NCBI GenBank assembly: GCA_000004985.1
Contig: GG738900.1
Origin: Naegleria gruberi
Lineage: Eukaryota
Direction: 5' to 3' (one strand)
DNA: 64,000 bases
Within the stretch, counting starts at the first letter, position 1. The number at the start of each line of letters is the position of its first letter. The notes under the pieces were generated by a model. It saw nothing but the letters and a program-made list of their open reading frames with translations. It searched no databases and was not told the origin of the DNA. The translations under genes were made by a program, and so were the position numbers. Below are positions 1 through 64,000 of this stretch, piece by piece.

Positions 1-1195
1 TCAACTTCTAGTAATTTGGATATATTGGATGTTAAAGTTAAACAAGAGGTTGAACATTACAAGTATATTGTCTATCAAGTACCTGGAATGTATGAAGAAC
101 TTACAGTTCATGAATTTATTCTTAAAGGCCTTCCACCAGCAACAAAGATTTATTACAGGATTGCAATGAAAAATGATGAAACAACAACAAGTGAAACATT
201 CTCTTTCATTACTCAAAAATCAAGAAGTGAATTATTGAAGAGTGATGAACCTTTCCAATTTTTGGTTTATGGTGATATGGATATTTTCAATGATGGACAA
301 AATACTATTGATTCAATTATGAGAAATCACATGAAGGATACTCAATTCATTCTCCATATTGGTGATATTCCTTATGTTTGGAATCATGAACATGAATACA
401 AGTGGGAAAAGTGGTTTGATATGATTGAACCAATTACTTCTGCAATGCCATACATTGTTTGTAACGGTAATCATGGTAAGTTTTATTTCATGTAATGAAA
501 ATTTACAATAATTGTAACTAGAAAACGCTTCTAACTTTACCTCTTACAAGACCAGATTCACTAATAGTACTGTTTCAGTAACAACCAAGTCAAATACTCA
601 ATCAAACTTGTATTATTCATTTGATTATGGTTCAATTCACTTTATTACTATTAGTAGTGAACATGATTATGCTTTGCAAACAAGATGGATGGAGGAAGAT
701 CTTGCAAAGGTCAATAGAGAAGAAACTCCATTCATTATTTTCTACTCACACAGACCAATGTATAGCAGTAATGAAAACCATGGAAGTTATGACCCAATCA
801 GAATTGCAGTTGAACCTCTTTTGAGAAAGTATAAGGTTGACTTGGCATTATTTGGTCACGTTCATGCTTATGGTAAGTAGTGATATCATCTTGTGTAATA
901 ATGTTTACTAATTTTATTAACAACAGAGAGAACTTGTCCAATCTCGGAACAAGGTGTTTGTGACAAGAAGAAGCACAGAAATTACTTTAAGAATGCTGAT
1001 GGTACCATTCACATCCATGTTGGCACAGCAGGTTTTGAACTTAATCAAAAATGGGATCCAAAACCTGAATGGAGTACATACAGAGAAACTAATCATGGTT
1101 ATCTCAGAATTAAAGTTTTTGGCAAACGTGCTCTTTCTGTCGAATTTTTGAGAAATGGTGTTACAACAGCTGACAGTTTTTTGATTGAGAAATAA
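1..1195 (+). CDS. Purple acid phosphatase (calcineurin-like metallophosphoesterase), 5'-partial; exons ~1-475, 522-872, 927-1195
   Basis: Translation carries the PAP metal-ligand motifs in order: GDMD, HIGDIPY, GNHE (split by a 46-nt GTAAGT..AG intron at 476-521), FYSHRPMY, and GHVHAYER (split by a 54-nt intron at 873-926). The reading frame is open to base 1, so the N-terminus lies upstream of the window. Confidence 0.85.
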
Positions 1196-1455
1196 ATTGG
1201 TGGTCGTTTTTATTAATTTCTTTGAGGAAGTATTCTTGACAATACTTTCTGAACACAATCAAAAAATACAGAACTAATGACATTCAACTGTCAAGGGGTT
1301 TGGAATAAAGATGATTAAGATATAAGGATTCATTTATTTTTTTTCAAATACATTCAATTGATTGAAAAACAGATTGATTAGATAGATTTACATGGATAAA
1401 AATTTACTTGGTTTCTCGAAAACTACAATAAGACCAATTCATGTTACATTCACAA

Positions 1456-2897
1456 TTATAAGAGAAGTTTTCTCAGTGCAGTGAATGTTGCAACTTGATT
1501 ATTAGAAGCAAATTGTTTAACTTTCAGCAAACTTTGATAAAGAGCTCCAACAGTAATTCCCTGTTTGTTCAAATCTTCGACAAGAGGTGCTAATACTTCC
1601 ACTTCTTTTCTTTGGAATGAATAATAAACTAAACTCTTTTGAGCTAAAGAAGCAGAAATTACTTGAATGATTGCCTTCAACTCCACGTCACCCAAGAATG
1701 CCCCACATCCCCAGTTTCCAGTTGAAATCTTATCCATTGTCTTGGAAGATGAGAAACCAGAGAGAGATTTGATAATTTCTCTATCAATGGTTTCCTTTTC
1801 CCATTGTGAAAGGAAATTTAACTTATTGAATATCAAAGCATCAATAGCACTAGTTTGTTTCAATGAATTTCCATTTGAATCCTTATTCAAATCTATAAAA
1901 TTACCAGCATAATCCAAACTAAACGCATAACCCTTGTGTTTAGAATATTGCTCAGCACCAGTAATTAAAATAGATTCCCTATCACCCATGACATGACAGA
2001 ACAATCTGGCAATATTCATTTCAGGACACAATGAGAATTCAATTTCTTCTTGAACTATGTCGAATATTGATTAGTTGAATCACATATAGTATACATACCA
2101 CATCCAAATGAAATAGAAGCTCCTCCAATAAATTTGTTAGCAAAATCAATTTGAACTGCATCATGAGAATCAGCAATAGATCCCTGACTATTAACATGAA
2201 CGTCACATAGTGGCAAATCGCTATATTCAAAGCTTGGAATTGGAGTCAAATAATGTCTTGTAAATGAAATGCCAAGATTTGGATTTGATGAATAATCAGC
2301 AAAACTCTTATGAACTCTAGCAAAATAGTTCAATAACATCATTGTCTTGGCAAATTGAGGTCTAAAATTAGGGAATTTTCCATACATTTCATCATAATTA
2401 ATTGATGGGAAATATTTCCACAATGGATCATAACTGAGTCTATACCAAGTACAGAAAAAGCTATTTGCTAAAATACATGCAGCTCCAAGTTTAGAAATTG
2501 TTAAAGTTTTCGATTCTCCCTTCTTTAAATATTGAATTGATTGTTTAGGAAGATAATCCTCACTCTTTAATACTAAATGTGCAATAAATGGAATAACAGT
2601 ACTCAAGAAATCATCACTATTATAATCGTCAGGATAATATTGTTCCTCAAATAATTCCATAGCTTGATATAATACAAGATACTTGTCGGGATTTTCATCT
2701 TCCTTCTTAGGCTTTCCGAAATGATTCACCTTGATCGATTCAATAATATCAATTACTAATTGTTTGGTGATGGATTTCGGATCTTGTACCATAGGTTGTA
2801 ATTTTGATTGTATAAATGGCCATGATGAATATTCGTATGGAAATTGAACATGTTCGAGCGTGGCTTCGTGATCTTGTGTGACAATGATTTGGGACAT
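1456..2897 (-). CDS. PARG: Poly(ADP-ribose) glycohydrolase; exons 2099-2897 and 1456-2054 joined across a 44-nt GTATGT..TAG intron
   Basis: PARG catalytic signatures are present. The first exon ends DFANKFIGGA..GCG and the second continues VQEEIEF across the splice. Further downstream is TGNWGCGAFLGD. Splicing restores the GGG-X-QEE motif. Confidence 0.88.
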
Positions 2898-3029
2898 TTT
2901 TTTTTAATTGTTTACAACTCACTGGAGAGAGAAACGTGAACTTTGTAGAGTTTACAAAACAAATGAACCAGAGTTCAGTTTGCAAAGATTTACAAAATTC
3001 AATGTGTGTTATTTTCATTGATCCATTTC

Positions 3030-3981
3030 TTAAAGTTTTGATTGTCTCTTGTCAATGAGAGAGTAATCATTTGGTCCATAAATTTCCAATCTGTGATATG
3101 AATTAGGAATGCCACTGATATTGTCTGATGACTTGTGGAGACAATCTCCTGGTAAAATGATTATTTGCTTTGGAATTCTTTCTCCATAAACTCCTCTAAC
3201 TGATTCATCCTTGTTATTAATCATTATTGGAAGAATTGGTTGATGATTGAGATCAACATTCTTATTTCTGGACTCCTCAATGATATGATTCCATGTTTGA
3301 TATTTACATAAATGATTCAATATACAATAAGTTGGAGGTGCCAAGAGAATTTTCTTTTGTACAAAACTTGAAATTGCTTCATCTGGTGACATCCATACAG
3401 AGTTGACATTCTCACTTCCATCGTGTGAAATGTCAAATTCAAAATCTTGTTCACTCTTTGGATTGGAAATGTAAAATTTAGTATCAAATCTAGATGGTGC
3501 CAATTCTGGAGTAATCCATCTCTGATATGGAATTAATGAATCAAGATCCAATGTCAAATTATATTGAGATAGCATTTGTTTGAATTGATTGGCTTCATTG
3601 TGAACTACATTTCTCCAATTATTTTGCATAATCTCTTTAACTGGAACCTTTTCCTTGCAAACCAAAAATCCAGCTGTATTTTCAATTGTTAAATATTAAC
3701 AATTCGAAGATTTTCACATTTTACAAACCTTCTTCAAAAGATTCTCTGATAGCACAAACTTTATCCTCATCTCCTAATTGACCATCAGTAGTCTCCAAAG
3801 CACCACCAGGAAAAGTACTACTCTTTGCAAAACTCTTTGATGATTCATTTCTCTCCAATAACAATAATTTATAATCAAAACTTGAATTGGATGATGAAAA
3901 ATTGTAATTTCTCCTTTTCAACCATTCGACAGGAACAAGATAAATTAGAGAGGAAGCTCTTCTCGGAATTGATGGAGGCAT
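3030..3981 (-). CDS. Nudix hydrolase, NUDT19-like acyl-CoA diphosphatase, with C-terminal SKL peroxisomal targeting signal; exons 3729-3981 and 3030-3673 (55-nt intron)
   Basis: Nudix box FPGGALETTDGQ..AIRESFEEGL. Downstream RFDTKFYI and LLAPP motifs resemble NUDT19/RP2p. The protein ends ...KRQSKL*. The second-exon ORF starts at TTG in the track, so it is an internal exon. Confidence 0.72.
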
Positions 3982-4681
3982 TTGTTTTTTCTAAAATTAT
4001 GATTAAATACAGTGATGCAGACGATTCCTTTGAATGTGATGTATTTTTTTATATTGTTCTAACGTTTAATTGTTGATTGATTACAAGTAATATTAAGAGT
4101 TGAATAATATGGTATGAATTATTGGTTGTTTCACATTCCATGACTCAATAACAAAATATTATAAGCAAGTGAGAGAAAGCAGATAAGATCCATTCTCCAA
4201 TATTTGAAATGGATAATGACCCTTTTCAAAACGTAGAACACATGGATAACCACAATTTCAAATTGCAAAGATGAATTTCAACAACAATTGGTTGTAATTT
4301 AAATCCTTCCTTATCAGAAAGTTATTAGACACTAATCAATTCTCATCATTTCAAAGTAAACAAATACAATTCAATCTAATACCTTATTCTTTTAGTTTCC
4401 CCATCAATTATGTTCTTCATTAAATTGGATTCAAAGCTGGTCCTTTCCTCATTTGATGATTATGATGACGACCAAGGCAGCATTATTTTGCTTTCATCCC
4501 GAAGTTGAATTTTTTGAAAAAATATTTGAACTCAAAATCAAGCAAAATAGGACAAGAAAACGCTTTTTTCAATAGAGAGCAAGAATTTAGCTCGTCAGCA
4601 GAGTTGTTTAAATTTATAATATTATTGAAAATATTGTGATATATAATTTATTTTGTTATTATTATTATTAGTGCGAGATAG

Positions 4682-6427
4682 TTGGTAAACTGCTATTTAT
4701 ATGATAACCAACAACAACAACAATATAAGACTGTAGAATTTTTATTAACCGCAAAGATGCAGTTAAATCTTAACTATTTTGTGAGAGTGTTTATGCTCAA
4801 ACTGTGGTTTTTAATTTTCAATTATCCACTTTCTCTACTTACGGCCATCCTTTCCATGATGATAATTTATAGAGCTTCACAGAAGAAGAATTCGCCTCTT
4901 CCTCTCGATAAAAGATTACCTATTGAAGATAGTAGTAGTGGTACAACACTTGGATCATCAGGAATAGGTTCTCTTATATCTAATTCTGTTAATTCTGTTG
5001 CTGATGTAACAACAGTGACTTCTTCATCTAATAACAACAACAACAACAACTGGTCGGCCACAGTTGCTTCAATTTATAGTTCTTCATCTGATGATGAAAC
5101 GGAAAAACCAACATCAAGATTTACTAGTTTTATTAATTATTTCTGGGGAGGAGGAAAAACTCATCACAACGTTGATGACAATATCAGCACAACAAGTACA
5201 TCATCAGAAAATTCAACAATCTCCCCAGCTGATGGTAATCATATGTATTCCATGTTTGATAATGTTGATTCTAATGATCCAAACCAAAGTAATCTTTTAC
5301 GATGTCCTCCTAAATTATTAGAAGATCCAATGAAGTTGTTGGGAAGAACTGTCTTGATGGTAGGAGGTTGTTGTGAAGGTGTAGGATATGAAATTGCTTA
5401 TGCACTTGCACAGTTAGGTGCTAGAAAGGTTGTTTTAGCTTGTGCAAATGAACATGAAGCCCAAGAAGCAATCGAGAAAATGACAGATATTAGTCGAGGA
5501 GTTGTTGAATTTATGCATCTAGATTTATCTTCCATTCAAAGTATACGTCAATTTGTTAATTTCTATCAAAATGTTATGAATTATGAGTGCCACGTCCTAG
5601 TTAGTACTGTTCTTTGCACAAGACAGAGTAACATGGGAAAGAACACTTCTAATAATAACAGTAGTAGACAATTACAAAACCAATTTATTGGTCCTAGATT
5701 TACCAAAGATGGTTATGAAAAAAACTTCCAACTCAATTATTTGGGAAGAATTATTCTTATTGATATGATGTCGGATATGTTAAAGAGAAATCATACAAGG
5801 GTTGTTAATGTTGTGGAAATATTAAGTGAATCCCTTAAACAACAAAAACCTATGAAAATGATACCTAACTCTGATTTGAATGCTAGTACATTCAAGAAAG
5901 CATATACTGAACAAGACTATTTTAATTACTCTATGAGATGTAATTTATTATGGATTAAAATGTTTGCAAAGAAATATCAACAAGATGGTGTGACAATTTG
6001 TTGTTGCGACCCTGAACTTCCTGGAACCTACAAACCTCCAATTCCTGATATTATTAATCAACCTACCTCTACTTCCTCACTTCTTTCAGATCCATATTTT
6101 ATGGATCCAAACTCACATGATGTATTGTCAATCACTAATGAATACGCTGAAGAAATTACCAATTTTGATAAGATACAAAGTTTACTTTATGGGTCACTAT
6201 GTGATAAGCAATATTTTGAAAATGGTGCCTACATAACGAATTATAGAACTAAAAAACTTCCTTCCTCCTATTCGAATAAGAAAGATATGGAGCTGAATTG
6301 GGAACAAACAGCTTCACTCGTAACAGAGATACAGAGTTCTGTCATTTCTCAACACTCCTCTCCTTCAATCAGTGTTAATTCTTCTCCTACCCTTCCCATC
6401 CCTTCCTCCTCTCAGAACGAACCATAA
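4682..6427 (+). CDS. Short-chain dehydrogenase/reductase-like protein (retinol-dehydrogenase-like) with N-terminal hydrophobic anchor and Ser/Asn low-complexity inserts
   Basis: A Rossmann-like segment VLMVGGCCEGVGYEIAYALAQLGARKVVLA is followed by HLDLSSIQSIRQFV and Y..S...NLLW, as in RDH/WWOX-type SDRs. The glycine motif and YxxxK look degenerate. The likely start is the in-frame ATG at 4757. Poly-Gln and poly-Asn runs are present. Unrecognised introns are possible. Confidence 0.5.
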   Translation: MVNCYLYDNQQQQQYKTVEFLLTAKMQLNLNYFVRVFMLKLWFLIFNYPLSLLTAILSMMIIYRASQKKNSPLPLDKRLPIEDSSSGTTLGSSGIGSLISNSVNSVADVTTVTSSSNNNNNNNWSATVASIYSSSSDDETEKPTSRFTSFINYFWGGGKTHHNVDDNISTTSTSSENSTISPADGNHMYSMFDNVDSNDPNQSNLLRCPPKLLEDPMKLLGRTVLMVGGCCEGVGYEIAYALAQLGARKVVLACANEHEAQEAIEKMTDISRGVVEFMHLDLSSIQSIRQFVNFYQNVMNYECHVLVSTVLCTRQSNMGKNTSNNNSSRQLQNQFIGPRFTKDGYEKNFQLNYLGRIILIDMMSDMLKRNHTRVVNVVEILSESLKQQKPMKMIPNSDLNASTFKKAYTEQDYFNYSMRCNLLWIKMFAKKYQQDGVTICCCDPELPGTYKPPIPDIINQPTSTSSLLSDPYFMDPNSHDVLSITNEYAEEITNFDKIQSLLYGSLCDKQYFENGAYITNYRTKKLPSSYSNKKDMELNWEQTASLVTEIQSSVISQHSSPSISVNSSPTLPIPSSSQNEP

Positions 6428-6778
6428 AACCCAATTTTCAACAAGTGAAAGAATCAATTATTTTATTAATCATCATCTACAGTAATCAATTTTTCGAAGA
6501 AGAAACAATAGATTTGCGTTTTTTGTCTTGTTCATGGAAGTACAAGAATGTCCACTTTACAAAATTTCCTTCTTATTCAAATACGCACCATCAACAAGTT
6601 CATCAGAGGAAGATAACAAGGTAAACAACGTGTTAAAAATGTGTGGCTTCTCTGTGTTTACTTTCGCTGGCGTTGTCAAAATTGTTCTATAAATACATCC
6701 GTACAAAAAACACATGGTAAAAAAAATGTTCAAAACAACACCGTACCTATTAACAACAGCACACAACATCTCCCACCA

Positions 6779-7894
6779 ATGTCCTTCATTCACTACAATC
6801 CACTGGATGGAACTTCACCAAAGAAGAAGCAATTAACATTGGATGAACTGAAGTCCGTTCTTCACTTAAGCCAAGAGCAAGCTGCTAAAGTACTTGGTAC
6901 ATCTTCTTTCAAACTTCGCTCTTTATTCAAGAAGCATAGAGAGGAGCTTTCTATGGTTAGATGGCCAACACAAAAGGCTAGACAACAAATGCTAACCAAT
7001 AACAACAACAACAACAACATCATAGTGAAGGAAGAAGAAGAATTTCCTAGAGATGAAAATGACTTTCCAATCTTTAAAAAATCTCTCATATACAAGCAAC
7101 AAATCAAAAAGGGCAATAATCCATTCACTTCTATTGAACCTAAAATATTATATCTTCCTTCTCCACTTGAAAATAATCAACATAATGTTAACCATGAATC
7201 AATTTATTCCGGTTATACAGATGATGATAAGATTTTCACCTTTAACAAATATGAACTACAAGATTTCTTACATTTTTTGGAAATGAAAAGATTGGAAAAG
7301 GATATTTGTGATCGTATGATTGGTAGAGTAGCAAATGGATTCAAGAAAGTTGTATTCTGTATGCCAGTTTCAAAGTGTACCAGAAATGTATTTACCAGTT
7401 ACTTTGATATGTATGGAGAACATTGTACAATTAGAAGTAGAAAGGTTCTTGGATACGATTCTATTGGCTGTTTTACAAAAAGAAATGTTTCAAGATATGT
7501 GTTTGAATTTCCATATTTACCAACATTCGGAAATGGACGATGGACTTTGAATCAATATAGTTTAGATAATAATAATTATGAATCGGAATTTGAAGATGGG
7601 GAAGGAATAACAATATTCAACGATTCTACATCAACAACAAGTAGTACATCATCAAATGATTTCAGTTTTCCAGTTATCGAAGACAATGATTATTCATTTT
7701 TAGGAGAGGAGTTGAATGAGTTTAATGAACATTGCAATAGACAATTGGAATTCATGGAAGGATGGGATCATGTTCGAAACATGGTTTATAGATTAAGTGT
7801 TTCTCATAATTCAATCACTCAACTGGTTACAGTTTCATTCGGAATGATTTCTTTGAAGTTGTGGTATGATGGAACCTATAAAGAAACATTTTAA
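6779..7894 (+). CDS. RWP-RK domain-containing putative transcription factor
   Basis: The N-terminal segment LTLDELKSVLHLSQEQAAKVLGTSSFKLRSLFKKHREELSMVRWPTQKAR matches the RWP-RK consensus (L..L...F...AAK.LG...T.LK..CR..GI.RWP.RK). The ORF is open from 6641, but the first plausible Met that keeps the domain is at 6779. An Asn run follows. Confidence 0.65.
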   Translation: MSFIHYNPLDGTSPKKKQLTLDELKSVLHLSQEQAAKVLGTSSFKLRSLFKKHREELSMVRWPTQKARQQMLTNNNNNNNIIVKEEEEFPRDENDFPIFKKSLIYKQQIKKGNNPFTSIEPKILYLPSPLENNQHNVNHESIYSGYTDDDKIFTFNKYELQDFLHFLEMKRLEKDICDRMIGRVANGFKKVVFCMPVSKCTRNVFTSYFDMYGEHCTIRSRKVLGYDSIGCFTKRNVSRYVFEFPYLPTFGNGRWTLNQYSLDNNNYESEFEDGEGITIFNDSTSTTSSTSSNDFSFPVIEDNDYSFLGEELNEFNEHCNRQLEFMEGWDHVRNMVYRLSVSHNSITQLVTVSFGMISLKLWYDGTYKETF

Positions 7895-8002
7895 TAAAGT
7901 ATAACATTTAATCTATCACTTCTATACCATCATTATCACTTACATCAACAAGTTCAACAATAACATTAATCAACTTCAACTTCTGATTCACCTAACAAAG
8001 TA

Positions 8003-8051
8003 TTTTTTGACCCTGCAGTAAAAATAAAAAATTTATTGCAGGGTCAAAAAA
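8003..8051. repeat. Perfect 15-bp inverted repeat (TTTTTTGACCCTGCA / TGCAGGGTCAAAAAA) with 19-nt AT loop
   Basis: Read directly: arms 8003-8017 and 8037-8051 are exact reverse complements. Loop is gtaaaaataaaaaatttat. Confidence 0.9.
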
Positions 8052-8693
8052 ATGCTTAAACAACCCAAACGCAAAAAACAAAAACAGGACCATCAAAACA
8101 CAACTTCATCAATAACAACATCAACCCCAACAACATCAACAACAACAACAACAACTTCATCGATTAGAAAGTGTATTGTTAATTGTATCAATAATCAAAT
8201 ACACTTTTCTAAATCGGAAACACTAGTAACTTTATTAAAAGATTCAATGAATAAGAAGGAGTCATCAAATGAAATTTGTATTGTTTGTAAAAACGGAACA
8301 CCAGATAGTCATAAAGTTAGACCCTATGATCATTTTAAACCACATTCTAAAAAGATTATTAAATTATCAAATAATATTCCTATTAAATCTATTAATAATT
8401 ATGATGAGTTAATTAAAGAAATGATTAGTAATAATTTTGCTAAATTTAAGAATAATAATAATATTATTGAACAATATAATGATTATGTTAATACTAAATT
8501 ACAATTAAATGATGAAGAAAAAGAATTAATATTTACAAATAATTTTTTTAACAAATTTAATTTTAAACATGATAGGCTCGATACTTTAGATTATTTACAT
8601 AAAATTAATACACTACAACAAAAAATTAATACAGCTATTTGTCTTCAAATTCTTTTAAAGAATTTTGTTTCGAAGATAAAAAATTCTGAATAG
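8052..8693 (+). CDS. Hypothetical low-complexity (Thr/Asn-rich) protein; coding status uncertain
   Basis: A 213-aa ORF with a poly-Thr tract and Asn-rich composition. Its ATG directly abuts a 15-bp perfect inverted repeat. Its 3' end overlaps a Met-less ORF on the opposite strand. Confidence 0.3.
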   Translation: MLKQPKRKKQKQDHQNTTSSITTSTPTTSTTTTTTSSIRKCIVNCINNQIHFSKSETLVTLLKDSMNKKESSNEICIVCKNGTPDSHKVRPYDHFKPHSKKIIKLSNNIPIKSINNYDELIKEMISNNFAKFKNNNNIIEQYNDYVNTKLQLNDEEKELIFTNNFFNKFNFKHDRLDTLDYLHKINTLQQKINTAICLQILLKNFVSKIKNSE

Positions 8694-9134
8694 TTTCATG
8701 TAGAATTCCAATATCATCAAATAATAATACTTCATTTGTTTCATTAGAAGTTCTTTCTTTCAAATTTGGTAAAATAATATTATCCTTAAAAAAGTAAAAT
8801 ATTTTAAATCCAGTTATTACTAAATGAATATTAAATAATTGACGTTTAAAATCAGTAGTATCTGAATGTAAATGAGAGCCATTAGTTGAATCTGTAGATA
8901 TCCATAGATCAGTCCATTCAGTACATAATTTAGAATCTTTAATTAATGGTGAAATGGACTTGAATTATGTATTGTTGGACCTGGCCAAAGTATTGTGTTT
9001 AAAGAACATGTTCCTCATGGAACCTTTAATTGGGGTCCTATTACAATAAGTTTTGGACAAACTTATTTTGGAAATGAAATTGAAAAATTGATTTTCAATA
9101 AGAATCCAAATGATATTTCTTTATTGATTCAGGA

Positions 9135-9746
9135 ATGTGCAATTTAAGTAATTATTTGTGGAGAAGTGATGATGATAAGCAAGTTTCAATTATAGAAAGA
9201 ACTCCTATGAAAAGTTCTAAAGTTAATGAGTCATTTATTATTGATTGCAGCCCGCCAACAACAGTTCTTCTTAACAAACCAAGTACCACTACCATAATTC
9301 CAACCAGTGACGAAACTTTGGTAAATAGATCTCCATCAACCAAAAGAAAAGTAGATGCAATTAATGTGAAGGAATTATCAAAGAAAGCTGTTAAAGCTAT
9401 CAAGACAGATAATGAACAAAACGATTATACTATGTCAGAAACTTCATTACTTTTACAAGAATTAACAGATATTCTTTCAGATAGAGAAGAAAGAGATGCT
9501 TTAAAAAGAAAAGTTGAGCTAGAAGAAGGTTTTTATGAGTATTGTATGCAATTTTATCAAAAGATTATTACAGAAAATAAGAAAAAGATGGAATTGTTAG
9601 AAAATCAATTCGGTGAAATAGAGGCATTATCTATTGAAGTATCTTCCTATATCACTAAAAGACGAGAGAAACTAGAAATACAAGATAAAATAGAACACGC
9701 TGCTATCAAAGAAGAATTGAAAAAGCTTTTTGCAGAAGAAAAATAA
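9135..9746 (+). CDS. Hypothetical coiled-coil protein
   Basis: 203-aa ORF. The C-terminal half is strongly helical and charged (ALKRKVELEEGFYEY..KKMELLENQFGEIEAL). No family recognised. Confidence 0.45.
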   Translation: MCNLSNYLWRSDDDKQVSIIERTPMKSSKVNESFIIDCSPPTTVLLNKPSTTTIIPTSDETLVNRSPSTKRKVDAINVKELSKKAVKAIKTDNEQNDYTMSETSLLLQELTDILSDREERDALKRKVELEEGFYEYCMQFYQKIITENKKKMELLENQFGEIEALSIEVSSYITKRREKLEIQDKIEHAAIKEELKKLFAEEK

Positions 9747-9760
9747 ACTATTTTCATGAC

Positions 9761-9890
9761 TTTACATTTATTTACATTTATTTACGTTTATTTACATTTA
9801 TTTACGTTTATTTATATCAAATAATTACAAATAGTAATGTCTTTTTAAGTTTATTTACGTTTATTGAAATATTAACGTTTATTTATATAT
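9761..9890. repeat. Minisatellite: 10-bp unit TTTACRTTTA in about 6 tandem copies plus degenerate copies
   Basis: Read directly: tttacattta tttacattta tttacgttta tttacattta tttacgttta ttta.. at 9761-9816. Further gtttatttacgttta-like copies run to about 9890. It sits just 3' of the stop codon at 9746. Confidence 0.8.
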
Positions 9891-10036
9891 ATTACTATTT
9901 GTTGAATAAATTAACAGTATTTATTATTAATAAAACCTAGTTTAATGTTTAATCATAATGAAGCAAACAATTTGTATTAAATAATAATCATTTGATACAT
10001 AATAATACATAATCTTCCGGCATGGAATAATAGGTG

Positions 10037-10067
10037 CCTGCAGTATTTATTTTTAAAATACTGCAGG
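10037..10067. repeat. 12-bp inverted repeat (CCTGCAGTATTT / AAATACTGCAGG) with 7-nt loop
   Basis: Read directly. It shares the CCTGCAGTA core with the hairpin at 8003-8051. It lies about 70 bp upstream of the ATG at 10137. Confidence 0.85.
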
Positions 10068-10136
10068 TATTAATTATCAGCCGAGTTTTTTTGCACAGCC
10101 ATCGCTGGGAGGTTTTTACCACCCTCTCATTTTAAC

Positions 10137-10916
10137 ATGTCAAACACCACAGAATCAGACAAACTTCACAATGATGAAGCAGTGTGCGTCTCGTCATCCG
10201 ATGAAGAAGAATTTATCAGCAAGGATAAGCAAAAAGGTCACAAGGGAGTATTTATTGAAATCGGAGAACGTATGAAAAGATATGAAGCCAATCAAGGATT
10301 ATTCTTGGATGAAACCAAGCCGTATATGGCCAGATTGGATGGTCATAAATTCTCAACATTTGCTCGTCCATTTAGGTATGTAATGATATGAATTGATTGT
10401 ATTAAATTAATTCTTGATATTCAGAAAGCCATATGATAACTTGTTGCATGCAGTCATGGTTCAAACAGCTGCTGATCTGTGGAACAATTTAATGATGNNN
10501 NNNNNNNNNNNNNNNNNNNNNNNNNNNNNNNNNNNNNNNNNNNNNNNATTTGGGCAGCATTCTATTCTACCAAGGAAATGCATGGATTGAAAGCTCGTCA
10601 AGTTGTTGAGAAATTGAAAGAGGATAAGAATGTTGATTGGAATGATTATCCAATGGGTTATCGTTACGGAACTTTTATTAAAAAGTCAAAATACGAAAAG
10701 AATGTCAAGAATCCAAAAACAGGTGAAGAATTGGTGTGTATGAGAACTAAATCAGAAGCATTTTCATTCAAATTGGAAGATTTCGATTCAAAATATATTG
10801 AATTGTTTAATCTCAAGACATGGAATGAAGTTTTTGAAAAGGGAATTTTGAATAGAGATGATTTAATTCTTGAGCCATTGTTTAGTGATTTGTTGGCTTC
10901 AGATAACAAAGAATAA
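10137..10916 (+). CDS. tRNA-His guanylyltransferase (Thg1/Thg1-like family); exons ~10137-10375, 10425-10497, gap, 10548-10916
   Basis: The segment YEANQGLFLDETKPYMARLDGHKFSTFARPF(R)KPYDNLLHAVMVQTAADLWNNL matches the Thg1 N-terminal core (RLDG..F..F, KP.D, M...A). One 49-nt GTATGT..CAG intron lies at 10376-10424. The CDS is interrupted by a 50-N assembly gap, so the downstream frame is inferred from the ORF. Confidence 0.6.
10498..10547. other. Assembly gap (50 N)
   Basis: Run of n characters in the sequence. Confidence 1.
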
Positions 10917-10964
10917 AGTTTCGAATAAATCTCCTTTTCAATATTAAAAAAATAGATCTGAAAA

Positions 10965-11909
10965 ATGGCTCAATTGACCGAAGAAGATTCACAAGTAATT
11001 GTTAATTTAATTAATTTTGATCACTCCCCCAATTCATTGTTTGATCAATTAAAAATTCAACTACGAAATTATAAGAAATTTGTACCATTTTCCATGAATT
11101 TTGAAGAGGTTGCGAAAATAACACCAATTTCCAATTTAATGTGTCATGTTAAAGTCTCACCATCACATCATTGTCTATGTGTGTCTGATACAGAAGACAA
11201 CATAAAGAAAATTAAGTTTTTTGAATTGACAAGCTTGCGATATTTAACAAGTTTTAAACATCTTACACCTGTTGACAGTTTGTTTATCGAGGAAAACTTT
11301 GATGGCCAACACAATGATGCAATTTATTTTGGAGAATTTGGGGGCATGACAAAGTACAGAGTTAAAGACTTGTTGATTTTGGGAGAAAATGCACAGTTTT
11401 TATGGAAAATTGAAAAGAAATACAGGTTTGGAATGGCAATAAGAGAAATTGGAAATAAGAAACAATTATTCAGATTTGCTGGCGTTTCCAGAACAATGGA
11501 TATAATAGATGCTGAGGAGGGTAAAATTATTGCTGAGATGGATTTTGAACATATTCACAAGGTGTTTGGAATTGAATTTATTACTCCAAAGCGATTGTTT
11601 ATATCATGTCTGGATGGAGATTGTTGTATATTTGATGAAGAAACAGAAAACAAATGGAAACTCTTTAAAATTATTCAAAGTGTGGATGATATTCGCCTTA
11701 AAGACTCTGCTGGATTAACAGTTGACTATTTGGGTAAAAAGATATTCCTCTCCAATACTGGAAGAATTATAATCTTTGATTTTGATGGAGATGTAGTTGG
11801 CTCATACAAGGCAGATATTAAAGTTCCTTGTGGTCTTGATTTTGACAAGAGAACTGGCCTTCTTTATGTTGCTGATCAATTATCCAATTCCATTAAAATT
11901 TTCAAGTAA
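10965..11909 (+). CDS. Hypothetical beta-propeller (NHL/YVTN-like repeat) protein
   Basis: 314-aa ORF with repeated beta-strand-rich units ending in ..LLYVADQLSNSIKIFK (NHL-like). Family uncertain. Confidence 0.45.
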   Translation: MAQLTEEDSQVIVNLINFDHSPNSLFDQLKIQLRNYKKFVPFSMNFEEVAKITPISNLMCHVKVSPSHHCLCVSDTEDNIKKIKFFELTSLRYLTSFKHLTPVDSLFIEENFDGQHNDAIYFGEFGGMTKYRVKDLLILGENAQFLWKIEKKYRFGMAIREIGNKKQLFRFAGVSRTMDIIDAEEGKIIAEMDFEHIHKVFGIEFITPKRLFISCLDGDCCIFDEETENKWKLFKIIQSVDDIRLKDSAGLTVDYLGKKIFLSNTGRIIIFDFDGDVVGSYKADIKVPCGLDFDKRTGLLYVADQLSNSIKIFK

Positions 11910-12739
11910 AGTTACAAATATTTACATTTGACTTGATTTCTTTTCACACTTTGTAGTTGTGTGAAATGAAGAATATAACGATTGGTTAATCAAGTAGTGT
12001 GATATTTGTAACATTTCAATTGTTAATTTTGGACGGGAAGCCTGCCAGGAATATGGCGACAATCCCGCTACAGTCTTTGACTGTATGAACAGTGAAGGCA
12101 AGAGTTCTGGACGAATCTTGTTGTGTTTAAATAACAGGTTGTTGAGGAAATTCAATAGGTTGATCAACCTTGTATTTATTGAACATTGATTCGCTGAATT
12201 GCTTGATGCAAATTTTGGTTTCATATTTTCTGATCAAATCTAAACTAAATTGAAACTTCAGCTTATTGGATTTCATCAGCAAATTATTACAAGAAATCAA
12301 TTTTTTCACAAGATCTTTAAATATTAAAAAAATATCTCATCATTTATAATAACATTCGAATGGTTGAAATTTTTTTTACCATTTCTCATTACCTTATTTG
12401 TAAATTAATGAAATTTGTGCAATGATGCATATGAAAATGATGATTAAAATTAAATATTATCCAATTGGAATAGCTAGTGGTTTTCCAATAATTCCAAAAT
12501 CAATAAGTGAAATCTCAACTATTTAAATCTACAAGGTGTTTCTCTAAATTCATTAGATAATTTCATCTCAACGATTTATTTAATTTCAATAGAGAAACAC
12601 CATATCTTGTTTATTTAGCCCATTGCCAAACATCACATTTCAAACCATCAAAATCTCTCATTAAAAAAAATTGGAGACATTTGCCTGCCATCCATCATCA
12701 TTTTGATCACACAAAAACAAGAAGAAGAAGAATAAAATC

Positions 12740-15700
12740 GTGCATCAAAACATCAAAATGGCACCTCCATCATCATCCACCAATACAATCCATGAAAAAT
12801 TTGATTTTTATTCCCTCGTTTCACCACAAGGACAAATCAAAACTATTTGTTCAGTAATTGATGATTATGATTTTATATTTGTTGGTTTGGGGGATGGTCG
12901 TGTAGTTATCTATCGAATGAAAATTGATAATTTCTCAGCCATTGAAGCAGAGAAATGTGTTTCCATCAATATTGACAAGGCACCGATTGAAGATATTCAA
13001 GTTGACTCTAAAAACAAGTTACTTTTTGTATTGAATGAACAACATGATTGATATTTTGGTTATGATCCGAAACATCCAACAGGAATTTCTTGAGAGAAAG
13101 GCAGAAATTTTGGGTAAACAAATTTCATGTTTTGCTGTGGATAAGAGATGTGAAAATCAGAGATTGGTTTTGAGTTATAAAAGTGGAAAGTTAAAAGGAA
13201 AGGCATCACTGTTTTCATATAAGGAATTGTTGGAAGATAGTGTTCAAGAGTTGACTGAAATTAAAACAGTTGATATGGAAGATTCAAATCAATTTACGAC
13301 AACTCATGAAATGTTATTTGTTGATTCTTACTTTGTTTGTTTACTTTCAAAAGGTGCAAAATCAAAAGAAGTCATGTATTATAAGAGATTTAGTTTGAAT
13401 ATTTCACAAACTACGAGAAATTTCATTTCCTGTCAATCAATTGTTACAAAAGAAAGTGATATGGATGAAATTCGAGGAACAAAGGGTGTTTATATTAAGA
13501 ATAGTATGATTCATTTAGAAGGAAAGGTAGCTCTCTTTAGATGTGGATTGAAATTGTGGAGACCTTGCTATTTGGATGGTGAAAAGTATTATGTGAGAAA
13601 TGCCTCCTCAAATATTGTTTCAAGTGTTGCAGGAAATGCTAACAATACTACTGATTCTTCTTCATCACTTTCCAGTAATATTCAAAGTTCAAATTCTGAA
13701 GAACAATCAGAAATTGAAGAAGTCAACTATGAAAGAACCAACACTTTACAATCCATGAAGGAAGAATTTAAATATGCCTATGTTAACACAAATGGTGCTG
13801 AACCTTTGAGTGTTTGTTTGTGTTTCCCATATGTTGCTTGTTTGATGAGTGACAGTCTCGATATTTACAATTTATATTGGAGAGAAAGTACAACTACCAA
13901 GTCAACTATGCAAGCAAAGAAAGTTTATTCATTATTGAACAATAAGGATGGTACCACTATATTTGCAGATGAACATCGTTTCTATGTGGTTACTGAAAAT
14001 TCAAATGCCATTCGTTACTTGTCTCCTCCAAATAGTGATATTCAATTAAAGACATTGAGAGAAGAGTTGCTCTCACCACAAGCTCATCACTTGTTCAAAA
14101 TGAGACAAGACAAAAATAGTGAAGATTTCAGAAAGGAATTGATGGAATTCCAATTTGCAAATGGTAAAGCGAACTTGGAAAGAGGTAGGCCGAAGGAAGC
14201 TTTCAGATTCTTCTTAGAATCAATGAAGCAATCAAAGTATTTATCCATTGAAGATAGAAAGGATATTCGTGAGATTTTGAGATATTTCATGTATTATAGC
14301 GGTTCTTCTCATTCTCAATTTAGTTTGATTTCACCAAGTTTCTTCCCGTCTTCAATTTCAAGTGAACCAATTCGTGAAAAATTGACTACAAACTTTAAAC
14401 AAGGGAAAATCAAAGCTGGTATCGATCAGAACTTTATCACTCAAGATATGGCTATGAACTTTACAGAGCACTTTATCAACTTGCTCATTCACAAGACTTT
14501 CATGTACTTGATGGAATTCCTTGAAGTGGTTCAATCAAATCCAAAATATAGACCTGAAACTTTGGATCAACAAGCTGCAGTTGAATATGCCTTGTTAGCT
14601 CTCTACACATTACCTCATCCAAACATGGCTTCAAAGGAATTTGATGAAAACAATAGAAGATCCCTTGCCTACTATCATCATTCTTGCTATGAGAACATTG
14701 AAAAGATTGTAAAGAGAAAGCACGAACCTGGTTTTGAAAAGTATACTGAACAATTGTTCAAAGTCTTGACAGATACTGGTTGTTGGAGACACGCTGCCTT
14801 GTTAGCTCATAATCTTGGGCAAAGTACTCAACAAGTTATGGGTATTTTCAAGAGTAACATTAGTCGTGACATTTACTATGAACGTTACGATGGTGTGGAT
14901 GATGTTGTTGATATTTTAAGTCAGATGGATGGTAATACATTATTGCAAAATCCATCCATTAGAGAATTCATTTCATGGATCATTTCACTCAATCCAAGCA
15001 AGAGTGTCAAGATTTTCACCGCCCCAAGAGCTAATCCACCAATCCCAGATTTGGTATTGGAATTCTTGAATCCATTCCCTCTCAACATGACAGTTCAATA
15101 TTTGCATCACATAATCTATGAAACAAAGGGTCAAGGTATTACAGATAGAGATTTGAATAGATATCATACAGAATATGCAATAAGTTTGATTGATTATGTA
15201 ACCTTGATTTATCCTGTCAATCTCGATAAGAGACTTGCCCCTCCAGCAGGTACTGAACAGGGAGATCTCGGTAAATTTAGAGGATACTTGTTGAAACACA
15301 TCAAGGAAAGTAGCAGATACAATAAGGAAATTGTCGACAAGAAACTTCAAACATCCAATTTGAATGAGGAAAAGATTTCACTCTTCCATGTTATGGGAAA
15401 ACACGAGGAGGCATTAACTGTCCTTGTAAAAACTGATTTGAAGAGAGCTGAGGAGTATTGTGATACTGTCTTTGAGGAAGAACAAAAATCTACAGTTTTA
15501 CTTTCAAAGAGTGGAAATCAAGCAAGTAATTACAATCCATATTTAATCAGATTGATTGAAATTACAACCAATCCAACACTTTTTGATGAATATGATGAAG
15601 AGAGTGCTCTCCGTAGAATGATGAGTGTTCTCAGTTTACTTCAAAGAAGAGCTTCGGATATTAACATTATTGAAGTATTGTCCGTACTTCCAGAACATTC

Positions 15701-16040
15701 TGAATTGAGGCAATTATCAACCTTCTTAACTCAGGCCATTCAATTTACTCATCACAATAATAGAACTACTTTAATTAAGAATGAATTGGCAAGAAATGCC
15801 TCAATGCAAGTTAAGGCACGTCATGTCAAAGCTACAACCAGATCAATAACTGTTACTTCAACTACATCATGTCCAGTTTGTGAACAACCTATTGGTAATG
15901 CTGTCTTTGCAATCTTCCCTGACCAATCAGTTGTCCATTATCGTTGTTTGATTAGCAACGAAGATGAAAAGAAGGAAAAGAATAGGAATGTCCATCCAAA
16001 GAATGGTATTGATTTTAAGAAATTCCCAGTTGACTTTTAA
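12740..16040 (+). CDS. Vps39/Vam6 - Vps3/TGFBRAP1 family vacuolar tethering protein; exons 12740-13027 and 13083-16040 (55-nt intron)
   Basis: The N-terminus is a CNH-like beta-propeller start (KTICSVIDDYDFIFVGLGDGRVVIYRM). A long helical middle follows. The C-terminus is CPVCEQPIG..(16)..HYRC, the zinc finger typical of the Vps39_2/TRAP1 C-terminus. The two ORFs differ in frame and are joined by a GTATTG..ACAG intron. Confidence 0.62.
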
Positions 16041-16146
16041 ATCTTTACCCGTAACAAATAAATCAATTAAACAATTCGTTCACTCTTAATATCATTAATT
16101 TTTAGCCATTTCCAAATCCTTTTAGTCGGTTGGCAAAGAAAACAAA

Positions 16147-16235
16147 AGGCGACTGAGGGAATTGAACCCTCGACCCTCAGTTATCTCAGCATTACTGCCT
16201 ACAAGACTGATGCACTGCCACTGTGCTAAGCCGCC
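16147..16235 (-). tRNA. Intron-containing tRNA gene, anticodon most likely UGU (Thr), with downstream T-run Pol III terminator
   Basis: The minus-strand sequence is GGCGGCT-TA-GCAC-AGTGGCA-GTGC-A-TCAGT-CTTGTA-[17-nt intron]-A-ACTGA-GGGTC-GAGGG-TTCAATT-CCCTC-AGTCGCC. It has a 7-bp acceptor stem with one G-U pair, a D-arm with GG, and a T-loop TTCAATT. The intron sits at the canonical 37/38 position. A run CTTTTGTTTTCTTT lies immediately 3'. Confidence 0.8.
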
Positions 16236-16353
16236 TTACATGCATCAAAAAAATTATAAAAACCTGTGCTAAAGCAACACATGTCAAACTTTCTTCAAAA
16301 ATTTTCCACTTGAAGTTCAATTAGACATTAGACTTGAAAAAAAAGGCTTTACA

Positions 16354-18400
16354 ATGTTGCCATCATCGTGTTTTGGTTACAGTAATTGGAGTGGTAGAGC
16401 CACTGATGATGATGACTTTGAAAGCTTTCTCTATTCACCAACAAATGAGGAGCAAATTAATACTTCGGAAGAGATTAATTTAAATATGAATAATTCTATT
16501 AACACGACGGATCGGAACCAACATCAATCTATCTGTCAGAATAATACTGTGCCGGTACAATCAATTAATTCTTCATCAATGGTTGAAAAGAATGAATACA
16601 CATGTTTGTCATGTCGAAAATTACACAGAAAATGTGACAAATTACTTCCATCATGTTCTTATTGTTCAAAGAGAGGATATAATTGTATATATGAAAAACC
16701 AAAGAGAAGTGTAAAACCAAATCAACCAAACTTTGTGTTTGTTGATGAAGGAAGAAAGCTAACTAATCATCGAATAAGTCAACCAACAGCAGCAACAACG
16801 AACAAATCAATTTCGTTGTGGTGAAAATTCAAAGAATATAGAAAGGAGAGGGGAACCTTATGTAAATATTGTAAATAATTTGAATAGAATTGGAAATAAT
16901 GCAACGAGTATTAATGCATTGCAAAATGAGTTGAATTATCGATTTGTTACCACTCAAACTCTGGATGTATATTTTAATGTAATTGCTTGTGGAATGCCAC
17001 TTGTGGAAAGAAAGAAATTGGAACAAGTTTTGGAATATCAATCTAATTTGTATCATCCTTCATTCTCAATATCTGGATGTGATTTTTATACGAATCAGTT
17101 TGAATTTGAAAAGGATCAATCACTTTTATTTACATTACAAGCACTGTGTTTACAACAGATGGGTCATCGAGATGTTTCCACTCAACTCTACCTTCAAGGA
17201 AAACAATTATTGGGAAAATACTTTGATGACATTGATTCGATAAGCGTCCTACTTTCAATGAAATTTACATCACTCTATTTACTGGGAGAGGGTGAAAGAA
17301 GAAAGGCCAGAGCCATGATGTTAATTGTAAAAGCAGGTATTGATCCATACCTTTTGAAAAACGAAAAGGTGAAGGAAATTTCTGATCTAGAACTGATATT
17401 GAAGAATGCCAAATCTTTTACATCATTATTGATTGAATCTCAGCTAAAACTAATTGACCTTTACCTAAATGAAGAATGCTACCCAGACACATATCTTTTC
17501 GAGGCCATTGAGGAATTGTCAAACCGAAAACTAAAATTCACAGATGAGGAAAGATCAAGAGGATGTAAAAAACTAGACAAGGAAACCTATGAAAAGATAA
17601 AGGGATTTATGAAAGCTTACATGTCTCTCTCCAGAATATTTGTTGAGAGTGAAAGAAATGACACAGATAATGCAGGTAATTTGCTCATGCTTAGTTTGAG
17701 CATCACAACAAAGCAAATTTGGTTAGAAATTCTACTCAATTCAGATGAAAGTTTCAGAGATTTGAATGAAATTCTTCAAATTTCCAGTGAAATTATTAGA
17801 TTGACGAGGACTAAATTCTTTCCCTATCTTCAAATCAATGCTACTAAGGGAATAATTTTAGCTGCCACACTGAGGGCAAGTTATTATTACAAACTAGGTC
17901 CTAATGAAAATGTCAATGATGATTTGAGAGCTCTTAAATCACTCTCAACAAAGTACAAATATATCCAAACAGAATGTGTTGATTTGATGAAGGCACTTGA
18001 AACTCTGACATACATGTCATTAAATAGTGGAAGTTTATCAAATCCATTTTCTGTGGATGAAATTTGCAATTTTACCTCCAAAATTGAACCAACAACATTG
18101 AAAGCACCTACTGAAGGAGGAATTATTGTTTATTATAATGACTATGTAGAAAATCACAGACCTAATCTGAATCAAGTGATGAAGGAAGATACTGATCTTA
18201 TAGATGAATTAGTCAATTGTCTATTGGATCAAGATAAGATTAAGAAGGAAGTTACTGATCCTATTCAACAAAAAGAGAGCTTGCATTATAGAAAATTACA
18301 ACTTGTGCAAACCTACCGAAATAAGGCAACTGATAGGCAGGATAATTATCAAGTGATTGAAATGATGAAGAATATTCGACTCTTTTACATGTTGCAATAA
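16354..18400 (+). CDS. Zn(II)2Cys6 binuclear-cluster transcription factor; DNA-binding ORF 16354-16824 and regulatory-domain ORF 16880-18400, probably one gene
   Basis: CLSCRKLHRKCDKLLPSCSYCSKRGYNC is a canonical C-X2-C-X6-C-X6-C-X2-C-X6-C zinc cluster. The 506-aa downstream ORF has no ATG (TTG start in track). It is in the +1 frame and overlaps the first ORF by 45 nt. This implies an unmodelled intron or a frameshift. Confidence 0.7.
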
Positions 18401-18532
18401 CTATCCTCAATAAATTAGATTAGTTTCGAATAGTTTCATTACCAATGGTTTCAATTAGTTTCATATGAAAGTCCACTTTAGTTGGGATGCAAGATAGCTC
18501 TCTCATTTTCCCATCAATCATCACTCAAAAAA

Positions 18533-21500
18533 ATGACCAAAGACACGATAAAGGTAGACTTTCGTCTTCACCAGTCCGGTAATGTAAGTGTTCATCATCG
18601 CTACTACAGTTCATCAACGATTCTACAACAATAATTTTCCTTTCTCCATCATCATCAACAAACAACAATAACGAAATACGAAACTAATTTTTATTCGAAA
18701 CAGCTGATTGAAGGTTTTTTAAAAAAGAAGGGTAAAAACTTAATCAATCGAGCACCACTTCGTTACGTAATTGTACGAAAGGATGGTCTTTATTATTTTG
18801 ATGTAAAGAAGGATGAAAAGAATGGTCAAGATCAACCCGATCTTGATACTTGTCTTGGATTTATAAATATTCTTGATTTACAATCAGTGGTTGGAGATGA
18901 ATCTGATAACAAATTAACAATAACAGCAGAAAAGAAAAAGAAAACTAAACAATTTGTATTTTTCACTGAAAATAAGGATTCGTATACAAATTGGTTCAAT
19001 GAAGTAAAGAAATGGGAATCACAAAAAGATTTATATGTAAAATCATCACCTCAAACCAATCAATCAACATTTTCAAGTGGTGCTTCATCAAGAAATTCTG
19101 CAAAATCAGCAACCAATGAATTAACTTCCATCTCACAAAGAGTTCGATCATCTTCGAGTAGACTTTCATTGAACAAACCTATTGATACAGGTGGTCTATT
19201 TTCACAGAGTCCACCTAATAGTGGTGGTGGTGGTGCATTGAGTGGTGGTGTTGCAAGTGGTGGTACTGGAGACAGTTCAGCAACTACTCCATCAACTCCT
19301 TCCACAATTATTTCTGGAAGTTCTGCTACCCCAATTATTAATCCATCCACTACAAATGTTACTGCAGGTACGAGTCCAACTGGTATTGGATCTATTCTCA
19401 ATAGGAAAAAGACAACTTTTGAAGATGAAGATATTGGAACGGAGGCAAATATTTCTGATGAAGAAGATGAATTGGAAAATGACGAAGATGATGATAATAT
19501 GAGTGGTCTCAGTGCAAGAAGTAGAAGTTCAACAAGATCAAGAAGAAGTGGAGTTTTGAAAGGAAAAGAAAAAGGAAATTTGTTTGACTTGTTAAATTCT
19601 CAAAAATTGGCCGAATCAAGTGTTGCTAGAAGACACTCTGTCATGTTTGATAAGGTTTCTGATAGATCTTCAGTTATTTTCGATGATGGATCATCACACA
19701 GTGGTGCTGGAAATCGTAAGAACGATGAAGATCAATTTGATAAGAGAAGATTCCAAAATATCATGTCAATCTTCCCAATTGAAAGAGAACATTCTCGTTA
19801 TTTTGATGATGGTAAACGTGTTGAATTGACTCAACCAATAGCAGAAGTCAAAGAATGGGAAGAAGAATTAATCAGCTTTGAAACTAAACGTTCTCAAAAA
19901 TCAGAAAAAGTTGATGAAAAATCCATCACTACTCTCGTTCCTCATGATTTTGCAGATGCTAAGGAAAAGTGTAAGGAAACTCTTCAACAAGAGGACAAAT
20001 TCTGTTACTGGGCTCACGAAGTTGTGTGGTTCAATCCAAGAGTAGTCGGTAATAAGAATCAATACAAGGAAGCACTTCTCGTGTTGGGTAACAGAAATTT
20101 GTACATTATTGACTCGAAGAGTTTCAAAACTGAAACAAAGGTCAGAGTGAATGATATTGTTCACATTGTTCAATCTGGTTATGAGGATGACATTGTTGGT
20201 ATTGTAAGAAAGAAGGACAGAGAGGAAATGTACGATATTCTATTCCAATTCACAGAAACTAAAAAAACAAGAGGTGCCGATGAGACATCCATTACTGTTC
20301 AAGATGAAGAGAGAATTAGAGGGAAATCATTTGCTAACAGTTGTTCTGCTCTCTTTAAGGAACAAGAAAATGAAATCTACTTGAAAAAGATTGAATTCTT
20401 TGATTATATTTCAGCAATTTTCCTTTCACAAAGAGGTTTGCAACTTAAAATCTTCTTTGTCAATGATGTAAGACAAGCAGTTAGAACAACTGAAAAGGAA
20501 GATCCAATTGACTTGAATGAAAAGAATATTCTCGAATCAACATCCATTCTCCAAATCGATAAGAAGCATGATTTTATCAAACTCTATTTGGAACCAATTA
20601 GATGTAGAGTTATGAGTGAATTTGGTGATAAACAAGTGCTATTTGCTGGTCTCCTTGGTAAGAAGAATAAGAGAAACAAGTATCAAAATCGTACCATTGT
20701 CATTACTAATAGAGCTCTCTACGTCTTTGATCCAAAGAAGCAAAAATCATTCAAGAGAAGAATTAAACTCTCTGAAATCTCAAGAGTTTACAGAAATAAG
20801 AAGAAGGGTGTATTGATTGATGTTCCTAGTGAATATCCACTTTGTTTGGTTCCAAAGCAAAATATGGACGTTTTTGAAGATTTTATAACTGTTCTCTCTA
20901 CTTTGTATTTTGATAAGGATTTAGTTCAACATGTAAAGGATAATGAATTTGATTCATTTGACTTGGAAAAGTCTCAAGGTTTCAAGGAAAAGATGAACGA
21001 AACTGAAGATATTTTACAAGTCCACAATCAGCTCAGAACAGCCATTAGTTCTAAAGATGTTAACCAAGTTAGAGAATATTTGGCCTACGCTGATGCATTG
21101 GTTGGTAAGAGAGATCCTCAAGAAACTATGAGTATTAGAGATTTGAGAATTCAAGCTAGTGAATTCTTAGCTGATGTTCGTTTACAAGAATTCATCAAGG
21201 AAAAACTTCAAACTGCTTTCATTAACAGAGATTTCCTTGAAATGAGTAGAATGTTGGATCACATTGAAACTATCAAGAAGGAAAGAGGTGAGGAAGAAAT
21301 CTACAAAGTACTTGCTGACTATCTCAAGAGTATCAAAACTGAAAAGGAAGTTGTCATTAACAAACACTTACTCATGACAAGAATCGAATATTTACTTGCT
21401 GGAGGTGTTGATACAGATAATGAGAGAAGAATTCTCGAAGCTGTTGATATAGCCAAGAGAGCTGGTTTCGTAAAGGAAGTTGAAAAGTACAAACAAGAGT

Positions 21501-24382
21501 ACGACAAGGAAAAGCAAAAGATCTACATTGATCAACAAATTGCCGAAGTCATCGATAGAAAGAAGAAGAATACCAGCTTTGACTCAGATGCCGATCGTTT
21601 GATTTGTCTGATTGAAAACGCCAAAGCATTGGGAATTTATGAAGGCAAAATCCAAAAGACATTCGAAGAAAATACCAAAGATTTCATTACCAACAAATCC
21701 AACAATCACAATTTCAAGTCAGTTATTGAACAAACTAGAAAGGATATTGAGAGTAATCATTCTAAACTCAAGAAGGAAATTGAAAAGGTCAAGATTGGAG
21801 CTGAAGGTTATACCAACATTGATAAGGCCCTCGTTGATGAAGCTGAAAAGGTCCTCAAGGAAATTGAAAATATCAGAAAGTACCAAAAGAAATTGAATAC
21901 TATTCTTGATAAGACTGAAAAGGGAGTTTTCAAATTGGAAGAAGCTCAATATCTCATTGAAAAGTGTAAGAAAAAGTTGGCTAGTAAACGTAAAGGATAC
22001 GGAGAAACAAAGGACTATAGAGAGTTGACCAAGAGAGCTAACAATACATACAATGAACTCAAACGTGAAACCAAGAGAATTTACAAACAAGAAGCTTCAA
22101 ACATTGCTTTGACTTTGAAGAAACTTCTCGACGATCAACAATACGACATGTTGAGACAAAAACTTGCCCAAATCAATACTGCAGAAATCAAACCAGCTCT
22201 TGTTGCAGAACTTCCTGAACTTCAAAAGATCATTGATGAAGTTGTTGACAATTTGAATACCTTTGACTTTATGAGAAAGTTGTCTGGTGTTGGTGTTGAA
22301 AAGGAATACTCCTACAAGGATGTTGAAAAGGTTCTCAAATTTAAAGAATTTGCTGAGAGAAATCCACGTGAACTCTCTGAAGAACAACAAGAATCACTCG
22401 AAAAGATTGAAAAGAAGGTTGCTATGGAATTCAAACTCTACAATGAAATCCAAGAAGAAAAGAAGAGATTTAAGGATATTTCAGCTGAAATTTTCAATTT
22501 CCAAAAGGTTGAAATTTTATTAGAAAATGTTTCGGATATTCCTTCCTTGGAAGATGAAGCAATTGAATTAGCAAACATGGTGAGAATGAAGAAGACTTTC
22601 AACATGTATGTTAGAGAAATTCAAAAGAGAAAGGCAACAGCAAGAAGCTACGATGACATTTTGAGAAAGGCCTCAAAGGAGAACATTGATGTGAATATTC
22701 TTGTTGGTGCTGCAATGACTCAAAAGACAAACGATGTTCAATTGGAAGATGAGTTGAATGAATTGATTAGAAGAAAGGACTTGAAGAAATTACAAGATTT
22801 CATTGGTAAGAATTCAGATACCATGCCAAGAAATTTACTCAAAATGGCAAATGCCAAGTTGAACAATTTGAGAAGAGAAAATATGTCACCTCTTGAATTG
22901 ATTGAACAAATTAACAATGCTATTGACGTTCATGCTAAGGAAGAATTGTTAAATGCAATTGAAATTGCTAACAAATTATTGAACGAAGATATTGCTGAAC
23001 AATCCAAGACTCAACTTCAAAATGCCATCGAACGTGCCCAAGTAACCATCAAGGAAATTACAAACAAGGAAAATATCGAAAAGATCAAATTGTATCCACA
23101 AGAATTCATGAAAGAAGCTTTGCATTCTGATGATTTTGATGAAATTGATGTTGAAAATGATTCATTCAACATGACAAGAAAGCTTCGTCAAGTTCAAGGG
23201 CTCACCGATTACTCATCCTTGTCCAGAGAGGAAAAACAAAAGTACCTCTTTGAAATATTCCAAAGCAAGAGCATGAATTCAGATAATGAACTGTTACAAA
23301 GATTGACTTATCATGTCAACAAGCTCAGAGCTTTCTGTGAATCAAGAGAAGGCTCACATTCTGAAGAGGAAATGTATGTCGTCGAGAGAGACAATGTATT
23401 CGGCCAAAACTTGATCAAAGTTCTCTACGATATTTTGAATCACAAGACAAAGAAACGTTTCTTCTACTTGTCTAAGGATCCATATGAAATTCTGAGTGGT
23501 TTGAAGGCATCCAATGATCACATTGGTAAACTTGTCGATTCATTTGATTCTAACGAATTGGTTAAAAGATTGAAGAAGGAAAAGAAAAACGAAGCTCTTT
23601 CAGTCCAATTTATTTACTACCTCCTCTCTGAACGTTCTTTCATGTTTGTGGTTGAATTATTGTTAACATCTGACGCCTACCTAAAGGATTGCTACGAATT
23701 GGATTCTGTAGTTCTTGATAGAAGATACAGAGATGATATTTACCCACTCATGTCATTATTGGCCATGTTCCAATTCACATTCTCACTTAGATCATCAACT
23801 GATGTGTTGGCTGCTTCTCCAGTTTCCAGACTGAAAGGTATTGTCAGATCGATTGTACACTACTTTGTATCGAATAGAACTGAAACTAAATCTAATTTAG
23901 AACTCAGTGGCAAGGAAGATTGGGAGAAGAGTAACATTGGTGAGCTGATTCGTAAAAAGTTGGTACCAACAGTTGCAGAAATATTCAATCACAAGTTCAA
24001 GAGTGGTTTCATTTCAAAATATCACATTTGGCAATTCATTCAAGATGTTGCTGAACAAAAGAGAATCAGTGCTATTGACATTGGAGGTATCAATTTACCA
24101 ACTGCAATTGATTTTGTGAACGAGGCAGTTGATAATCCTTTAGACTTTGACTTTAAATTCGAGACATTTATTTGTTACGCTTTGAATAGAGGTCTTATGG
24201 CTGAATTCTTTGAAAGTATCTTGAAGGACAGATCATTCCTAGCTAAGTATTATGACCAATATGCTCTAGTATTAGATAAGGATGTTATCGGTAACACTGT
24301 CAAATATTTCGAAATCATTTCTCAATTACCATTCGATTTAATAGAATCCTCTGAAAAGTATAACCAAAAATATAACCAATAA
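18533..24382 (+). CDS. Very large PH-domain plus coiled-coil protein (about 1850 aa); exon 1 18533-18583, 120-nt intron, exon 2 18704-24382
   Basis: Exon 1 (MTKDTIKVDFRLHQSGN) splices in frame to LIEGFLKKKGKNLINRAPLRYVIVRKDGLYYFD...FVFFTENKDSYTNWFNEVKKW, a classic PH domain. Two further PH-like modules follow (LLVLGNRNLYIID.., LFAGLLGKK..RALYVFD). More than 1000 aa of heptad-rich helical sequence follow. Confidence 0.7.
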
Positions 24383-24386
24383 AAAT

Positions 24387-25158
24387 TTAACTTAATGCTC
24401 CTGATTTTGCTAATTTATCAGCCATTTCATTTCCATAAATATTTGTGTGACCTGCAACATAGGTAAATTTAACATCTGTCTTTTTGTTAATTTCAGCAAT
24501 TAATTCTCTAAATAAATCCAAATTTTGAATGTCTTTTTTAGAAGCAGTCTTCCAATCATTCTTTTCCCAAACAAATCTCCACAATGTCATTGCATTTATC
24601 ACATATTTTGAATCTGTCAAAATTTCCACATATTCCTCATTTGGAAGTAATTTAAGAGCAATTGCTGCTGCCTTAATTTCAGCTCTTTGATTAGAAGGTG
24701 GACCTTCTAAATATCCACTATAATTCAAAGGATCATCATCTCCAAAAAAGCAGCCAACTCCAGCAATACTATTTTCACTTCCATTAGCAAAACAACATCC
24801 ATCTGTATAAACTTGTCTATATACAGCACCACTCTTCACCTTCTTCTTTTTAGGAGATGCTGTTTCACTATCATTCGATGAAGAAGCCACAGTCGAGGAA
24901 GAAGAAGCACCTTCCGAAGCTGAACTCTTTCTCTTGAGTGATTTTTCAGATGATTCCGAAGAAGCAACTTCAACAACAGGTGATGCTGATTTACTCTCCT
25001 CATCAATAAACTTTTGTGCTTGTTCCATACTGGTGAATGATTTGAATTTTGCTCCAGAGAAAGCCTTCACTTGAGCTTCACATTCTGGCCAGGTTTTATA
25101 AATTCCAGGAGTTCTTCCCTTTGCGACTGCATAATATTTACGTTGTTGTGGAGGCATG
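24387..25158 (-). CDS. RNH1: Ribonuclease H1 with N-terminal hybrid-binding domain
   Basis: Hybrid-binding domain YYAVAKGRTPGIYKTWPECEAQVKAFSGAKFKSF. Catalytic domain with DGCCFANG, SNQRAEIKAA and HTNIYGNEMADKLAK. The track ORF extends to 25397, but the likely start is Met at 25158 (MPPQQRKYYAVAKG). Confidence 0.85.
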
Positions 25159-25495
25159 GTTAGGCAATTAATGTTCGTATTGGCCAATAATAATAAATTA
25201 TTCTTCTTCTTATTCAATAATAGACAATAATTAATATCTCGTTTCAACTCTACGGAATTATTTCCAACAAGCAATGATGAGGAAGAGGAATTTTGTACAC
25301 TCAATAATAATGGAGAACTCTCCAAAAAATTGCAATTTCTTATTGTTGTGGATGTTTGTTTAAATTTAAAAGAAAAAACTCTCAATACGTTTTTCATTCA
25401 ATTTTTTTCAAATTTAATTTTGATTTATTTTGATTTTTCTTGAGAAGAAATAATTGGAATTCTTTTGATTTCAATAAATAATGAATGGATTTTAT

Positions 25496-27745
25496 TTAAT
25501 GGTGAGAGTGACCATGATCACAATCATCCAAACAACCCATCATGGTTGGAAGTGGGAACATTGACATGAAAATTCTTCGAATGACAATTTCCAAAAATCC
25601 TCGATTTCTTTCCTCAACACATTCGATAATTTCACCCATGCTAGAGACCTTTACAATGACCTTATCTTCCTTATCTACAACATCAATTTCTCTATTTTCT
25701 GAGAGTCTACATGTGCATTCTCCAAAATGTTCTTTAAGCATTTGTTGAATGCAATATAACATTTTCAATTCATCCTTTCCTTCATCGAGTAAACTTTCAT
25801 GGAAAGATTTGTCAGTATATAAGATTAAATTACAGATACTATCAACAATAGTGTCATTTGCTGCACTACTTGGCCATTCAATGACACCACATGGTGTCTT
25901 TTCTTGTAATCTCAATTCAATTCTGACAACACCATCAATGAAAATGACAATAGGTTTGGCAGCTTCTGCAGCAAACTCTATTGGAGTATATTTGATGTCT
26001 TCCTTCTTGTCATCTGTTGTGTCCATAATTTCTGATTTAACTTGAACTTCGGTAGGTTCGGTTTCCAAAGTTACATTGCTAAATACTGATCTAATTAATT
26101 GTTCATATGGTACTGTATCATTCAATGGTACAAGGAGTGTTTGCTTAACACCAGAGCAACAAACATCAGAGTACAATTTAAGATCCTTTTCGTTCAAAAG
26201 TAAATGTTGGAAATTGTGATGCAAAAGAATACCATTAATTTCGTCACCATCTTCATATTTTGTAACTGCAAGTTGACCTAAAACCTTGGCTCTCTTTTCA
26301 CCTTGGAACATAATATTAATGCTTGTACAATTCTTTGGTGCATAAACCTTGCTGTCTGTAAACTTGCTTTGAAGTGAATGCTTCAAACGATTGCAATTAG
26401 CAAGATCTCCGTGTACTAAAATAATGTGAGGAGGTTTGATAGTTCCAATAAATTCCTCTGTTTGTGCCTTATCAGAGTGAGCAGAGAATGAAATAGTTCT
26501 CACACTCATTCTCAATGGAACTGTATTACCATTTGAAAGTGTAACAGTTTCAGGTTCACTCATAATTTTCTTAGCAAGTGTACCATCAACTGAATAACCA
26601 GCAATGATAACACCATTCTTGGCATCTTGACACCACAATTCAAACAATTCCTTTGACAAACCAGATTGAAGCATACCAGGACTGGCCATAATGACACAAG
26701 GACCATTATCTTGGAAGTCTTCAATAGATCTCAAATTACTGATATGCTTAAAAACGAAAGGATTGTGAATATCAAATTGTTTTCTAATCTTGTCATTCAT
26801 CATGTTAATATAAGTTTGGAAAATGGTCATACATTTCTTAGCAAGGGAAGAAGCATAATAAATAGGAATATGTTGTAAATCTTGATGTGTTTCCCAAAAT
26901 TCATCTAGAATGAGAAGAAGCTCTTGTGCTCTTCCCAAAGCAAATACGGGTATAAGACAACGACCTCCTCTCTTAACAATTTCAGTAACCATTTGTGTAA
27001 AACGTTTTTCTCTTTCAGATTGACTTTCATGTACTTGAATACCATAAGTAGATTCTACAATAAGAACATCAGGTGACATTGTTGGTGTTTCAGCTCCTAG
27101 TAAATGTCTATCTGGTTGCCTAGAAAAGTCTCCTGTATATAAAACTCTTACACCTGCAATTTCTACCATAAACATGGCTGCTCCTAATACGTGTCCAGCA
27201 TTATAACACCAAAATTTAATTCCATTATGTTCCAATTCTTGATGATAATCAATAAGTTCAATTTTCTTCAGTGAATCAAGTAAATTTTGTTCTGTGAAAA
27301 GTTGATCATCTACATGAACATCACTCACTTTAACAAAGTCAGTCAACAATAATTTATAGATAGCTTTAGTAGGGTGAGTCATGAATACTCTTCCTTGGAA
27401 ATTTGTATGTTCAGTAAAGTAAGGAAGTGCTCCGCAGTGATCCAAATGAAAATGTGTTACTAAAACTAAATCAATTTCACTAGGTTCTATCGTATCAAAG
27501 AAAGGAAGACTAGCCATACCAGTGAATGCAGGGTGAATACCACAATCAAAAAGAACAGTCTTTCCCTTGAATTGTAGAAGGACTGCACTTCTTCCGACTT
27601 CATTTCCTGCTCCTAATGGAGTTACAACTAATTTTTCTCCGTAAATATATTGTGTGTGAGGTGTGTTTTTTGTGATGGTAACAGGTTGTGGTGTTGCCGA
27701 TGACGATGATGGTGGAGGATTTGATGAAGGAGTGTTTGAAATCAT
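25496..27745 (-). CDS. CPSF3: Cleavage and polyadenylation specificity factor 73-kDa subunit (metallo-beta-lactamase/beta-CASP endonuclease)
   Basis: LVVTPLGAGNEVGRSAVLLQFKGKTVLFDCGIHP, the HFHLDHCGALPYF (HxHxDH) motif and beta-CASP motifs. Single 749-aa exon with a His-rich C-terminus. Confidence 0.9.
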   Translation of the reverse strand: MISNTPSSNPPPSSSSATPQPVTITKNTPHTQYIYGEKLVVTPLGAGNEVGRSAVLLQFKGKTVLFDCGIHPAFTGMASLPFFDTIEPSEIDLVLVTHFHLDHCGALPYFTEHTNFQGRVFMTHPTKAIYKLLLTDFVKVSDVHVDDQLFTEQNLLDSLKKIELIDYHQELEHNGIKFWCYNAGHVLGAAMFMVEIAGVRVLYTGDFSRQPDRHLLGAETPTMSPDVLIVESTYGIQVHESQSEREKRFTQMVTEIVKRGGRCLIPVFALGRAQELLLILDEFWETHQDLQHIPIYYASSLAKKCMTIFQTYINMMNDKIRKQFDIHNPFVFKHISNLRSIEDFQDNGPCVIMASPGMLQSGLSKELFELWCQDAKNGVIIAGYSVDGTLAKKIMSEPETVTLSNGNTVPLRMSVRTISFSAHSDKAQTEEFIGTIKPPHIILVHGDLANCNRLKHSLQSKFTDSKVYAPKNCTSINIMFQGEKRAKVLGQLAVTKYEDGDEINGILLHHNFQHLLLNEKDLKLYSDVCCSGVKQTLLVPLNDTVPYEQLIRSVFSNVTLETEPTEVQVKSEIMDTTDDKKEDIKYTPIEFAAEAAKPIVIFIDGVVRIELRLQEKTPCGVIEWPSSAANDTIVDSICNLILYTDKSFHESLLDEGKDELKMLYCIQQMLKEHFGECTCRLSENREIDVVDKEDKVIVKVSSMGEIIECVEERNRGFLEIVIRRIFMSMFPLPTMMGCLDDCDHGHSHH

Positions 27746-28087
27746 TTTTTTTAATTTATTTAAATCGTCTTCATATTATTATTTAATGTTGTCTACAATA
27801 CTGCAAAGAATCATTGTTGTGATGAATCTTTAAATACACCTTCAATCAAACAGAATGAGATGATCTTTATAATATTGGTGGAGAAATCCGAGGTGGATTT
27901 GTCATCTTGAAGCTGGATTGATTTGTTGAAAAGCTCAATTTTTGTTGTATAACAATTTAAACATTTAAATCTCAACTCTTCCGAGCTCAACTTTCCCATT
28001 TATCTTAACAAAACACATTCCAGCTTTCTTCATCACTACATATTAATCAAAAAATAAATATTTTTAATTTTTTTATTAATTTAAAAA

Positions 28088-28459
28088 ATGCTCTTCAAAT
28101 CACTCGCTCGTTCTCAAGCCAGCAGACAAATCATCGCTAGAAATTTTGCTGGTGTTAGATCTTTCCAAACTAACATTGCACAAAGAGGAGGTGGTCATCA
28201 TGACGAACATCACGACTCTCATCATGATGAACATCATCACGAAGAACCATATACGGATAATGATGGTAGACTCTTTGGTATTGCTCAAGGAGAACAATAT
28301 AAATCACAAGGATGGGAAAAGAGATTCCTCCCACTCATGTACGGAGGTGTTCTTCTTTTAGTTATTGGTCTTGCTTTCAAGCCAGATTATAGCGTTCAAA
28401 GTTGGGCTAAAGAAGAAGCACTCAGAAGAAGAGCTGCCCGAACATCTCAACAAGAATAA
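28088..28459 (+). CDS. NADH dehydrogenase (complex I) ESSS/NDUFB11-like subunit with mitochondrial presequence
   Basis: An Arg/Ser-rich N-terminus is followed by a single TM helix and FKPDYSVQSWAKEEALRRR (compare NDUFB11 YLPDYRMKEWSRREAERL). An unusual His/Asp/Glu repeat HHDEHHDSHHDEHHHEE lies upstream of the TM. Confidence 0.55.
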   Translation: MLFKSLARSQASRQIIARNFAGVRSFQTNIAQRGGGHHDEHHDSHHDEHHHEEPYTDNDGRLFGIAQGEQYKSQGWEKRFLPLMYGGVLLLVIGLAFKPDYSVQSWAKEEALRRRAARTSQQE

Positions 28460-28655
28460 TTCTTTAAATTTTGTATGATAATAATAGAGGATTTAAACTT
28501 GTTTGGGTATGATTTGGCTCTTTGTAACCCGATAGAGGGAATATTTATTAATAATAACAACATAATTTCTAAAAGATAATATGAACACTAGTATTATTAT
28601 TGAAAAGTTATTTTCGGATGAATGTTTATTATGATATCGCATAATGTACAAAAAC

Positions 28656-31600
28656 TTAGTCTTGTCTGCAAATACAGAGATCTGGATTGGTTTCAAATCC
28701 TTTAACCTTATCGCAAATTACAGTTTCTCTATTTCTGACTGATTCATCATGATGTTCAACGAGAGAAACACGACGAACAGCAATTAATTTGTCCAGTGTT
28801 CTTTCTGATGTCATTGAATAATCTGCTTCAAAAACGTCATCTGTTTGAGTAGTAAACAAAACAGAAGTGTAGGCGCTTACTGTTCTTCCCTCTGATTCCT
28901 CAGGTAATTGTAAGGTAATTCTGCTAGCTTTGAGGACAGATTTGGATTCAATTGGAAGACAAGTTTCCTTATGTGGTTTTACAATCTTGTTGACATAGGA
29001 TACAGCAGATTTCACAATCGTAGAAACAATAGCAGAGTATGGTTGAGTATTGAAATCAAGCGTTTCATACTTGTTACAAGAACACCATCTTGGATCAACT
29101 CCAGCATGTTTACAGAATCTTGGATTGTGGATTGGCTGTAAGATAGATTTAGCAAGGGCTTCATACTCATCCTTCTCTTCCTTTTCTTCTTGTTCAGTAC
29201 TCACATGATGAATCAAACTATAGTGAGCTGGAAGCTCAACTTGAGGGAAGAGCATAAAATGAGCAAGTGAGGCATAGAGATCGAATGGTGTCACTAATTG
29301 TTGTTGATTACGAGCCAAATTAGTGAAAATATCCTTATGTCTCAATTGTAAATGTTCTGGAACAACTAAATTCAAAAGAGGAAGTTGGTGTTCCTTTTGG
29401 CCTACATCAGTAACATAGAATGGTCCATGTGAAATACCATTACCACTGGAAAGTACAATCAGAGTGTGTGGATGTTCTTTGGTAATATCAACAATGAATC
29501 TAGCCAATGAAATATCAAGAGCATTCATTAATGTACGACTTCTAATATGTTTTGACTCTTCAAAGTGAATAGTGGCAAAACGGGCAGTTCCAGGATACTT
29601 TGCAAAGAAGTCTGTAGTGTAGTCGAACATGTGCTCGAACAAGTCCTTTGATCCTAAACATTTTCTGTTATTTGAAGACTTGAATAAATGCTTTTCACAA
29701 GCTAATGAGAGCAAGTTGTGATCAGCACGATGCCAAGCATTGAAGAGATGTGAAGATGTGTCCATGAGTTTCTTCTTATTTGGATCCTTAACCTTGATGT
29801 AAGGACATTCACTTGATGTGAACATTGTAACGTAACCCAATTGTTTGGCAATATTCCAAATGTTGTGAGTAATTAACTTGCTTGAATCCCCTTCTTTGGC
29901 TCCAATTAAGGTTTCAGTCAAGAGTTTTTGTTGTCTTGCTGGTTCATCCTTTTCAAAGTTTCCAGATGTTTCTTCAAAGTAATTCTTCATAAAGGCAGGA
30001 GAAATCTTTAAGCCATTTTCGAGTGCGAAAATGTTTTCTCTTGAACTATGTCCAACAGTATTGTATCTGAAAAATTGGAAAACTCTATGCTTGCTTGGTT
30101 TTTTAAACATGGTTCGTTTTTGGTCCAATTCAATTTCTTCAAGAACATTAACAGTTCTTGGGAGTTCTCTAATGAAATTACTTCTAGAGGTTCCATCAAG
30201 AATAATATTCAAAATATTAACTGGGTGCATCATTTCGTATTCATATTCAATATTGGCAGCAAATTGATGATATTCATGTTTTGGTTTCTTAGATTGATCC
30301 TTCAAAGTCTTGTCAGTTTCTTCCAATTTTTTAACACGTTTAGTATAGGTTTCTTCTGCAGCTTTCTTAAGCTCAGGATTGAAAGCAACACGAGTTACAA
30401 TATCTCTTGAAGTCTTCTTTGCTTTATCGGAACCCTTGCTGCATTTGGCAACAATAATTTCAGTATCCTTAATTTGATCCTTGGATAATTTGATTACCTT
30501 CTTGGTTGGTTCAAATGTTAAAGAATCCAATTTCTTTTCCTTAATGTTAACAAAGGCACTTGGTGAAGTGGCAGTTCCATCACCATTTGAATCACGACTA
30601 AGAGCTAAGAATGGTTCGGATTTTGCATTTTCACAAAATATGAGAAATTCACTATCACTTCTCTTATTTAAGAGAGCACTAGAAGTACAATCTGGAGCAG
30701 TACTAATTAAAGTAGATGCCCAGTCAATTTGCAAATTTTCACTTTCAGTAATTTTTTCAGCATTAATCACTTCTTCATAATTTTCAGATCCAATCGGTTG
30801 AGTTAAATAGGTGTAAATAGTATTTGCAACCTTCTTGAGTAATTTCCCATTCTTACTTCTGAATGGAACAGGACAATCGGAGAGAGTAACCATTCTCTCA
30901 CCAAACATACCACGCCACATAAACTTTTCAGTTGGTGATGAATAGGTAGTATAATCCTCATGTACAATAGTTGTCTTTGATTCACCTTCTCTGATAACAT
31001 CATTCTCCTCCTTAGATCCTCTACGTGGTGTTCTTCTCTGTTCTGCTCTCTTACTATCATAGGTTTCATTCTGCTCATCATCTTCGGAAGTGTACTTGAG
31101 ATTTTTACTCTTATTCTCCCTTGAACGAACCCTCTCTAAAGCCTGATCATTATTGTTGGTGTATCGGGTTGGGTCATTGTTTTCTCTTCCGTAGCCTTTC
31201 AATTTGGCGCCATTATTGCTATTAAATAATTTACTGTAGACAAGATAACCCAAAACAAATGTAACAATCACAATGGCTAAACATATTAAAATATTGACTA
31301 GAAAACGTTTTTGTTGTTGCTGATTCTTAGGAAGTTTAGGATTGGTATACGTATAGTTTTTAGATGATGTTGTTGTTGTAGGATTGGAGGTTGAGGATGC
31401 TGAGTTGATGTTATTGGAAAATTCATGTCTACCCTCTTCCAATGAATCTGCACTATATGATGAATTAAATACAATTGGAGATGAAGAATTTGGAGTTGTA
31501 ATATTTGCAGTGAAAAGGGATCCACTATTTGGAGAATGTGTTGATGGTGAAGAAGGCGATGATGATCCACCCAGATGATATTTTGTACCTCTGTGATGTG

Positions 31601-31676
31601 TTTGGAAACTCATCTTGTTTATATTGTGTGGTATGGTACAACAGAATAATAGGAAAGCTAGAGTCTGTGGTCCCAA
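28656..31676 (-). CDS. Type II membrane protein with large luminal domain; tentatively alkaline-phosphatase-superfamily/DUF229-like
   Basis: 1006-aa ORF with a Ser-rich cytosolic N-terminus and one hydrophobic helix (FLVNILICLAIVIVTFVLGYLVY). The luminal domain contains LDGTSRSNFIRELPRT. The family call is from memory of the motif only. Confidence 0.4.
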   Translation of the reverse strand: MGPQTLAFLLFCCTIPHNINKMSFQTHHRGTKYHLGGSSSPSSPSTHSPNSGSLFTANITTPNSSSPIVFNSSYSADSLEEGRHEFSNNINSASSTSNPTTTTSSKNYTYTNPKLPKNQQQQKRFLVNILICLAIVIVTFVLGYLVYSKLFNSNNGAKLKGYGRENNDPTRYTNNNDQALERVRSRENKSKNLKYTSEDDEQNETYDSKRAEQRRTPRRGSKEENDVIREGESKTTIVHEDYTTYSSPTEKFMWRGMFGERMVTLSDCPVPFRSKNGKLLKKVANTIYTYLTQPIGSENYEEVINAEKITESENLQIDWASTLISTAPDCTSSALLNKRSDSEFLIFCENAKSEPFLALSRDSNGDGTATSPSAFVNIKEKKLDSLTFEPTKKVIKLSKDQIKDTEIIVAKCSKGSDKAKKTSRDIVTRVAFNPELKKAAEETYTKRVKKLEETDKTLKDQSKKPKHEYHQFAANIEYEYEMMHPVNILNIILDGTSRSNFIRELPRTVNVLEEIELDQKRTMFKKPSKHRVFQFFRYNTVGHSSRENIFALENGLKISPAFMKNYFEETSGNFEKDEPARQQKLLTETLIGAKEGDSSKLITHNIWNIAKQLGYVTMFTSSECPYIKVKDPNKKKLMDTSSHLFNAWHRADHNLLSLACEKHLFKSSNNRKCLGSKDLFEHMFDYTTDFFAKYPGTARFATIHFEESKHIRSRTLMNALDISLARFIVDITKEHPHTLIVLSSGNGISHGPFYVTDVGQKEHQLPLLNLVVPEHLQLRHKDIFTNLARNQQQLVTPFDLYASLAHFMLFPQVELPAHYSLIHHVSTEQEEKEEKDEYEALAKSILQPIHNPRFCKHAGVDPRWCSCNKYETLDFNTQPYSAIVSTIVKSAVSYVNKIVKPHKETCLPIESKSVLKASRITLQLPEESEGRTVSAYTSVLFTTQTDDVFEADYSMTSERTLDKLIAVRRVSLVEHHDESVRNRETVICDKVKGFETNPDLCICRQD

Positions 31677-32240
31677 TTAATATTTGTTAATAATTCAGTC
31701 AGGATAATGACTCTGTTCTGGCGTGGTAACAATCTCTTTTTTTTGTGTAAATGTTTTGATTGACTGGTGATAGGTGCGTTTTTGTCCTTTGTTTTCTTAT
31801 TTACGAAGATGGTTGACAGACTTTATGACGAATGCCAGAGTAGACCATTGGTCAGAGCACGTGTTTCATCTCAATAATTGTGTATTCACATCCTAACTGA
31901 TCATCTCATCTTTTGCAGTTATTGTGTACATTGGAAAATCATTGTAGAATATCTAATCATTGAAAAATCATCAAAGTATCTTGTCAAATGCTTTACAAAT
32001 AAGAAGGAGCGGATTGAGGAACTGAAACAAGTGAAAAGAGTTGTTTTACTGATATGTGATTGATACAAAATCGTTTACAATTATGTTTACAGTTTACTTG
32101 TCAATAGATCTACTGCTGTACTAGATGATGATTCGCTGACTCTGTCACTGTATAGTTTTATTCGATTGAATTCAATTAATTTAATTTTATTAATACAACA
32201 AATTAAATCTTTAATAAATAATTTAATTTTTTAATAAAAA

Positions 32241-33575
32241 ATGACCAACCAAGAGAATTGTGGACCAACAACAAATGAATTGGTGAATAGTAATTCTAAT
32301 AGTAATACAATACCATTATCATCATCGTTACCAACAAATGATACATCATCAACAATAATTTGTACTTCTAAAACACATCAATTATCTAAATTTTACAAGT
32401 GGTGTCCTCATGATGATTATTTATTAATTAAAGGAGTAGAGAAGGGAATGTCAGCAGAGGAAATTAGAGGATCAATCAAGTTTGAGAGGAGTTTCACAAC
32501 GGAAGAAATTACAGAAAGATGGTTATCAATTTTATATGATCCGACAATTTCCCAAATTACTGGCAAGCACATGAATATGTTACAATCAGTGAAAAATTAT
32601 AAACGAGTTCCTTGGTCAAATGAAGAAAATCAAATTATATTTAAAGAGGCAGAAACTCATAAGGAGGTACCATTAAATTTCGAATTAATTTATGATAAAT
32701 ATAGGGATTGTTTGCATCCATCTAGATGTCCAAAAACATTGGAAGCACACTATCAGAGAATGAGAAGAAAAGGAATTATCAAGGAACATATTTCGTCAGT
32801 CACTGAAACACAACCAATACAAACACCAACAGCTGTTGGATCGACGATGGATGATGAAGATGAGGATTATGATGAAACAAAAACATTTTCAGAATTGGAA
32901 AAGGAGGTGTTGAATGCTCCAATACCAAATGATTTGGAAATGAGAGCACAAAATATTCAATTGATAGAAAATAAGGTATCAGAAAAGAATGAACTAAAGA
33001 AAATTCACAAACTTGAAAAGGAAAATGATATTGATGAACAGGCTACAGGCACCAAGAAGATTAAACTCTCATTTGAAGAGAATGTAATTGCTGTATTTGA
33101 TGGAATACAATCTAAGCAAAATATTTACAAATCAGAATCTATCATTGGAAGAAAGAATTCTAGCTTTAATGTAGATGTTGACCTAAGTATTGAATCTGAG
33201 GATATTGGAAAGATCTCAAGAAAGCAAGCTGTTCTTACACTGAGTTATACAATTGAAGAAAAACCTGCTGTAAAGACAATTATTGCCACTGGTGAAAGCG
33301 GTGAAAAAATTGATAGAGTTGCTGATGTAGAAGATCTTTCTGGAACAATAGATGAGTCCAGCAATAAGAGAGTAGTTTTCACATTCAAGTTACAAAATGT
33401 TGGTAAGAGAAACATTCTTGTAAATGGACAACCAGTAGAAAATAATAATGATATTGCTATTCCACATCAATCTTTAATCCAATTTCCAGGAGGTGGAAAG
33501 TTTGTTTTTAAAATCTCTACAGAAGGTTTAAAGAAGTGGTACGACTTGAACAAATCTGCCACCCAAATACTTTAA
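32241..33575 (+). CDS. Microspherule protein 1 (MCRS1/MSP58) homologue with C-terminal FHA domain
   Basis: WCPHDDYLLIKGVEKG...RWLSILYDP matches the MCRS1 N-domain (RW.ALLYDP). The C-terminal GRKNSSFNVDVDL...ISRKQAVL...NILVNGQPV has an FHA fold signature. Confidence 0.68.
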   Translation: MTNQENCGPTTNELVNSNSNSNTIPLSSSLPTNDTSSTIICTSKTHQLSKFYKWCPHDDYLLIKGVEKGMSAEEIRGSIKFERSFTTEEITERWLSILYDPTISQITGKHMNMLQSVKNYKRVPWSNEENQIIFKEAETHKEVPLNFELIYDKYRDCLHPSRCPKTLEAHYQRMRRKGIIKEHISSVTETQPIQTPTAVGSTMDDEDEDYDETKTFSELEKEVLNAPIPNDLEMRAQNIQLIENKVSEKNELKKIHKLEKENDIDEQATGTKKIKLSFEENVIAVFDGIQSKQNIYKSESIIGRKNSSFNVDVDLSIESEDIGKISRKQAVLTLSYTIEEKPAVKTIIATGESGEKIDRVADVEDLSGTIDESSNKRVVFTFKLQNVGKRNILVNGQPVENNNDIAIPHQSLIQFPGGGKFVFKISTEGLKKWYDLNKSATQIL

Positions 33576-33657
33576 TAAATCTTGACTCAATTTGATATTT
33601 AGTTATTATTATTTTATTGAGTTTTTTATTTTATAAATAAATTAGTTGTTTACAAAT

Positions 33658-36384
33658 TTAGAAAGCTTCATCAGACTTAGTTTCTTCATTCTTAGATGAC
33701 TTAAGAGCTTGAATTTCATCTTCAAGCTTCTTAATTCTGTCAAGGAACATCTTGTCAGCTTCTTGAACAGCCTTTTCAAGTTCAGACTTGAACTTGACAT
33801 AGTCTGCTCTTTGTTCAGAGTAAGCAGAACCTCTTAAAGCAGCTGCACGTTTCATGGCAGTAATCTTATCACTCAATTTCTGGAGTGCATTCAAACCACC
33901 GTTAACCTTATCGTATTTTTCTTTCAATTGAGCATTGAGTTCATCAAGAGAGGACTTGATAACTCCTTGAGAAACTGTTTCAGCATCCAATTCTGAGGCA
34001 ATTGTTTGAGCACTATCCTTTTTACCTTTAAGGGTGATATCTTGAGTATCAAGAGTATCCTTCAAAGCAGCAGTGTCAATTTCAAGAGAACGAGCAGCAT
34101 CAGACTTGTCATCCAAGAGCTTGTTAAGCTTTTCCTTTTCAATAGCACTGCTTTGCTTTTCATTAGTCTTTTCAGTAATTCTATCTCTGAGTCTAGCCAA
34201 TTCAGCCAAAATCTTTTCTTCTTCTTCTCTGAGTTCCTTAAGTTTGGCAACTCTCTTCTTGAGATCGTTGGAGAATGATTGAAGCTTGGAAGAAACATCT
34301 TGCTTGGCCTTCAAAAGTTTGGTCTTTTGGTTTTCAATCATTTGTTCGTATTTCTTGAGTTCGTCATCTCTTTCTTGTTGTTGTTTCTTCTTCAACATTT
34401 CAGCCTTTTCATCATCATCTTCTTCGAATTCAAGAATCTTGGACAAGAGTTCGTCCTTACTCTTTTCATAACTTTCCTTGAGACGTAATTGTTCCAAATA
34501 CTTCTTCTTGACAGATTCAGCAGCGTTAATAACTTCATTTTCAATTCTAGTAAGCTTTTTGTCAATGTTAGTGAGCTTCTTTTGTAATTCAGCAACTTCT
34601 TGAGTGTAAGCATCAACTTCAACGGTGAGAGCAGAAATCTCCTCACGAATTTTTTCGAGTTCGAGAAGCTTGGCCTTTTCTCTATCTTCAGAATCCTTTT
34701 GAATATCAGCAGCTGTGGACAAAATAACATCAAGTTCTTCGAGTCTCTTTTCTAATTGTTCTCTTTCCTTAACAGCCTTTTCTCTTTGTCTATTCTTAGC
34801 ATTGTAGGCAGACTTGGTTTGAGCCATAGCGTTTTCCAATTCGGCGATAGCAGCATTAATAGATTGCAATTCCATATTCAAATCCTTGATATTCTTTTCC
34901 TTATTGGCAACTTTATCTTCTGTTTCCTTGAGTTCTTGAAGACGTTCATTTAATGATTCAGAAATATTCTTCAATGCACCGAGTTGGGAATTGTAATCAT
35001 CAGCAAGAGCATCAATGTCTTCAAATTCATATTTGAGATTTTCAGTAAGATTTTGAACCTTAGCCTTATTATTTTGGAGTTCCAAGAACAAAGCTTCAAT
35101 TCTGTTCCATTGAGCAATACGCTTAACTAAAGAAGATGAGTTATCTTCTTGGTCATCAGCAATAAGACTTCTCAATTCATTTTCAGATTTTTGTGAATCA
35201 GACTCAGTGGTATCAACTGTAATTTCTTGCAAATCAGCAACAGTGGCAACAGCAGATTCAACCAATTCAGAGAATTCCTTCTTTCCATCAACTGGAGCTG
35301 GCTTTGTAGAAAGTTCTGGTTTGGTGTCCAAAACCCAAACATCATTGTAATTCTTCTTATTGAAAGAACCACCAAAGACAAAGATTTGGTGACCCTTAAC
35401 AACAGAACAGTGACCTCTACGAGCAGGAATCAAATCAGAGTTATCAATAGTAGTTTCGTCGAGCCACTTTTCTCTCTTGAGATCATAAACTTTAGTATCA
35501 TCAAGAGTTTGCTTGCTAGTCATACCACCATAAACAAATACCTTGTTATCCAAAATATTGGCAGTGTGGAAAGATCTCATTTTACCACCAACCTTTGTTG
35601 TAGTCCAGGAAAGCTTTGCAGTACCAGAGGTAAGTCCAGCACAAGTGGCTGGGAGTTCCAAAACATGAATGTCAGGGTTGTATTCTTCTTCACTCTTACT
35701 ACCACCAACAATATAAAGCTTACCATCATGGATGATGCTCTTGTGTCCTTGAACGTATGGACTTTCTGGAACAGAAATTGACTTCCATTCAGAAGAAGTA
35801 GTATTCAAGACGAATAGACCATTCTTAACAGATCCGTCAGTACCACCATAAACAATAATGCATTCACCAAAGGCAGAAGCAGAATGTGATTGAAGAGAAC
35901 CAGGCTTATCTCCGGTTGTGATAACCTTTCTCAAAATTTCACCTTGGACATCCAAAACATAAAGATCTTGGTTATAGTCGAATACGCCAGATCTACCACC
36001 AAAGACGTACATCTTGTCTCCAATGAGAGTCATAGAATGTCCAGCCAATGTTGGGATTTGTTTTAATTCAGCTTGTGGAGTTGAAATGGTTTCCACATTC
36101 AACTTTGACCAAGATCTATCGCTAATAGAATAACTAAAGAATGTATTGCTGAATGATGTCACTCCTGTTCTTCCACCAAAAACAATAATTCTCTTGCCAG
36201 ACTGATCCAATTCACAGGAGTGGAATGGTCTTTCCAATGGAGGTGATCCTCTTTTAATTTTAACTTGTTCCCATCTTCCTAAACTAACAGCCATGACACT
36301 GCTAATTGTTAAAGCTACAAGCATCAACAAAGCTAGTGAAGTCTTCAACAAGCCTTGTGCGCCTTTAATATTGAGTGGCGTCAT
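33658..36384 (-). CDS. Kelch-repeat (six blades) plus long coiled-coil protein with N-terminal signal-anchor
   Basis: An N-terminal hydrophobic segment SLALLMLVALTISSVMAV. Six kelch units with GG doublets and W (IIVFGGRTG, MYVFGGRSG, IIVYGGTDG, LYIVGGSKS, VFVYGGMTS, IFVFGGSFN). About 540 aa of heptad-rich Glu/Lys sequence follow. Architecture resembles fungal Tea1/Kel1. Confidence 0.7.
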   Translation of the reverse strand: MTPLNIKGAQGLLKTSLALLMLVALTISSVMAVSLGRWEQVKIKRGSPPLERPFHSCELDQSGKRIIVFGGRTGVTSFSNTFFSYSISDRSWSKLNVETISTPQAELKQIPTLAGHSMTLIGDKMYVFGGRSGVFDYNQDLYVLDVQGEILRKVITTGDKPGSLQSHSASAFGECIIVYGGTDGSVKNGLFVLNTTSSEWKSISVPESPYVQGHKSIIHDGKLYIVGGSKSEEEYNPDIHVLELPATCAGLTSGTAKLSWTTTKVGGKMRSFHTANILDNKVFVYGGMTSKQTLDDTKVYDLKREKWLDETTIDNSDLIPARRGHCSVVKGHQIFVFGGSFNKKNYNDVWVLDTKPELSTKPAPVDGKKEFSELVESAVATVADLQEITVDTTESDSQKSENELRSLIADDQEDNSSSLVKRIAQWNRIEALFLELQNNKAKVQNLTENLKYEFEDIDALADDYNSQLGALKNISESLNERLQELKETEDKVANKEKNIKDLNMELQSINAAIAELENAMAQTKSAYNAKNRQREKAVKEREQLEKRLEELDVILSTAADIQKDSEDREKAKLLELEKIREEISALTVEVDAYTQEVAELQKKLTNIDKKLTRIENEVINAAESVKKKYLEQLRLKESYEKSKDELLSKILEFEEDDDEKAEMLKKKQQQERDDELKKYEQMIENQKTKLLKAKQDVSSKLQSFSNDLKKRVAKLKELREEEEKILAELARLRDRITEKTNEKQSSAIEKEKLNKLLDDKSDAARSLEIDTAALKDTLDTQDITLKGKKDSAQTIASELDAETVSQGVIKSSLDELNAQLKEKYDKVNGGLNALQKLSDKITAMKRAAALRGSAYSEQRADYVKFKSELEKAVQEADKMFLDRIKKLEDEIQALKSSKNEETKSDEAF

Positions 36385-37104
36385 TTTTTTTTGTTTTAAT
36401 TTTTTATTATTTTTTGAAAATTACAATTTGCATTTGGCGGGGAACGTGTTTGTGTGAAGAAAACTCGGTTTGCCTTTAAAAGTTCAATTAAAGACAAATT
36501 TGTTGCTTTAGGTAGTTCTATATTGCAAATGCCATCATTTTCATTGTTAAGGTTTTAATTTTCATTTTTGTTCGCATTTTCATTGAACTTCAGTTGCGGA
36601 TTTGTGCTCAACAAAATTTTATCCTTCAAGTTTTGAATTTTAATGTTTGATAAAATTGGAATCCACTGAATGCTGTTTTTGATTTCCATTACTTTCCCTT
36701 TTCATGAAATGCCTTAGTAAAGACCATCCTTCTTATTAGTTTCTGAACAACAGCTGAATATCACTTGATAAATAATCTTTGGATAATTTCTAACCCATTC
36801 ATGGTTGATAATTATTAACAAGCATAGAAGAGAAATGATTAGGTTATCTTCATCACATTTTTCGGTATCTGCCATTCACCTTGTTAAATAAAACAATTAA
36901 AAAATTAAAGAAAACCACAACAAGCAACGTTTTCAAAAAATATTAATCCACAACAAAGCAAATATCTTGTAAAGTGGTATGAATGATGATTAATATTTGA
37001 CAAGCATATATCGGATTCTTCGGAGCGGACGACTAACAGGCGACTGACTACTGTTGTTTCATCTAACAATTAAGTTTGATTGGAAACAAATTTATGTTTG
37101 CTTT

Positions 37105-39161
37105 TTATTCTTGATTGTTGTCAAGTAGTGAAGAATGATTTGATTTTTCTTCGAGTAGTAATTCTGTAGAGTCTTCTGAGGGTTGTTTGGTTAACACGAG
37201 AGGACTCATTGCTACAGTACTAGAGCTAGGTTCAGAGCTTTCTGATTTTGATTGAGAATTGTTGGCAACATCTGTTGAGATGGTAAGGTTTTTGACCTTC
37301 TCTGGTGTTTTCACTTCTGCAGTGGTGGAAGCTCGTGGTGTTGTCAATGTGAGGACTGGATGATCTGTTGTGATAGTATTATTATTGGATGATGTGGTGG
37401 TGTGCTTTTCAGGTGCCTTACTTGTATTGGCACTTGCAGCTGTCGTTGAGGTTTGCTTTGTGTTGTTTGTCGATGAGGCATTAGTTGTACTATTGGATGA
37501 AGATGTTGTTGTGGTAGTAGATGATGCTGTTTGTCTTGGTGTGGCCACTGATTTCTGAACTTCCTTCTTATTTTCTGGAATTCTACCTCTGAATGATGTG
37601 AACAATTCTTCATCTTCATCATCATCAGTTAGGGCTTTGGAATTGAGTGATTTTTGAGATTTCATAAACGAGACGAAATCCACTTCTTCCTCTCCTTTTT
37701 TCTTTTTTGAATGTTCTTCCTTCTTTCTATCATCCAAGTATGGATGCTTAAAGGTCAAGTGATATTGTTTGAATAGATTTTCAATCTTTTCATGTTTGTA
37801 ATCCATATCTGAATCAATGAGGACAAAGTACATTTTACCCTCTCTTTCGTCTCTCTTTCTTCTCACTAAATAGTGATAAGTCTTTCTATTTGAATTCATT
37901 AACAAACTGTCAAAGTATCCAAAAGTATCTCCACCATCTTCTACTACTGATACATAAAAAGAACCCGGTTCATTTTCTGCAAATCTTGTAATGTATGTAC
38001 CTGGTTCTTGACCATCCAATAAATTTTGTGCTTCAATTGATGACATACTTCCCCAGAAATGTTTCATATCCAAAATTGTGTTGAGAATTGGAAAAAATTG
38101 AGTTGAGAATGGTCCAAACCATTTCAAAGTTGTTTTAAAATCAATCATGGAAACAACATTATCACATGTTGGATCTATAATGTACGATATTTCATCTACC
38201 CAATTTTTCTTTGTTCTGACGTTAAAATCAAAGAATGTATCCAATGTATCAAGGAAACTATCCTTGCTCACAGAGAATATATTTCCACCAATGTTATTCT
38301 TCCAAAATTCTGCACCGAATTCATCCAAAATAGTTTCATTTGTAGTATTCAGTTGAGATTGTGTAGAGGAATCAGAATAATCCAATCCCTGTAATTCAGC
38401 ATCGTGAATGAAGGACACCAATTTCTTGTAACCAATCATTTCTTCCAAATGATGACTTGTCAAAATTTCACATTCATCCTTAATTTCGAAATATCTCTAA
38501 ACAATTATTAGAATCAATTAATATCAAATGCACAAACCTGTTTGTTATCAATATTTGACCAATCATAACCCATAGATGAAAGATTAGCATTAGAAGATGA
38601 ATTAGACATGGTTCCAGTTACAGAACTTGAACGTTTCAAACTTCTTCTGGCGTTTGCTTCAGAAATTGCAACCAAATCTTCCAAATTCTTTTTAGTTTGT
38701 TGCAAATGATTAATAATATTCTCAGTCATGACATCAAATGCCTGTTTATATCCACTCACTGTGCTTCTTGCTCCCAACAAGATATTATTATTGTTCTTTC
38801 CTGTTAGTGAGAATAATATTTGTGTGTTCTGTTTGGAAAAATTATTCGAAATGTCATCATAATATTTTACAATCTCCTCAATGTTTTTAACTGGTATTGT
38901 GAATCCTTCCAATACTCCACTTGGCGGTTTGATAATACTCAACAAATTATTACAAGTGATTCGGAACATGTTTGTATCGATGGTTCCTGCTCCTGCATTA
39001 CCAGAAATTAATAAACTGGCACTTCCACCAAGGATCATTCCTGATTGTTTGTTGTAGGGAAGTAATTCTACAAGTCCATGAGAGGCCTGACTCATATTAA
39101 AGTGTGTTCCTGGTAAATTGGTGACGAGTTGTTGCTTGTCACTTGATTGTTCTTGTCCCAT
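37105..39161 (-). CDS. N-myristoylated SH2-domain protein with STAT/Cbl-type SH2 and Thr/Ser-rich tail; exons 38538-39161 and 37105-38496 (41-nt intron)
   Basis: N-terminus MGQEQS (Gly2/Ser6 myristoylation consensus). The SH2 core FWGSMSSIEAQNLLDGQEPGTYITRFAENEPGSFYVSVV resembles STAT (PGTFLLRFSES) and Cbl TKB (PGSYIFRLS). The downstream ORF starts at TTG and is in frame with the upstream exon after removing gtttgtgcatttgatattaattgattctaataattgtttag. Confidence 0.68.
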
Positions 39162-39273
39162 TTTTTGATTGATAGGTTTTCAATTAATTTGTTATGTTCT
39201 ACTAACAACTATTGAAAACAAGAATGATAAAGTATTATCTGAGTAATAATTGATAAATTACAAAATGTGTTTA

Positions 39274-40205
39274 TTATTCAGTAACTGTCTTGGCAGTATT
39301 ATTAACATTGAGCAAAGTTGGTGTGAAAGAAGTTTGTGGTTGATATGCACTAAAAGCAGATTGATAAGAACCCATTCCACTTGCACGTAAACCACCTCCG
39401 ATACCAGTAGATGGTGATGATGATGGTGTTGGTTTGGCAGTTGTTGCTCCTCCAAAAAGTGATCCTGAATAACTCTTCTTTCCTGTAGTAAATGGAAGAT
39501 ATCTATGTTTAATCATGTGTCTGATTTGTTTTCTCAAAGTAACAGCCAACAAAATGATCCAATATCCCAACAAAATAGGCCAGTAAACTGGAATGTCCAA
39601 AATTCTTGTAGATGATAACAAGAGAGAAATTACAACACCCTTTGTTAATGAGTACCAGAATTTAAACTCTGGAAGACGACGAACAAAAGGCTTTACATCA
39701 TCAGCATCTTGTTTTGGTTGTCCAAACAATCCACCAGAGGCAAAATTACGTCCAACAGAGGTACTTGGAAGGGTTGCACTTCCAAGATTTGCTTCCTCGT
39801 CTTCTTCATCTTCATCGTCGTCTTCTTCAGGTCTAAACTTTGGTGAAATGAAGGCAATAAACAAATTGATTACATAAATTCCCAATCCATAACAAATTAT
39901 GTACCATCCATGGAAATATATAACTCTAAACAAGAATAAGAAGAAGAGGAAACCTAACACCGACCAACGGAGTGTCTTCTTTCCATTCAATCTAATCATC
40001 ATCAAATACACACAAATTATTTAATCATCAAATCCACACAAATTCCGCATAAAAATTATTATTAATTCGATCATCAAACAATCACTTGGTATTTAACAAG
40101 AAGAAAACAAATCTTGATTACGCACCTATCCAAAAAACTTTGATACTTCATTCCAAATGAACGGAATGATCCTCCTCCAATACTGCTCTCGCTTTCCAAG
40201 TCCAT
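39274..40205 (-). CDS. RER1: Rer1 (retrieval to ER protein 1); exons 40126-40205 and 39274-40010 (115-nt intron)
   Basis: WSVLGFLFFLFLFRVIYFHGWYIICYGLGIYVINLFIAFISPK and RRLPEFKFWYS...DIPVYWPILLGYWI...RKQIRHMIKHRYLPF match Rer1 throughout. Exon 1 (MDLESESSIGGGSFRSFGMKYQSFLD) splices in frame to RLNGKKTLRW. Confidence 0.85.
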
Positions 40206-40392
40206 TTTTTTAAGAGAATGTAATAACTTTAAACGTGTACACAGATTTCCTCTTTGCTTACATCATCAACATAAAAGCAACAATAATGGATTGAATTGTC
40301 CTCTCTCAACATTCGACATGAATTGTAATGCTTCAATGTCATCTCATTCTAAAAATACAACCATACCATGAAATAAAGTTAAAAAAAACGAC

Positions 40393-40947
40393 TTGATGAC
40401 AAGAAGCCACAGAAAAATTGGTGTATTTGAATATGATAGCGACGAATTTGCAACAACAGAGGAAAGAAAAGAATCAAGAAAAGCCTTCAGAAAGAATGTG
40501 AGGAATGTTTTTGGTCAAACAGGAAAAGCAGTTGTGGTGGATTTAGATGTTCCTAAACGTTCTAAAAGAAGATGGAATAAAGGAACGTTTACGGAAAGTC
40601 AAATGATGAATTCATTGGATCTAGCTCAAAAATTCAGAGAATTGGATGAATTTGAACAAGTACAAGAGGAATGCAAAGAAAATTTGAAACAAAAGGTTAG
40701 ATCTAAAATGTTTGAGGAGTTTTGTGAAAGGAAATCACCAAAAGTTGTAAAAAGGATATTGAAAAAATTGGAAAGAGAAGGGAAGGATACAATTTATGAT
40801 GACATGAGCACTGACAGTGAAACTGAAAGACAAGTCGAAAGATGGGTTCAAGATAACATTAATTCTGATATTAAAGAAACTAGGAAATATATTGAAAATG
40901 AAAGTCTCAACTCATTTTCACTATTCAGACAAAGAAAGCAAAAGTAA
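40393..40947 (+). CDS. Hypothetical highly charged (Lys/Glu-rich) protein
   Basis: 184-aa ORF with no recognised domain. Likely helical. Confidence 0.4.
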   Translation: MMTRSHRKIGVFEYDSDEFATTEERKESRKAFRKNVRNVFGQTGKAVVVDLDVPKRSKRRWNKGTFTESQMMNSLDLAQKFRELDEFEQVQEECKENLKQKVRSKMFEEFCERKSPKVVKRILKKLEREGKDTIYDDMSTDSETERQVERWVQDNINSDIKETRKYIENESLNSFSLFRQRKQK

Positions 40948-41491
40948 AATTAGTAATTTTTTATTTTTTTAAATTTCAAAAACCATAACAAAAATACCTT
41001 TTCTACATATTCCCAAAAAGAGGATGTACTGTAAAAGCAGATGAAGGATTGCAAATTATTTTGCAAACGAAATGATGATAACTTATGGCTGTCATAGTGA
41101 TGGGTTGGAGATGTCGACTGAACACCTTCATCAATCCTCTCATTACACAGAACGAACTTTCCATAGCAGTGTGTTTCTTAACCGGAATGACTTCTGAACT
41201 CTTTTTTAACATAACAGATTAATATCTCACAATCTTTATAATGGTTATGGTTGGACATTTGAGATCAACCAACTACCTCTAACTGCTGTATTGAAAACCT
41301 TAACATTGTTTTGACTCCAAATTTTTTAACTATCTCTCAAACCAATTAAAAAATATTAATCAATACACTAAGTGATCAATTCATTGATTCATTAGCCTCA
41401 ATTAACAAACCAGCCCACCCAGATTGATCAGTTTCCTGAAAGTTTTGAAAAATTCTATTAAGACAATTCACTCTTCCAAATTAGAGAAAAA

Positions 41492-44191
41492 ATGAGTACA
41501 ACTGCTGTTGGTCAGCAGAATCAACAGCAGGAGCAACAACAATCACAACAACAACGTTCTTCTACGCCTCCTCCCTTAATAATGCCAACGTTATCACTCT
41601 CACCGAGGCATTCATCACAACCGAATGGTTTGCAGCCATTTTCGATAGTGGTACAACGAGCGCAACCATCACCCTTATCTTCATCGTTATCAAGTATTCA
41701 GGAGCATCTCTTCTTTGTTAATAATCATAGTAATGTTCATGCGAATATAAATCTAGGTGGAGCAGAGAATGGTGTTCAGCTACAGCTGGTACAACCCTTA
41801 AACTCTGATAATAATAATATTCAAGTGGTTTGTAGATTCAGACCAATGAATGATATGGAAAAAACACAATCGGAAAAACCAATTGTTGAATTTGGAGAAA
41901 ACCAAAATTGTACTATAAAAGTAAATATCATCATACGAAAATACTTATTTACTAATTAATTAATTTAGACTAGGAGATCTGTACATAATTTTACATTTGA
42001 TAGAATTTTCAACTCTGAAACAAGGCAAGAAGACATTTTTAATGTGGTAGGAAAACCAGTGGTTGAAGGTAAGTATTCTATTAAGTAATATTTAGAATTG
42101 TTAACAATATCAGATGTTTGCAAGGGATATAATGTAAGTATGAGAAGATATTCAAATTAAAACAATCGAAATTAATAATAGGGAACTATTTTTGCTTACG
42201 GTCAAACTGGTTCAGGTTAGTATTCAATTGATTTCAACAATTTATTTAATATTATTTTAGGCAAAACATTTACAATGATGGGAGCTGGAGACTCGATATT
42301 AGGTTATTCAGAACATCCAGAATTTAAAGGTGTGATCCCAAGATCTATTGATTATTTGTTTAGATATTTAGAAAGTAATTCTGAAATCAAGTTTGCTGTC
42401 TCAATGTGTTTCGTTGAGATTTATATGGAAAGAATTAAGGATTTACTCGATCGTAAGTACTCTTTATCAATCAGTGCTTATCAATTTCAATAGCAAGCAA
42501 AAAGAATTTAAAAATTGAAAAGCGAGAACCAAGAGGAATTATTGTTAGTGGAGCAAGAGAGGAGAGAGTAACAAGTGCAAGAGAAATTTATCAATTATTA
42601 AAAATTGGAGCTTCAAACAGAGCTATTGCAGCAACAAGTAAGTAGGATGAATTTCTCCATTTCTCAAAATATAAAGAAATGAACGAGGAAAGTTCAAGAT
42701 CTCATACAATACTAATTGTAATGGTTAGTCAGAAAAATATTACAACCTCAGAAACCAAGTTTGGTAAACTGATTCTTGTCGATTTGGCAGGTAGCGAAAA
42801 AGTTAAAAAAACAGGGGCTAGTGGTTCAACTCTGGAGGAAGCAAAGCAGATCAACAAATCGTTATCTGCACTAGGAATGGTTATTACAGCTTTAACAGAC
42901 GGAAATGTAAGTCCACTCATGTTAGCATTAAATGTTCATTTCAACCAAGTCAAAACATGTACCATATAGAGATTCAAAACTCACAAGATTACTTCAAGAT
43001 TCATTGGGTGGTAACTCAAGAACAACTCTTGTGATAAATTGTTCGTTCAGCTCATTCAATGAGGAGGAAACTTTGTCTACATTGAGGTTCGGTGAAAGAG
43101 CAAAGAAAATCAAAAATAAGGCAAAGGTCAACAGAGAGCTGACTGCCAAAGAGTTGAAGCAAATGTTAGAAAAGGCGAAAGAAGAGGTTAACGAACTTAG
43201 AGATATTATAACAGGACTGAGAAATAAGCAAATTGAAGAATCAAGAAAGTTTGATGAGGAATTATTAGAAAATTCTCATATCAAACAAGAAATTGAAGTT
43301 GTTACAAAAGAAAAGGAAAAACTGAAGGAAATCATAGAGGAAATGAATGAGATTACTGTCAAACAAAGTACAAAAACTTCTAGACATAGATCCATTTCCA
43401 TATCGAGTTCTCAAAAACTTTTTAATCCAAGAAGACTGTCAATGTTCGTTTCCAGATCTGCAACTTTGTTCGAGAGTGGTGGAGACTCTCCAATGAGTGC
43501 TTGCACTGCAAACGATACGAGCGAAGCAATCTTTGATCAAACAGGGTCAGAAACCTCATCGATAGGTGATGACGAAGGAACAGACTATGCTGAGCTTTTT
43601 GAAAAAATGGAAGTTGAACGAGAAAAGACAGAATCAAAGAATAAGGCCCTACAATCTCAAGTCTCGAGTCTTACAGCTGACAATTTTGATATTGAACAGA
43701 AAAATAAGGAACTGAAAGAGCAGGTGAGAATTCTGGAGGAAATAAATAAGGAAATGGAACAGGAACATATTAGAATGCAAGAAGAGCTATTACTTAAACA
43801 AAAATCTCTAGATTCTCTGGAAGAAGATTTGAAAAAGTCCAAAAAAAACGAAACCAAATGGAAGAAGGAAACAATGGAACTAAGCGAAGTATTCAACAAA
43901 ACTGTGCAAAGCAAAGTCCGAGAGTCTGTCAGAAATCAAAATAGTTTATCTGGAAATAATAAGGTTGTGGAAATGCTGACGTTAGAAATCAAAGCTCTCA
44001 CAAGTCAGGTGTCCTTCTTCGATGTGGCTACCAGAAGTGCTTTCCGAGAGAAGTTTGGAACATTGGCTTACTCAATCTCAAAGAGTGGCGTTGTAAAACC
44101 AGAAGAAATTTTCCCTATTAACAATACTGGAGCAGCTTCTCCAAATTCCAAAGAAAGAGTATTCACTATTAATTCAAGTTTAAAACAGTAA
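41492..44191 (+). CDS. Kinesin-1 heavy chain-like motor protein, about 797 aa; exons 41492-41920, 41969-42068, 42114-42133, 42182-42215, 42261-42452, 42494-42637, 42677-42906, 42950-44191
   Basis: A Gln-rich N-terminus is followed by [36 protein letters not shown] (split over three exons including a 20-nt microexon), [20 protein letters not shown] and [21 protein letters not shown] long coiled-coil stalk follows. The seven introns are 43-48 nt. Total CDS length is 2391 nt, which is in frame. Confidence 0.88.
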
Positions 44192-44218
44192 TAATTTTAC
44201 AATGTATAATATATTAAA

Positions 44219-45860
44219 TTAATTATTGGTAGTAGTGGTTGGTGGTTCAGCAAATTCAACTTTTTTAGGAGAGGTTGGGCTAGATGTTTCTGTTTTAGCA
44301 GCTTTCAATAAAAGTGATTTGAACTTATTTTCCTCGCTCTGTTCTTGTAACATTTTGAATGTTCGTTCTTGTTCTTCGAGAGAAGCTTTGGCTTGTTGAG
44401 CTGCTCTCTTCATTCTACTCTTCATCTTAACAATAAGCAAAAGTCTACTCTTACTATCATCAGCAGTTGGAGTTGGTAACTCTTCAACTGTTGAAGATGG
44501 TGTACGTGGTGTTTCTGGAATAGTTTCAGCTTCATAGGTTGCATTCATCCAAGCATGATCTTTAAAGTTTTCTAAAGTGATTCTTGTTTCTGGATTCTTG
44601 TCTAACACCTTATTCAGTAAATCTTTGAGTAAATCATCTTGATCGAATGGTGCTAACATTTTAAAATCGTCATGTTGAATGCTTGTATAAATTTGCATAT
44701 ACGAATCGCCTTGGAATGGAGTAATATTATAGAGAAGAGCAAACAAAGTAACACCTAATGCCCAAATATCACTCTTGAAACCACTATACGTTTCACCTTT
44801 ACAGGCCTCTGGTGATAAGAATGCTGGAGTGCCTGCAGATCCCTTTACTGTATCATCATTACCTTCACAAATGTGACTCACACCAAAATCAGAAACCTTT
44901 ATATTCAGCGAACCGTCGAGAAGTATATTTTCAGGTTTAATATCTCTGTGGCAAATACCTTGAGAGCTGAGAAGATGTTTAGTTTGAAAATTTTTGAAAT
45001 TTGATTACTTACTGAAGATACTGAACTCCTTCAATAGCTTGTTTCAAATATGATCTAATTTGATTGAGTCTGAATTTACAAGGTTTTGGAACTTCTTCTC
45101 CAGTGTTAGTTTCTGACATGGATAAAATTGCTCCGTTTTCTGCATATTCGATTAATAAATAAAGGAAATCAGAATTTCTATCATCAATAACCTCGAATAA
45201 TCTAACTACGTTTTGATGAGAAAGTTTTTTCATAATTGCAATTTCTCTTTGAACGTCCATTAGCAAGTTTCCACCACCAGCTTTTTTAACTCTTTTCAAC
45301 ATGGCCTTGTTCATAATTTTCATCGCAAAAGGTTTGTTATTATTATCCAAAACTAATTTAACTTTTCCGTATGATCCCTTTCCCAATGTAGAGATAACTG
45401 TATATTCGTTAATCATCTTATTACCTTCTTCGTCAGAGCTCAAAAGTAGTGAATTTGTGAGTTTGGTAACTGAATCATTGGTTGATCCAAATATTGGTGA
45501 ATAAGCGTCCTCACTCGGAGAGTCTTTTCCAAGAGATGATCCTATTTGCAATCTTCCCGAACTACTTCTGTTTGGAGAATGAGGAGAGGCATTATTTTTC
45601 ATACCCTTGTTGACATACATTTTAGAGAATGCATCATCTTCGTTATCTTCTCTTCTACTTGAAAAAAGGTTAGAAACTGGAAGTGTTGAACTTCTTGATC
45701 TCTTTTCTGTTGTTGTAGGTGTTGGTGTTGAACTTGTTACGGTCAGTGAAGTGTCTATAGTTACAAGTCCGTCTCTTTTTTCAAATACACTTTTGCTGGA
45801 TCGTTTTTGACGAGTTTCATTGGATATACCACTATCGTCCTTCGTTGCTATGATTCCCAT
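44219..45860 (-). CDS. CaMKK-like serine/threonine protein kinase (CaMKK/Sak1/Ssp1 family); exons 45013-45860 and 44219-44966 (46-nt intron)
   Basis: TLGKGSYGKVKLV...FAMKIM, then YLH|SQGICHRDIKPENILL across the GTAAGT..CTCAG intron, DFGVSHICEGND, GTPAFLSPE and LLNKVLDKNPETRIT. These track the CaMKK catalytic domain. The N-terminus MGIIAT is compatible with myristoylation. Confidence 0.75.
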
Positions 45861-46775
45861 GATGATTTTTGATCGAGTTGAATAAAATGTTTGTGTTGGT
45901 TGTTGTTTGTTATTAATAAATTAAAAGGAATGAGATCAAAAAAGTTAGTGTAGGAATAAATTAAATGGAGAGTGGTTTACAGAGGAAGAATTGGAGGAGA
46001 AGGGAGATGGAGAATCTAAATAATTATAATTCAAAATAGGTATTCAAGTACCTTTATAATTATAATAGATAAATATTAATGAAGCTGTTGTTGTAGAAGA
46101 CAATGACGGAAAACAGAGAGATTATCGTCCGTACACAATTCTTTCTTCTGTTGTTATTGTTGTTGTTGGTATTATTATTCCTTCAGAAAATATAAATCTT
46201 TTGAATTATCCAAGAGACAAGTCAAGTGATTATTATTCAATAATTGTTATTGTTGAGGAGGAGACAAATTTTTTGGGTGTTGTGTTTGATGGTTTTCTTC
46301 GTCTATCAAAAATAGATATGTGAGAGATGAAAATGTGCAGAAGTTACTTATTCTGTTGTGCTGCACAACAATTCGTGTTTCTCAAATTCAGTTCTTTTTT
46401 TCTTGTCTAAGGTACAACTACTCACACCTCCTCTGTGTTGATTCAGTGAATGTGTGGATTATTGTTAATGGAGGAATGACCGACTCAAAGTATTTTATTT
46501 ACTGATATTGTTGAAATGAGTTGGTTTGTAAGAATCAATGTAATCTTGGTAATTTTTTATTAGGGATTGTCATTGCTTATATTAGGTCAGAAACTAACAA
46601 CTGATATTAACTGAAATATTGTGTTAGAAGTCGGATCATGGTGCTTGTTGATCATTTGCGAGAATCGTGACCTCTCTTGTTGTGTGATGTATGAACCAGC
46701 AAATTTCACAATACAAGTCCACAAATAGACATCTGGTCTTTTGCCTTTTGGAAATTCAAACTATTAAGGAAAATT

Positions 46776-48008
46776 TCAAGTCAAAGAAAACAGAGGCCGG
46801 GATTGAGGCAACTTCTTTTCTAGCCCAATCTTTGAACAAATTTGAAGCCAGGCTTTCTCGGCTGAATTATTTTGAATGCTTTCTGGGAGTTGGCCTAGGA
46901 GTTGAAGGTCTTGTTTGAATTTCTCGAAGCTTTTTAACATATCAAAGTGTCTGTTTTGGTGAATGGGTGAGTTGGGCATCAAATAAAGACATTTCTCAGA
47001 ATAATCAATAGCCTGTATGAAATTTCCTTGCCTCAATGATAACTGCGACAATACTTGGTAAAGATGAGCAATTTTCTTGTCTAATTTTTGTGATCTCCTT
47101 GCAATGTCGAGAGTATCAATAATTTCAGTGATTAATTGTTTCGACTCATCGATTGATTGCACATTTTCAGCAACGTACGACTTGGCAACCGCCTTGTATT
47201 CCTTAAGAGAGAATTCGATTTCTAGTCGCTCATGTTTAGACAGAACTCTAGAGAAGGTGCCATTATATATTCCTTTGGAAATGTAATCTATCATTTCTAG
47301 TGCAGTTAAATATCTATCTCTGGTACATTGTTTATAAGATTGTTGGGTGATGTATTTGCTCTTTGTTTGTTTTTCCAGTTGAGCTGAATATTTGCTATTC
47401 AAATATAAATCAACCATCATCCACATTATTCCAATATTCAGAGGGAATAATTTAATCATCTCTTGTAGACAATTTTCGTATTCCATTAATTTTTTTTCAT
47501 TTAACAAAACTTTGGAAATAGATTTCCAGACTAATATTTTGTTAAACTCATTCAAATCACCACTTTTCAATAGATTTGACAGGCTTTCAACAGAAATATC
47601 ATTGGATGTGACAATATTAGATTGAGAGCATGTCAAATATATTTTTCTAGACAGTGCTTGCTTGTTTGTTTCTGATAAAATTGACCATGTTGCATTCTTC
47701 CAATCATTCCCAATACAAAACATATCCACAATATTTTCTTCTCTTTTTCCGATCAAATGACCTCTTACAATTAGTAGCCTTAGCAATGATTGTCTCGGAA
47801 TGATGGTGAATTTCTCCAATCCAACACTTTTGAAAGATTCTTCAATCAACAAGCATTAACTGAAATTCGTTACATGACACAATAAGAAAAACAAACCTTC
47901 GGAATAAAGTTGGTTTGAACCAGTAGTACTATGAGAGACAAGATCTGATGTTGTTGAGCAAATCTTTGAATCATCACCAGAAGCCTCCGATTGATTGGCC
48001 TTGTTCAT
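46776..48008 (-). CDS. Hypothetical alpha-helical (TPR-like?) protein; exons 47897-48008 and 46776-47839 (57-nt intron)
   Basis: The 358-aa track ORF begins at TTG. An upstream ATG exon (MNKANQSEASGDDSKICSTTSDLVSHSTTGSNQLYSE) joins in frame via GTTTGT..TGAAG. No family recognised. Confidence 0.45.
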
Positions 48009-48144
48009 CACACTTGTCTATTTTTTAAAAAATTCATAAAAATAAAAATCAATACACTGAACTCGCTATTTGTTCGAAAATCTCCCGCCACATATTTACT
48101 TTTTGTTGTTTAGGTTCTTAGCTGAGAAAACACAAACTGTAAAA

Positions 48145-50845
48145 ATGAGTGTACCAAGGTATCGCCCAGCAGGAGGTAGTCTCACTTCGAGGTTAAATCC
48201 CTCGTTCTTTGCCCTTGCTGACAGATACCCAAGTAGTGCGGAGGAGGAAGATGAAGCAAATGAAGATGAAATTGAGGAAGAGGAGTTTGCTTTTGCTTTG
48301 CCAAAGACTGGTACTGATTTTTTGTTAGGACCTAATCCTGTACATCTTAATTCATTGTCAGCAATACCTGAACCGGTATACAATGTTGACCCAACAACAG
48401 CTAGTAGGATGATGTTACAGGATTCAGCTAGGTTAACAGGAAAAAGACCTTATCATAAAGTTGTATATGATTGTTTTGGAGTTGGTCATGGAGACGAACA
48501 TTTTGATGAGGAATCATTATTTCGATTTCTAGAAACAAATCCAATACCTTTAAATTTAGGAACAAATTGTCAGAGACAAAATCTGCCAAAAGTGACTAGC
48601 ATGGTTAATTCCGATTCTTTATTATTCGAGTCTAGGTTTGAGAGTGGAAACCTTAGAAGAGCTGTTCAAATTTACGATTATGAATATGATTTAATTTTAA
48701 AATTTGATGTTGAAACAAATGGACATACTCAATGGTTCTATTTCTCAATTCAAAATGCAAAAAGAGGAAGAAAGTACAAATTTAATATTGTAAATTATTT
48801 GAAACAAGATAGTTTATATAATCATGGCATGCTGCCATTATTTTATTCAACCAATGATGCTTTAACAAAAGGGCAAGGTTGGATCAGGTCCGGAACAGAT
48901 GTTTGTTATTATAGGAATAACATCAAACGAAAAGGAGGATCTTACTACACTCTTACATTTACCTTTGAGGTTGCACATGATAATGATGTTTGCTATTTTG
49001 CCTATTCATACCCTTACACATACACAAATTTACAAAATTATTTAAATAATTTGGAAAAAGACAAAGTGAGGAGTCAATATTTAAGAAGAAGAGTTCTATG
49101 TAATGATCTTGCTGGAAATTCATGTGATGCATTAACCATAACTTCTTTTGCTGGAGATCCTTCTGCTCTCAAAACGAGAAAAGGAATTGTTTTAACGGCA
49201 AGAGTACACCCTGGAGAATCCAACTCGAGTTGGATTATTAAGGGAGTCATCGACTTTTTAACTGGTTCGAGTATTGAATCGAAAGTATTACGAGAAAATT
49301 TCATTTTCAAAATAGTTCCAATGTTGAATCCAGATGGAGTCATAAATGGAAACTATAGATGTGCTCTTTCAGGATCTGATTTGAATAGAAAATGGCATAA
49401 TCCAAACATCAAAACTCATCCAACAATTTTCCACACAAAAAAGATGGTTTTACAATTCCAAAAAGAACGAGAAGTAGTTTTATTTTGTGATTTTCACGGA
49501 CATAGTAGGAAGAAGAACATGTTCATGTATGGATGTACTGTTTCGAAATATGGTGTGGAGAGATTACTACCCAAAATTTTCCCAAGACTTCTATGGAAGA
49601 TTTCACCTCACTTTTCATTTAAGGATTGTCATTTCGGCAAACAAAAAGGAAAGGATACAACCGCAAGAGTTGTGATGCATAAGAGTGGAGTGAAGAATGC
49701 ATTTACATTGGAGGCATCATTCTGTGGACCAGACACTGGAATACACATGGGAAGACAATTCACTTGTAAACATTTCGAGCAGATGGGCCACTACTTTTGC
49801 CAGGGTATACTTGAGTTTTGTAATCCAGAACAAACTCAAGTCAATCTAATTATCAAAGAATTAGATTTATTATTTCCAGAAAAATACAAAGATGAAGATT
49901 CCACAAGAGAGTAAGTATTTGACATTATCCAGACAAAATTAATGCCCAATTAATCACAGCAAATATTCCAGCTCAGAAGAGGATGATGATGAGCCAGTTC
50001 CACCTCCTCAGCTCATTGAGAAACTTTCCCAAATCCCTACCCCTAGAGTGTTATCCTCAAGGAGAGGATCTAATGCTTCCGAATACTCTCAATCAGTGTA
50101 CAGTTATTCCTCGGTTGGCCGAAGTAGCCAACACTCTAGTACCACTTCAATTAACTACTCCAAACCAACAATAACAGTTCCAGTAATTATTCCACCAAAA
50201 TTGAATCATTCCAATCCTCAATCAGCTCCTCCATCAGCTATCTCAGTAGGTAATACTCCAAGGACAGCTAGTTCTGCCAAAGTAATTCATCCAACACCAC
50301 CACCAGTGCCACCCAAAGATTCTGATAAGAGACCAAACCTCCTTAAGAGAAGTCAATCCTTTTCTAATAATAATCAGCTTCCAAAATCAAATAAGAATGA
50401 GAAACCAGTTGAAAAACAGAAAAAAGTGACAAAGACAGTTGTGCAAGCAAAGAAAAAACGAATTGTCAGACCAAATAATACAGCTCGCTCAATGTACAAA
50501 CCAAGACCTTACACGCCTCCAGCTATTGATATCAATCCATTTTCCTACGATACTGACAAGATAATTCAATCCTTCAAGACGACTGACAACACAAATTATG
50601 ATCCAATCATGGAGCTCATTGAAAAAGTGGAATCCATTAAAAATCTAAGAAAGGAACGAGCTATTGAAAATTTGAAACAAGCAAAATTGAAACCAATGCA
50701 AGCCAAACCTTTCAACAAATTTGCAGCCTCTCCCTCTCTCAAACCCTCAGATAATTTATTCTCAATTACGAATTCCACAACAATTAGCACGACTTCAACC
50801 AATAGCAGCCAGCTCTTTCCTAGTATTGTTTATAAAAAACGATAA
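48145..50845 (+). CDS. Cytosolic carboxypeptidase (Nna1/AGBL family M14 metallocarboxypeptidase); exons ~48145-49910 and 49960-50845 (49-nt intron)
   Basis: The Nna1 N-domain hallmark FESGNL. M14 zinc-ligand and substrate motifs HPGESNSSWI, GSDLNRKW and FCDFHGHS. The TAA at 49912 overlaps a GTAAGT donor. Splicing continues in frame into the Ser/Pro-rich ORF at 50048-50845, for a total of about 885 aa. Confidence 0.8.
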
Positions 50846-50849
50846 AAAA

Positions 50850-52475
50850 ATGCTCGGACGCTCAACTTCGTATGTTTTTATTTTGCGATTTTTCATCATC
50901 AACAACAATAGAAACGGAAAGGCTTTTAGCAAACTCTTGAAAGGATTTGCTTCTCAACAAGTTAGAAACAAGACAATTAACGTACGTAAACAACAATAAT
51001 TTCCGTGTTTTTAAATTTTTTAGTTGAATTATAGAGGAAAAGCAACTATTCGTGATGGATTGAGTGGTTCCACCACTGAAGTCGGTACCCCAGTCAATGA
51101 TTCCGTATGTAATATTTCTATTAGTATTAGAATATATTTATTATTATTATTTTCTACAGATGTCTGTCTCTGTTTGGAGCAAGGGTTTCACAAGATGTTT
51201 GCAAATTAATCGTCCACGTGAATCTAACAGAATTACTTCTGAAGTCGCTAGGGATTTATTGCATCAATTTAAGGTTTGTTTCTCATCACAATATGATGAT
51301 GATAATTATTATTCTTCATCAACAACAGGTTATGGATACCAACCCAATTATTAATCTTATTACTTTGTCTGGAATTGGAAATGGTTTTTTGAGTGCTGGA
51401 TATGATTTTAGAGAACTTCAAAATTTGATGGATAAGGGTGATTATGAAACTGTTTACTCATTGGTCAGAGATACTCACAAACTTGCATACTATGCTGCTA
51501 ACTGTGAAACTCCAACAATGAGTGTTATTAATGGTCTTATGCGTATGTTTCAATTATTATTAGAGTTTTTTAACTTGTTTAAATAGTCGGTCCTGGTACA
51601 TCTTTGGGTACTTCTGCAAACTATGTTATTGCCACTCCTGGTTCTCTCTTCTCTGCTGCTGACTCTGCATATGGTTACTTCCCAGATTGTGGTGTTACCA
51701 TGTTGCTTTCACGAGTAAATCAAAAGCATGAAGGTCTCGGAACTTTCCTCGGTCTGACAGGTGCTCAAGTCAAATCAAGTGATTTGGTGTAAGTTTCTAA
51801 TTTTAATTTTTTTAATTAACTATTTAAAGTAATTGTGGAATTGCCACTTCATTCGGTATGGAAAGCATGTCTCAATACATTGCTGAACGTCTTCTTGAAG
51901 TTCAAACCGGAGCTAACCAAGATGATATTCATAACTGCATTGTGGAATCTACTGAATCTGATGTTCCTGCTTTGTCTTTCGCTTTTGAATTATATAAGAT
52001 TAAGGAACACTTCTCAAATAAGAAATCTGTCGAAGAAATTATACAATCACTCAAAAATACTATTACTGATTCTACAAAGACAAAACCTGAAAGAGATTGG
52101 GCTGCTAATATTTTGGAAAATATGAATCAATTATCACCATTGAGTCTGAAGGTTACTTTCAGAGCTATTCAAGAATGTGACCAAGGATTAGGTTTGGATG
52201 AAACTTATCAAAGAGATTATCGTATTGCTTCTCGATTGATCAAATCTAAGGATTTTAAACAAGGTGTTAATTCTGTTTTGACTGGAATTGAACCTGTTTG
52301 GGAATTTGAATCAGTTGAAAAAGTTCCTGATAGTGTTGTTGATTCCCTCTTTACTCCATTGAGTTTCGAAAAGGATGTTGATTGCGAACTCCAATTACCT
52401 GAAGAAGTTTTCCTGGAAGATCAAATTCTTTTCCAAATCAAAAAGAACCAATCCGTCCAAATTGCTAAACAATAA
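50850..52475 (+). CDS. HIBCH: 3-hydroxyisobutyryl-CoA hydrolase, mitochondrial (crotonase fold); exons 50850-50981, 51024-51104, 51160-51273, 51329-51542, 51587-51788, 51830-52475
   Basis: N-terminal presequence MLGRSTSYVFILRFF. GPGTSLG..ATPGSLFSAADSAYGYFPDCGVTMLLSR matches HIBCH [53 protein letters not shown] matches the C-terminal HIBCH helix. The five introns are 42-56 nt and each exon joins in frame. Confidence 0.8.
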
Positions 52476-52514
52476 TTTATAATAAAAAAGTCTAAGAATA
52501 AGGAAATTTTGAAT

Positions 52515-53385
52515 TTAGTGAACTTTTTTCCTTTCCACTCGGTAAGTATGAACATAAAATTGAAGAAATAAGAGCAAGAAACTTAGAATTACACCTTGTC
52601 CAAGCCATAATACCTCTTCACTACCACTACATTTGACTTCTGCCACATATAAATAATAGAGATACAATTGAGGAACTACTAGATCAAGTACGAATTGACC
52701 TATTTGAAGTATTGTAACATATTTCTTCCAAGTTACATTAATTCCAATTGCCGCCCTTGAATAATAATAGTACATGATTACATGAATATAGCCATTCGTC
52801 ACAACTGCAACCCACTATAATAACAAGATGTTAGTGATTAAAAGAGTATAAAAAACATACCTGAAGAGACATCTTATCACAAAGAGCGACATAAACCAAG
52901 CCAAGTGTCACTATATGATGGTAGACGTGCAAAAAAGTTAGTGGTCTCCTTTTCAAAATCATCAATACTGTATCTATCAACTCGTAATGTTTAGATAAAT
53001 AAAAGATATAAGTCCAAAAGTTTAATGGACCAACAGTTGTCGATGTTTGTGGATCACAAAATACAGACTCTAGAGAATATCCATTTCTAATATAAATCCG
53101 TATTGATTCCAATAAATTGCCAGTTGCCATAAACAAGCTAAGTATACAAAGAAATAAATTGTGTAAATAGGTAAACCTTTTCAATTCAAAAACCCTTTCC
53201 TCCTTCCGATATTTTAAATTAATTATAAATTGAAAAAGGTATATAAATATTGTATAGGCTATTAATGAAAAGAATGGATATCTCCAGTGACTCAGAGGTG
53301 TTTTTCCATATTCAAAACTAAAATTCTTTACGTAATCGGGATATAACGAATAAATGTTATCCAATATTTCAACAAATTGTGACAT
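52515..53385 (-). CDS. ELO-family fatty-acid elongase; exons 52861-53385 and 52515-52814 (46-nt intron)
   Basis: The histidine box LTFLHVYHHIV and NGYIHVIMYYYYS motifs. Multiple TM helices. Confidence 0.85.
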
Positions 53386-53913
53386 TCAATCCATATATAC
53401 AAAATTATTAATCAGTGATGATGATGTTATTGTTGTCGTATCCGTGATGGTAGTATTATTATTTGTGTCAAGCAAAAAACTACTCTTCCGAATCAACTGT
53501 TCGCTCTTTTGGAAATTTTTTTAAATATTTTTTGTTGGAGAAATTTCCGATCAAGGTGGCCACAGCGAACAAGCTGAAATTCAACTATGTGACAAATTGG
53601 CTAATCGGTTTCTAGTACGAAAGGAGCAAGGTGGATATTGAGACGATATGCAAATTGTGTGTAAACTCAACAGGATAAATTTTCAGTTGCCATGGGGTAT
53701 TAAGGTAAATTTTTGGTCTTCAAAACTGTAAAATGTCCATTTGAAAAGACTAATTGTCCAATATTTAACTGATCTAACGAATTCCTCTTCTTTTGTATTG
53801 AGTGTTACAGTAGCCATATTTCTTGAGATGAAAAGAAGCGCATATTTTCAAGTTGACAATACATTACAATTCCTTTTTAAACTTTTTAAAGCTGCAAATC
53901 TCATTTCAAAAAA

Positions 53914-54516
53914 ATGTCTAAATCAGATTTCTTCCTGTTTGCTGCAATCTTTGTAGTGATTTCTGGCATTGCCCAAGCTAAATACCTTCAAATCTACCAT
54001 TACAATTCTCGTAACTGTTTAGAATCCAACTATGTAAAGGTTGATATCTTTAGAGAGGGTTGTTTTTCCTTTGAAAATTATGTTGAAAGTCAATACGCTA
54101 CTTGCAATGGTTCTTATGGTTATCTTGAAATCATGAAGAATCATATTGAATGTGGAAAGGACCCTATCGTATTCAAATTGGGAGTTTGTGTCAATATTGA
54201 AGATGATATAGTTCGTTCCTATAGAGTTACTTGTGGTGATTTCGTCTCCAAAGAGAAAATGTTCTGGGAAATGGCCTACAATGATAGAAGATGTGAAAAG
54301 TTTGTGAGATCAGCAACTGGTCACGTTATTGGAAAATGTGATGCCACTGCTGATTTTGGAGTTGGAGCAAAGGTTTACACATGCGAAAGAGATGATACCA
54401 GAGTTCAGGTACTTACATATAAATCCAGCACGCAATGTATTGGAGGAATTAGAACTAATCAAACATGGACTACTGAATGTGATAACAGATTCCAAAATGT
54501 TTGTGGACTTGTTTAG
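53914..54516 (+). CDS. Secreted cysteine-rich protein of unknown family
   Basis: Signal peptide MSKSDFFLFAAIFVVISGIAQA, then 14 Cys in about 180 aa. No TM or GPI signal seen. Confidence 0.5.
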   Translation: MSKSDFFLFAAIFVVISGIAQAKYLQIYHYNSRNCLESNYVKVDIFREGCFSFENYVESQYATCNGSYGYLEIMKNHIECGKDPIVFKLGVCVNIEDDIVRSYRVTCGDFVSKEKMFWEMAYNDRRCEKFVRSATGHVIGKCDATADFGVGAKVYTCERDDTRVQVLTYKSSTQCIGGIRTNQTWTTECDNRFQNVCGLV

Positions 54517-54854
54517 GTAATTTAATTATTTCCACATTCGAATAAATAGCATGAAGCATTTTTTATTTGAATATTCATTTCAAATCTTCAATTCAATCAA
54601 TTCATAACATGCATTATCCATTCCATCAGAGCAGTAATTATTTTCAACATAATTATATAGATTCGAATCTCTAACGTCCTTATTCCAAGTAAAAAACTCC
54701 CATTTGTACATATTCAGAATCCAATATTACCCCATTCTCCCAATACTCCTCATCATTGTGTCTATTTGGAGAATAAATTTGTCAGCTTTGGATACAAGAC
54801 AGTAAAACAACAATTTGAAAAAAACAAAACAACAATAATATAGAAACATACAAA

Positions 54855-55169
54855 ATGGTGAGAAACATTGCACTCTCTGAAGTTGAAGAACATGGTCCAA
54901 ATCATCAAGATCCTTGGATTATTATCTCGGGAAAGGTTGTAGCCTTTGGAACGTATAAGGATGAACATCCGGGTGGTGAAGATGTCATTCTCGAATGGGC
55001 TGGTAAGGATGGCACAAAGGCCTTCAATGATGCTGGTCATGGAAGTAGTGCTAAGAGTGACATGCAAAAGTATATAGTTGGAGAGTTTGAGGGTGCATCC
55101 GATGTTGCTGCAGCCTCATCAGAGACTGCTCCTCAGGAAGGTGAAAAGAAGGAATGTTCCATTCAATAA
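54855..55169 (+). CDS. Cytochrome b5 (soluble, no membrane anchor)
   Basis: The heme-binding core HPGGEDVILEWAGKDGTKAFNDAGHGSSA (HPGG...G.D.T..F...GHS). Confidence 0.85.
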   Translation: MVRNIALSEVEEHGPNHQDPWIIISGKVVAFGTYKDEHPGGEDVILEWAGKDGTKAFNDAGHGSSAKSDMQKYIVGEFEGASDVAAASSETAPQEGEKKECSIQ

Positions 55170-55433
55170 TTTTGATATCTAGCTTTGAAATTGTAATTTA
55201 AGAGTATTAATTGTAAACTCAAAGATACTAAGATTGTATAATATAAATGAGAGTGAAATTTTGATTTTGAATCAATTCTATTTCTTTAAACAATGCAAAA
55301 AACAATGCTAGCAGAACGAACTATGTCTATTTCCAAAACAAATCCAAAATGCAAAGGACGAAACTTGACTTGCCTTCAATCTTATCCAATTGCTTTTGTT
55401 AACAAAGAAAATTGAAAAAACAATACATAAAAA

Positions 55434-55934
55434 ATGTCAGCTCAATCAGGGAAGAATTGTTCTGTATGTTTTGTTTGTCTCGGAAATATTTGTCGGTCAC
55501 CAATGGCAGAGATTGTCATGTTGGCTTTGATAAAGGAAAAGAAGGCAAAAGTTGATTTCATTGTTGATTCTTGTGGTACGGCTAGTTATCACGTCGGAGA
55601 GGAGCATGATGATAGAACACTTTCCACATGTAAAAAGTATTATCCATGGTTAAATACTGATGATATGAGAGCGAGACAAATTTGCCAGGATGATTTTGAA
55701 GATTTTGATTATATTCTAGTAATGGATGAATCAAATTTGAGAAATGTTAATTCAATTAGAAAGAACAAGTCTGGAAAAGCTAAGGTCCAATTATTAGGTT
55801 GTTATGACCCTGAAAAGAAGAATTCAATTGTGGAAGATCCATATTATGGTGGAATGAGTGGATTTGAGTCAATTTTCAAACAAATTAAGAGAAGTTTGGA
55901 AAATTTCATTCAAATAATTGAGTCAGAGCAATAA
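55434..55934 (+). CDS. Low-molecular-weight protein tyrosine phosphatase
   Basis: The P-loop VCFVCLGNICRSPMAE (C-X5-R-S) and a DPYYG Asp loop. Confidence 0.88.
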   Translation: MSAQSGKNCSVCFVCLGNICRSPMAEIVMLALIKEKKAKVDFIVDSCGTASYHVGEEHDDRTLSTCKKYYPWLNTDDMRARQICQDDFEDFDYILVMDESNLRNVNSIRKNKSGKAKVQLLGCYDPEKKNSIVEDPYYGGMSGFESIFKQIKRSLENFIQIIESEQ

Positions 55935-55983
55935 AAGAATAATAGATTTATTATGATCCTTTTGAAATTAATTTACATTAGGT

Positions 55984-57246
55984 TTACAGTTCAATGAGTT
56001 GCTTAGGTTTTTCGACTTCTTGTTTAGGTTTTTTAGCTGATTGAGAATGGTAATGTTGTTTGGAAAGAATTTGTGAAAGAATTCTCTTCTTGTCTTTCAG
56101 TTCACTTTCTGAAGTATCGCAATGAATGGAATTAATTGTTGAATAAAAGTCGTTCTGTGTTGAAACAAAAGTATCAATAATTTTTTCATCTCGCTCCAAT
56201 TCATTACTATTATGTTCAATCATCTTTTCAAGATTCTTTGTCAATCTTTCAACATGTTCACATTCGTCATATTCTTCTCCGTGATTGATTTCTCCAAAGA
56301 AAATTTCATGAATATATGAATTATTTCTCAAATACCTTTGAAGTGCTTCATTATAGACTGTTTCGTCGTGAGTCTCAGAAACTGAAAGAGCTGGAATTTT
56401 AGAAATGGAAAGTGATGCCTTTAACATTGAAAATTCTTCATCCCCTAAATCAAGTTCTTTAGAAGTAACTGTTAAACTTCTAATATCTTCAACGGATCTA
56501 CTGATAGTATCATCTGGATTTGTAAACCAAGATTCCTTGGAGGAATATGGAGTTGTCACAGCTGGTGAGAATAATCCAATAGATGGTGATGCTGGTGTGT
56601 TAAGAGGAAGGAATAAAGATGATGCTGGTGTAGCAAGAGATGGTGATGTTATATTTTGAGTATCCAATGTCCTTGGAGTGGCAGGTGTACTGGCAGCCAT
56701 AGATGAGGATGGACTTGATGGAGTTTCAACCTTCTTCTTTTTGCTACGGGATCTACTAGACTTTTTCTGTTCTTTAGCAATACTCTTCATGAATTTCTTC
56801 AGGTTATCATCATCTTCATCACTAACATCCTCACCATCAGCAACTGTGGGAGAAATTCCTTCTTCTTTACATAATTCGTGATAATTTGATGTTCTTCTAA
56901 GTTCAATTTCCAACTCTTCATCATCTTGAATAACCTTCCCTTTTATCAATCCATTTTCTATCAATTGATTCCAAGTACCAAAATAAAGAGGTTGATGTTT
57001 GGTTAATTCATCATAGATGACCGGACAACATTTCCTAAAGTGATTCTTAAAGTTGGTACCAAAATTACCCACAGCACGATCACACATTGGACATACTCTA
57101 TAGGTTGTCGTTTTTCTCTTTGACTTTTCCGCAGTGTTGATATACCTGATAATACTCTGATCAGAATCCTTGATAATTCTTTCCAAAATTTGTTTAATTT
57201 GTTCTTCCGTCAACGGTGCTTCATTGGTCTTTTTCTTTTTCGACAT
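55984..57246 (-). CDS. Hypothetical protein with N-terminal C2HC-type zinc-binding motif and Ser/Thr/Pro-rich middle
   Basis: CPMCDRAVGNFGTNFKNHFRKCC near the N-terminus. The low-complexity region carries many S/TP sites. No family recognised. Confidence 0.45.
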   Translation of the reverse strand: MSKKKKTNEAPLTEEQIKQILERIIKDSDQSIIRYINTAEKSKRKTTTYRVCPMCDRAVGNFGTNFKNHFRKCCPVIYDELTKHQPLYFGTWNQLIENGLIKGKVIQDDEELEIELRRTSNYHELCKEEGISPTVADGEDVSDEDDDNLKKFMKSIAKEQKKSSRSRSKKKKVETPSSPSSSMAASTPATPRTLDTQNITSPSLATPASSLFLPLNTPASPSIGLFSPAVTTPYSSKESWFTNPDDTISRSVEDIRSLTVTSKELDLGDEEFSMLKASLSISKIPALSVSETHDETVYNEALQRYLRNNSYIHEIFFGEINHGEEYDECEHVERLTKNLEKMIEHNSNELERDEKIIDTFVSTQNDFYSTINSIHCDTSESELKDKKRILSQILSKQHYHSQSAKKPKQEVEKPKQLIEL

Positions 57247-57494
57247 TTTTTTTTAATTTAATTTCAAATATTTATTGTTTTATATTTTAAATAATACCCT
57301 TTTAAAAACATTATTTGAATACAACAATAATTTTTCAGCTACTTGAAGCTAATAGGGAAACTTACCATTATCATCGTATTCTGCTTTTCAACCTCCACTT
57401 TGAAGTTAAACGTCATGGTGATGAAAAAAGTTGAAACTCTATTAATAAAAATCTAAGTTGAAAAAATTATCATTAAAACTCTCAACAATCCAGG

Positions 57495-58679
57495 ATGGAA
57501 GGAAAACAAGAAGAATTATCGGTATTGGTTATTGCTTCTGATAGTGTTCAGCCAACATCAACAAATTCTACTACCACTTCTTCTTCTTTAAATCATGATC
57601 TCTCCTCTTCCGAGGATCTATCCAAAAAGGAGGAAAATAGAAGAACAAAAAAGTTTTATGATAATCAAACAACATACTTTATGAATGAACAGAGTAGAGC
57701 ATTCACTACAAGAATTGCTCCTGCTGTAGTTTTGGAAAGTAAAAAGAAGGATAAATCGGATAAGAGAGATTTTGCTAGGGAAGCTAAGAAAATGCAATCG
57801 AAACCAATTAATGAAAATTCTAAAAAGATTATTAAAGCTCCTTCATTGAAGGAGGATGACCATGGTTTGGAATTTGTCACAGAGGAAGAATTGTCTAGAG
57901 TTAAACAATTGGCACAAGACAAGTACCAATTAGATTTGGATCAATTGTTTCAATATGAAACTAATCAGGATTCTAATAACGTTGAATTGATGGAAAGATT
58001 GAAATTGAATCACATTGACGATATTTCACTTTTACTTGATATTTTAATACCACCTATTTATGCTACTCAATTGATTGAATTTGGAAGAGATAATTTACCA
58101 CTCATTCTGCAATGGGAATATATTATGGATAAATTATTATTATCAGATGAAGATGAAGCACAATTCATCTTTCCACCTGGAAAGAAAAAACTTAGACATT
58201 TGGAACACAACATTACTGACTATTATAGAATACTATCTAGAGGTGTAGATCCTGAACCACTTAGACGAGTTGCTGTTTTGAGGAAAAAATCAGAAGCAAG
58301 AAGGCCTCTTGTTCTCTTGAGTGAAGTGTTGACCAATTCTGCACGATACCAACAACTTCAACAATTGTTAAAAGACAGAATTGATAAGCTTACACAAGAG
58401 GAAGAACTTAAAAGGATCGAGAAAATCAAACGGATTTTGGGTGACAAGTTTAATGGAGCACCTATCGAGGAGTGTGATAGTAATGGTTTTAAACTCGTAA
58501 TTTCAAAAAAGAGGTATGAAGGTAAACCAAACAGATCTAAGGCAAAAGGTCAACCCGTGCTAACAGGCCAAACTGAAGCTGCCACAACAGAGCCTATTTC
58601 ACCAAAGCCTTCAACAAGTAACTCTGAAGAAAAACCTCAAAATCAAAATCTCAATTCGTATGAAATTCTGAAAGCTTAA
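57495..58679 (+). CDS. Hypothetical protein
   Basis: 394-aa ORF with an acidic/Ser N-terminus and a conserved-looking helical C-half. Not recognised. Confidence 0.4.
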   Translation: MEGKQEELSVLVIASDSVQPTSTNSTTTSSSLNHDLSSSEDLSKKEENRRTKKFYDNQTTYFMNEQSRAFTTRIAPAVVLESKKKDKSDKRDFAREAKKMQSKPINENSKKIIKAPSLKEDDHGLEFVTEEELSRVKQLAQDKYQLDLDQLFQYETNQDSNNVELMERLKLNHIDDISLLLDILIPPIYATQLIEFGRDNLPLILQWEYIMDKLLLSDEDEAQFIFPPGKKKLRHLEHNITDYYRILSRGVDPEPLRRVAVLRKKSEARRPLVLLSEVLTNSARYQQLQQLLKDRIDKLTQEEELKRIEKIKRILGDKFNGAPIEECDSNGFKLVISKKRYEGKPNRSKAKGQPVLTGQTEAATTEPISPKPSTSNSEEKPQNQNLNSYEILKA

Positions 58680-58693
58680 GAACATTAAATAAT

Positions 58694-60445
58694 TTATTGA
58701 TTTGCAGCAAACAGTGATTTGAGAATTTGAAGAACTTGTGAAATAGTTGGTCTCTCCAGAGGATCTTGTTTCCAACACCAAGAAATTAGATTGACTATTT
58801 CATTTTGCTCTTTAACAAGTATCATATTTGGAGAAAGTTCTGGTCTTTCACCTTTTGAAACTCTGTCCAATATTACTTGTGGATTGTTGCCCTTCCAAGG
58901 ATTGATATGTGTAAATATTTCATACAAAACAATACCAAATGCAAATATATCCACTGCTGAGCTAAGTGGATATTTCCCCTTAGCAAGTAGAATTTGCTCA
59001 GGTGATTTGTATTGTACCATTACAGCATGCTCTGCTGCACTAACGTTAGGGTTATAATATTTGATCAGTGAGTGTGGAATTATCAGCATACCACACTCTC
59101 CACATGTTGGAGCAGAAGCAGTAGTGTTGCAAACATAACATGTGCTAGAATCAACCAAGAATTTACAATCATAGTCATCCGAAAGCATAATGTTAGCTGA
59201 GCTAACATTAACACAAATCATCTTCTTGTCGACATGTAAGAAATGCAATGCATTAGCTGCACTAATGGCAACCCTATAAATATTATTCCTTTGCTTTAGA
59301 TTCTCTTTGGTATGGTTAATAGTTTCTGAACTCTTCTTTTTCGGTGGTGGTTTAAAAAGTACATCATAAAGAAATCCATTTTTACAATGCTCCATCAAGA
59401 TTTTAAATTGAAATTTTTCCTGTCGCAAACCATATCCAATATGGTCCACAATTGATGGATGTTTTAGTGTACATAAGAGAAGAGCCTCTCTCTTCCATGA
59501 TTCTAATTGTTCTGGTTTTGAGAAAATAACTGTTCTCACTGCATACTGTTGATTATTAAACAGGCATTGTCTCATTACATAATTATGTCTTCTATCAATG
59601 ACTTTATCTTCTGTCACAACTAAATCATAATCTGGTAAAAAATACATTCTTTCTAACATTGATAAGGCTTCTCTATTGTCTCCAACAATCATAGAAAGAG
59701 CATCAGTTTTTTGTGACTCAAATGTCTTCTTTTCTGCATCAAACACGATTTTCCTCAAACGTTTTACAAGCTCTGGAAATGAAAAAATGTTATCAGAGAG
59801 AACTTTCTGTAATTCCAATTTGATAAAGTTTTGATGTAAATTATCTTCAAACATTTTTGCACCGGCAGCACTTTGGACTGATTGATTTGTCACATTATTT
59901 TCAGATATTCCTCTTCCATACGAAGAAAGTAATTGAACAATAAATCCTTTAGTTGGGTATTCAAGTGGTACTGTCAATCCAAATTTGTAGTGGGTATAGT
60001 TTGGAGAATTTTCAGAAGGAAGATGGATTGATTGTTCACAAGGAGTGTCATCGTCATCATTTTCTGAAGATAGTTTTGAAAATCTGCCATCTTTCATTGC
60101 ACTAACTTGAAGTTTTTGCACTGGTGTGATGATTTGAGTGGAGAGACGAATTTCAATGTAGAGGAAGTTATTAATGTCTGGTAAATTAATGTCTGCAGAA
60201 ATGTAGAGAAAGTAGTTCGTTGTTCCGGTTGATAAGGAAGAAATAGAACAATCGTCACCTTTTCCATTAATTTCCTCCTCAGCAACGTAATGTTTTTCAA
60301 TGGGTAAAGATAATTCTTTTTGTATTAAATCCTGAATTTGAATTTTGGAGAGAAGTGTTGGTTTTGGTGATGATGATTGTGGGCTATCAGCTGCAGCTGC
60401 CACAGCAGCAACTTGTTGCTTTTCTATTTGCTTCTTTCTGAACAT
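58694..60445 (-). CDS. Protein kinase-like domain protein (probable pseudokinase, TKL-like)
   Basis: The C-terminal 300 aa have a kinase fold (LHFLHVDKKMICVNVSSANIML, KSPEQIL, DIFAFGIVLYEIFT, WKQDPLERPT). The VAIK lysine (AVR), HRD and DFG motifs are non-canonical. Confidence 0.6.
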   Translation of the reverse strand: MFRKKQIEKQQVAAVAAAADSPQSSSPKPTLLSKIQIQDLIQKELSLPIEKHYVAEEEINGKGDDCSISSLSTGTTNYFLYISADINLPDINNFLYIEIRLSTQIITPVQKLQVSAMKDGRFSKLSSENDDDDTPCEQSIHLPSENSPNYTHYKFGLTVPLEYPTKGFIVQLLSSYGRGISENNVTNQSVQSAAGAKMFEDNLHQNFIKLELQKVLSDNIFSFPELVKRLRKIVFDAEKKTFESQKTDALSMIVGDNREALSMLERMYFLPDYDLVVTEDKVIDRRHNYVMRQCLFNNQQYAVRTVIFSKPEQLESWKREALLLCTLKHPSIVDHIGYGLRQEKFQFKILMEHCKNGFLYDVLFKPPPKKKSSETINHTKENLKQRNNIYRVAISAANALHFLHVDKKMICVNVSSANIMLSDDYDCKFLVDSSTCYVCNTTASAPTCGECGMLIIPHSLIKYYNPNVSAAEHAVMVQYKSPEQILLAKGKYPLSSAVDIFAFGIVLYEIFTHINPWKGNNPQVILDRVSKGERPELSPNMILVKEQNEIVNLISWCWKQDPLERPTISQVLQILKSLFAANQ

Positions 60446-60728
60446 TTTAAACCGATCCGAAGTGCCACTGTTATTTGAAGTCTATTTCAAGTTGTCTTTT
60501 TCGAGTCAAATTGGTCGACAGCAGTAAAGAATAACGTGTCGATCTATTTTTTCTAGCCTGCTAATGAGTACAAACGTACGACAGGTTGGTCAAAAGAAGA
60601 ACGCATTTCGATAAAGAACTAGGAAATTCCAAAGAACAGAGGGCTGATAATATCGTGTATGAATCTATTGTTGTTATAATATTCTAGAAATTTCATATTT
60701 ACAATTGTTTTTTAAATTTAATTTTTTA

Positions 60729-61304
60729 TTAGATCATTGACTTGGTGAAGAGTGATACAAATTGTTCAAAATTCAATGCTCCCTTATTTGCTGTATCAAC
60801 AATTGAGAATAAATAATCAATCTCTGCATCGCTCATCGAAACATTACCTGGTGCAGACTCGGAAATATTTCCCAATCCTTGAAGTTTATAAATCATTGAT
60901 CTAAATTCTTGTTTTGTAATTTCTCCATCTTTGTTTTCATCAAACAAATTAAAGGCTTCCTTCAAGTCATTCTCGGTATGCATTCCGGCAACCTTTTTAG
61001 ACTTTTTACTTGTAAGGAATGATAAAAGTTTGTTGCCCTTACTCTCATCTTCACTTTCTCCAATTAATTCTACAAATTGATCAAAGGTTATTCCGTTTTT
61101 ATCAGAGGATGAATTAAGGTCATTGATGAGATCAGATATTTCCTTTCCGTTTGTTTCTGTTGTTCTTCCCAACTTGGTAAAAACTAACATTAAATCGTGC
61201 TCATCCAATAAACCATCCATATCACTGTCGAACATATCAAAGATATTTCGATATGTTTCTCTATGATAGTTTTCTTTCTTGAGCATGGAAGGATTGATAG
61301 GCAT
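60729..61304 (-). CDS. EF-hand calcium-binding protein (four EF hands)
   Basis: Four loops: DSDMDGLLDEHDL, SSSDKNGITFDQF, DENKDGEITKQEF and DTANKGALNFEQF. Confidence 0.68.
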   Translation of the reverse strand: MPINPSMLKKENYHRETYRNIFDMFDSDMDGLLDEHDLMLVFTKLGRTTETNGKEISDLINDLNSSSDKNGITFDQFVELIGESEDESKGNKLLSFLTSKKSKKVAGMHTENDLKEAFNLFDENKDGEITKQEFRSMIYKLQGLGNISESAPGNVSMSDAEIDYLFSIVDTANKGALNFEQFVSLFTKSMI

Positions 61305-61681
61305 TTTGATAATTTACAAACTCTTGTAGACGTACAGGGAAAGAGTGGTAGGTTTGTTTTTTCTTTGAAAGTGTCCCCAAAAAACTTGCCCAAGAGACAG
61401 TGTTGTGTTGGCTGTTCTCTATCATCAATCGTTGAATCGTAATAATATAATCTCCCTGAGTTAAGAGGCAACTTGTGTGTCTCTCTCGTATTTAGCACAA
61501 AACGAGTCGTATCCTTCTCTTAAAAGATAATTCAAGCTTCTTAATTGAGGTCCATCGATGCAAACAAGGAACAGTACCCCGAAGAACTGACTTACAAAAT
61601 TCTCTTGCTGGTGGTGTGTGAGGTTTTGTATAAAGCAAATACCAAAGAGAGAATTTGCTACTGTGGATCAATAATGATGAA

Positions 61682-63154
61682 TCAAAGATCATCGTCATCA
61701 TCATCATCTTCATCATCTGTTATGAGAGTTTTATCATAGCCAAACATTCGTTTAAGCTCTTCATAAAGAACAAAATGAATGGCATGACCTGGAAACACCC
61801 TTAGGGCATTCAATCGCCATCCTCTGAATAGGGCAGCTGATGAGGTTTATATTAATGTTGGTAATTTTAAAAAACTTACCCATTCCTTCCTCTTGAATGA
61901 TTCTCTTGAAAGCATGCATAGTATTCTTGTACATTGGTTGTCCTTTCTGAGTAAAGAGTGGTTCTAAGGCACTTGTTGACGCACTTCCTTCCGTCTTGAT
62001 AGAGGTACTGCCATATCTTGTTATTCCACTTGAAAATTCGTCAGCCTCCAATTTGATAAGATTGGGTTTTGGTAAACTTCTGTCATGAATATCAGAATGA
62101 GATATAACAGCAGAGTCAATAACTGAAGGCATTGTACCCATCAATTGTCTTCGTCTCCTTACTGTGTCAGCAGGATAAGACAATGTCTTCCCTAGAAAAG
62201 AGCTAATAGTTCCGTAACTGAGCTTGAGACTGTGGTCCAATAAACTTCCTTTTTCAATTTGCCCTCCATTGAGCTCCTCAATCCTACTGTGGGTGTTTTT
62301 TTTCAATAACTCATAAGTCGTTATTGAGCACGTCACATAGGGGACAATACCTGTAAAAGTCAATCCTCCAATTTTAAAATAAAAACATACCAACCATTGA
62401 GGCTCCCATTCCTTTCCATAAAGCAAACATCCCTTCATGTTTCAACAATTCTCTCACGCACCGATAGGCACTTCCAAAGTACGGAAAGTAGGATGATTTT
62501 ACGTGGTACTTGCTGTAATACTTGATAACAGTCAATCTGGTACGAACAAGATCGAGTGGATAGGCAAATACTGTCAAATTGATACCACTCATTAAGGCTG
62601 ATGTGAACACTATTAAAAAATCCTTTTCATATTCTGGAAGCTTTGACAAAACTTGTGAGCTTGTGAAAATGTGAGTACTGAGATGTCTGTAAATGTCAAA
62701 AAACGCAAACTTCATAAAACTTGATAGAGGTCTGATTAAGAATGACTAAGCAATCCAAAACAAACCTTGTTGGTATTACTCTAGTTATATTCAATCCATT
62801 TCCTCTGAAAAGACTTGTCCAACCCTCATTTTCTGCCACATGTTTCATATATCCAACAATTCCCTTGGTCCTCACCAATTTTGCAACATCCATAGAAACT
62901 GTCGAGCTACCAATGAGTGCATAGGTAATGATTTCCGATGCAGCAGCTTGATTTCTGATTTGCCTCCTCAAATGTCTACATGTTTGTAGTTCAATTTTTA
63001 ATCTTTCTATCGGGGCATAGAGTGTTTTTGTGATAGAAGAAGCAATGCCTCCAAACATTACAATCCTCAATTTTTCCAAATGTTTATCATCCAACATATT
63101 CAAAGCTCCATAGAGACCATCCAAAGATTTCTCCTTGTTGTTCTTATTTTCCAA
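61682..63154 (-). CDS. Mitochondrial carrier family (SLC25) protein, three repeats over at least 4 exons, acidic poly-Asp C-terminus
   Basis: The three signature motifs are PIERLKIELQ, PLDLVRTRLTV and YPADTVRRRRQ. The final exon (about 61682-61820) is reached by a 43-nt GTAAGT intron after ..IIQEEGM and encodes AALFRGWRLNALRVFPGHAIHFVLYEELK..DDEDDDDDDDL*. Internal splice positions are not fully resolved. Confidence 0.78.
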
Positions 63155-63563
63155 AAAACGTTGACCATCTCTTACTTTAAACTATTTAACATGTTAATTT
63201 TCACAAATTGTTGATTAAACTCCTTACCCACTCTTTAAAAACCATTAAAATAAATTTTTGATTCGGAACTATTAAACAAGCAGAAGGTAAGTGATGTTGT
63301 CAAAATATTTTTTTAATTATTTGAACAACATCCATTTCTCCTAAATTGTTTTCTGGTAAGCCTCTTATTGCAACCGTGAGTAGTATTCTAAAGTTTCTAA
63401 TTTCTGGAAAACAATTGGAATTGAGTGCATCATTTAATTACTTCAGGGTACTTGGGAAACATTCATGATTACAATGTTTGATGACTTACTTAGCTCTTTT
63501 TGTTGTGAAATTTGATGTTGATAAGTAACAATAAAATCATTCGTTATTTAGCTTTAATAAAAA

Positions 63564-64000
63564 ATGTTTAATTCTACTGGTGATGACTCGACAGTGAATA
63601 TAATCGACGATGATAGAATAGACAAACATCCGGACACTATAAAGACAGGTATTCTTGTAAAGGTTTGTATTTTAGTTTAGTCTTTAATTCAACAATTATA
63701 ATTAAAAAAGAGAGGACAAAAGTATAAGACTTTCAAAAAACGTTACTTTGTATTGGTATCAGGTATGTACTAAGAAAAAAACAGCAGGAACCTAACTAAA
63801 CAATAACAATTCGAAAGATGGTTATTTATTCTACTTTAAAGATAAAAATGATTTGGACCATCCCCTAGGAATTATCTACTTGAAATCGAATGCTTTTCTC
63901 AACAAGTCTGCAGAAATATCGGAAAGTGTCGGATATGGATTCACATTGAGATCTGGAGCTAAACGTTTCTTACTTGCTGCAGATTCTCCCGAAGAGAAAA
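63564..64000 (+). CDS. PH-domain protein, 3'-partial; exons 63564-63662, 63711-63762, 63818->64000
   Basis: MFNSTGDD..TGILVK | RGQKYKTFKKRYFVLVS | GDGYLFYFKDKNDLDHPLGIIYLKSN..YGFTLRSGAKRFLLAADSPEEK is a textbook PH domain. It is assembled over two introns of 48 and 55 nt and continues beyond the window. Confidence 0.65.

What the first reader, a model, noticed from the sequence alone, without database searches (positions are those of the whole stretch)
8003..10067. Two hairpin palindromes sharing a CCTGCAGTA core, each just upstream of a plus-strand start codon
The first is a 15-bp perfect inverted repeat at 8003-8051 (TTTTTTGACCCTGCA..TGCAGGGTCAAAAAA, 19-nt loop) ending one base before the ATG at 8052. 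The second is a 12-bp perfect inverted repeat at 10037-10067 (CCTGCAGTATTT..AAATACTGCAGG, 7-nt loop) about 70 bp before the ATG at 10137. Both carry the same CCTGCAGTA / TACTGCAGG ends around an AT loop. Perfect palindromes of this length are not expected by chance in 64 kb. Shared ends suggest a family of small palindromic elements (a MITE-like footprint or a protein-binding site) rather than two independent hairpins.
Basis: seen in the sequence. Interest (0 to 1): 0.55.

Follow-up and report, generated by a model that had tools for sequence, protein, structure and literature searches.

The report
Two related palindromes in Naegleria repeat
Two 31-base palindromes with the same half-sites and spacing sit 2 kb apart in a young, duplicated stretch of the Naegleria gruberi genome; they are related rather than chance hairpins, most plausibly docking sites for a paired DNA-binding protein, but no wider family could be shown.

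Summary
The window is Naegleria gruberi nuclear DNA.

Stem length alone is only mildly unusual: shuffles give 0.47 hairpins of 12 bp or more per window. The unusual part is the shared unit CCTGCAGTA-13 A/T-TAYTGCAGG at 8012-8042 and 10037-10067. Half-sites match at 17 of 18 positions and the spacing is identical, but spacer sequence and flanks are unrelated. Shuffles expect 0.00 such sites.

No third copy turned up in the window, in about 81 kb from other Naegleria and related contigs, or in IMG/VR and JGI metagenomes. Prokaryote genomes gave chance-level hits only. The N. gruberi assembly itself could not be retrieved, so the genome-wide test is still open.

Both units lie in DNA that splits a gene pair adjacent in three other Naegleria. 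That DNA is not found on two contigs of a 99%-identical strain, and its two annotated genes have 99%-identical paralogues elsewhere in the assembly. There are no target-site duplications and no match to a known RNA or transposon family.

Best reading, at low confidence: two-part recognition sites for a dimeric protein, belonging to this repeat block. RNA hairpin, palindromic mobile-element and chance readings remain open. Modest interest.

The parts
8012..8042 (.). Unit 1, the 31-bp core: CCTGCAGTA + AAAATAAAAAATT + TATTGCAGG
7998..8058 (+). Full extent of hairpin 1. It has 15-bp perfect arms and 20-nt arms with one G/T mismatch. As + strand RNA it forms a 25-bp stem at -30.8 kcal/mol, which includes the ATG at 8052.
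10037..10067 (.). Unit 2, the 31-bp core: CCTGCAGTA + TTTATTTTTAAAA + TACTGCAGG. The arms are 12 bp and perfect.
10027..10077 (+). Full extent of hairpin 2. The arms are 22 nt at 82% complementarity. As + strand RNA it forms a 16-bp stem with three G.U pairs plus an outer 5-bp helix, at -25.7 kcal/mol.
6779..7894 (+). RWP-RK-like gene (NAEGRDRAFT_59275, EFC39325, 371 aa). Its stop codon lies 109 nt before hairpin 1. It has 99%-identical paralogues EFC47857, EFC35929 and EFC35445.
8052..8693 (+). Unannotated 213-codon ORF whose ATG abuts hairpin 1. Its codon usage looks coding and it has no Pfam match.
8637..8960 (-). N-terminal part of a cupin/JmjC-like domain, without a start codon. It is inverted relative to the C-terminal part.
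   Evidence: Cupin_8 E=0.0026, weak
8961..9147 (+). C-terminal part of the cupin-like domain (dead-gene debris).
   Evidence: Cupin_2 E=0.014, weak
9135..9746 (+). Orphan gene (NAEGRDRAFT_52432, EFC39326, 203 aa). Its stop codon lies 291 nt before hairpin 2. Near-identical paralogues are EFC47856 and EFC35285, and there are no homologues outside N. gruberi.
9761..9814 (.). 10-bp tandem repeat (TTTACATTTA, 5.4 copies) in the very AT-rich stretch that ends at hairpin 2.
10137..10916 (+). Thg1-like gene with an apparent intron after 10366. It is interrupted by a 50-N assembly gap at 10498-10547. Its ATG lies 69 nt after hairpin 2.
6604..11013 (.). Stretch with no counterpart on the two contigs of a 99%-identical environmental strain. 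L059 diverges from the window after 6603, and L004 matches only from about 11013-11019 rightwards. Both hairpins lie inside this stretch.

Best explanation
The two hairpins are two copies of one 31-bp bipartite palindromic site, CCTGCAGTA-13 A/T-TAYTGCAGG. They belong to a young, lineage-specific, low-copy repeat block of the N. gruberi genome.

The conservation pattern is this: half-sites kept, spacer length and A/T-only composition kept, spacer sequence and flanks free. It is the pattern expected of a DNA site read by a dimeric sequence-specific protein. The two half-sites lie 22 bp centre to centre, about two helical turns, across an easily bent or melted A/T spacer.

I infer that the sites act on duplex DNA as cis-elements of this block. 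They would be either promoter or operator-type sites for the + strand ORFs just downstream (ORF 8052 and the Thg1-like gene), or binding sites used in the block's own maintenance or movement. A candidate binder is the RWP-RK-like helix-turn-helix protein encoded 109 nt upstream, which is duplicated together with the block.

Shown: the relatedness of the two sites, their uniqueness in all accessible sequence, and the repeat and strain-specific context. Inferred: protein binding, the identity of the binder, and the biological role.
For: - Only two sites in the window match the unit with up to 3 mismatches, against 0.00 expected. The half-site 9-mer occurs 4 times against 0.12 expected.
- The half-sites are identical at 17 of 18 positions and both units are 31 bp with all-A/T spacers. 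The 200-bp flanks on either side show no similarity between the two sites.
- It is not a general gene-boundary signal. Of 28 perfect hairpins of 9 bp or more in a window of about 35 genes, only these two are long and G+C-containing.
- The DNA around them is lineage-specific. The neighbouring adh_short (short-chain dehydrogenase) and Vps39 genes are adjacent in N. lovaniensis, N. fowleri and a third Naegleria species, but 6.6 kb apart here.
- Contigs of a 99%-identical strain lose homology at 6603 and regain it at about 11013.
- The RWP-RK gene and ORF 9135 each have 99-100%-identical paralogues, with consecutive accession numbers on a 695-kb scaffold and further copies on small contigs. The flanking adh_short and ORF 10965 genes are single-copy at 90% identity.
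- The protein encoded next to hairpin 1 has a confidently modelled RWP-RK-type helical DNA-binding domain (Pfam 28.4 bits; pLDDT about 75-87). It belongs to a conserved family.
- Plant RWP-RK factors bind semi-palindromic bipartite sites as dimers (PMC13170786).
Against: - There is no direct evidence of protein binding.
- With only two copies, 'conservation' rests on a single comparison.
- No further half-site or unit lies near any other gene in the window.
- Loci of 40%-identical RWP-RK homologues (L060-L062) have no comparable palindrome downstream.
- Each site is also a longer palindrome than a 9+13+9 binding site needs. All five transition-type stem imperfections are G.T on the + strand. 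Both points suit an RNA or single-strand hairpin role at least as well.
- The Pfam RWP-RK hit is just below the gathering score (28.4 against 29.3).
- The C-terminal domain has no recognisable fold.
Confidence: 0.35

Rival explanations
1. The hairpins act as RNA structures in + strand transcripts. They would serve as 3'-end, termination or processing signals for the two annotated genes of the block (RWP-RK and ORF 9135). Alternatively they would act as 5'-UTR hairpins that sequester the ORF 8052 start codon, or as Dicer-type substrates.
For: - The folds are very stable on the + strand: -30.8 and -25.7 kcal/mol, z -9.8 and -5.9. They are weaker on the - strand, at -23.8 and -21.0.
- All five transition-type imperfections are G.U-compatible on the + strand only. 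A coin-flip chance of this is about 1 in 32.
- All neighbouring genes are on the + strand.
- Each annotated gene of the block is followed by one hairpin, 109 and 291 nt after its stop codon.
- The ATG at 8052 is inside the base of stem 1.
Against: - A purely structural signal does not explain why the same 9-mer half-sites and the same spacing are kept while the rest differs.
- Both upstream genes have AATAAA overlapping their stop codon, so mRNA ends are expected well before the hairpins.
- The other roughly 35 genes of the window have no such hairpin.
- Rfam gives only sub-threshold generic miRNA-precursor matches, at most 28 bits against gathering scores of 54-97.
- The strand bias can also come from C-to-T changes on the non-template strand.
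Confidence: 0.22
2. The hairpins are small palindromic mobile-element copies or transposon termini (MITE- or foldback-like). They would have been inserted into, or carried by, a mobile block.
For: - The two copies are related and sit in AT-rich intergenic DNA.
- The surrounding DNA behaves like mobile or duplicated DNA. It is strain- and species-specific, present in several 99%-identical copies, low in G+C, and contains dead cupin fragments and a tandem repeat.
- Other small palindromes nearby also differ between strains: 12535-12601 in the window and L004 3316-3983.
Against: - There is no target-site duplication at either copy.
- The conserved part is internal, while hairpin 1's outer arms are private to it.
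- The flanks show no similarity between copies.
- There is no third copy in the 64-kb window or in about 81 kb of other Naegleria and related contigs.
- No transposase, recombinase or Rep domain was found in the tested ORFs between 4682 and 16040, and the RWP-RK protein model has no nuclease-like fold.
- Hairpin 1 is internal to the duplicated block, not at its edge.
- Helitron and hAT end signatures were tested and are absent.
Confidence: 0.2
3. The two palindromes have no function. They arose independently, for example by template switching in AT-rich DNA, and the shared core is coincidence or a small local duplication.
For: - Hairpins of 12 bp or more are expected 0.47 times per window, and a stem of 15 bp or more appeared in 2 of 60 shuffles.
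- The window has more short hairpins than shuffles do, 28 against 16.
- No conservation in other species could be shown.
Against: - The joint pattern has an expectation of 0.00 in 100 shuffles, even with 3 mismatches allowed.
- In 596 Gb of prokaryote genomes the exact N13 pattern occurs only 14 times, and never with an all-A/T spacer.
- A neutral duplication would not keep 17 of 18 half-site bases and the exact spacer length while the spacer sequence changed at about 9 of 13 positions.
Confidence: 0.15
4. The hairpins are an assembly or cloning artefact near a gap of the draft assembly.
For: A 50-N gap lies 430 bp to the right of hairpin 2. The region also contains an odd inverted cupin fragment.
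Against: - The loops and flanks have the local AT-rich genomic composition.
- The two hairpins differ from each other outside the core.
- No vector or adaptor sequence is evident.
- The hairpins lie inside contiguous sequence, flanked by intact ORFs that match NCBI protein models exactly.
Confidence: 0.03

Closest known systems
Bipartite semi-palindromic binding sites of RWP-RK factors (plant NLP/NIN nitrate-responsive element, TG(A/G)C(C/T)CTT-N10-AA(G/A)(A/G)GGCA; PMC13170786)
   Same: - Both are two inverted half-sites of 8-9 bp separated by a fixed spacer and read by a dimer.
- An RWP-RK-like gene lies 109 nt upstream of hairpin 1.
- Hairpin 1's outer arms read TGACCCTG...CAGGGTCA, which matches the NRE half-site at 7 of 8 positions.
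   Different: - The spacing is N23 for that outer motif, and N13 for the shared core, not N10.
- Hairpin 2 lacks TGAC/GTCA, so the NRE-like motif is not the shared part.
- TGACCCT occurs 7 times in the window, so the match is probably coincidence.
- No binding was tested.
Site-specific recombination sites (loxP, FRT, dif; integron attC)
   Same: Both are short inverted half-sites around an A/T-rich spacer. Here two such sites bracket a 2-kb segment of a duplicated, strain-specific block.
   Different: - The spacer is 13 bp, not 6-8 bp.
- No recombinase gene was found.
- Hairpin 1 is internal to the duplicated block.
- Each site is an integral palindrome with its own outer arms, not a hybrid of two parental sites.
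MITEs and foldback elements
   Same: They are short palindromic repeated sequences in AT-rich intergenic DNA, within a region that varies between strains.
   Different: - There is no target-site duplication.
- Only two copies are seen.
- The conserved part is internal rather than terminal.
- At 31-61 bp the units are far below usual MITE sizes.
Gene-end hairpins (the Mimiviridae 'hairpin rule', recalled from my own knowledge; intrinsic terminators)
   Same: They are stable AT-rich hairpins between genes on the same strand, with better pairing on the coding strand.
   Different: - Only 2 of about 35 genes have one.
- Here the hairpin sequence is shared between copies, which as far as I recall is not a feature of the viral hairpins.
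- No viral relatives of the block's proteins were found in IMG/VR.

Membership tests
MITE / small palindromic transposable element | Target-site duplication flanking each copy | tested here: not met
   Flanks were read directly. Unit 1 has ...TTTTTTGAC|unit|GTCAAAAAA..., a palindromic flank and not a direct repeat. Unit 2 has ...TAGGTG|unit|TATTAA.... Only a 4-bp AACA with a 1-nt offset is found around the extended hairpin 1.
MITE / small palindromic transposable element | Many dispersed copies in the host genome | not testable with these tools
   The N. gruberi assembly could not be retrieved. In what was accessible there are only 2 copies in the 64-kb window. There are none in about 81 kb of other Naegleria and related contigs and none in IMG/VR or JGI metagenomes.
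MITE / small palindromic transposable element | Terminal inverted repeats conserved at the element ends | tested here: inconclusive
   The shared 9-mers are inverted repeats. In hairpin 1, however, they are internal to 20-25-bp arms whose outer part is not shared with hairpin 2.
Helitron 3' end | Hairpin followed within about 10-12 nt by CTRR; 5' TC end; insertion between A and T | tested here: not met
   No CTRR follows either hairpin. At the left homology break (6603/6604) the tail of the related strain's contig is not found anywhere downstream in the window.
hAT-type transposon (tested on the block, not the hairpins) | Matching terminal inverted repeat plus 8-bp target-site duplication | tested here: not met
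   The sequence at 6604 starts CAGAGG, which resembles a hAT end. No inverted copy of it and no second AAGTTCAT occurs in 6000-14000.
RWP-RK (NLP/NIN) nitrate-responsive element | Half-sites TG(A/G)C(C/T)CTT and AA(G/A)(A/G)GGCA separated by 10 bp | tested here: not met
   Hairpin 1 has TGACCCTG-N23-CAGGGTCA, so the half-site matches at 7 of 8 but the spacing is wrong. Hairpin 2 has no such half-site.
Tyrosine/serine recombinase core site | Recombinase gene in cis; 6-8-bp crossover spacer | tested here: not met
   The spacer is 13 bp. No recombinase or integrase domain was found in the tested ORFs between 4682 and 16040.
Known RNA families (Rfam 15), including miRNA precursors | Score at or above the family's gathering threshold | tested here: not met
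   No gathering-level hit in the window apart from one tRNA. The best sub-threshold hit is 28.3 bits against a gathering score of 90.
Gene-end hairpin system (hairpin rule / terminators) | A hairpin after most genes of the genome or element | tested here: not met
   Only these two long hairpins occur in a window with about 35 genes.
Bipartite palindromic protein-binding site (generic class) | Conserved inverted half-sites, fixed spacing, unconstrained spacer sequence | tested here: met
   The half-sites match at 17 of 18 positions. Both spacers are 13 nt and all A/T, but only 4-5 of 13 positions are identical. The flanks are unrelated. This rests on two copies only.
Bipartite palindromic protein-binding site (generic class) | Demonstrated binding by a protein | not testable with these tools
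   This needs EMSA, DAP-seq or ChIP.

The most novel reading that the evidence does not exclude
The 31-bp palindromes are the recognition sites of a self-contained mobile or copy-number-variable module of Heterolobosea. In this reading an RWP-RK-type DNA-binding protein travels together with its own palindromic sites, which mark the junctions between gene-sized cassettes (RWP-RK | site | ORF 8052-ORF 9135 | site | Thg1-like). That would be a eukaryotic arrangement reminiscent of integron cassettes or of plasmid partition and resolution sites, and has not been described for Naegleria.
Probability: 0.07. Interest if true: 0.75.

Novelty: new member of a known kind. Interest (0 to 1): 0.3.

Why it matters
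Almost nothing is known about cis-regulatory or repeat-associated DNA signals in Naegleria, or in Heterolobosea generally. A sequence-defined, fixed-spacing palindrome tied to a recently duplicated, strain-specific block would be a concrete handle.

It could be used to find the protein that reads it; the adjacent RWP-RK-like factor is a testable candidate. It could also help trace how such blocks spread between chromosomes and strains, and might supply a promoter or operator element for the still-poor genetic toolbox of Naegleria.

If it proves to be confined to this one block, it is a local curiosity.

Tried and rejected
1. Retrieving the N. gruberi assembly or the paralogous copies. Exact-protein look-ups of Vps39, P0001, P0006 and P0007 all returned 'not on record', so the paralogous hairpin positions could not be read.
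2. A chimeric 983-aa query, meant to test in one search whether ORF 8052 and the Thg1-like gene are also duplicated. It returned nothing, probably because low-complexity words swamped the candidate list. That search was wasted.
3. Pattern scans of public collections.
   - IMG/VR gave 51 hits, mostly in phage coding sequence, none with an A/T spacer.
   - JGI metagenomes gave 0 hits for the exact unit and 2 irrelevant hits for a relaxed one.
   - Prokaryote genomes gave 14 chance-level hits.
4. Viral origin of the block. No relatives of P0012 or P0006 were found in IMG/VR.
5. Transposon-end models. hAT (CAGAGG end plus 8-bp duplication), Helitron (TC...hairpin...CTRR), Mutator (9-bp duplication of CCTGCAGTA with terminal repeats inside) and Tc1 (TA duplication) all fail on the sequence.
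6. Hybrid attL/attR-type sites. Rejected because each palindrome is internally complementary right into its private outer arms.
7. The NRE (RWP-RK binding site) resemblance. The spacing is wrong, it is absent from hairpin 2, and the 7-mer is common in the window.
8. Conservation downstream of distant RWP-RK homologues. There is no palindrome in L060-L062, and the closest homologue's contig had no DNA available.
9. The fold of the RWP-RK protein's C-terminal domain. The AlphaFold model built with 15 sequences has moderate confidence in the core. Foldseek against the PDB found nothing at E of 0.001 or below, and the AlphaFold database library (afdb50) was unavailable.
10. Literature. No paper was found on Naegleria palindromic repeats or MITEs. 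Papers containing both 9-mers were, judging by titles and abstracts, unrelated to any such element; none was opened.
Full report
**Source and setting**

The window is nuclear DNA of the amoeboflagellate Naegleria gruberi. The 1001-codon ORF at 13035-16040 is 100% identical to the N. gruberi Vps39 protein and 79-82% identical to those of N. fowleri, N. lovaniensis and an environmental Naegleria. G+C is about 33%, dropping to 15-25% in 8300-8800 and 9700-10000. There are short spliceosomal-type introns and one 50-N assembly gap at 10498-10547.

**The observation**

Both hairpins are exactly as described.

- Hairpin 1 has 15-bp perfect arms at 8003-8017 and 8037-8051. With one G/T mismatch the arms extend to 20 nt with a 9-nt loop. 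As + strand RNA it forms a 25-bp stem over 7998-8058, which includes the ATG at 8052.
- Hairpin 2 has 12-bp perfect arms at 10037-10048 and 10056-10067 with a 7-nt loop, and imperfect extensions to 10027-10077.
- They are the two longest perfect hairpins in the window; the next best are 10 bp.

Stem length alone is not strong evidence. In 60 dinucleotide-preserving shuffles, hairpins of 12 bp or more occurred 0.47 times per window, and a stem of 15 bp or more appeared in 2 of 60 shuffles.

The strong signal is the relatedness of the two.

- Each contains a 31-bp unit, CCTGCAGTA-13 nt-TAYTGCAGG, at 8012-8042 and 10037-10067.
- The 18 half-site positions differ at one base: T8036, where hairpin 2 has C.
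- The spacers are the same length and purely A/T, but only 4-5 of 13 positions agree in either orientation.
- The 200-bp flanks show no similarity.
- The 9-mer occurs 4 times against 0.12 expected. The fourth copy, at 19360, is a lone half-site inside a long ORF.
- The bipartite pattern with up to 3 mismatches hits only these two places, against 0.00 expected.

**Search for further copies**

- None in the rest of the window.
- None in about 81 kb of other Naegleria and related contigs. These are loci L001-L005 and L059 (N. lovaniensis, N. fowleri, two environmental Naegleria) and L060-L062 (environmental contigs carrying distant RWP-RK homologues).
- IMG/VR gave 51 hits for the loose pattern. 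Most were in phage coding sequence and none had an A/T spacer.
- JGI metagenomes gave no hit for the exact unit, and two unrelated AT-rich hits for a relaxed one.
- 596 Gb of prokaryote genomes gave 14 hits, about the chance expectation, none with an all-A/T spacer.

The decisive search, the N. gruberi genome itself, could not be run. No N. gruberi contig is retrievable with these tools.

**Context**

All genes around the hairpins are on the + strand:

| Feature | Coordinates | Notes |
|---|---|---|
| Short-chain dehydrogenase (adh_short) | 4757-6427 | single-copy at 90% identity |
| RWP-RK-like gene, NAEGRDRAFT_59275 | 6779-7894 | 99%-identical paralogues |
| Hairpin 1 | 7998-8058 | 109 nt after the RWP-RK stop |
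| ORF 8052 | 8052-8693 | unannotated, 213 codons, coding-like codon usage |
| Cupin/JmjC-like fragments | 8637-8960 (-) and 8961-9147 (+) | opposite strands; Pfam hits are weak |
| Orphan gene NAEGRDRAFT_52432 | 9135-9746 | near-identical paralogues |
| 10-bp tandem repeat | 9761-9814 | |
| Hairpin 2 | 10027-10077 | 291 nt after the ORF 9135 stop |
| Thg1-like gene | 10137-10916 | Pfam 43.9 bits; PDB 4kgk |
| ORF 10965 | 10965-11909 | single-copy at 90% identity |
| Vps39 | 13035-16040 | |

An in-place inversion of about 320 bp would restore the order of the two cupin fragments, so this looks like a dead gene with an internal inversion.

Three findings show that this DNA is young and variable.

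1. In N. lovaniensis, N. fowleri and a third Naegleria species the dehydrogenase and Vps39 genes are direct neighbours, about 120-340 bp apart. In N. gruberi 6.6 kb lies between them.
2. Two contigs from an environmental strain are 98.6-99% identical to the window in the dehydrogenase and Vps39 regions. L059 loses homology after 6603, and L004 matches only from about 11013 rightwards. Both hairpins lie in the stretch between.
3. The two annotated genes of that stretch have 99-100%-identical paralogues.
   - ORF 9135 (EFC39326) matches EFC47856, which differs by 1 residue in 203, and the fragment EFC35285.
   - The RWP-RK gene (EFC39325) matches EFC47857, EFC35929 and EFC35445.
   - EFC47856 and EFC47857 are both reported with a longest contig of 695,587 bp and have consecutive accession numbers. 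I infer that the block is duplicated as a unit.
   - The flanking dehydrogenase and ORF 10965 have no such paralogues at 90% identity.

It follows that hairpin 1 is internal to the duplicated block. The right edge of the block lies somewhere in 9746-10965. Hairpin 2 sits exactly where G+C jumps from 15-25% to about 40%, so it may be near that edge.

ORF 9135 has no homologue outside N. gruberi. The RWP-RK-like protein belongs to a small conserved family seen only in environmental contigs. It has a confidently modelled N-terminal helical DNA-binding domain and a C-terminal domain of unrecognised fold.

**What the hairpins are not**

- *Not a general gene-boundary signal.* No other gene of the window has one.
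- *Not a known RNA family*.
- *Not a recognisable transposon end.* There are no target-site duplications, and no Helitron, hAT, Mutator or Tc1 end signatures. No transposase, recombinase or Rep domain was found in the tested ORFs.
- *Not hybrid attL/attR-type sites.* Each palindrome is self-complementary into outer arms that the other copy lacks.
- *Not viral.* No relatives of the block's proteins were found in IMG/VR.
- *Unlikely to be an assembly artefact.* They lie in contiguous sequence between ORFs that match GenBank protein models residue for residue.

**Most likely mechanism**

The pattern is: half-sites kept, spacer length and A/T-only composition kept, spacer sequence and flanks free. 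That is what a bipartite site read by a dimeric sequence-specific protein looks like. The half-sites are 22 bp centre to centre, about two helical turns. A neutral duplication would not erase about 9 of 13 spacer positions while preserving 17 of 18 half-site positions and the exact length.

I therefore favour, at about 0.35, a DNA-level recognition site that is a cis-element of this repeat block. It could be a promoter or operator element: both sites lie just upstream of + strand ORFs, centred about 25 and 85 nt before the ATGs. Or it could be a site used in the block's maintenance or spread.

The RWP-RK-like protein encoded 109 nt upstream, and co-duplicated with the sites, is an obvious but untested candidate binder. 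Plant RWP-RK factors bind semi-palindromic bipartite sites as dimers (PMC13170786).

The resemblance of hairpin 1's outer arms (TGACCCTG...CAGGGTCA) to the plant half-site TGACCCTT is probably coincidence. The spacing is 23 rather than 10, hairpin 2 lacks the motif, and the 7-mer occurs 7 times in the window.

**Rivals**

- *An RNA role (0.22).* This has real support. The + strand folds are more stable than the - strand folds: -30.8 and -25.7 against -23.8 and -21.0 kcal/mol. All five transition-type imperfections are G.U-compatible on the + strand only. However, structure alone does not explain the shared sequence. Both upstream genes also carry AATAAA at their stop codons, well before the hairpins.
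- *A palindromic mobile element (0.20).* This fits the neighbourhood but fails the target-site-duplication test, and there is no third copy anywhere accessible.
- *Coincidence (0.15) and artefact (0.03).* Both are disfavoured by the statistics and the sequence context.

**Novelty and value**

No described family fits, and the searchable literature holds nothing on such elements in Naegleria. The object is nonetheless a member of a familiar class, the short bipartite palindromic cis-element. With two copies and no functional data, its interest is modest.

The most novel reading still open is a self-contained module in which an RWP-RK-type protein and its palindromic sites move together and mark cassette junctions. 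I put this at about 7%.

The genome-wide pattern search, and an alignment with the paralogous block on the 695-kb scaffold, would settle most of this within minutes once the N. gruberi assembly is at hand.

Noticed in passing
window 6428-13034 (compare L001 9704-10001, L002 9664-10001, L005 4415-4532): The short-chain dehydrogenase and Vps39 genes are direct neighbours in three other Naegleria species. In N. gruberi they are separated by 6.6 kb carrying RWP-RK-like, orphan, Thg1-like and beta-propeller-like genes.
   Followed up: partly
window 8637-8960 (-) and 8961-9147 (+): Two halves of a cupin/JmjC-like domain lie on opposite strands, back to back. An in-place inversion of about 320 bp would restore their order, which suggests a dead gene with an internal inversion. 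The Pfam hits are weak (E = 0.0026 and 0.014).
   Followed up: partly
window 12535-12601 (within 12436-12605); L004 5360-5480: A 67-bp palindromic element has 12-bp perfect ends (GGTGTTTCTCTA / TAGAGAAACACC). It lies in a 170-bp stretch that is replaced by 121 unrelated bases in an otherwise 93-99%-identical environmental strain.
   Followed up: partly
L004 3316-3983: A stretch of about 660 bp is bounded by the inverted 12-mers TAGATCGCGGGA / TCCCGCGATCTA. It ends exactly where homology to the window (about 11013) begins, so it may be a transposon insertion, or an assembly join, in the environmental strain.
   Followed up: no
window 10498-10547: A 50-N assembly gap lies inside the coding region of the Thg1-like gene, so that gene model is incomplete in this assembly.
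   Followed up: yes
window 9761-9814 and 9844-9888: A 10-bp tandem repeat (TTTACATTTA, 5.4 copies), with a degenerate second block, lies directly after the stop codon of ORF 9135. This is the most AT-rich part of the region, at 15-18% G+C.
   Followed up: partly
window 7854-7872 and 8090-8108: An inverted 19-mer (17 of 19 complementary) straddles hairpin 1 asymmetrically. Both arms lie in coding sequence, one in the end of the RWP-RK gene and one in the start of ORF 8052. It is probably chance.
   Followed up: no
window 6779-7894; proteins P0017-P0034: The RWP-RK-like protein defines a small family with a conserved central and C-terminal domain of unrecognised fold. Outside N. gruberi the family was seen only in environmental contigs, and no PDB structure matches the model.
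   Followed up: partly
window 16146-16236 (-): A tRNA-Thr(TGT) gene of 91 nt, a length that suggests it contains an intron, lies just downstream of Vps39.
   Followed up: no
window 7892-7898 and 9742-9747: Both annotated genes of the repeat block have an AATAAA hexamer overlapping their TAA stop codon. That suggests very short 3' UTRs ending before the hairpins.
   Followed up: no

What the first reader, a model, noticed from the sequence alone, without database searches (positions are those of the whole stretch)
37105..39161. Myristoylated SH2 protein assembled from two ORFs; SH2 resembles STAT and Cbl
A 41-nt intron (38497-38537) fuses the MGQEQS... ORF to a TTG-initiated ORF. The product is about 670 aa: N-myristoylation motif, a helical region, an EF-hand/linker-like segment, an SH2 core (PGTYITRFAENEPGSFYVSVV) and a Thr/Ser-rich tail. 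A lipid-anchored STAT- or Cbl-TKB-like SH2 protein without a kinase or RING domain is an unusual architecture. SH2 domains are restricted to a few eukaryotic lineages.
Basis: partly seen in the sequence, partly recalled or inferred. Interest (0 to 1): 0.6.

Follow-up and report, generated by a model that had tools for sequence, protein, structure and literature searches.

The report
Lipid-anchored Cbl-like phosphotyrosine reader in Naegleria
This is a real, spliced Naegleria gruberi gene for a probably membrane-anchored protein that carries the whole three-part phosphotyrosine-binding module of the Cbl proto-oncoprotein but lacks Cbl's ubiquitin-ligase part, so the module occurs far outside animals and slime moulds in a different protein context.

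Summary
On the minus strand, a 41-nt GT..AG intron (38537-38497) joins exon 1 (39161-38538) to exon 2 (38496-37105), giving a 671-aa protein. The annotated N. fowleri and N. lovaniensis orthologues start MGQEQS and read straight across the junction. N. fowleri has an intron at the same codon and phase.

There is no RING finger, no DNA-binding domain and no tyrosine in the tail. MG-x-x-x-S starts recur in most full-length relatives from Naegleria, Willaertia, Pharyngomonas and another heterolobosean. Named RING-bearing relatives are all amoebozoan.

The most likely function is a membrane-tethered phosphotyrosine adaptor. This is inferred, not shown. The gene appears unannotated in N. gruberi. 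It is a new variant of a known kind and moderately interesting.

The parts
38538..39161 (-). Exon 1, aa 1-208 (ATG at 39161-39159)
   Evidence: ORF list and translation. The N-terminus MGQEQS is shared with the N. fowleri and N. lovaniensis orthologues.
38497..38537 (-). 41-nt phase-0 intron, GTTTGT...CTAAT...TTTAG
   Evidence: Orthologue proteins read across the junction without a gap. N. fowleri has an intron at the same codon and phase. The intron is identical in a 98.8%-identical metagenome contig.
37105..38496 (-). Exon 2, aa 209-671 plus the TAA stop (37105-37107)
39141..39161 (-). N-myristoylation-type motif MGQEQSS (Gly2, Ser6)
   Evidence: Sequence. An MG start is seen in P0002, P0003, P0006, P0008-P0012, P0018, P0025 and P0103.
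38386..38984 (-). Four-helix-bundle region (aa ~60-245), interrupted by the intron. Low-complexity loops lie between the helices, and a conserved basic RRSLKR site lies in the loop before helix D.
38071..38337 (-). EF-hand-like domain (aa 262-350), Cbl_N2 type
   Evidence: Pfam PF02761 scores 29.5 bits against a threshold of 22. A profile of the pre-SH2 region hits c-Cbl at E 5.4e-6 and Cbl-b at 3e-5.
38140..38175 (-). EF-hand loop DPTCDNVVSMID (aa 316-327)
   Evidence: It aligns with c-Cbl IDLTCNDYISVFEF. D316, P317, T318, D320, V323, S324 and D327 are invariant in the closest five sequences.
37735..38064 (-). SH2 domain (aa 353-462), with a long insertion between strands C and D. R379 (37984-37986) and H416 (37873-37875) lie at the positions of the phosphotyrosine-pocket Arg beta-B5 and His beta-D4.
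37582..37602 (-). Conserved motif FTSFRGR (aa 507-513), following an acidic run
   Evidence: The pattern F-x-x-[FY]-[RKT]-G-[RKS] is present in 16 of 17 family members examined.
37108..37581 (-). Ser/Thr-rich, tyrosine-free tail (aa 514-671), predicted disordered. It contains the near-terminal motif ELLLEEK (37144-37164).
   Evidence: Composition and motif table. pLDDT is below 50 in the part of the orthologue's tail included in the better model and throughout its tail in the first, poor full-length model.

Best explanation
The locus is one two-exon Naegleria gruberi gene. It encodes a 671-aa cytosolic protein that is probably N-myristoylated.

The folded core (aa ~60-470) is a complete Cbl-type tyrosine-kinase-binding (TKB) module. 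It consists of a four-helix bundle, a calcium-type EF-hand and an SH2 domain packed together. A disordered Ser/Thr-rich tail with two conserved short motifs follows the core. There is no RING finger, kinase or DNA-binding domain.

The proposed mechanism has four steps.
1. The myristoyl group tethers the protein to a membrane, possibly reversibly.
2. The TKB module reads a phosphorylated, most likely tyrosine-phosphorylated, partner through the SH2 pocket (R379, H416). The bundle and EF-hand shape the peptide groove, as they do in Cbl.
3. The tail motifs recruit or present other factors.
4. The protein therefore acts as a membrane adaptor or scaffold, not as a ubiquitin ligase.

Shown here: the gene structure, the domain identity, the fold of the orthologue, the conservation of key residues, and the family distribution.

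Inferred: lipidation, membrane location, the phosphotyrosine ligand, calcium binding and the adaptor role.
For: - Splicing: orthologue proteins read across the junction, and the intron position and phase are conserved in N. fowleri.
- Domains: Pfam SH2 and Cbl_N2 score above their curated thresholds.
- Pre-SH2 region: a profile hits only Cbl and Cbl-b, then IBP39. The EF-loop ligand positions are aligned.
- Pocket residues: the beta-B5 Arg and beta-D4 His are invariant or nearly so.
- N-terminus: most full-length relatives start MG-x-x-x-S/T, in Naegleria paralogues, Willaertia, Pharyngomonas, Heterolobosea sp. BB2 and environmental sequences.
- No ligase domain: the protein has only 3 Cys and no RING.
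- Selection: 7 synonymous changes against 1 non-synonymous change relative to a second strain.
- Phosphotyrosine context: N. gruberi is reported to have 3 classical tyrosine phosphatases and 5 SH2 domains but no group-A tyrosine kinase (PMC4342544). In Dictyostelium, tyrosine-kinase-like enzymes are reported to supply SH2 ligands (PMC4758236).
Against: - There is no transcript or protein evidence for this locus.
- The structure was predicted for the N. fowleri orthologue, not for the window's spliced protein, which the tool would not accept. The alignment had only 16 sequences.
- Pfam Cbl_N (four-helix bundle) and Cbl_N3 do not hit the window protein. The bundle is therefore supported by predicted structure only.
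- Myristate alone binds membranes weakly, and no palmitoylatable Cys or basic patch lies next to it.
- Two relatives (P0008, P0011) start with MG but fail the strict pattern, and one (P0016) lacks MG altogether.
- No tyrosine kinase partner is known in Naegleria.
- SH2-type folds can bind phospho-Ser/Thr (Spt6) or other ligands.
Confidence: 0.62

Rival explanations
1. The SH2-type pocket reads phospho-serine/threonine, or an unphosphorylated ligand, rather than phosphotyrosine. The Spt6 SH2 domains do this with RNA polymerase II, and the related Trichomonas IBP39 C-domain is reported to bind the polymerase tail (the Spt6 and IBP39 ligand statements are from my own knowledge, not from a tool result). 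On this reading the protein is a membrane adaptor in Ser/Thr signalling.
Against: The beta-B5 Arg and the beta-D4 His-Tyr pair typical of phosphotyrosine-binding SH2 domains are conserved. By sequence profile the closest SH2 matches are canonical phosphotyrosine binders such as SHP2, at E 5e-13. Cbl itself lacks the alpha-A2 Arg yet binds phosphotyrosine (established knowledge). Classical tyrosine phosphatases are present in Naegleria.
Confidence: 0.2
2. The protein is a natural TKB-only decoy, analogous to the viral oncoprotein v-Cbl. It would compete with a RING-bearing Cbl-type ligase for phosphorylated targets and so protect them from ubiquitination.
For: It has a complete TKB module without a linker helix or RING. 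v-Cbl is a TKB-only truncation of c-Cbl (established knowledge).
Against: No heterolobosean TKB-plus-RING protein turned up. Six of the 11 RING-bearing proteins among the 150 best relatives could be assigned to an organism, and all six are amoebozoan: Heterostelium, Polysphondylium, Clydonella and Vermistella by name, plus one dictyostelid-like sequence. The other five are unnamed environmental sequences. The conserved lipid-anchor motif and tail motifs suggest a function of the protein's own.
Confidence: 0.1
3. The protein is a STAT-like latent transcription factor, with a linker-SH2 that is activated by tyrosine phosphorylation and dimerisation.
For: The best single-sequence PDB match is Dictyostelium STATa, at E 7e-4 over aa 322-392. 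The family profile matches it at E 2.4e-8 over 68 positions.
Confidence: 0.03
4. The two ORFs are separate genes, or the locus is a pseudogene, and the intron is a coincidence.
For: Prokaryote-style gene callers split the locus into 215-aa and 445-aa ORFs on a metagenome contig. No N. gruberi protein for this gene was found in the collections.
Against: The junction is reproduced exactly by the orthologue proteins, with the intron position and phase conserved. Conserved residues lie upstream of the first ATG of ORF 2. The four-helix bundle spans both exons. Between strains there are 7 synonymous changes and 1 non-synonymous change.
Confidence: 0.03

Closest known systems
Cbl family TKB domain (c-Cbl, Cbl-b, Cbl-c; Dictyostelium CblA)
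   Different: There is no linker helix, RING finger, proline-rich region or UBA domain, so it cannot be a RING E3 ligase. It carries an N-terminal myristoylation-type motif that Cbl proteins lack. Its SH2 is closer to canonical SH2 domains (His-Tyr at beta-D4/D5; it hits Pfam SH2, not Cbl_N3) and has a long C-D insertion. The bundle has long low-complexity loops and no Pfam Cbl_N match. The host lineage is Discoba rather than Amorphea.
STAT linker-SH2 (Dictyostelium STATa 1uur; plant STAT-type linker-SH2 proteins)
   Same: An EF-hand-like helical linker is packed against an SH2. The motif GTFxxRF..PG is shared.
   Different: There is no coiled-coil/beta-barrel DNA-binding unit and no C-terminal phosphotyrosine site. 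The pre-SH2 region matches Cbl, not STAT.
Trichomonas vaginalis IBP39 C-terminal domain (PF11422, PDB 1q87)
   Different: IBP39 has an N-terminal DNA-binding domain and no four-helix bundle or lipid-anchor motif. The Pfam score is below threshold, so this protein is not a member.
v-Cbl (TKB-only retroviral oncoprotein)
   Same: A TKB module without a RING.
   Different: v-Cbl is a recent truncation of an animal gene fused to Gag. This family is an old, conserved cellular family with its own N- and C-terminal motifs.
N. gruberi XP_002676191 / D2VI37 'SH2 domain-containing protein' and Naegleria, Willaertia and Pharyngomonas relatives
   Same: The architecture is the same: an MG start, helical region, Cbl_N2, SH2, the FxxFRGR motif, an S/T tail and a terminal LxEE motif. 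These are paralogues and orthologues of the window gene.
   Different: The window gene is the second N. gruberi paralogue (about 42-45% identical to the first) and was not found among annotated N. gruberi proteins.

Membership tests
SH2 domain (Pfam PF00017) | Profile score above the curated threshold | tested here: met
   31.7 bits against a threshold of 21, aa 355-425.
SH2 domain (Pfam PF00017) | Conserved beta-B5 arginine of the phosphate pocket (FLVRES Arg) | tested here: met
   R379 in GTYITRF. It is invariant in the close family and present in at least 90% of 147 relatives.
SH2 domain (Pfam PF00017) | SH2 fold (central sheet flanked by two helices) | tested here: met
   [not shown]
SH2 domain (Pfam PF00017) | Binds phosphotyrosine peptides | not testable with these tools
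   Requires biochemistry.
Cbl TKB domain | Four-helix bundle N-terminal to the EF-hand and packed on it | tested here: met
   [not shown]
Cbl TKB domain | EF-hand-like domain of Cbl_N2 type with calcium-ligand positions | tested here: met
   PF02761 scores 29.5 bits against a threshold of 22. DPTCDNVVSMID aligns with c-Cbl DLTCNDYISVFE. Calcium binding itself was not tested.
Cbl TKB domain | Divergent SH2 of Cbl_N3 type | tested here: inconclusive
   The window protein hits the generic SH2 model, not PF02762. 18 of 82 relatives hit Cbl_N3. Structurally the SH2 lies within the Cbl alignment.
Cbl family RING E3 ubiquitin ligases | Linker helix and C3HC4 RING finger directly after the TKB | tested here: not met
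   No RING or U-box hit. The whole protein has only 3 Cys. The same holds in all heterolobosean relatives examined.
STAT transcription factors | Coiled-coil plus beta-barrel DNA-binding domain upstream of the linker-SH2 | tested here: not met
   No STAT_alpha, STAT_bind or STAT_int hit even at E up to 10. The upstream region is all-helical.
STAT transcription factors | Tyrosine phosphorylation site C-terminal to the SH2 | tested here: not met
   The last Tyr is Y461, inside the SH2. There are no Tyr in aa 514-671, and none in 13 of 16 family tails.
IBP39 (Pfam PF11422) | Profile score above the curated threshold | tested here: not met
   24.4 bits against a threshold of 25. The resemblance is structural only.
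N-myristoylated proteins | Met-Gly start with a small or uncharged residue at position 3 and Ser/Thr/Ala/Gly/Cys/Asn at position 6 | tested here: met
   MGQEQSS. An MG start is conserved in 11 relatives, of which 9 fit the full pattern.
N-myristoylated proteins | Covalent myristate on Gly2 | not testable with these tools
   Requires metabolic labelling or mass spectrometry.

The most novel reading that the evidence does not exclude
The complete TKB module (four-helix bundle, EF-hand, SH2) is older than the Cbl ubiquitin ligases. On this reading it was already present in the common ancestor of Discoba and Amorphea, near the root of eukaryotes, as a lipid-anchored, RING-less phospho-reader.

Cbl ligases would then have arisen later in Amorphea by adding a RING. 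STAT linker-SH2 units and the Trichomonas IBP39 C-domain would be reduced derivatives of the same ancestral EF-hand/SH2 unit.

The heterolobosean family would be the closest living proxy for that ancestral reader. It would show membrane-proximal phosphotyrosine reading in a lineage without conventional tyrosine kinases.
Probability: 0.3. Interest if true: 0.65.

Novelty: new variant of a known kind. Interest (0 to 1): 0.45.

Why it matters
The TKB domain is usually treated as the signature of Cbl ubiquitin ligases of animals and their closest relatives, with one studied case in Dictyostelium. A conserved family in Heterolobosea changes that picture in three ways.

- It separates the reader module from the ligase function. 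The family keeps the entire module, drops the RING and adds a lipid-anchor motif.
- It extends the module to a distant eukaryotic supergroup.
- It gives a concrete candidate for studying phosphotyrosine reading in an organism reported to have tyrosine phosphatases and SH2 domains but no conventional tyrosine kinases (PMC4342544).

It is also relevant to the pathogen N. fowleri, which has an orthologue. In addition, it flags a gene that seems to be missing from the N. gruberi annotation.

Tried and rejected
- A first model of the full-length N. fowleri orthologue, built with 6 sequences, was useless (pLDDT 36). A second model on a trimmed 16-sequence alignment worked.
- The word-indexed homologue searches returned only 5 and 8 proteins, probably because low-complexity words filled the candidate list. 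The exhaustive profile search was needed to see the family.
- A Pfam scan of all 147 hits exceeded the residue limit, so 82 were scanned.
- The AlphaFold-database fold libraries were not available. Taxon assignment of structural relatives therefore relied on cluster look-ups.
- The locus of the N. gruberi paralogue was not on record, so intron conservation in the paralogue was not tested.
- Liu et al. 2011 and Liu & Nash 2012, the papers most likely to list the Naegleria SH2 proteins, are not held. I cannot exclude that the family was noted there.
- No held paper links IBP39 with SH2, and the 12 listed of the 19 held papers that mention IBP39 concern Trichomonas transcription and promoters rather than its fold. 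The papers holding both 'Naegleria' and 'Cbl' that were listed concern the plant calcium sensors called CBL or other topics, not this ligase family.
- The STAT reading was considered and rejected; see the rival explanations.
- A dileucine or clathrin-box reading of the C-terminal motif was considered. It was not adopted because the family members do not fit those consensus patterns consistently.

Full report
**Observation**

The feature lies on the minus strand. An ATG ORF (39161-38514, MGQEQS...) and a downstream ORF (38463-37105) are listed separately by the mechanical ORF finder. Removing 38537-38497 (41 nt, GTTTGT...TTCTAAT...TTTAG) joins 624 nt of exon 1 to 1392 nt of exon 2 in frame. The product is 671 aa. 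Left unspliced, exon 1 terminates 7 codons into the intron.

The junction is not a guess. The annotated proteins of N. fowleri (FDP41_004781, 677 aa) and N. lovaniensis (C9374_006412, 637 aa) are 56-60% identical to the window protein. Both begin MGQEQS and read ...DWSNLDNKQRYFEIKDE... straight across the junction. In the N. fowleri genomic locus, the only intron (187 nt, GT..AG) sits at exactly the same codon boundary and phase.

Nineteen residues of conserved sequence (RYFEIKDECEILTSHHLEE) lie upstream of the first ATG of the second ORF, so that ORF cannot stand alone. A metagenome contig that is 98.8% identical carries the identical intron. Within the coding sequence it differs by 7 synonymous changes, 1 non-synonymous change and one codon indel. 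No transcript evidence was available.

**Organism and context**

The window is Naegleria gruberi. The CPSF73 ORF at 25496-27745 is 100% identical over its full length to an N. gruberi protein, and window GC is 33.4%. The gene order MCRS1, Kelch/coiled-coil protein, this gene, Rer1 is shared with N. fowleri.

Neither the spliced protein nor any protein more than 90% identical to it is in the protein collection, apart from the metagenome ORF. The gene therefore appears to be unannotated in N. gruberi. A paralogue, XP_002676191, is annotated as 'SH2 domain-containing protein'.

**What the protein is**

Pfam gives SH2 (31.7 bits, threshold 21, aa 355-425) and Cbl_N2, the EF-hand-like domain of Cbl (29.5 bits, threshold 22, aa 269-340). 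IBP39 scores just under its threshold. There is no STAT, RING or kinase domain.

A profile of the conserved core, searched against 1.84 billion representative proteins, found 596 relatives, 13 of them at E<=1e-30. The close, full-length ones are:
- the N. gruberi and N. lovaniensis paralogues;
- three Willaertia magna proteins;
- a Pharyngomonas protein;
- a protein of Heterolobosea sp. BB2;
- several environmental sequences.

The closest named relative outside the group is a Heterostelium RING protein of the CblA type. More distant hits carry the EF-hand/SH2 unit in many contexts, including kinases, LRR, RING, U-box and PP2C.

A first AlphaFold run with 6 sequences failed. A second run used the N. 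fowleri orthologue residues 69-532 with 16 family sequences, including both window exons. It gave pLDDT 71 and pTM 0.71, with four long helices, an EF-hand-like domain and an SH2, each at pLDDT 80-96.

At sequence level, a profile of the pre-SH2 region alone hits only c-Cbl (5.4e-6) and Cbl-b (3e-5, from the last bundle helix through the EF-hand), then IBP39 (7e-4). The loop DPTCDNVVSMID aligns with c-Cbl DLTCNDYISVFE. From my knowledge of the c-Cbl structure, these are the positions that hold calcium there.

The full profile matches canonical SH2 domains best over the SH2 part (SHP2, 5e-13). It matches Dictyostelium STATa over 68 positions (2.4e-8) and Cbl over 178 positions (1e-7). R379 (beta-B5) and H416-Y417 (beta-D4/D5) are conserved. 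The module is therefore a complete TKB whose SH2 is less derived than that of animal Cbl.

**What it lacks and what it adds**

There is no RING; the protein has three cysteines in all. Among the best 150 relatives, 11 carry a C-terminal RING. The six that could be assigned to an organism are all amoebozoan; the rest are unnamed environmental sequences. No heterolobosean TKB-RING protein was seen.

The N-terminus MGQEQSS fits the N-myristoylation pattern. An MG start recurs in 11 relatives, 9 of which have a small residue at position 6. One Willaertia member lacks it.

After the SH2 comes a basic and acidic stretch, then the conserved motif F-x-x-F-R-G-R. A Ser/Thr-rich tail without any tyrosine follows, with a conserved near-terminal L-x-E-E motif.

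**Mechanism**

The best-supported reading is a membrane-tethered, RING-less TKB adaptor:
- myristate provides the membrane contact;
- the TKB module reads a phosphorylated partner through the R379/H416 pocket;
- the disordered tail presents short motifs to other factors.

Phosphotyrosine is the likelier ligand for three reasons. The pocket residues are those of canonical binders. N. gruberi has classical tyrosine phosphatases (PMC4342544). In Dictyostelium, tyrosine-kinase-like enzymes supply SH2 ligands without conventional tyrosine kinases (PMC4758236).

All of this is inference. Lipidation, location, ligand and calcium binding are untested. The rivals are a phospho-Ser/Thr or other ligand (0.2), a v-Cbl-like decoy (0.1), a STAT-like factor (0.03) and two separate genes (0.03).

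**Comparison and novelty**

The protein works like, and shares ancestry with, the Cbl TKB domain. It fails the defining test for a Cbl ligase because it has no linker-RING. It also fails the tests for a STAT.

[quoted passage not shown] Naegleria SH2 domains have been counted but, in the papers I could read, not described. Two key surveys were not available.

Relatives are already in databases under generic names, and their precomputed Pfam hits show Cbl_N2 plus SH2. I therefore rate this a new variant of a known kind. It is a conserved heterolobosean family of probably lipid-anchored TKB-only proteins, and the window gene is an apparently unannotated second paralogue in N. gruberi. Interest is moderate (0.45).

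The most novel reading not excluded is that the TKB module predates Cbl ligases and goes back to an early eukaryotic ancestor. Gene transfer between amoebae remains the alternative.

Noticed in passing
window 37582-37602 and 37144-37164: Two short motifs outside the folded module are conserved across the family. F-x-x-[FY]-[RK]-G-[RK] follows an acidic run. A near-C-terminal hydrophobic-x-L-hydrophobic-E-E motif (ELLLEEK here) is the other. The tails are Ser/Thr-rich and almost always free of tyrosine. Their function is unknown.
   Followed up: partly
[not shown]
   Followed up: partly
window 37105-39161: The gene appears to be absent from the annotated N. gruberi protein set, although the window is N. 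gruberi (CPSF73 ORF 100% identical). Only a prokaryote-style split call on a metagenome contig (ERR1078381) matches it.
   Followed up: partly
window 33658-36384 (-): A 908-aa uninterrupted ORF encodes a Kelch beta-propeller followed by a long coiled coil. Its exact sequence is also not in the protein collection. N. fowleri has a 949-aa counterpart next to the orthologous gene, in the opposite relative orientation.
   Followed up: no
window 32241-40011; L001 1-14221: The gene order MCRS1-like, Kelch/coiled-coil, TKB gene, Rer1 is shared between N. gruberi and N. fowleri (contig VFQX01000041).
   Followed up: partly
window 58694-60445 (-): A 583-aa ORF has a tyrosine-kinase-like (PK_Tyr_Ser-Thr) catalytic domain, about 20 kb from the TKB gene. 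No functional link is shown.
   Followed up: no
Willaertia magna proteins P0009 and P0010 (ABK040_009153, ABK040_009156): Two family members lie three locus tags apart on one contig, which suggests a local duplication in Willaertia.
   Followed up: no
window 38497-38537: The intron falls at the start of the fourth helix of the four-helix bundle. It is much shorter (41 nt) than its N. fowleri counterpart (187 nt). Its 5' end is GTTTGT, compared with GTACGT in N. fowleri.
   Followed up: partly
window 42932-44191 (+): This ORF matches only the last 55 positions of the kinesin motor profile at its N-terminus. It is therefore probably a downstream exon of a multi-exon kinesin gene.
   Followed up: no

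What the first reader, a model, noticed from the sequence alone, without database searches (positions are those of the whole stretch)
48145..50852. Cytosolic carboxypeptidase (tubulin deglutamylase family) with long S/P-rich tail, ending 4 bp before the next gene start
FESGNL plus HPGE and DLNR motifs identify an Nna1/CCP enzyme. These are normally tied to tubulin polyglutamylation and to cilia or centrioles. After a 49-nt intron whose donor overlaps an apparent stop, the CDS continues for about 295 aa of Ser/Pro/Thr-rich sequence. Its TAA (50843-50845) is 4 bp from the ATG (50850) of the mitochondrial HIBCH gene on the same strand. The CCP 3'UTR must therefore overlap the HIBCH coding region, or the two are co-transcribed.
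Basis: partly seen in the sequence, partly recalled or inferred. Interest (0 to 1): 0.6.

Follow-up and report, generated by a model that had tools for sequence, protein, structure and literature searches.

The report
Two abutting Naegleria genes, mis-annotated as one
A flagellum-related carboxypeptidase gene of the amoeba Naegleria gruberi ends 4 bases before the start codon of an unrelated mitochondrial gene, the layout is conserved across the genus, and public annotations wrongly merge the two; this is extreme genome compaction, not a new kind of system.

Summary
The window is Naegleria gruberi NEG-M. The CCP gene runs from ATG 48145 through a 49-nt intron (49911-49959) to TAA 50843-45. It encodes 883 aa: an M14 carboxypeptidase with the CCP N-domain, plus a 295-aa tail. 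Conserved blocks of the tail change mainly at third codon positions, so the tail is translated.

Four bases later (50850) a HIBCH/mS47-like gene starts with a 20-nt mini-exon and a 42-nt phase-2 intron. This start is genuine:
- The ATGCT start, mini-exon and intron phase recur in N. fowleri, N. lovaniensis, a fourth Naegleria lineage and Willaertia.
- N. fowleri has CTG where the N. lovaniensis annotation places its downstream start.
- In Willaertia the two genes lie about 100 kb apart.

Stop-to-ATG gaps are 4, 2, 2 and 35 nt. RefSeq models in N. gruberi (NAEGRDRAFT_72811, 1316 aa) and N. fowleri fuse the genes through three different, non-conserved splices, so they are probably artefacts.

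Best reading: two independent genes with no spacer. I infer that CCP is polyadenylated about 15-25 nt past its stop, inside the HIBCH mini-exon, and that the HIBCH promoter lies in the CCP tail. No transcript data could be obtained. Interest is modest.

The parts
48145..49910 (+). CCP exon 1: acidic N-terminus, CCP N-domain (FESGNL 48637-48654) and M14 catalytic domain (HPGE 49207-49218, DLNR 49378-49389, FHGHS 49492-49506, TLEAS 49705-49719)
   Evidence: Identical to the N-terminal part of XP_002672081.1.
49911..49959 (+). CCP intron, 49 nt, phase 2, GTAAGT...CACAG. If the intron is retained, an immediate in-frame TAA follows (49912-49914).
   Evidence: Same position and phase in N. lovaniensis (76 nt, as implied by gene span versus CDS length), N. 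fowleri and L006.
49960..50845 (+). CCP exon 2: 295-aa S/P/K/T/N-rich tail. Conserved blocks are SSSEEDDDEP (49967-49996), LKRSQSFS (50342-50365) and YKPRPYTPP...LRKER (50495-50659). The last ~60 aa are poorly conserved and end in KKR. TAA is at 50843-50845.
   Evidence: No Pfam family matches the tail.
50828..50895 (+). Junction island. It holds the A-rich leader ...TATAAAAAACGATAAAAAAATG, which carries the CCP stop inside GATAAA; the HIBCH-like start codon and 20-nt mini-exon; and the U-rich start of HIBCH intron 1. I infer that it also holds the CCP poly(A) signal, cleavage zone and downstream element, and the HIBCH-like 5' leader.
   Evidence: The equivalent ~60 nt are 97-100% identical between N. 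lovaniensis and N. fowleri, while flanks are 27-67% identical. The leader motif is also present in Willaertia and L006. Poly(A) rules for N. gruberi come from PMC11529991. No stable RNA fold.
50850..50869 (+). HIBCH/mS47-like gene, exon 1 (mini-exon, MLGRST-S)
   Evidence: Conserved ATGCT start and phase-2 intron in five lineages.
50870..50911 (+). HIBCH-like intron 1, 42 nt, GTATGT...AATAG. It is in frame and stop-free, but the homologous introns (59-192 nt) are not.
50912..52475 (+). HIBCH-like exons 2-7 (50912-50981, 51024-51104, 51160-51273, 51329-51542, 51587-51788, 51830-52475). Introns are 41-55 nt. The product is 448 aa with an ECH_2 domain.
   Evidence: Identical to the C-terminal part of XP_002672081.1.
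50828..50921 (+). The 94-nt 'intron' (GTTTAT...GAAAG) that the JGI/RefSeq model NAEGRDRAFT_72811 uses to skip the CCP stop and the HIBCH start. It is probably not a real intron.
   Evidence: The N. fowleri models use different bridging splices. None is conserved across species.

Best explanation
Two independent genes lie head to tail with essentially no spacer.

Gene 1 is a catalytically intact cytosolic carboxypeptidase (M14D family, closest to homologues labelled CCP2/3). Its 295-aa, mostly disordered tail carries a conserved C-terminal helix motif.

Gene 2 is a mitochondrial HIBCH/mS47-like crotonase-fold protein. Its start codon, N-terminal presequence, 17-26-nt mini-exon and phase-2 first intron predate the juxtaposition.

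In the Naegleria lineage the CCP reading frame runs up to the TAA inside gene 2's conserved A-rich leader (...ACGATAAAAAAATG). Three steps are inferred, not shown:
- CCP mRNA is cleaved and polyadenylated about 15-25 nt past its stop, inside the mini-exon. The signal would be the stop-overlapping GAUAAA, with the U-rich start of intron 1 as downstream element.
- The HIBCH-like mRNA starts from its own promoter and leader, embedded in the poorly conserved last codons of CCP.
- The two mRNAs therefore overlap by only tens of nucleotides, and each protein is translated from its own capped mRNA.

The single-gene CCP-HIBCH models in RefSeq (N. gruberi XP_002672081.1, N. fowleri XP_044560809.1 and CAG4717458.1) are prediction artefacts caused by the missing spacer.
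For: Shown:
- The in-frame CCP stop is present in four Naegleria lineages, always after [KR]KR.
- The ATGCT start, mini-exon and phase-2 intron are conserved in five lineages.
- N. fowleri has CTG where the N. lovaniensis model places its downstream ATG, so only the upstream ATG can serve there.
- The N-terminus looks like a presequence: 8-9 K+R and 0-1 D+E in the first 40-47 residues. It aligns with Willaertia MLNLSGKGVKK.... A presequence must be N-terminal to work.
- In Willaertia the CCP and the HIBCH-like gene are separate genes about 100 kb apart. The HIBCH-like gene keeps the same leader, aaaaaacgtaaaaaaaaATGCT, 80 nt after an ELO gene.
- The three fused models bridge the stop in three different ways with non-conserved splice sites. 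CCP and HIBCH frames differ by +1 in N. gruberi and by -1 in N. fowleri and N. lovaniensis.
- N. gruberi gene models are reported to contain erroneous fusions (10.64898/2026.08.18.745565). [quoted passage not shown]
- The ~60-nt junction island is 97-100% identical between N. lovaniensis and N. fowleri, whereas neighbouring coding and intron sequence is 27-67% identical.

Supporting the inferred 3' end:
- N. gruberi direct RNA sequencing gives a median 3'UTR of 39 nt and places the poly(A) signal 15-20 nt before cleavage. It finds a downstream U-rich element. About 11-13% of stop codons overlap AAUAAA, and those sites have a median 3'UTR of 22 nt (PMC11529991).
- Convergent genes in this window have stops only 4-49 nt apart.
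Against: - No transcript evidence for this locus could be obtained.
- The stop-overlapping hexamer is GAUAAA, not AAUAAA. PMC11529991 reports that hexamer identity is the main determinant in N. gruberi.
- There is no canonical AATAAA within about 180 nt downstream of the stop and no exact UGUA just upstream.
- No promoter motif for Naegleria is known, so a promoter inside the CCP tail is pure inference.
- Two Augustus-type N. fowleri annotations chose the same tail donor (AGCAT|GTTGCC), which could reflect spliced-read support.
Confidence: 0.68

Rival explanations
1. Bicistronic mRNA. CCP and the HIBCH-like gene are co-transcribed from the CCP promoter. The second cistron is translated by termination-reinitiation, or by internal initiation on the unstructured A-rich leader.
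For: - The stop-to-start distance is 2-4 nt in three lineages.
- There is no spacer for a conventional promoter.
- The junction is unusually conserved and unstructured.
- Naegleria belongs to Discoba, the supergroup that includes the polycistronic Euglenozoa.
Against: - Reinitiation after an 883-codon ORF is not expected without a dedicated upstream element.
- The ~90 nt upstream of the stop are the least conserved part of the region between N. lovaniensis and N. fowleri (27-50% identity). They contain no TGGGA-type motif (read).
- In the L006 lineage the gap is 35 nt, so tight coupling is not required.
- Heterolobosea show about 2 genes per directon and no polycistron signature.
- The same leader serves a stand-alone gene in Willaertia.
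Confidence: 0.12
2. Genuine fusion protein. As annotated in RefSeq, splicing (or ribosomal slippage on the A-runs) removes the CCP stop and yields a CCP-HIBCH polypeptide of about 1316 aa, at least as a minor isoform.
For: - Three annotation pipelines produced fused models in two species.
- Both N. fowleri models share one donor.
- The HIBCH frame is open for 43 codons upstream of its ATG in N. gruberi.
- A-runs flank the stop.
Against: - The bridging splices differ in every model and are not conserved.
- The required frame change is +1 in N. gruberi and -1 in N. fowleri and N. lovaniensis.
- The stop, the Met and the presequence are conserved.
- The N. lovaniensis annotation keeps two genes, and the genes are unlinked in Willaertia.
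- Erroneous fusions are a documented problem of N. gruberi models.
Confidence: 0.08
3. CCP ends at 49914 and the intron is not spliced. The 49960-50845 ORF would then be a separate gene or an untranslated region.
For: - The unspliced reading has an in-frame TAA.
- Prokaryote-style gene callers list the tail as a separate 265-aa ORF.
Against: - The intron position, phase and GTAAGT donor are conserved in four lineages.
- The tail frame continues exactly across the splice in all of them.
- The tail ORF has no conserved ATG of its own.
- An immediate TAA on retention is automatic for any phase-2 GTAAGT intron.
- Willaertia CCP carries the homologous tail helix in one gene model.
Confidence: 0.04

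Closest known systems
Cytosolic carboxypeptidases (MEROPS M14D; Nna1/CCP1-6, AGBL genes), tubulin deglutamylases
   Same: - The CCP-specific N-domain with FESGNL and the M14 domain with HPGE, DLNR, FHGH and TLEAS are all present.
- The catalytic core is 45-59% identical to protist and animal CCPs.
- The host organism builds basal bodies and flagella (PMC4819266).
   Different: - The 295-aa C-terminal tail has no Pfam family and is shared only with other heteroloboseans.
- It is not CCP5-type: 156 bits to CCP5 against about 554-560 bits to homologues labelled CCP2/AGBL3.
- Polyglutamylation antibody staining was not seen in Naegleria (PMC9036621), so the in vivo substrate is open.
Ultrashort 3'UTRs and 'dual-use' stop codon / poly(A) signals in compact protist genomes (Giardia; N. 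gruberi, PMC11529991)
   Same: - The stop codon lies inside an AAUAAA-like hexamer.
- A CA dinucleotide lies about 15-18 nt downstream of the hexamer, followed by a U-rich stretch.
- The N. gruberi median 3'UTR is 39 nt, and 22 nt at stop codons that overlap AAUAAA.
   Different: - The hexamer is GAUAAA, not AAUAAA.
- The presumed cleavage zone and downstream element are the next gene's first coding exon and intron donor. Such an arrangement did not appear in the passages of that paper that I read.
Overlapping or abutting tandem transcription units of highly compacted eukaryotic genomes (microsporidia, nucleomorphs, Giardia). This comparison rests on my own knowledge.
   Same: Same-strand neighbours without room for separate UTRs and promoter, and gene predictors that tend to fuse such pairs.
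   Different: - N. gruberi is only moderately compact. Other tandem pairs in this window keep 74-112 nt.
- This particular junction has been kept since before the split of N. gruberi from N. fowleri and N. lovaniensis.
HIBCH / mitoribosomal protein mS47 (crotonase fold, Pfam ECH_2)
   Same: - ECH_2 matches at E 3e-75.
- The best solved relatives are mS47 chains of mitoribosomes (9evs_f 1.5e-34, 6xyw_BE 3e-34) and human HIBCH (3bpt, 2e-34).
   Different: - Only about 30% identical to plant and animal HIBCH.
- N. gruberi has AADSA where N. fowleri and Willaertia have a P-E motif at the presumed catalytic Glu.

Membership tests
Cytosolic carboxypeptidase (M14D, Nna1/CCP) | M14 zinc-carboxypeptidase domain with HxxE...H zinc ligands | tested here: met
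   PF00246 at E 2.1e-10, above the gathering score. HPGE at 355-358 and FHGHS at 450-454.
Cytosolic carboxypeptidase (M14D, Nna1/CCP) | CCP-specific N-terminal beta-sandwich domain with the FESGNL motif | tested here: met
   PF18027 at E 1e-9 over residues 161-287. FESGNL at 165-170.
Cytosolic carboxypeptidase (M14D, Nna1/CCP) | Catalytic Glu and substrate-binding Arg (TLEAS and DLNR motifs) | tested here: met
   Both motifs are present and conserved in all heterolobosean orthologues.
Cytosolic carboxypeptidase (M14D, Nna1/CCP) | Deglutamylase activity on tubulin or other polyglutamylated substrates | not testable with these tools
   Requires an enzyme assay. No polyglutamylation antibody staining was seen in Naegleria (PMC9036621).
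CCP5 / AGBL5 subtype | Closest similarity to CCP5 rather than to other CCP clades | tested here: not met
   Human CCP5 (8v3m) scores 156 bits with large gaps. Homologues labelled CCP2, AGBL3 or 'CCP 2/3' score 554-560 bits at 47-58% identity. No formal phylogeny was made.
HIBCH / mS47 (ECH_2 crotonase) | ECH_2 domain over the full length | tested here: met
   PF16113 at E 3.4e-75, residues 69-408 against profile positions 2-335 of 335.
HIBCH / mS47 (ECH_2 crotonase) | Catalytic Glu of active HIBCH | tested here: inconclusive
   N. gruberi has AADSA where N. fowleri and Willaertia have PEAS and PEVS. Assignment of the catalytic position rests on my memory of human HIBCH.
Single fused CCP-HIBCH gene (as in RefSeq XP_002672081.1) | A continuous reading frame, or a conserved splice, linking the two halves | tested here: not met
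   An in-frame stop is conserved in four lineages. The three models use three different bridges. The frame offset is +1 in one lineage and -1 in others.
Termination-reinitiation bicistron (calicivirus/influenza B type) | Stop and restart codons within a few nucleotides of each other | tested here: inconclusive
   The gap is 2-4 nt in three lineages but 35 nt in the fourth.
Termination-reinitiation bicistron (calicivirus/influenza B type) | Conserved upstream element (TURBS-like, 18S-complementary) within about 90 nt of the stop | tested here: not met
   The upstream ~90 nt are 27-50% identical between N. lovaniensis and N. fowleri. No TGGGA is present.
Euglenozoa-type polycistronic unit | A transcript spanning both genes, resolved by SL trans-splicing | not testable with these tools
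   No transcript data were available. Heterolobosea are reported to lack polycistron signatures.
Dual-use stop codon / poly(A) signal (N. gruberi, Giardia) | AAUAAA overlapping the stop codon | tested here: not met
   The hexamer over the stop is GAUAAA, a one-base variant conserved in all four Naegleria lineages.
Dual-use stop codon / poly(A) signal (N. gruberi, Giardia) | Cleavage 15-20 nt downstream of the signal, followed by a U-rich element | not testable with these tools
   The sequence fits: CA lies 17-18 nt after the hexamer, then GUAUGUUUUUAUUUUG. No 3'-end reads were available.

The most novel reading that the evidence does not exclude
The pair is a conserved bicistronic unit. A single CCP-HIBCH/mS47 mRNA would have its second cistron translated by stop-start coupling or by initiation on the unstructured A-rich leader. 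That would be the first operon-like gene pair in Heterolobosea, a lineage in the same supergroup (Discoba) as the polycistronic Euglenozoa.
Probability: 0.1. Interest if true: 0.7.

Novelty: new member of a known kind. Interest (0 to 1): 0.3.

Why it matters
- Database correction. RefSeq and UniProt carry chimeric CCP-HIBCH proteins for N. gruberi (XP_002672081.1 / D2VUW6) and N. fowleri (XP_044560809.1, CAG4717458.1). The N. lovaniensis HIBCH-like model is probably 12 aa short at its N-terminus. Such chimeras distort orthology, domain-architecture ('Rosetta stone') and expression analyses of a flagellar-differentiation gene and a mitochondrial gene.
- Gene expression in a compact genome. The locus is a clean, conserved test case for placing promoter, start codon, splice donor, stop codon and poly(A) signals within about 60 nt. 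Existing N. gruberi direct-RNA data could resolve it at once.
- Limits. The finding does not reveal a new enzyme or a new system.

Tried and rejected
- Transcript evidence. The protein clusters for this locus contain only genomic or metagenomic ORFs and the fused RefSeq models, with no RNA-derived contigs.
- Literature. There was no hit for NAEGRDRAFT_72811. Supplements of the N. gruberi RNA-seq and poly(A) papers are not held. The Naegleria differentiation microarray paper (PMC2987438) is not held.
- More lineages. A metagenome scan with a HIBCH-like alignment found only relatives at 24-28% identity, not Naegleria orthologues.
- RNA structure at the junction. Nothing was significant; z-scores ranged from -1.5 to +1.4 in five lineages.
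- De novo 3'-flank motif search in the window. Only about 2-fold enrichment of AATAA/ATAAA/TGTAA over 36 ORF ends, too few to use.
- MAFFT alignment of the junction DNA failed because the intron lengths differ. I replaced it with a pairwise global alignment.
- An apparent second tight tandem pair (1456-2019 and 2055-2897, minus strand) turned out to be two exons of one PARG gene.
- Frameshift fusion on the A-runs was considered. I set it aside because the required direction differs between species.
Full report
**Observation**

- An ORF starts at ATG 48145. It carries FESGNL (48637-48654), HPGE (49207-49218) and DLNR (49378-49389).
- It reaches GAG TAA at 49912-49914, where a GTAAGT donor begins at 49911.
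- A 49-nt, phase-2 intron ends at CACAG (49959).
- The frame then continues for 295 residues to TAA 50843-50845. Residue counts in this tail are S 44, P 35, K 32, T 22 and N 22.
- After AAAA, an ATG follows at 50850 on the same strand.

**Organism and public annotation**

The window is Naegleria gruberi NEG-M.
- The unspliced ORF is identical to a metagenome ORF. That ORF clusters with XP_002672081.1 / NAEGRDRAFT_72811, a 1316-aa 'Peptidase M14 domain-containing protein'.
- That RefSeq protein consists of my spliced CCP up to ...SSQLFPSI, joined directly to AFSKLLKG... of the downstream gene. The model removes 50828-50921 as a 94-nt intron (GTTTAT...GAAAG). This skips the CCP stop, the downstream start codon and the mini-exon.
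- N. fowleri has two further fused models. FDP41_004772 (1342 aa) inserts a 50-nt 'intron' in the tail to change frame, and then reads through KKIKMLSRHSFV. CAG4717458 (1316 aa) splices from the same tail donor to exon 2 of the downstream gene.
- N. lovaniensis is annotated as two genes of 887 aa and 439 aa.

**The CCP**

- Pfam finds the CCP N-domain (PF18027, E 1e-9) and Peptidase_M14 (PF00246, E 2e-10).
- The zinc ligands, the substrate-binding Arg and the catalytic Glu motifs are all present.
- Among solved structures the best match is human CCP5 (1e-44, 156 bits). Most top hits carry no subtype label. The three that do are labelled CCP2, AGBL3 or 'CCP 2/3' and score 554-560 bits at 47-58% identity. 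The CCP5 suggestion is therefore not favoured. I made no phylogeny.
- The intron lies at the same codon and in the same phase in N. lovaniensis, N. fowleri and a fourth lineage from metagenomes (L006/L007).
- The tail aligns across all of these and, for its C-terminal helix (..[IL][ML][ED]LIEKV[EQ].I[KQ]..RKER), also with Willaertia.
- In the YKPRP...RKER block, N. lovaniensis and N. fowleri differ at codon positions 1/2/3 by 7/2/17. The tail is therefore translated in this frame and belongs to the CCP.
- The apparent stop at the donor is automatic for any phase-2 GTAAGT intron.

**The downstream gene and its start**

- With six short introns (41-55 nt) the downstream gene encodes 448 aa.
- It has a full-length ECH_2 domain (E 3e-75).
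- Its best solved relatives are mitoribosomal mS47 chains and human HIBCH, at equal scores.
- Exon 1 is only 20 nt (50850-50869). It is followed by a 42-nt phase-2 intron.
- The same structure is present elsewhere: ATGCTCTCTCGCCATTCCTTTGT|GTAGGT in N. lovaniensis and N. fowleri, 2 nt after the CCP stop; ATGCTCGGTTCTTCAGT|GTACGT in L006; and ATGCTAAATCTTTCAGGCAAGGGAGT|GTAAGT in Willaertia.
- Where the N. lovaniensis annotation starts its protein (ATG at L001:10948), N. fowleri has CTG. In N. fowleri only the upstream ATG can serve.
- The resulting N-termini are basic and nearly free of acidic residues, and they align with one another. This is as expected for a mitochondrial presequence, which must sit at the N-terminus.

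**History of the junction**

- In Willaertia the CCP and the HIBCH-like gene lie about 100 kb apart on one contig. The HIBCH-like gene there follows an ELO gene by 80 nt.
- Even so, its leader reads ttttaaaaaacgtaaaaaaaaATGCT, close to N. gruberi's ttataaaaaacgataaaaaaATGCT. The A-rich leader with its TAA therefore belongs to the HIBCH-like gene.
- In Naegleria the CCP frame simply ends on that TAA.
- Stop-to-ATG gaps are 4 nt (N. gruberi), 2 nt (N. fowleri, N. lovaniensis) and 35 nt (L006). In L006 what looks like a 31-nt duplication created an earlier stop, while AAGAAAACGATAAAAAAATG was kept.
- Between N. lovaniensis and N. fowleri the last ~90 nt of CCP are 27-50% identical, and intron 1 is about 43-67% identical. 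The ~60 nt around the junction are 97-100% identical. That exceeds the conserved coding block of the tail, so overlapping signals probably constrain it.

**Mechanism**

- Direct RNA sequencing of N. gruberi (PMC11529991) gave a median 3'UTR of 39 nt.
- The same study found AAUAAA 15-20 nt before cleavage, with an upstream UGUA and a downstream U-rich element.
- About 11-13% of stop codons overlap AAUAAA, and those sites have a median 3'UTR of 22 nt.
- Here the stop lies in GAUAAA, which is conserved in all four Naegleria lineages. A CA dinucleotide follows 17-18 nt after the hexamer in N. gruberi and 14-15 nt after it in N. lovaniensis and N. fowleri. The start of intron 1 is U-rich (GUAUGUUUUUAUUUUG; GGUUUUUUC).
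- I therefore infer that CCP mRNA ends inside the mini-exon. I also infer that the HIBCH-like mRNA starts from its own leader within the last CCP codons.
- These two steps are inference. GAUAAA is not the canonical hexamer, and I could obtain no transcript data for the locus.
- The window shows that such crowding is normal for 3' ends: convergent stops lie 4, 14, 27, 39 and 49 nt apart. It is exceptional for tandem pairs. For example, CPSF73 to RNase H1 is 98 nt, and the others are 74-112 nt.

**Rivals**

- A bicistronic mRNA with reinitiation is disfavoured. The region upstream of the stop is unconserved and lacks a TURBS-like motif. One lineage has a 35-nt gap. The junction has no RNA structure. 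Heterolobosea show no polycistron signature.
- A real fusion protein is disfavoured. The stop, the Met and the presequence are conserved. The bridging splices are non-conserved and mutually inconsistent. The frame offsets run in opposite directions in different species. The genes are independent in Willaertia. Erroneous fusions in N. gruberi models are documented.
- Termination of CCP at 49914 is excluded by the comparative evidence above.

**Verdict**

What it reveals is an ordinary CCP and an ordinary mitochondrial crotonase-fold gene, packed with no spacer since before the Naegleria species diverged. Several public gene models wrongly merge them. The junction is a useful test case for transcript-end signals in a compact genome, and it is resolvable with data that already exist. 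I rate novelty as a new member of a known kind, and interest at about 0.3.

Noticed in passing
window 24380-24389: A very large plus-strand ORF (to 24382) and the minus-strand RNase H1 gene (24387-25397) converge with stop codons only 4 nt apart (TAA aaat TTA). Their 3'UTRs must overlap antisense or be nearly absent. Other convergent pairs have stops 14 nt (58679/58694), 27 nt (44191/44219), 39 nt (52475/52515) and 49 nt (55934/55984) apart.
   Followed up: partly
window 50850-52475: The 'HIBCH' gene matches mitoribosomal mS47 chains (9evs_f, 6xyw_BE, 6yw5_88) as well as it matches human HIBCH (3bpt). N. gruberi has AADSA where N. fowleri and Willaertia have P-E at the presumed catalytic Glu. 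It may be the mitoribosomal protein mS47 rather than, or as well as, an active hydrolase.
   Followed up: partly
L001 10743-10948 (N. lovaniensis PYSW02000027.1): The annotated 439-aa ECH gene starts at an internal ATG (10948). The conserved mini-exon 2 nt after the CCP stop (10743-10765), spliced over a 169-nt intron, adds MLSRHSFVQNKN in frame. The model is probably truncated at its N-terminus.
   Followed up: yes
L006 4085-4139 (metagenome ERZ27315067) and L007: This fourth Naegleria-like lineage carries what looks like a 31-nt tandem duplication (AGCAAGAAAACGcTAA ... AGCAAGAAAACGaTAA). It moves the CCP stop to 35 nt before the HIBCH-like ATG and leaves the ancestral junction sequence intact.
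   Followed up: partly
window 48145-50845; PMC9036621: Velle et al. 2022 saw no staining with a polyglutamylation antibody in Naegleria amoebae or flagellates. Even so, this CCP keeps all catalytic motifs and is conserved across the genus, so its real substrate is an open question.
   Followed up: no
window 52515-53385 (minus strand): An ELO-family fatty-acid elongase gene (HVYHH motif) converges on the HIBCH-like stop with 39 nt between the stop codons. The order CCP, HIBCH-like, ELO(-), cytochrome b5 is conserved in N. lovaniensis and N. fowleri. In Willaertia, ELO lies upstream of the HIBCH-like gene on the same strand.
   Followed up: partly
window, upstream of many ATGs (e.g. 2897, 27745, 36384, 57246 on the minus strand; 8052, 32241, 53914, 55434 on the plus strand): Most clear start codons in the window are preceded by a run of 5-9 A (aaaaaaaaATG). 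The HIBCH-like start (cgataaaaaaATG) and the CCP start (ctgtaaaaATG) fit this context. This suggests very short A-rich leaders as a general N. gruberi feature.
   Followed up: no
window 1456-2897 (minus strand): Two ORFs separated by 35 nt are the two halves of one PARG (poly-ADP-ribose glycohydrolase) gene split by a short intron. They are not a second tight gene pair.
   Followed up: yes
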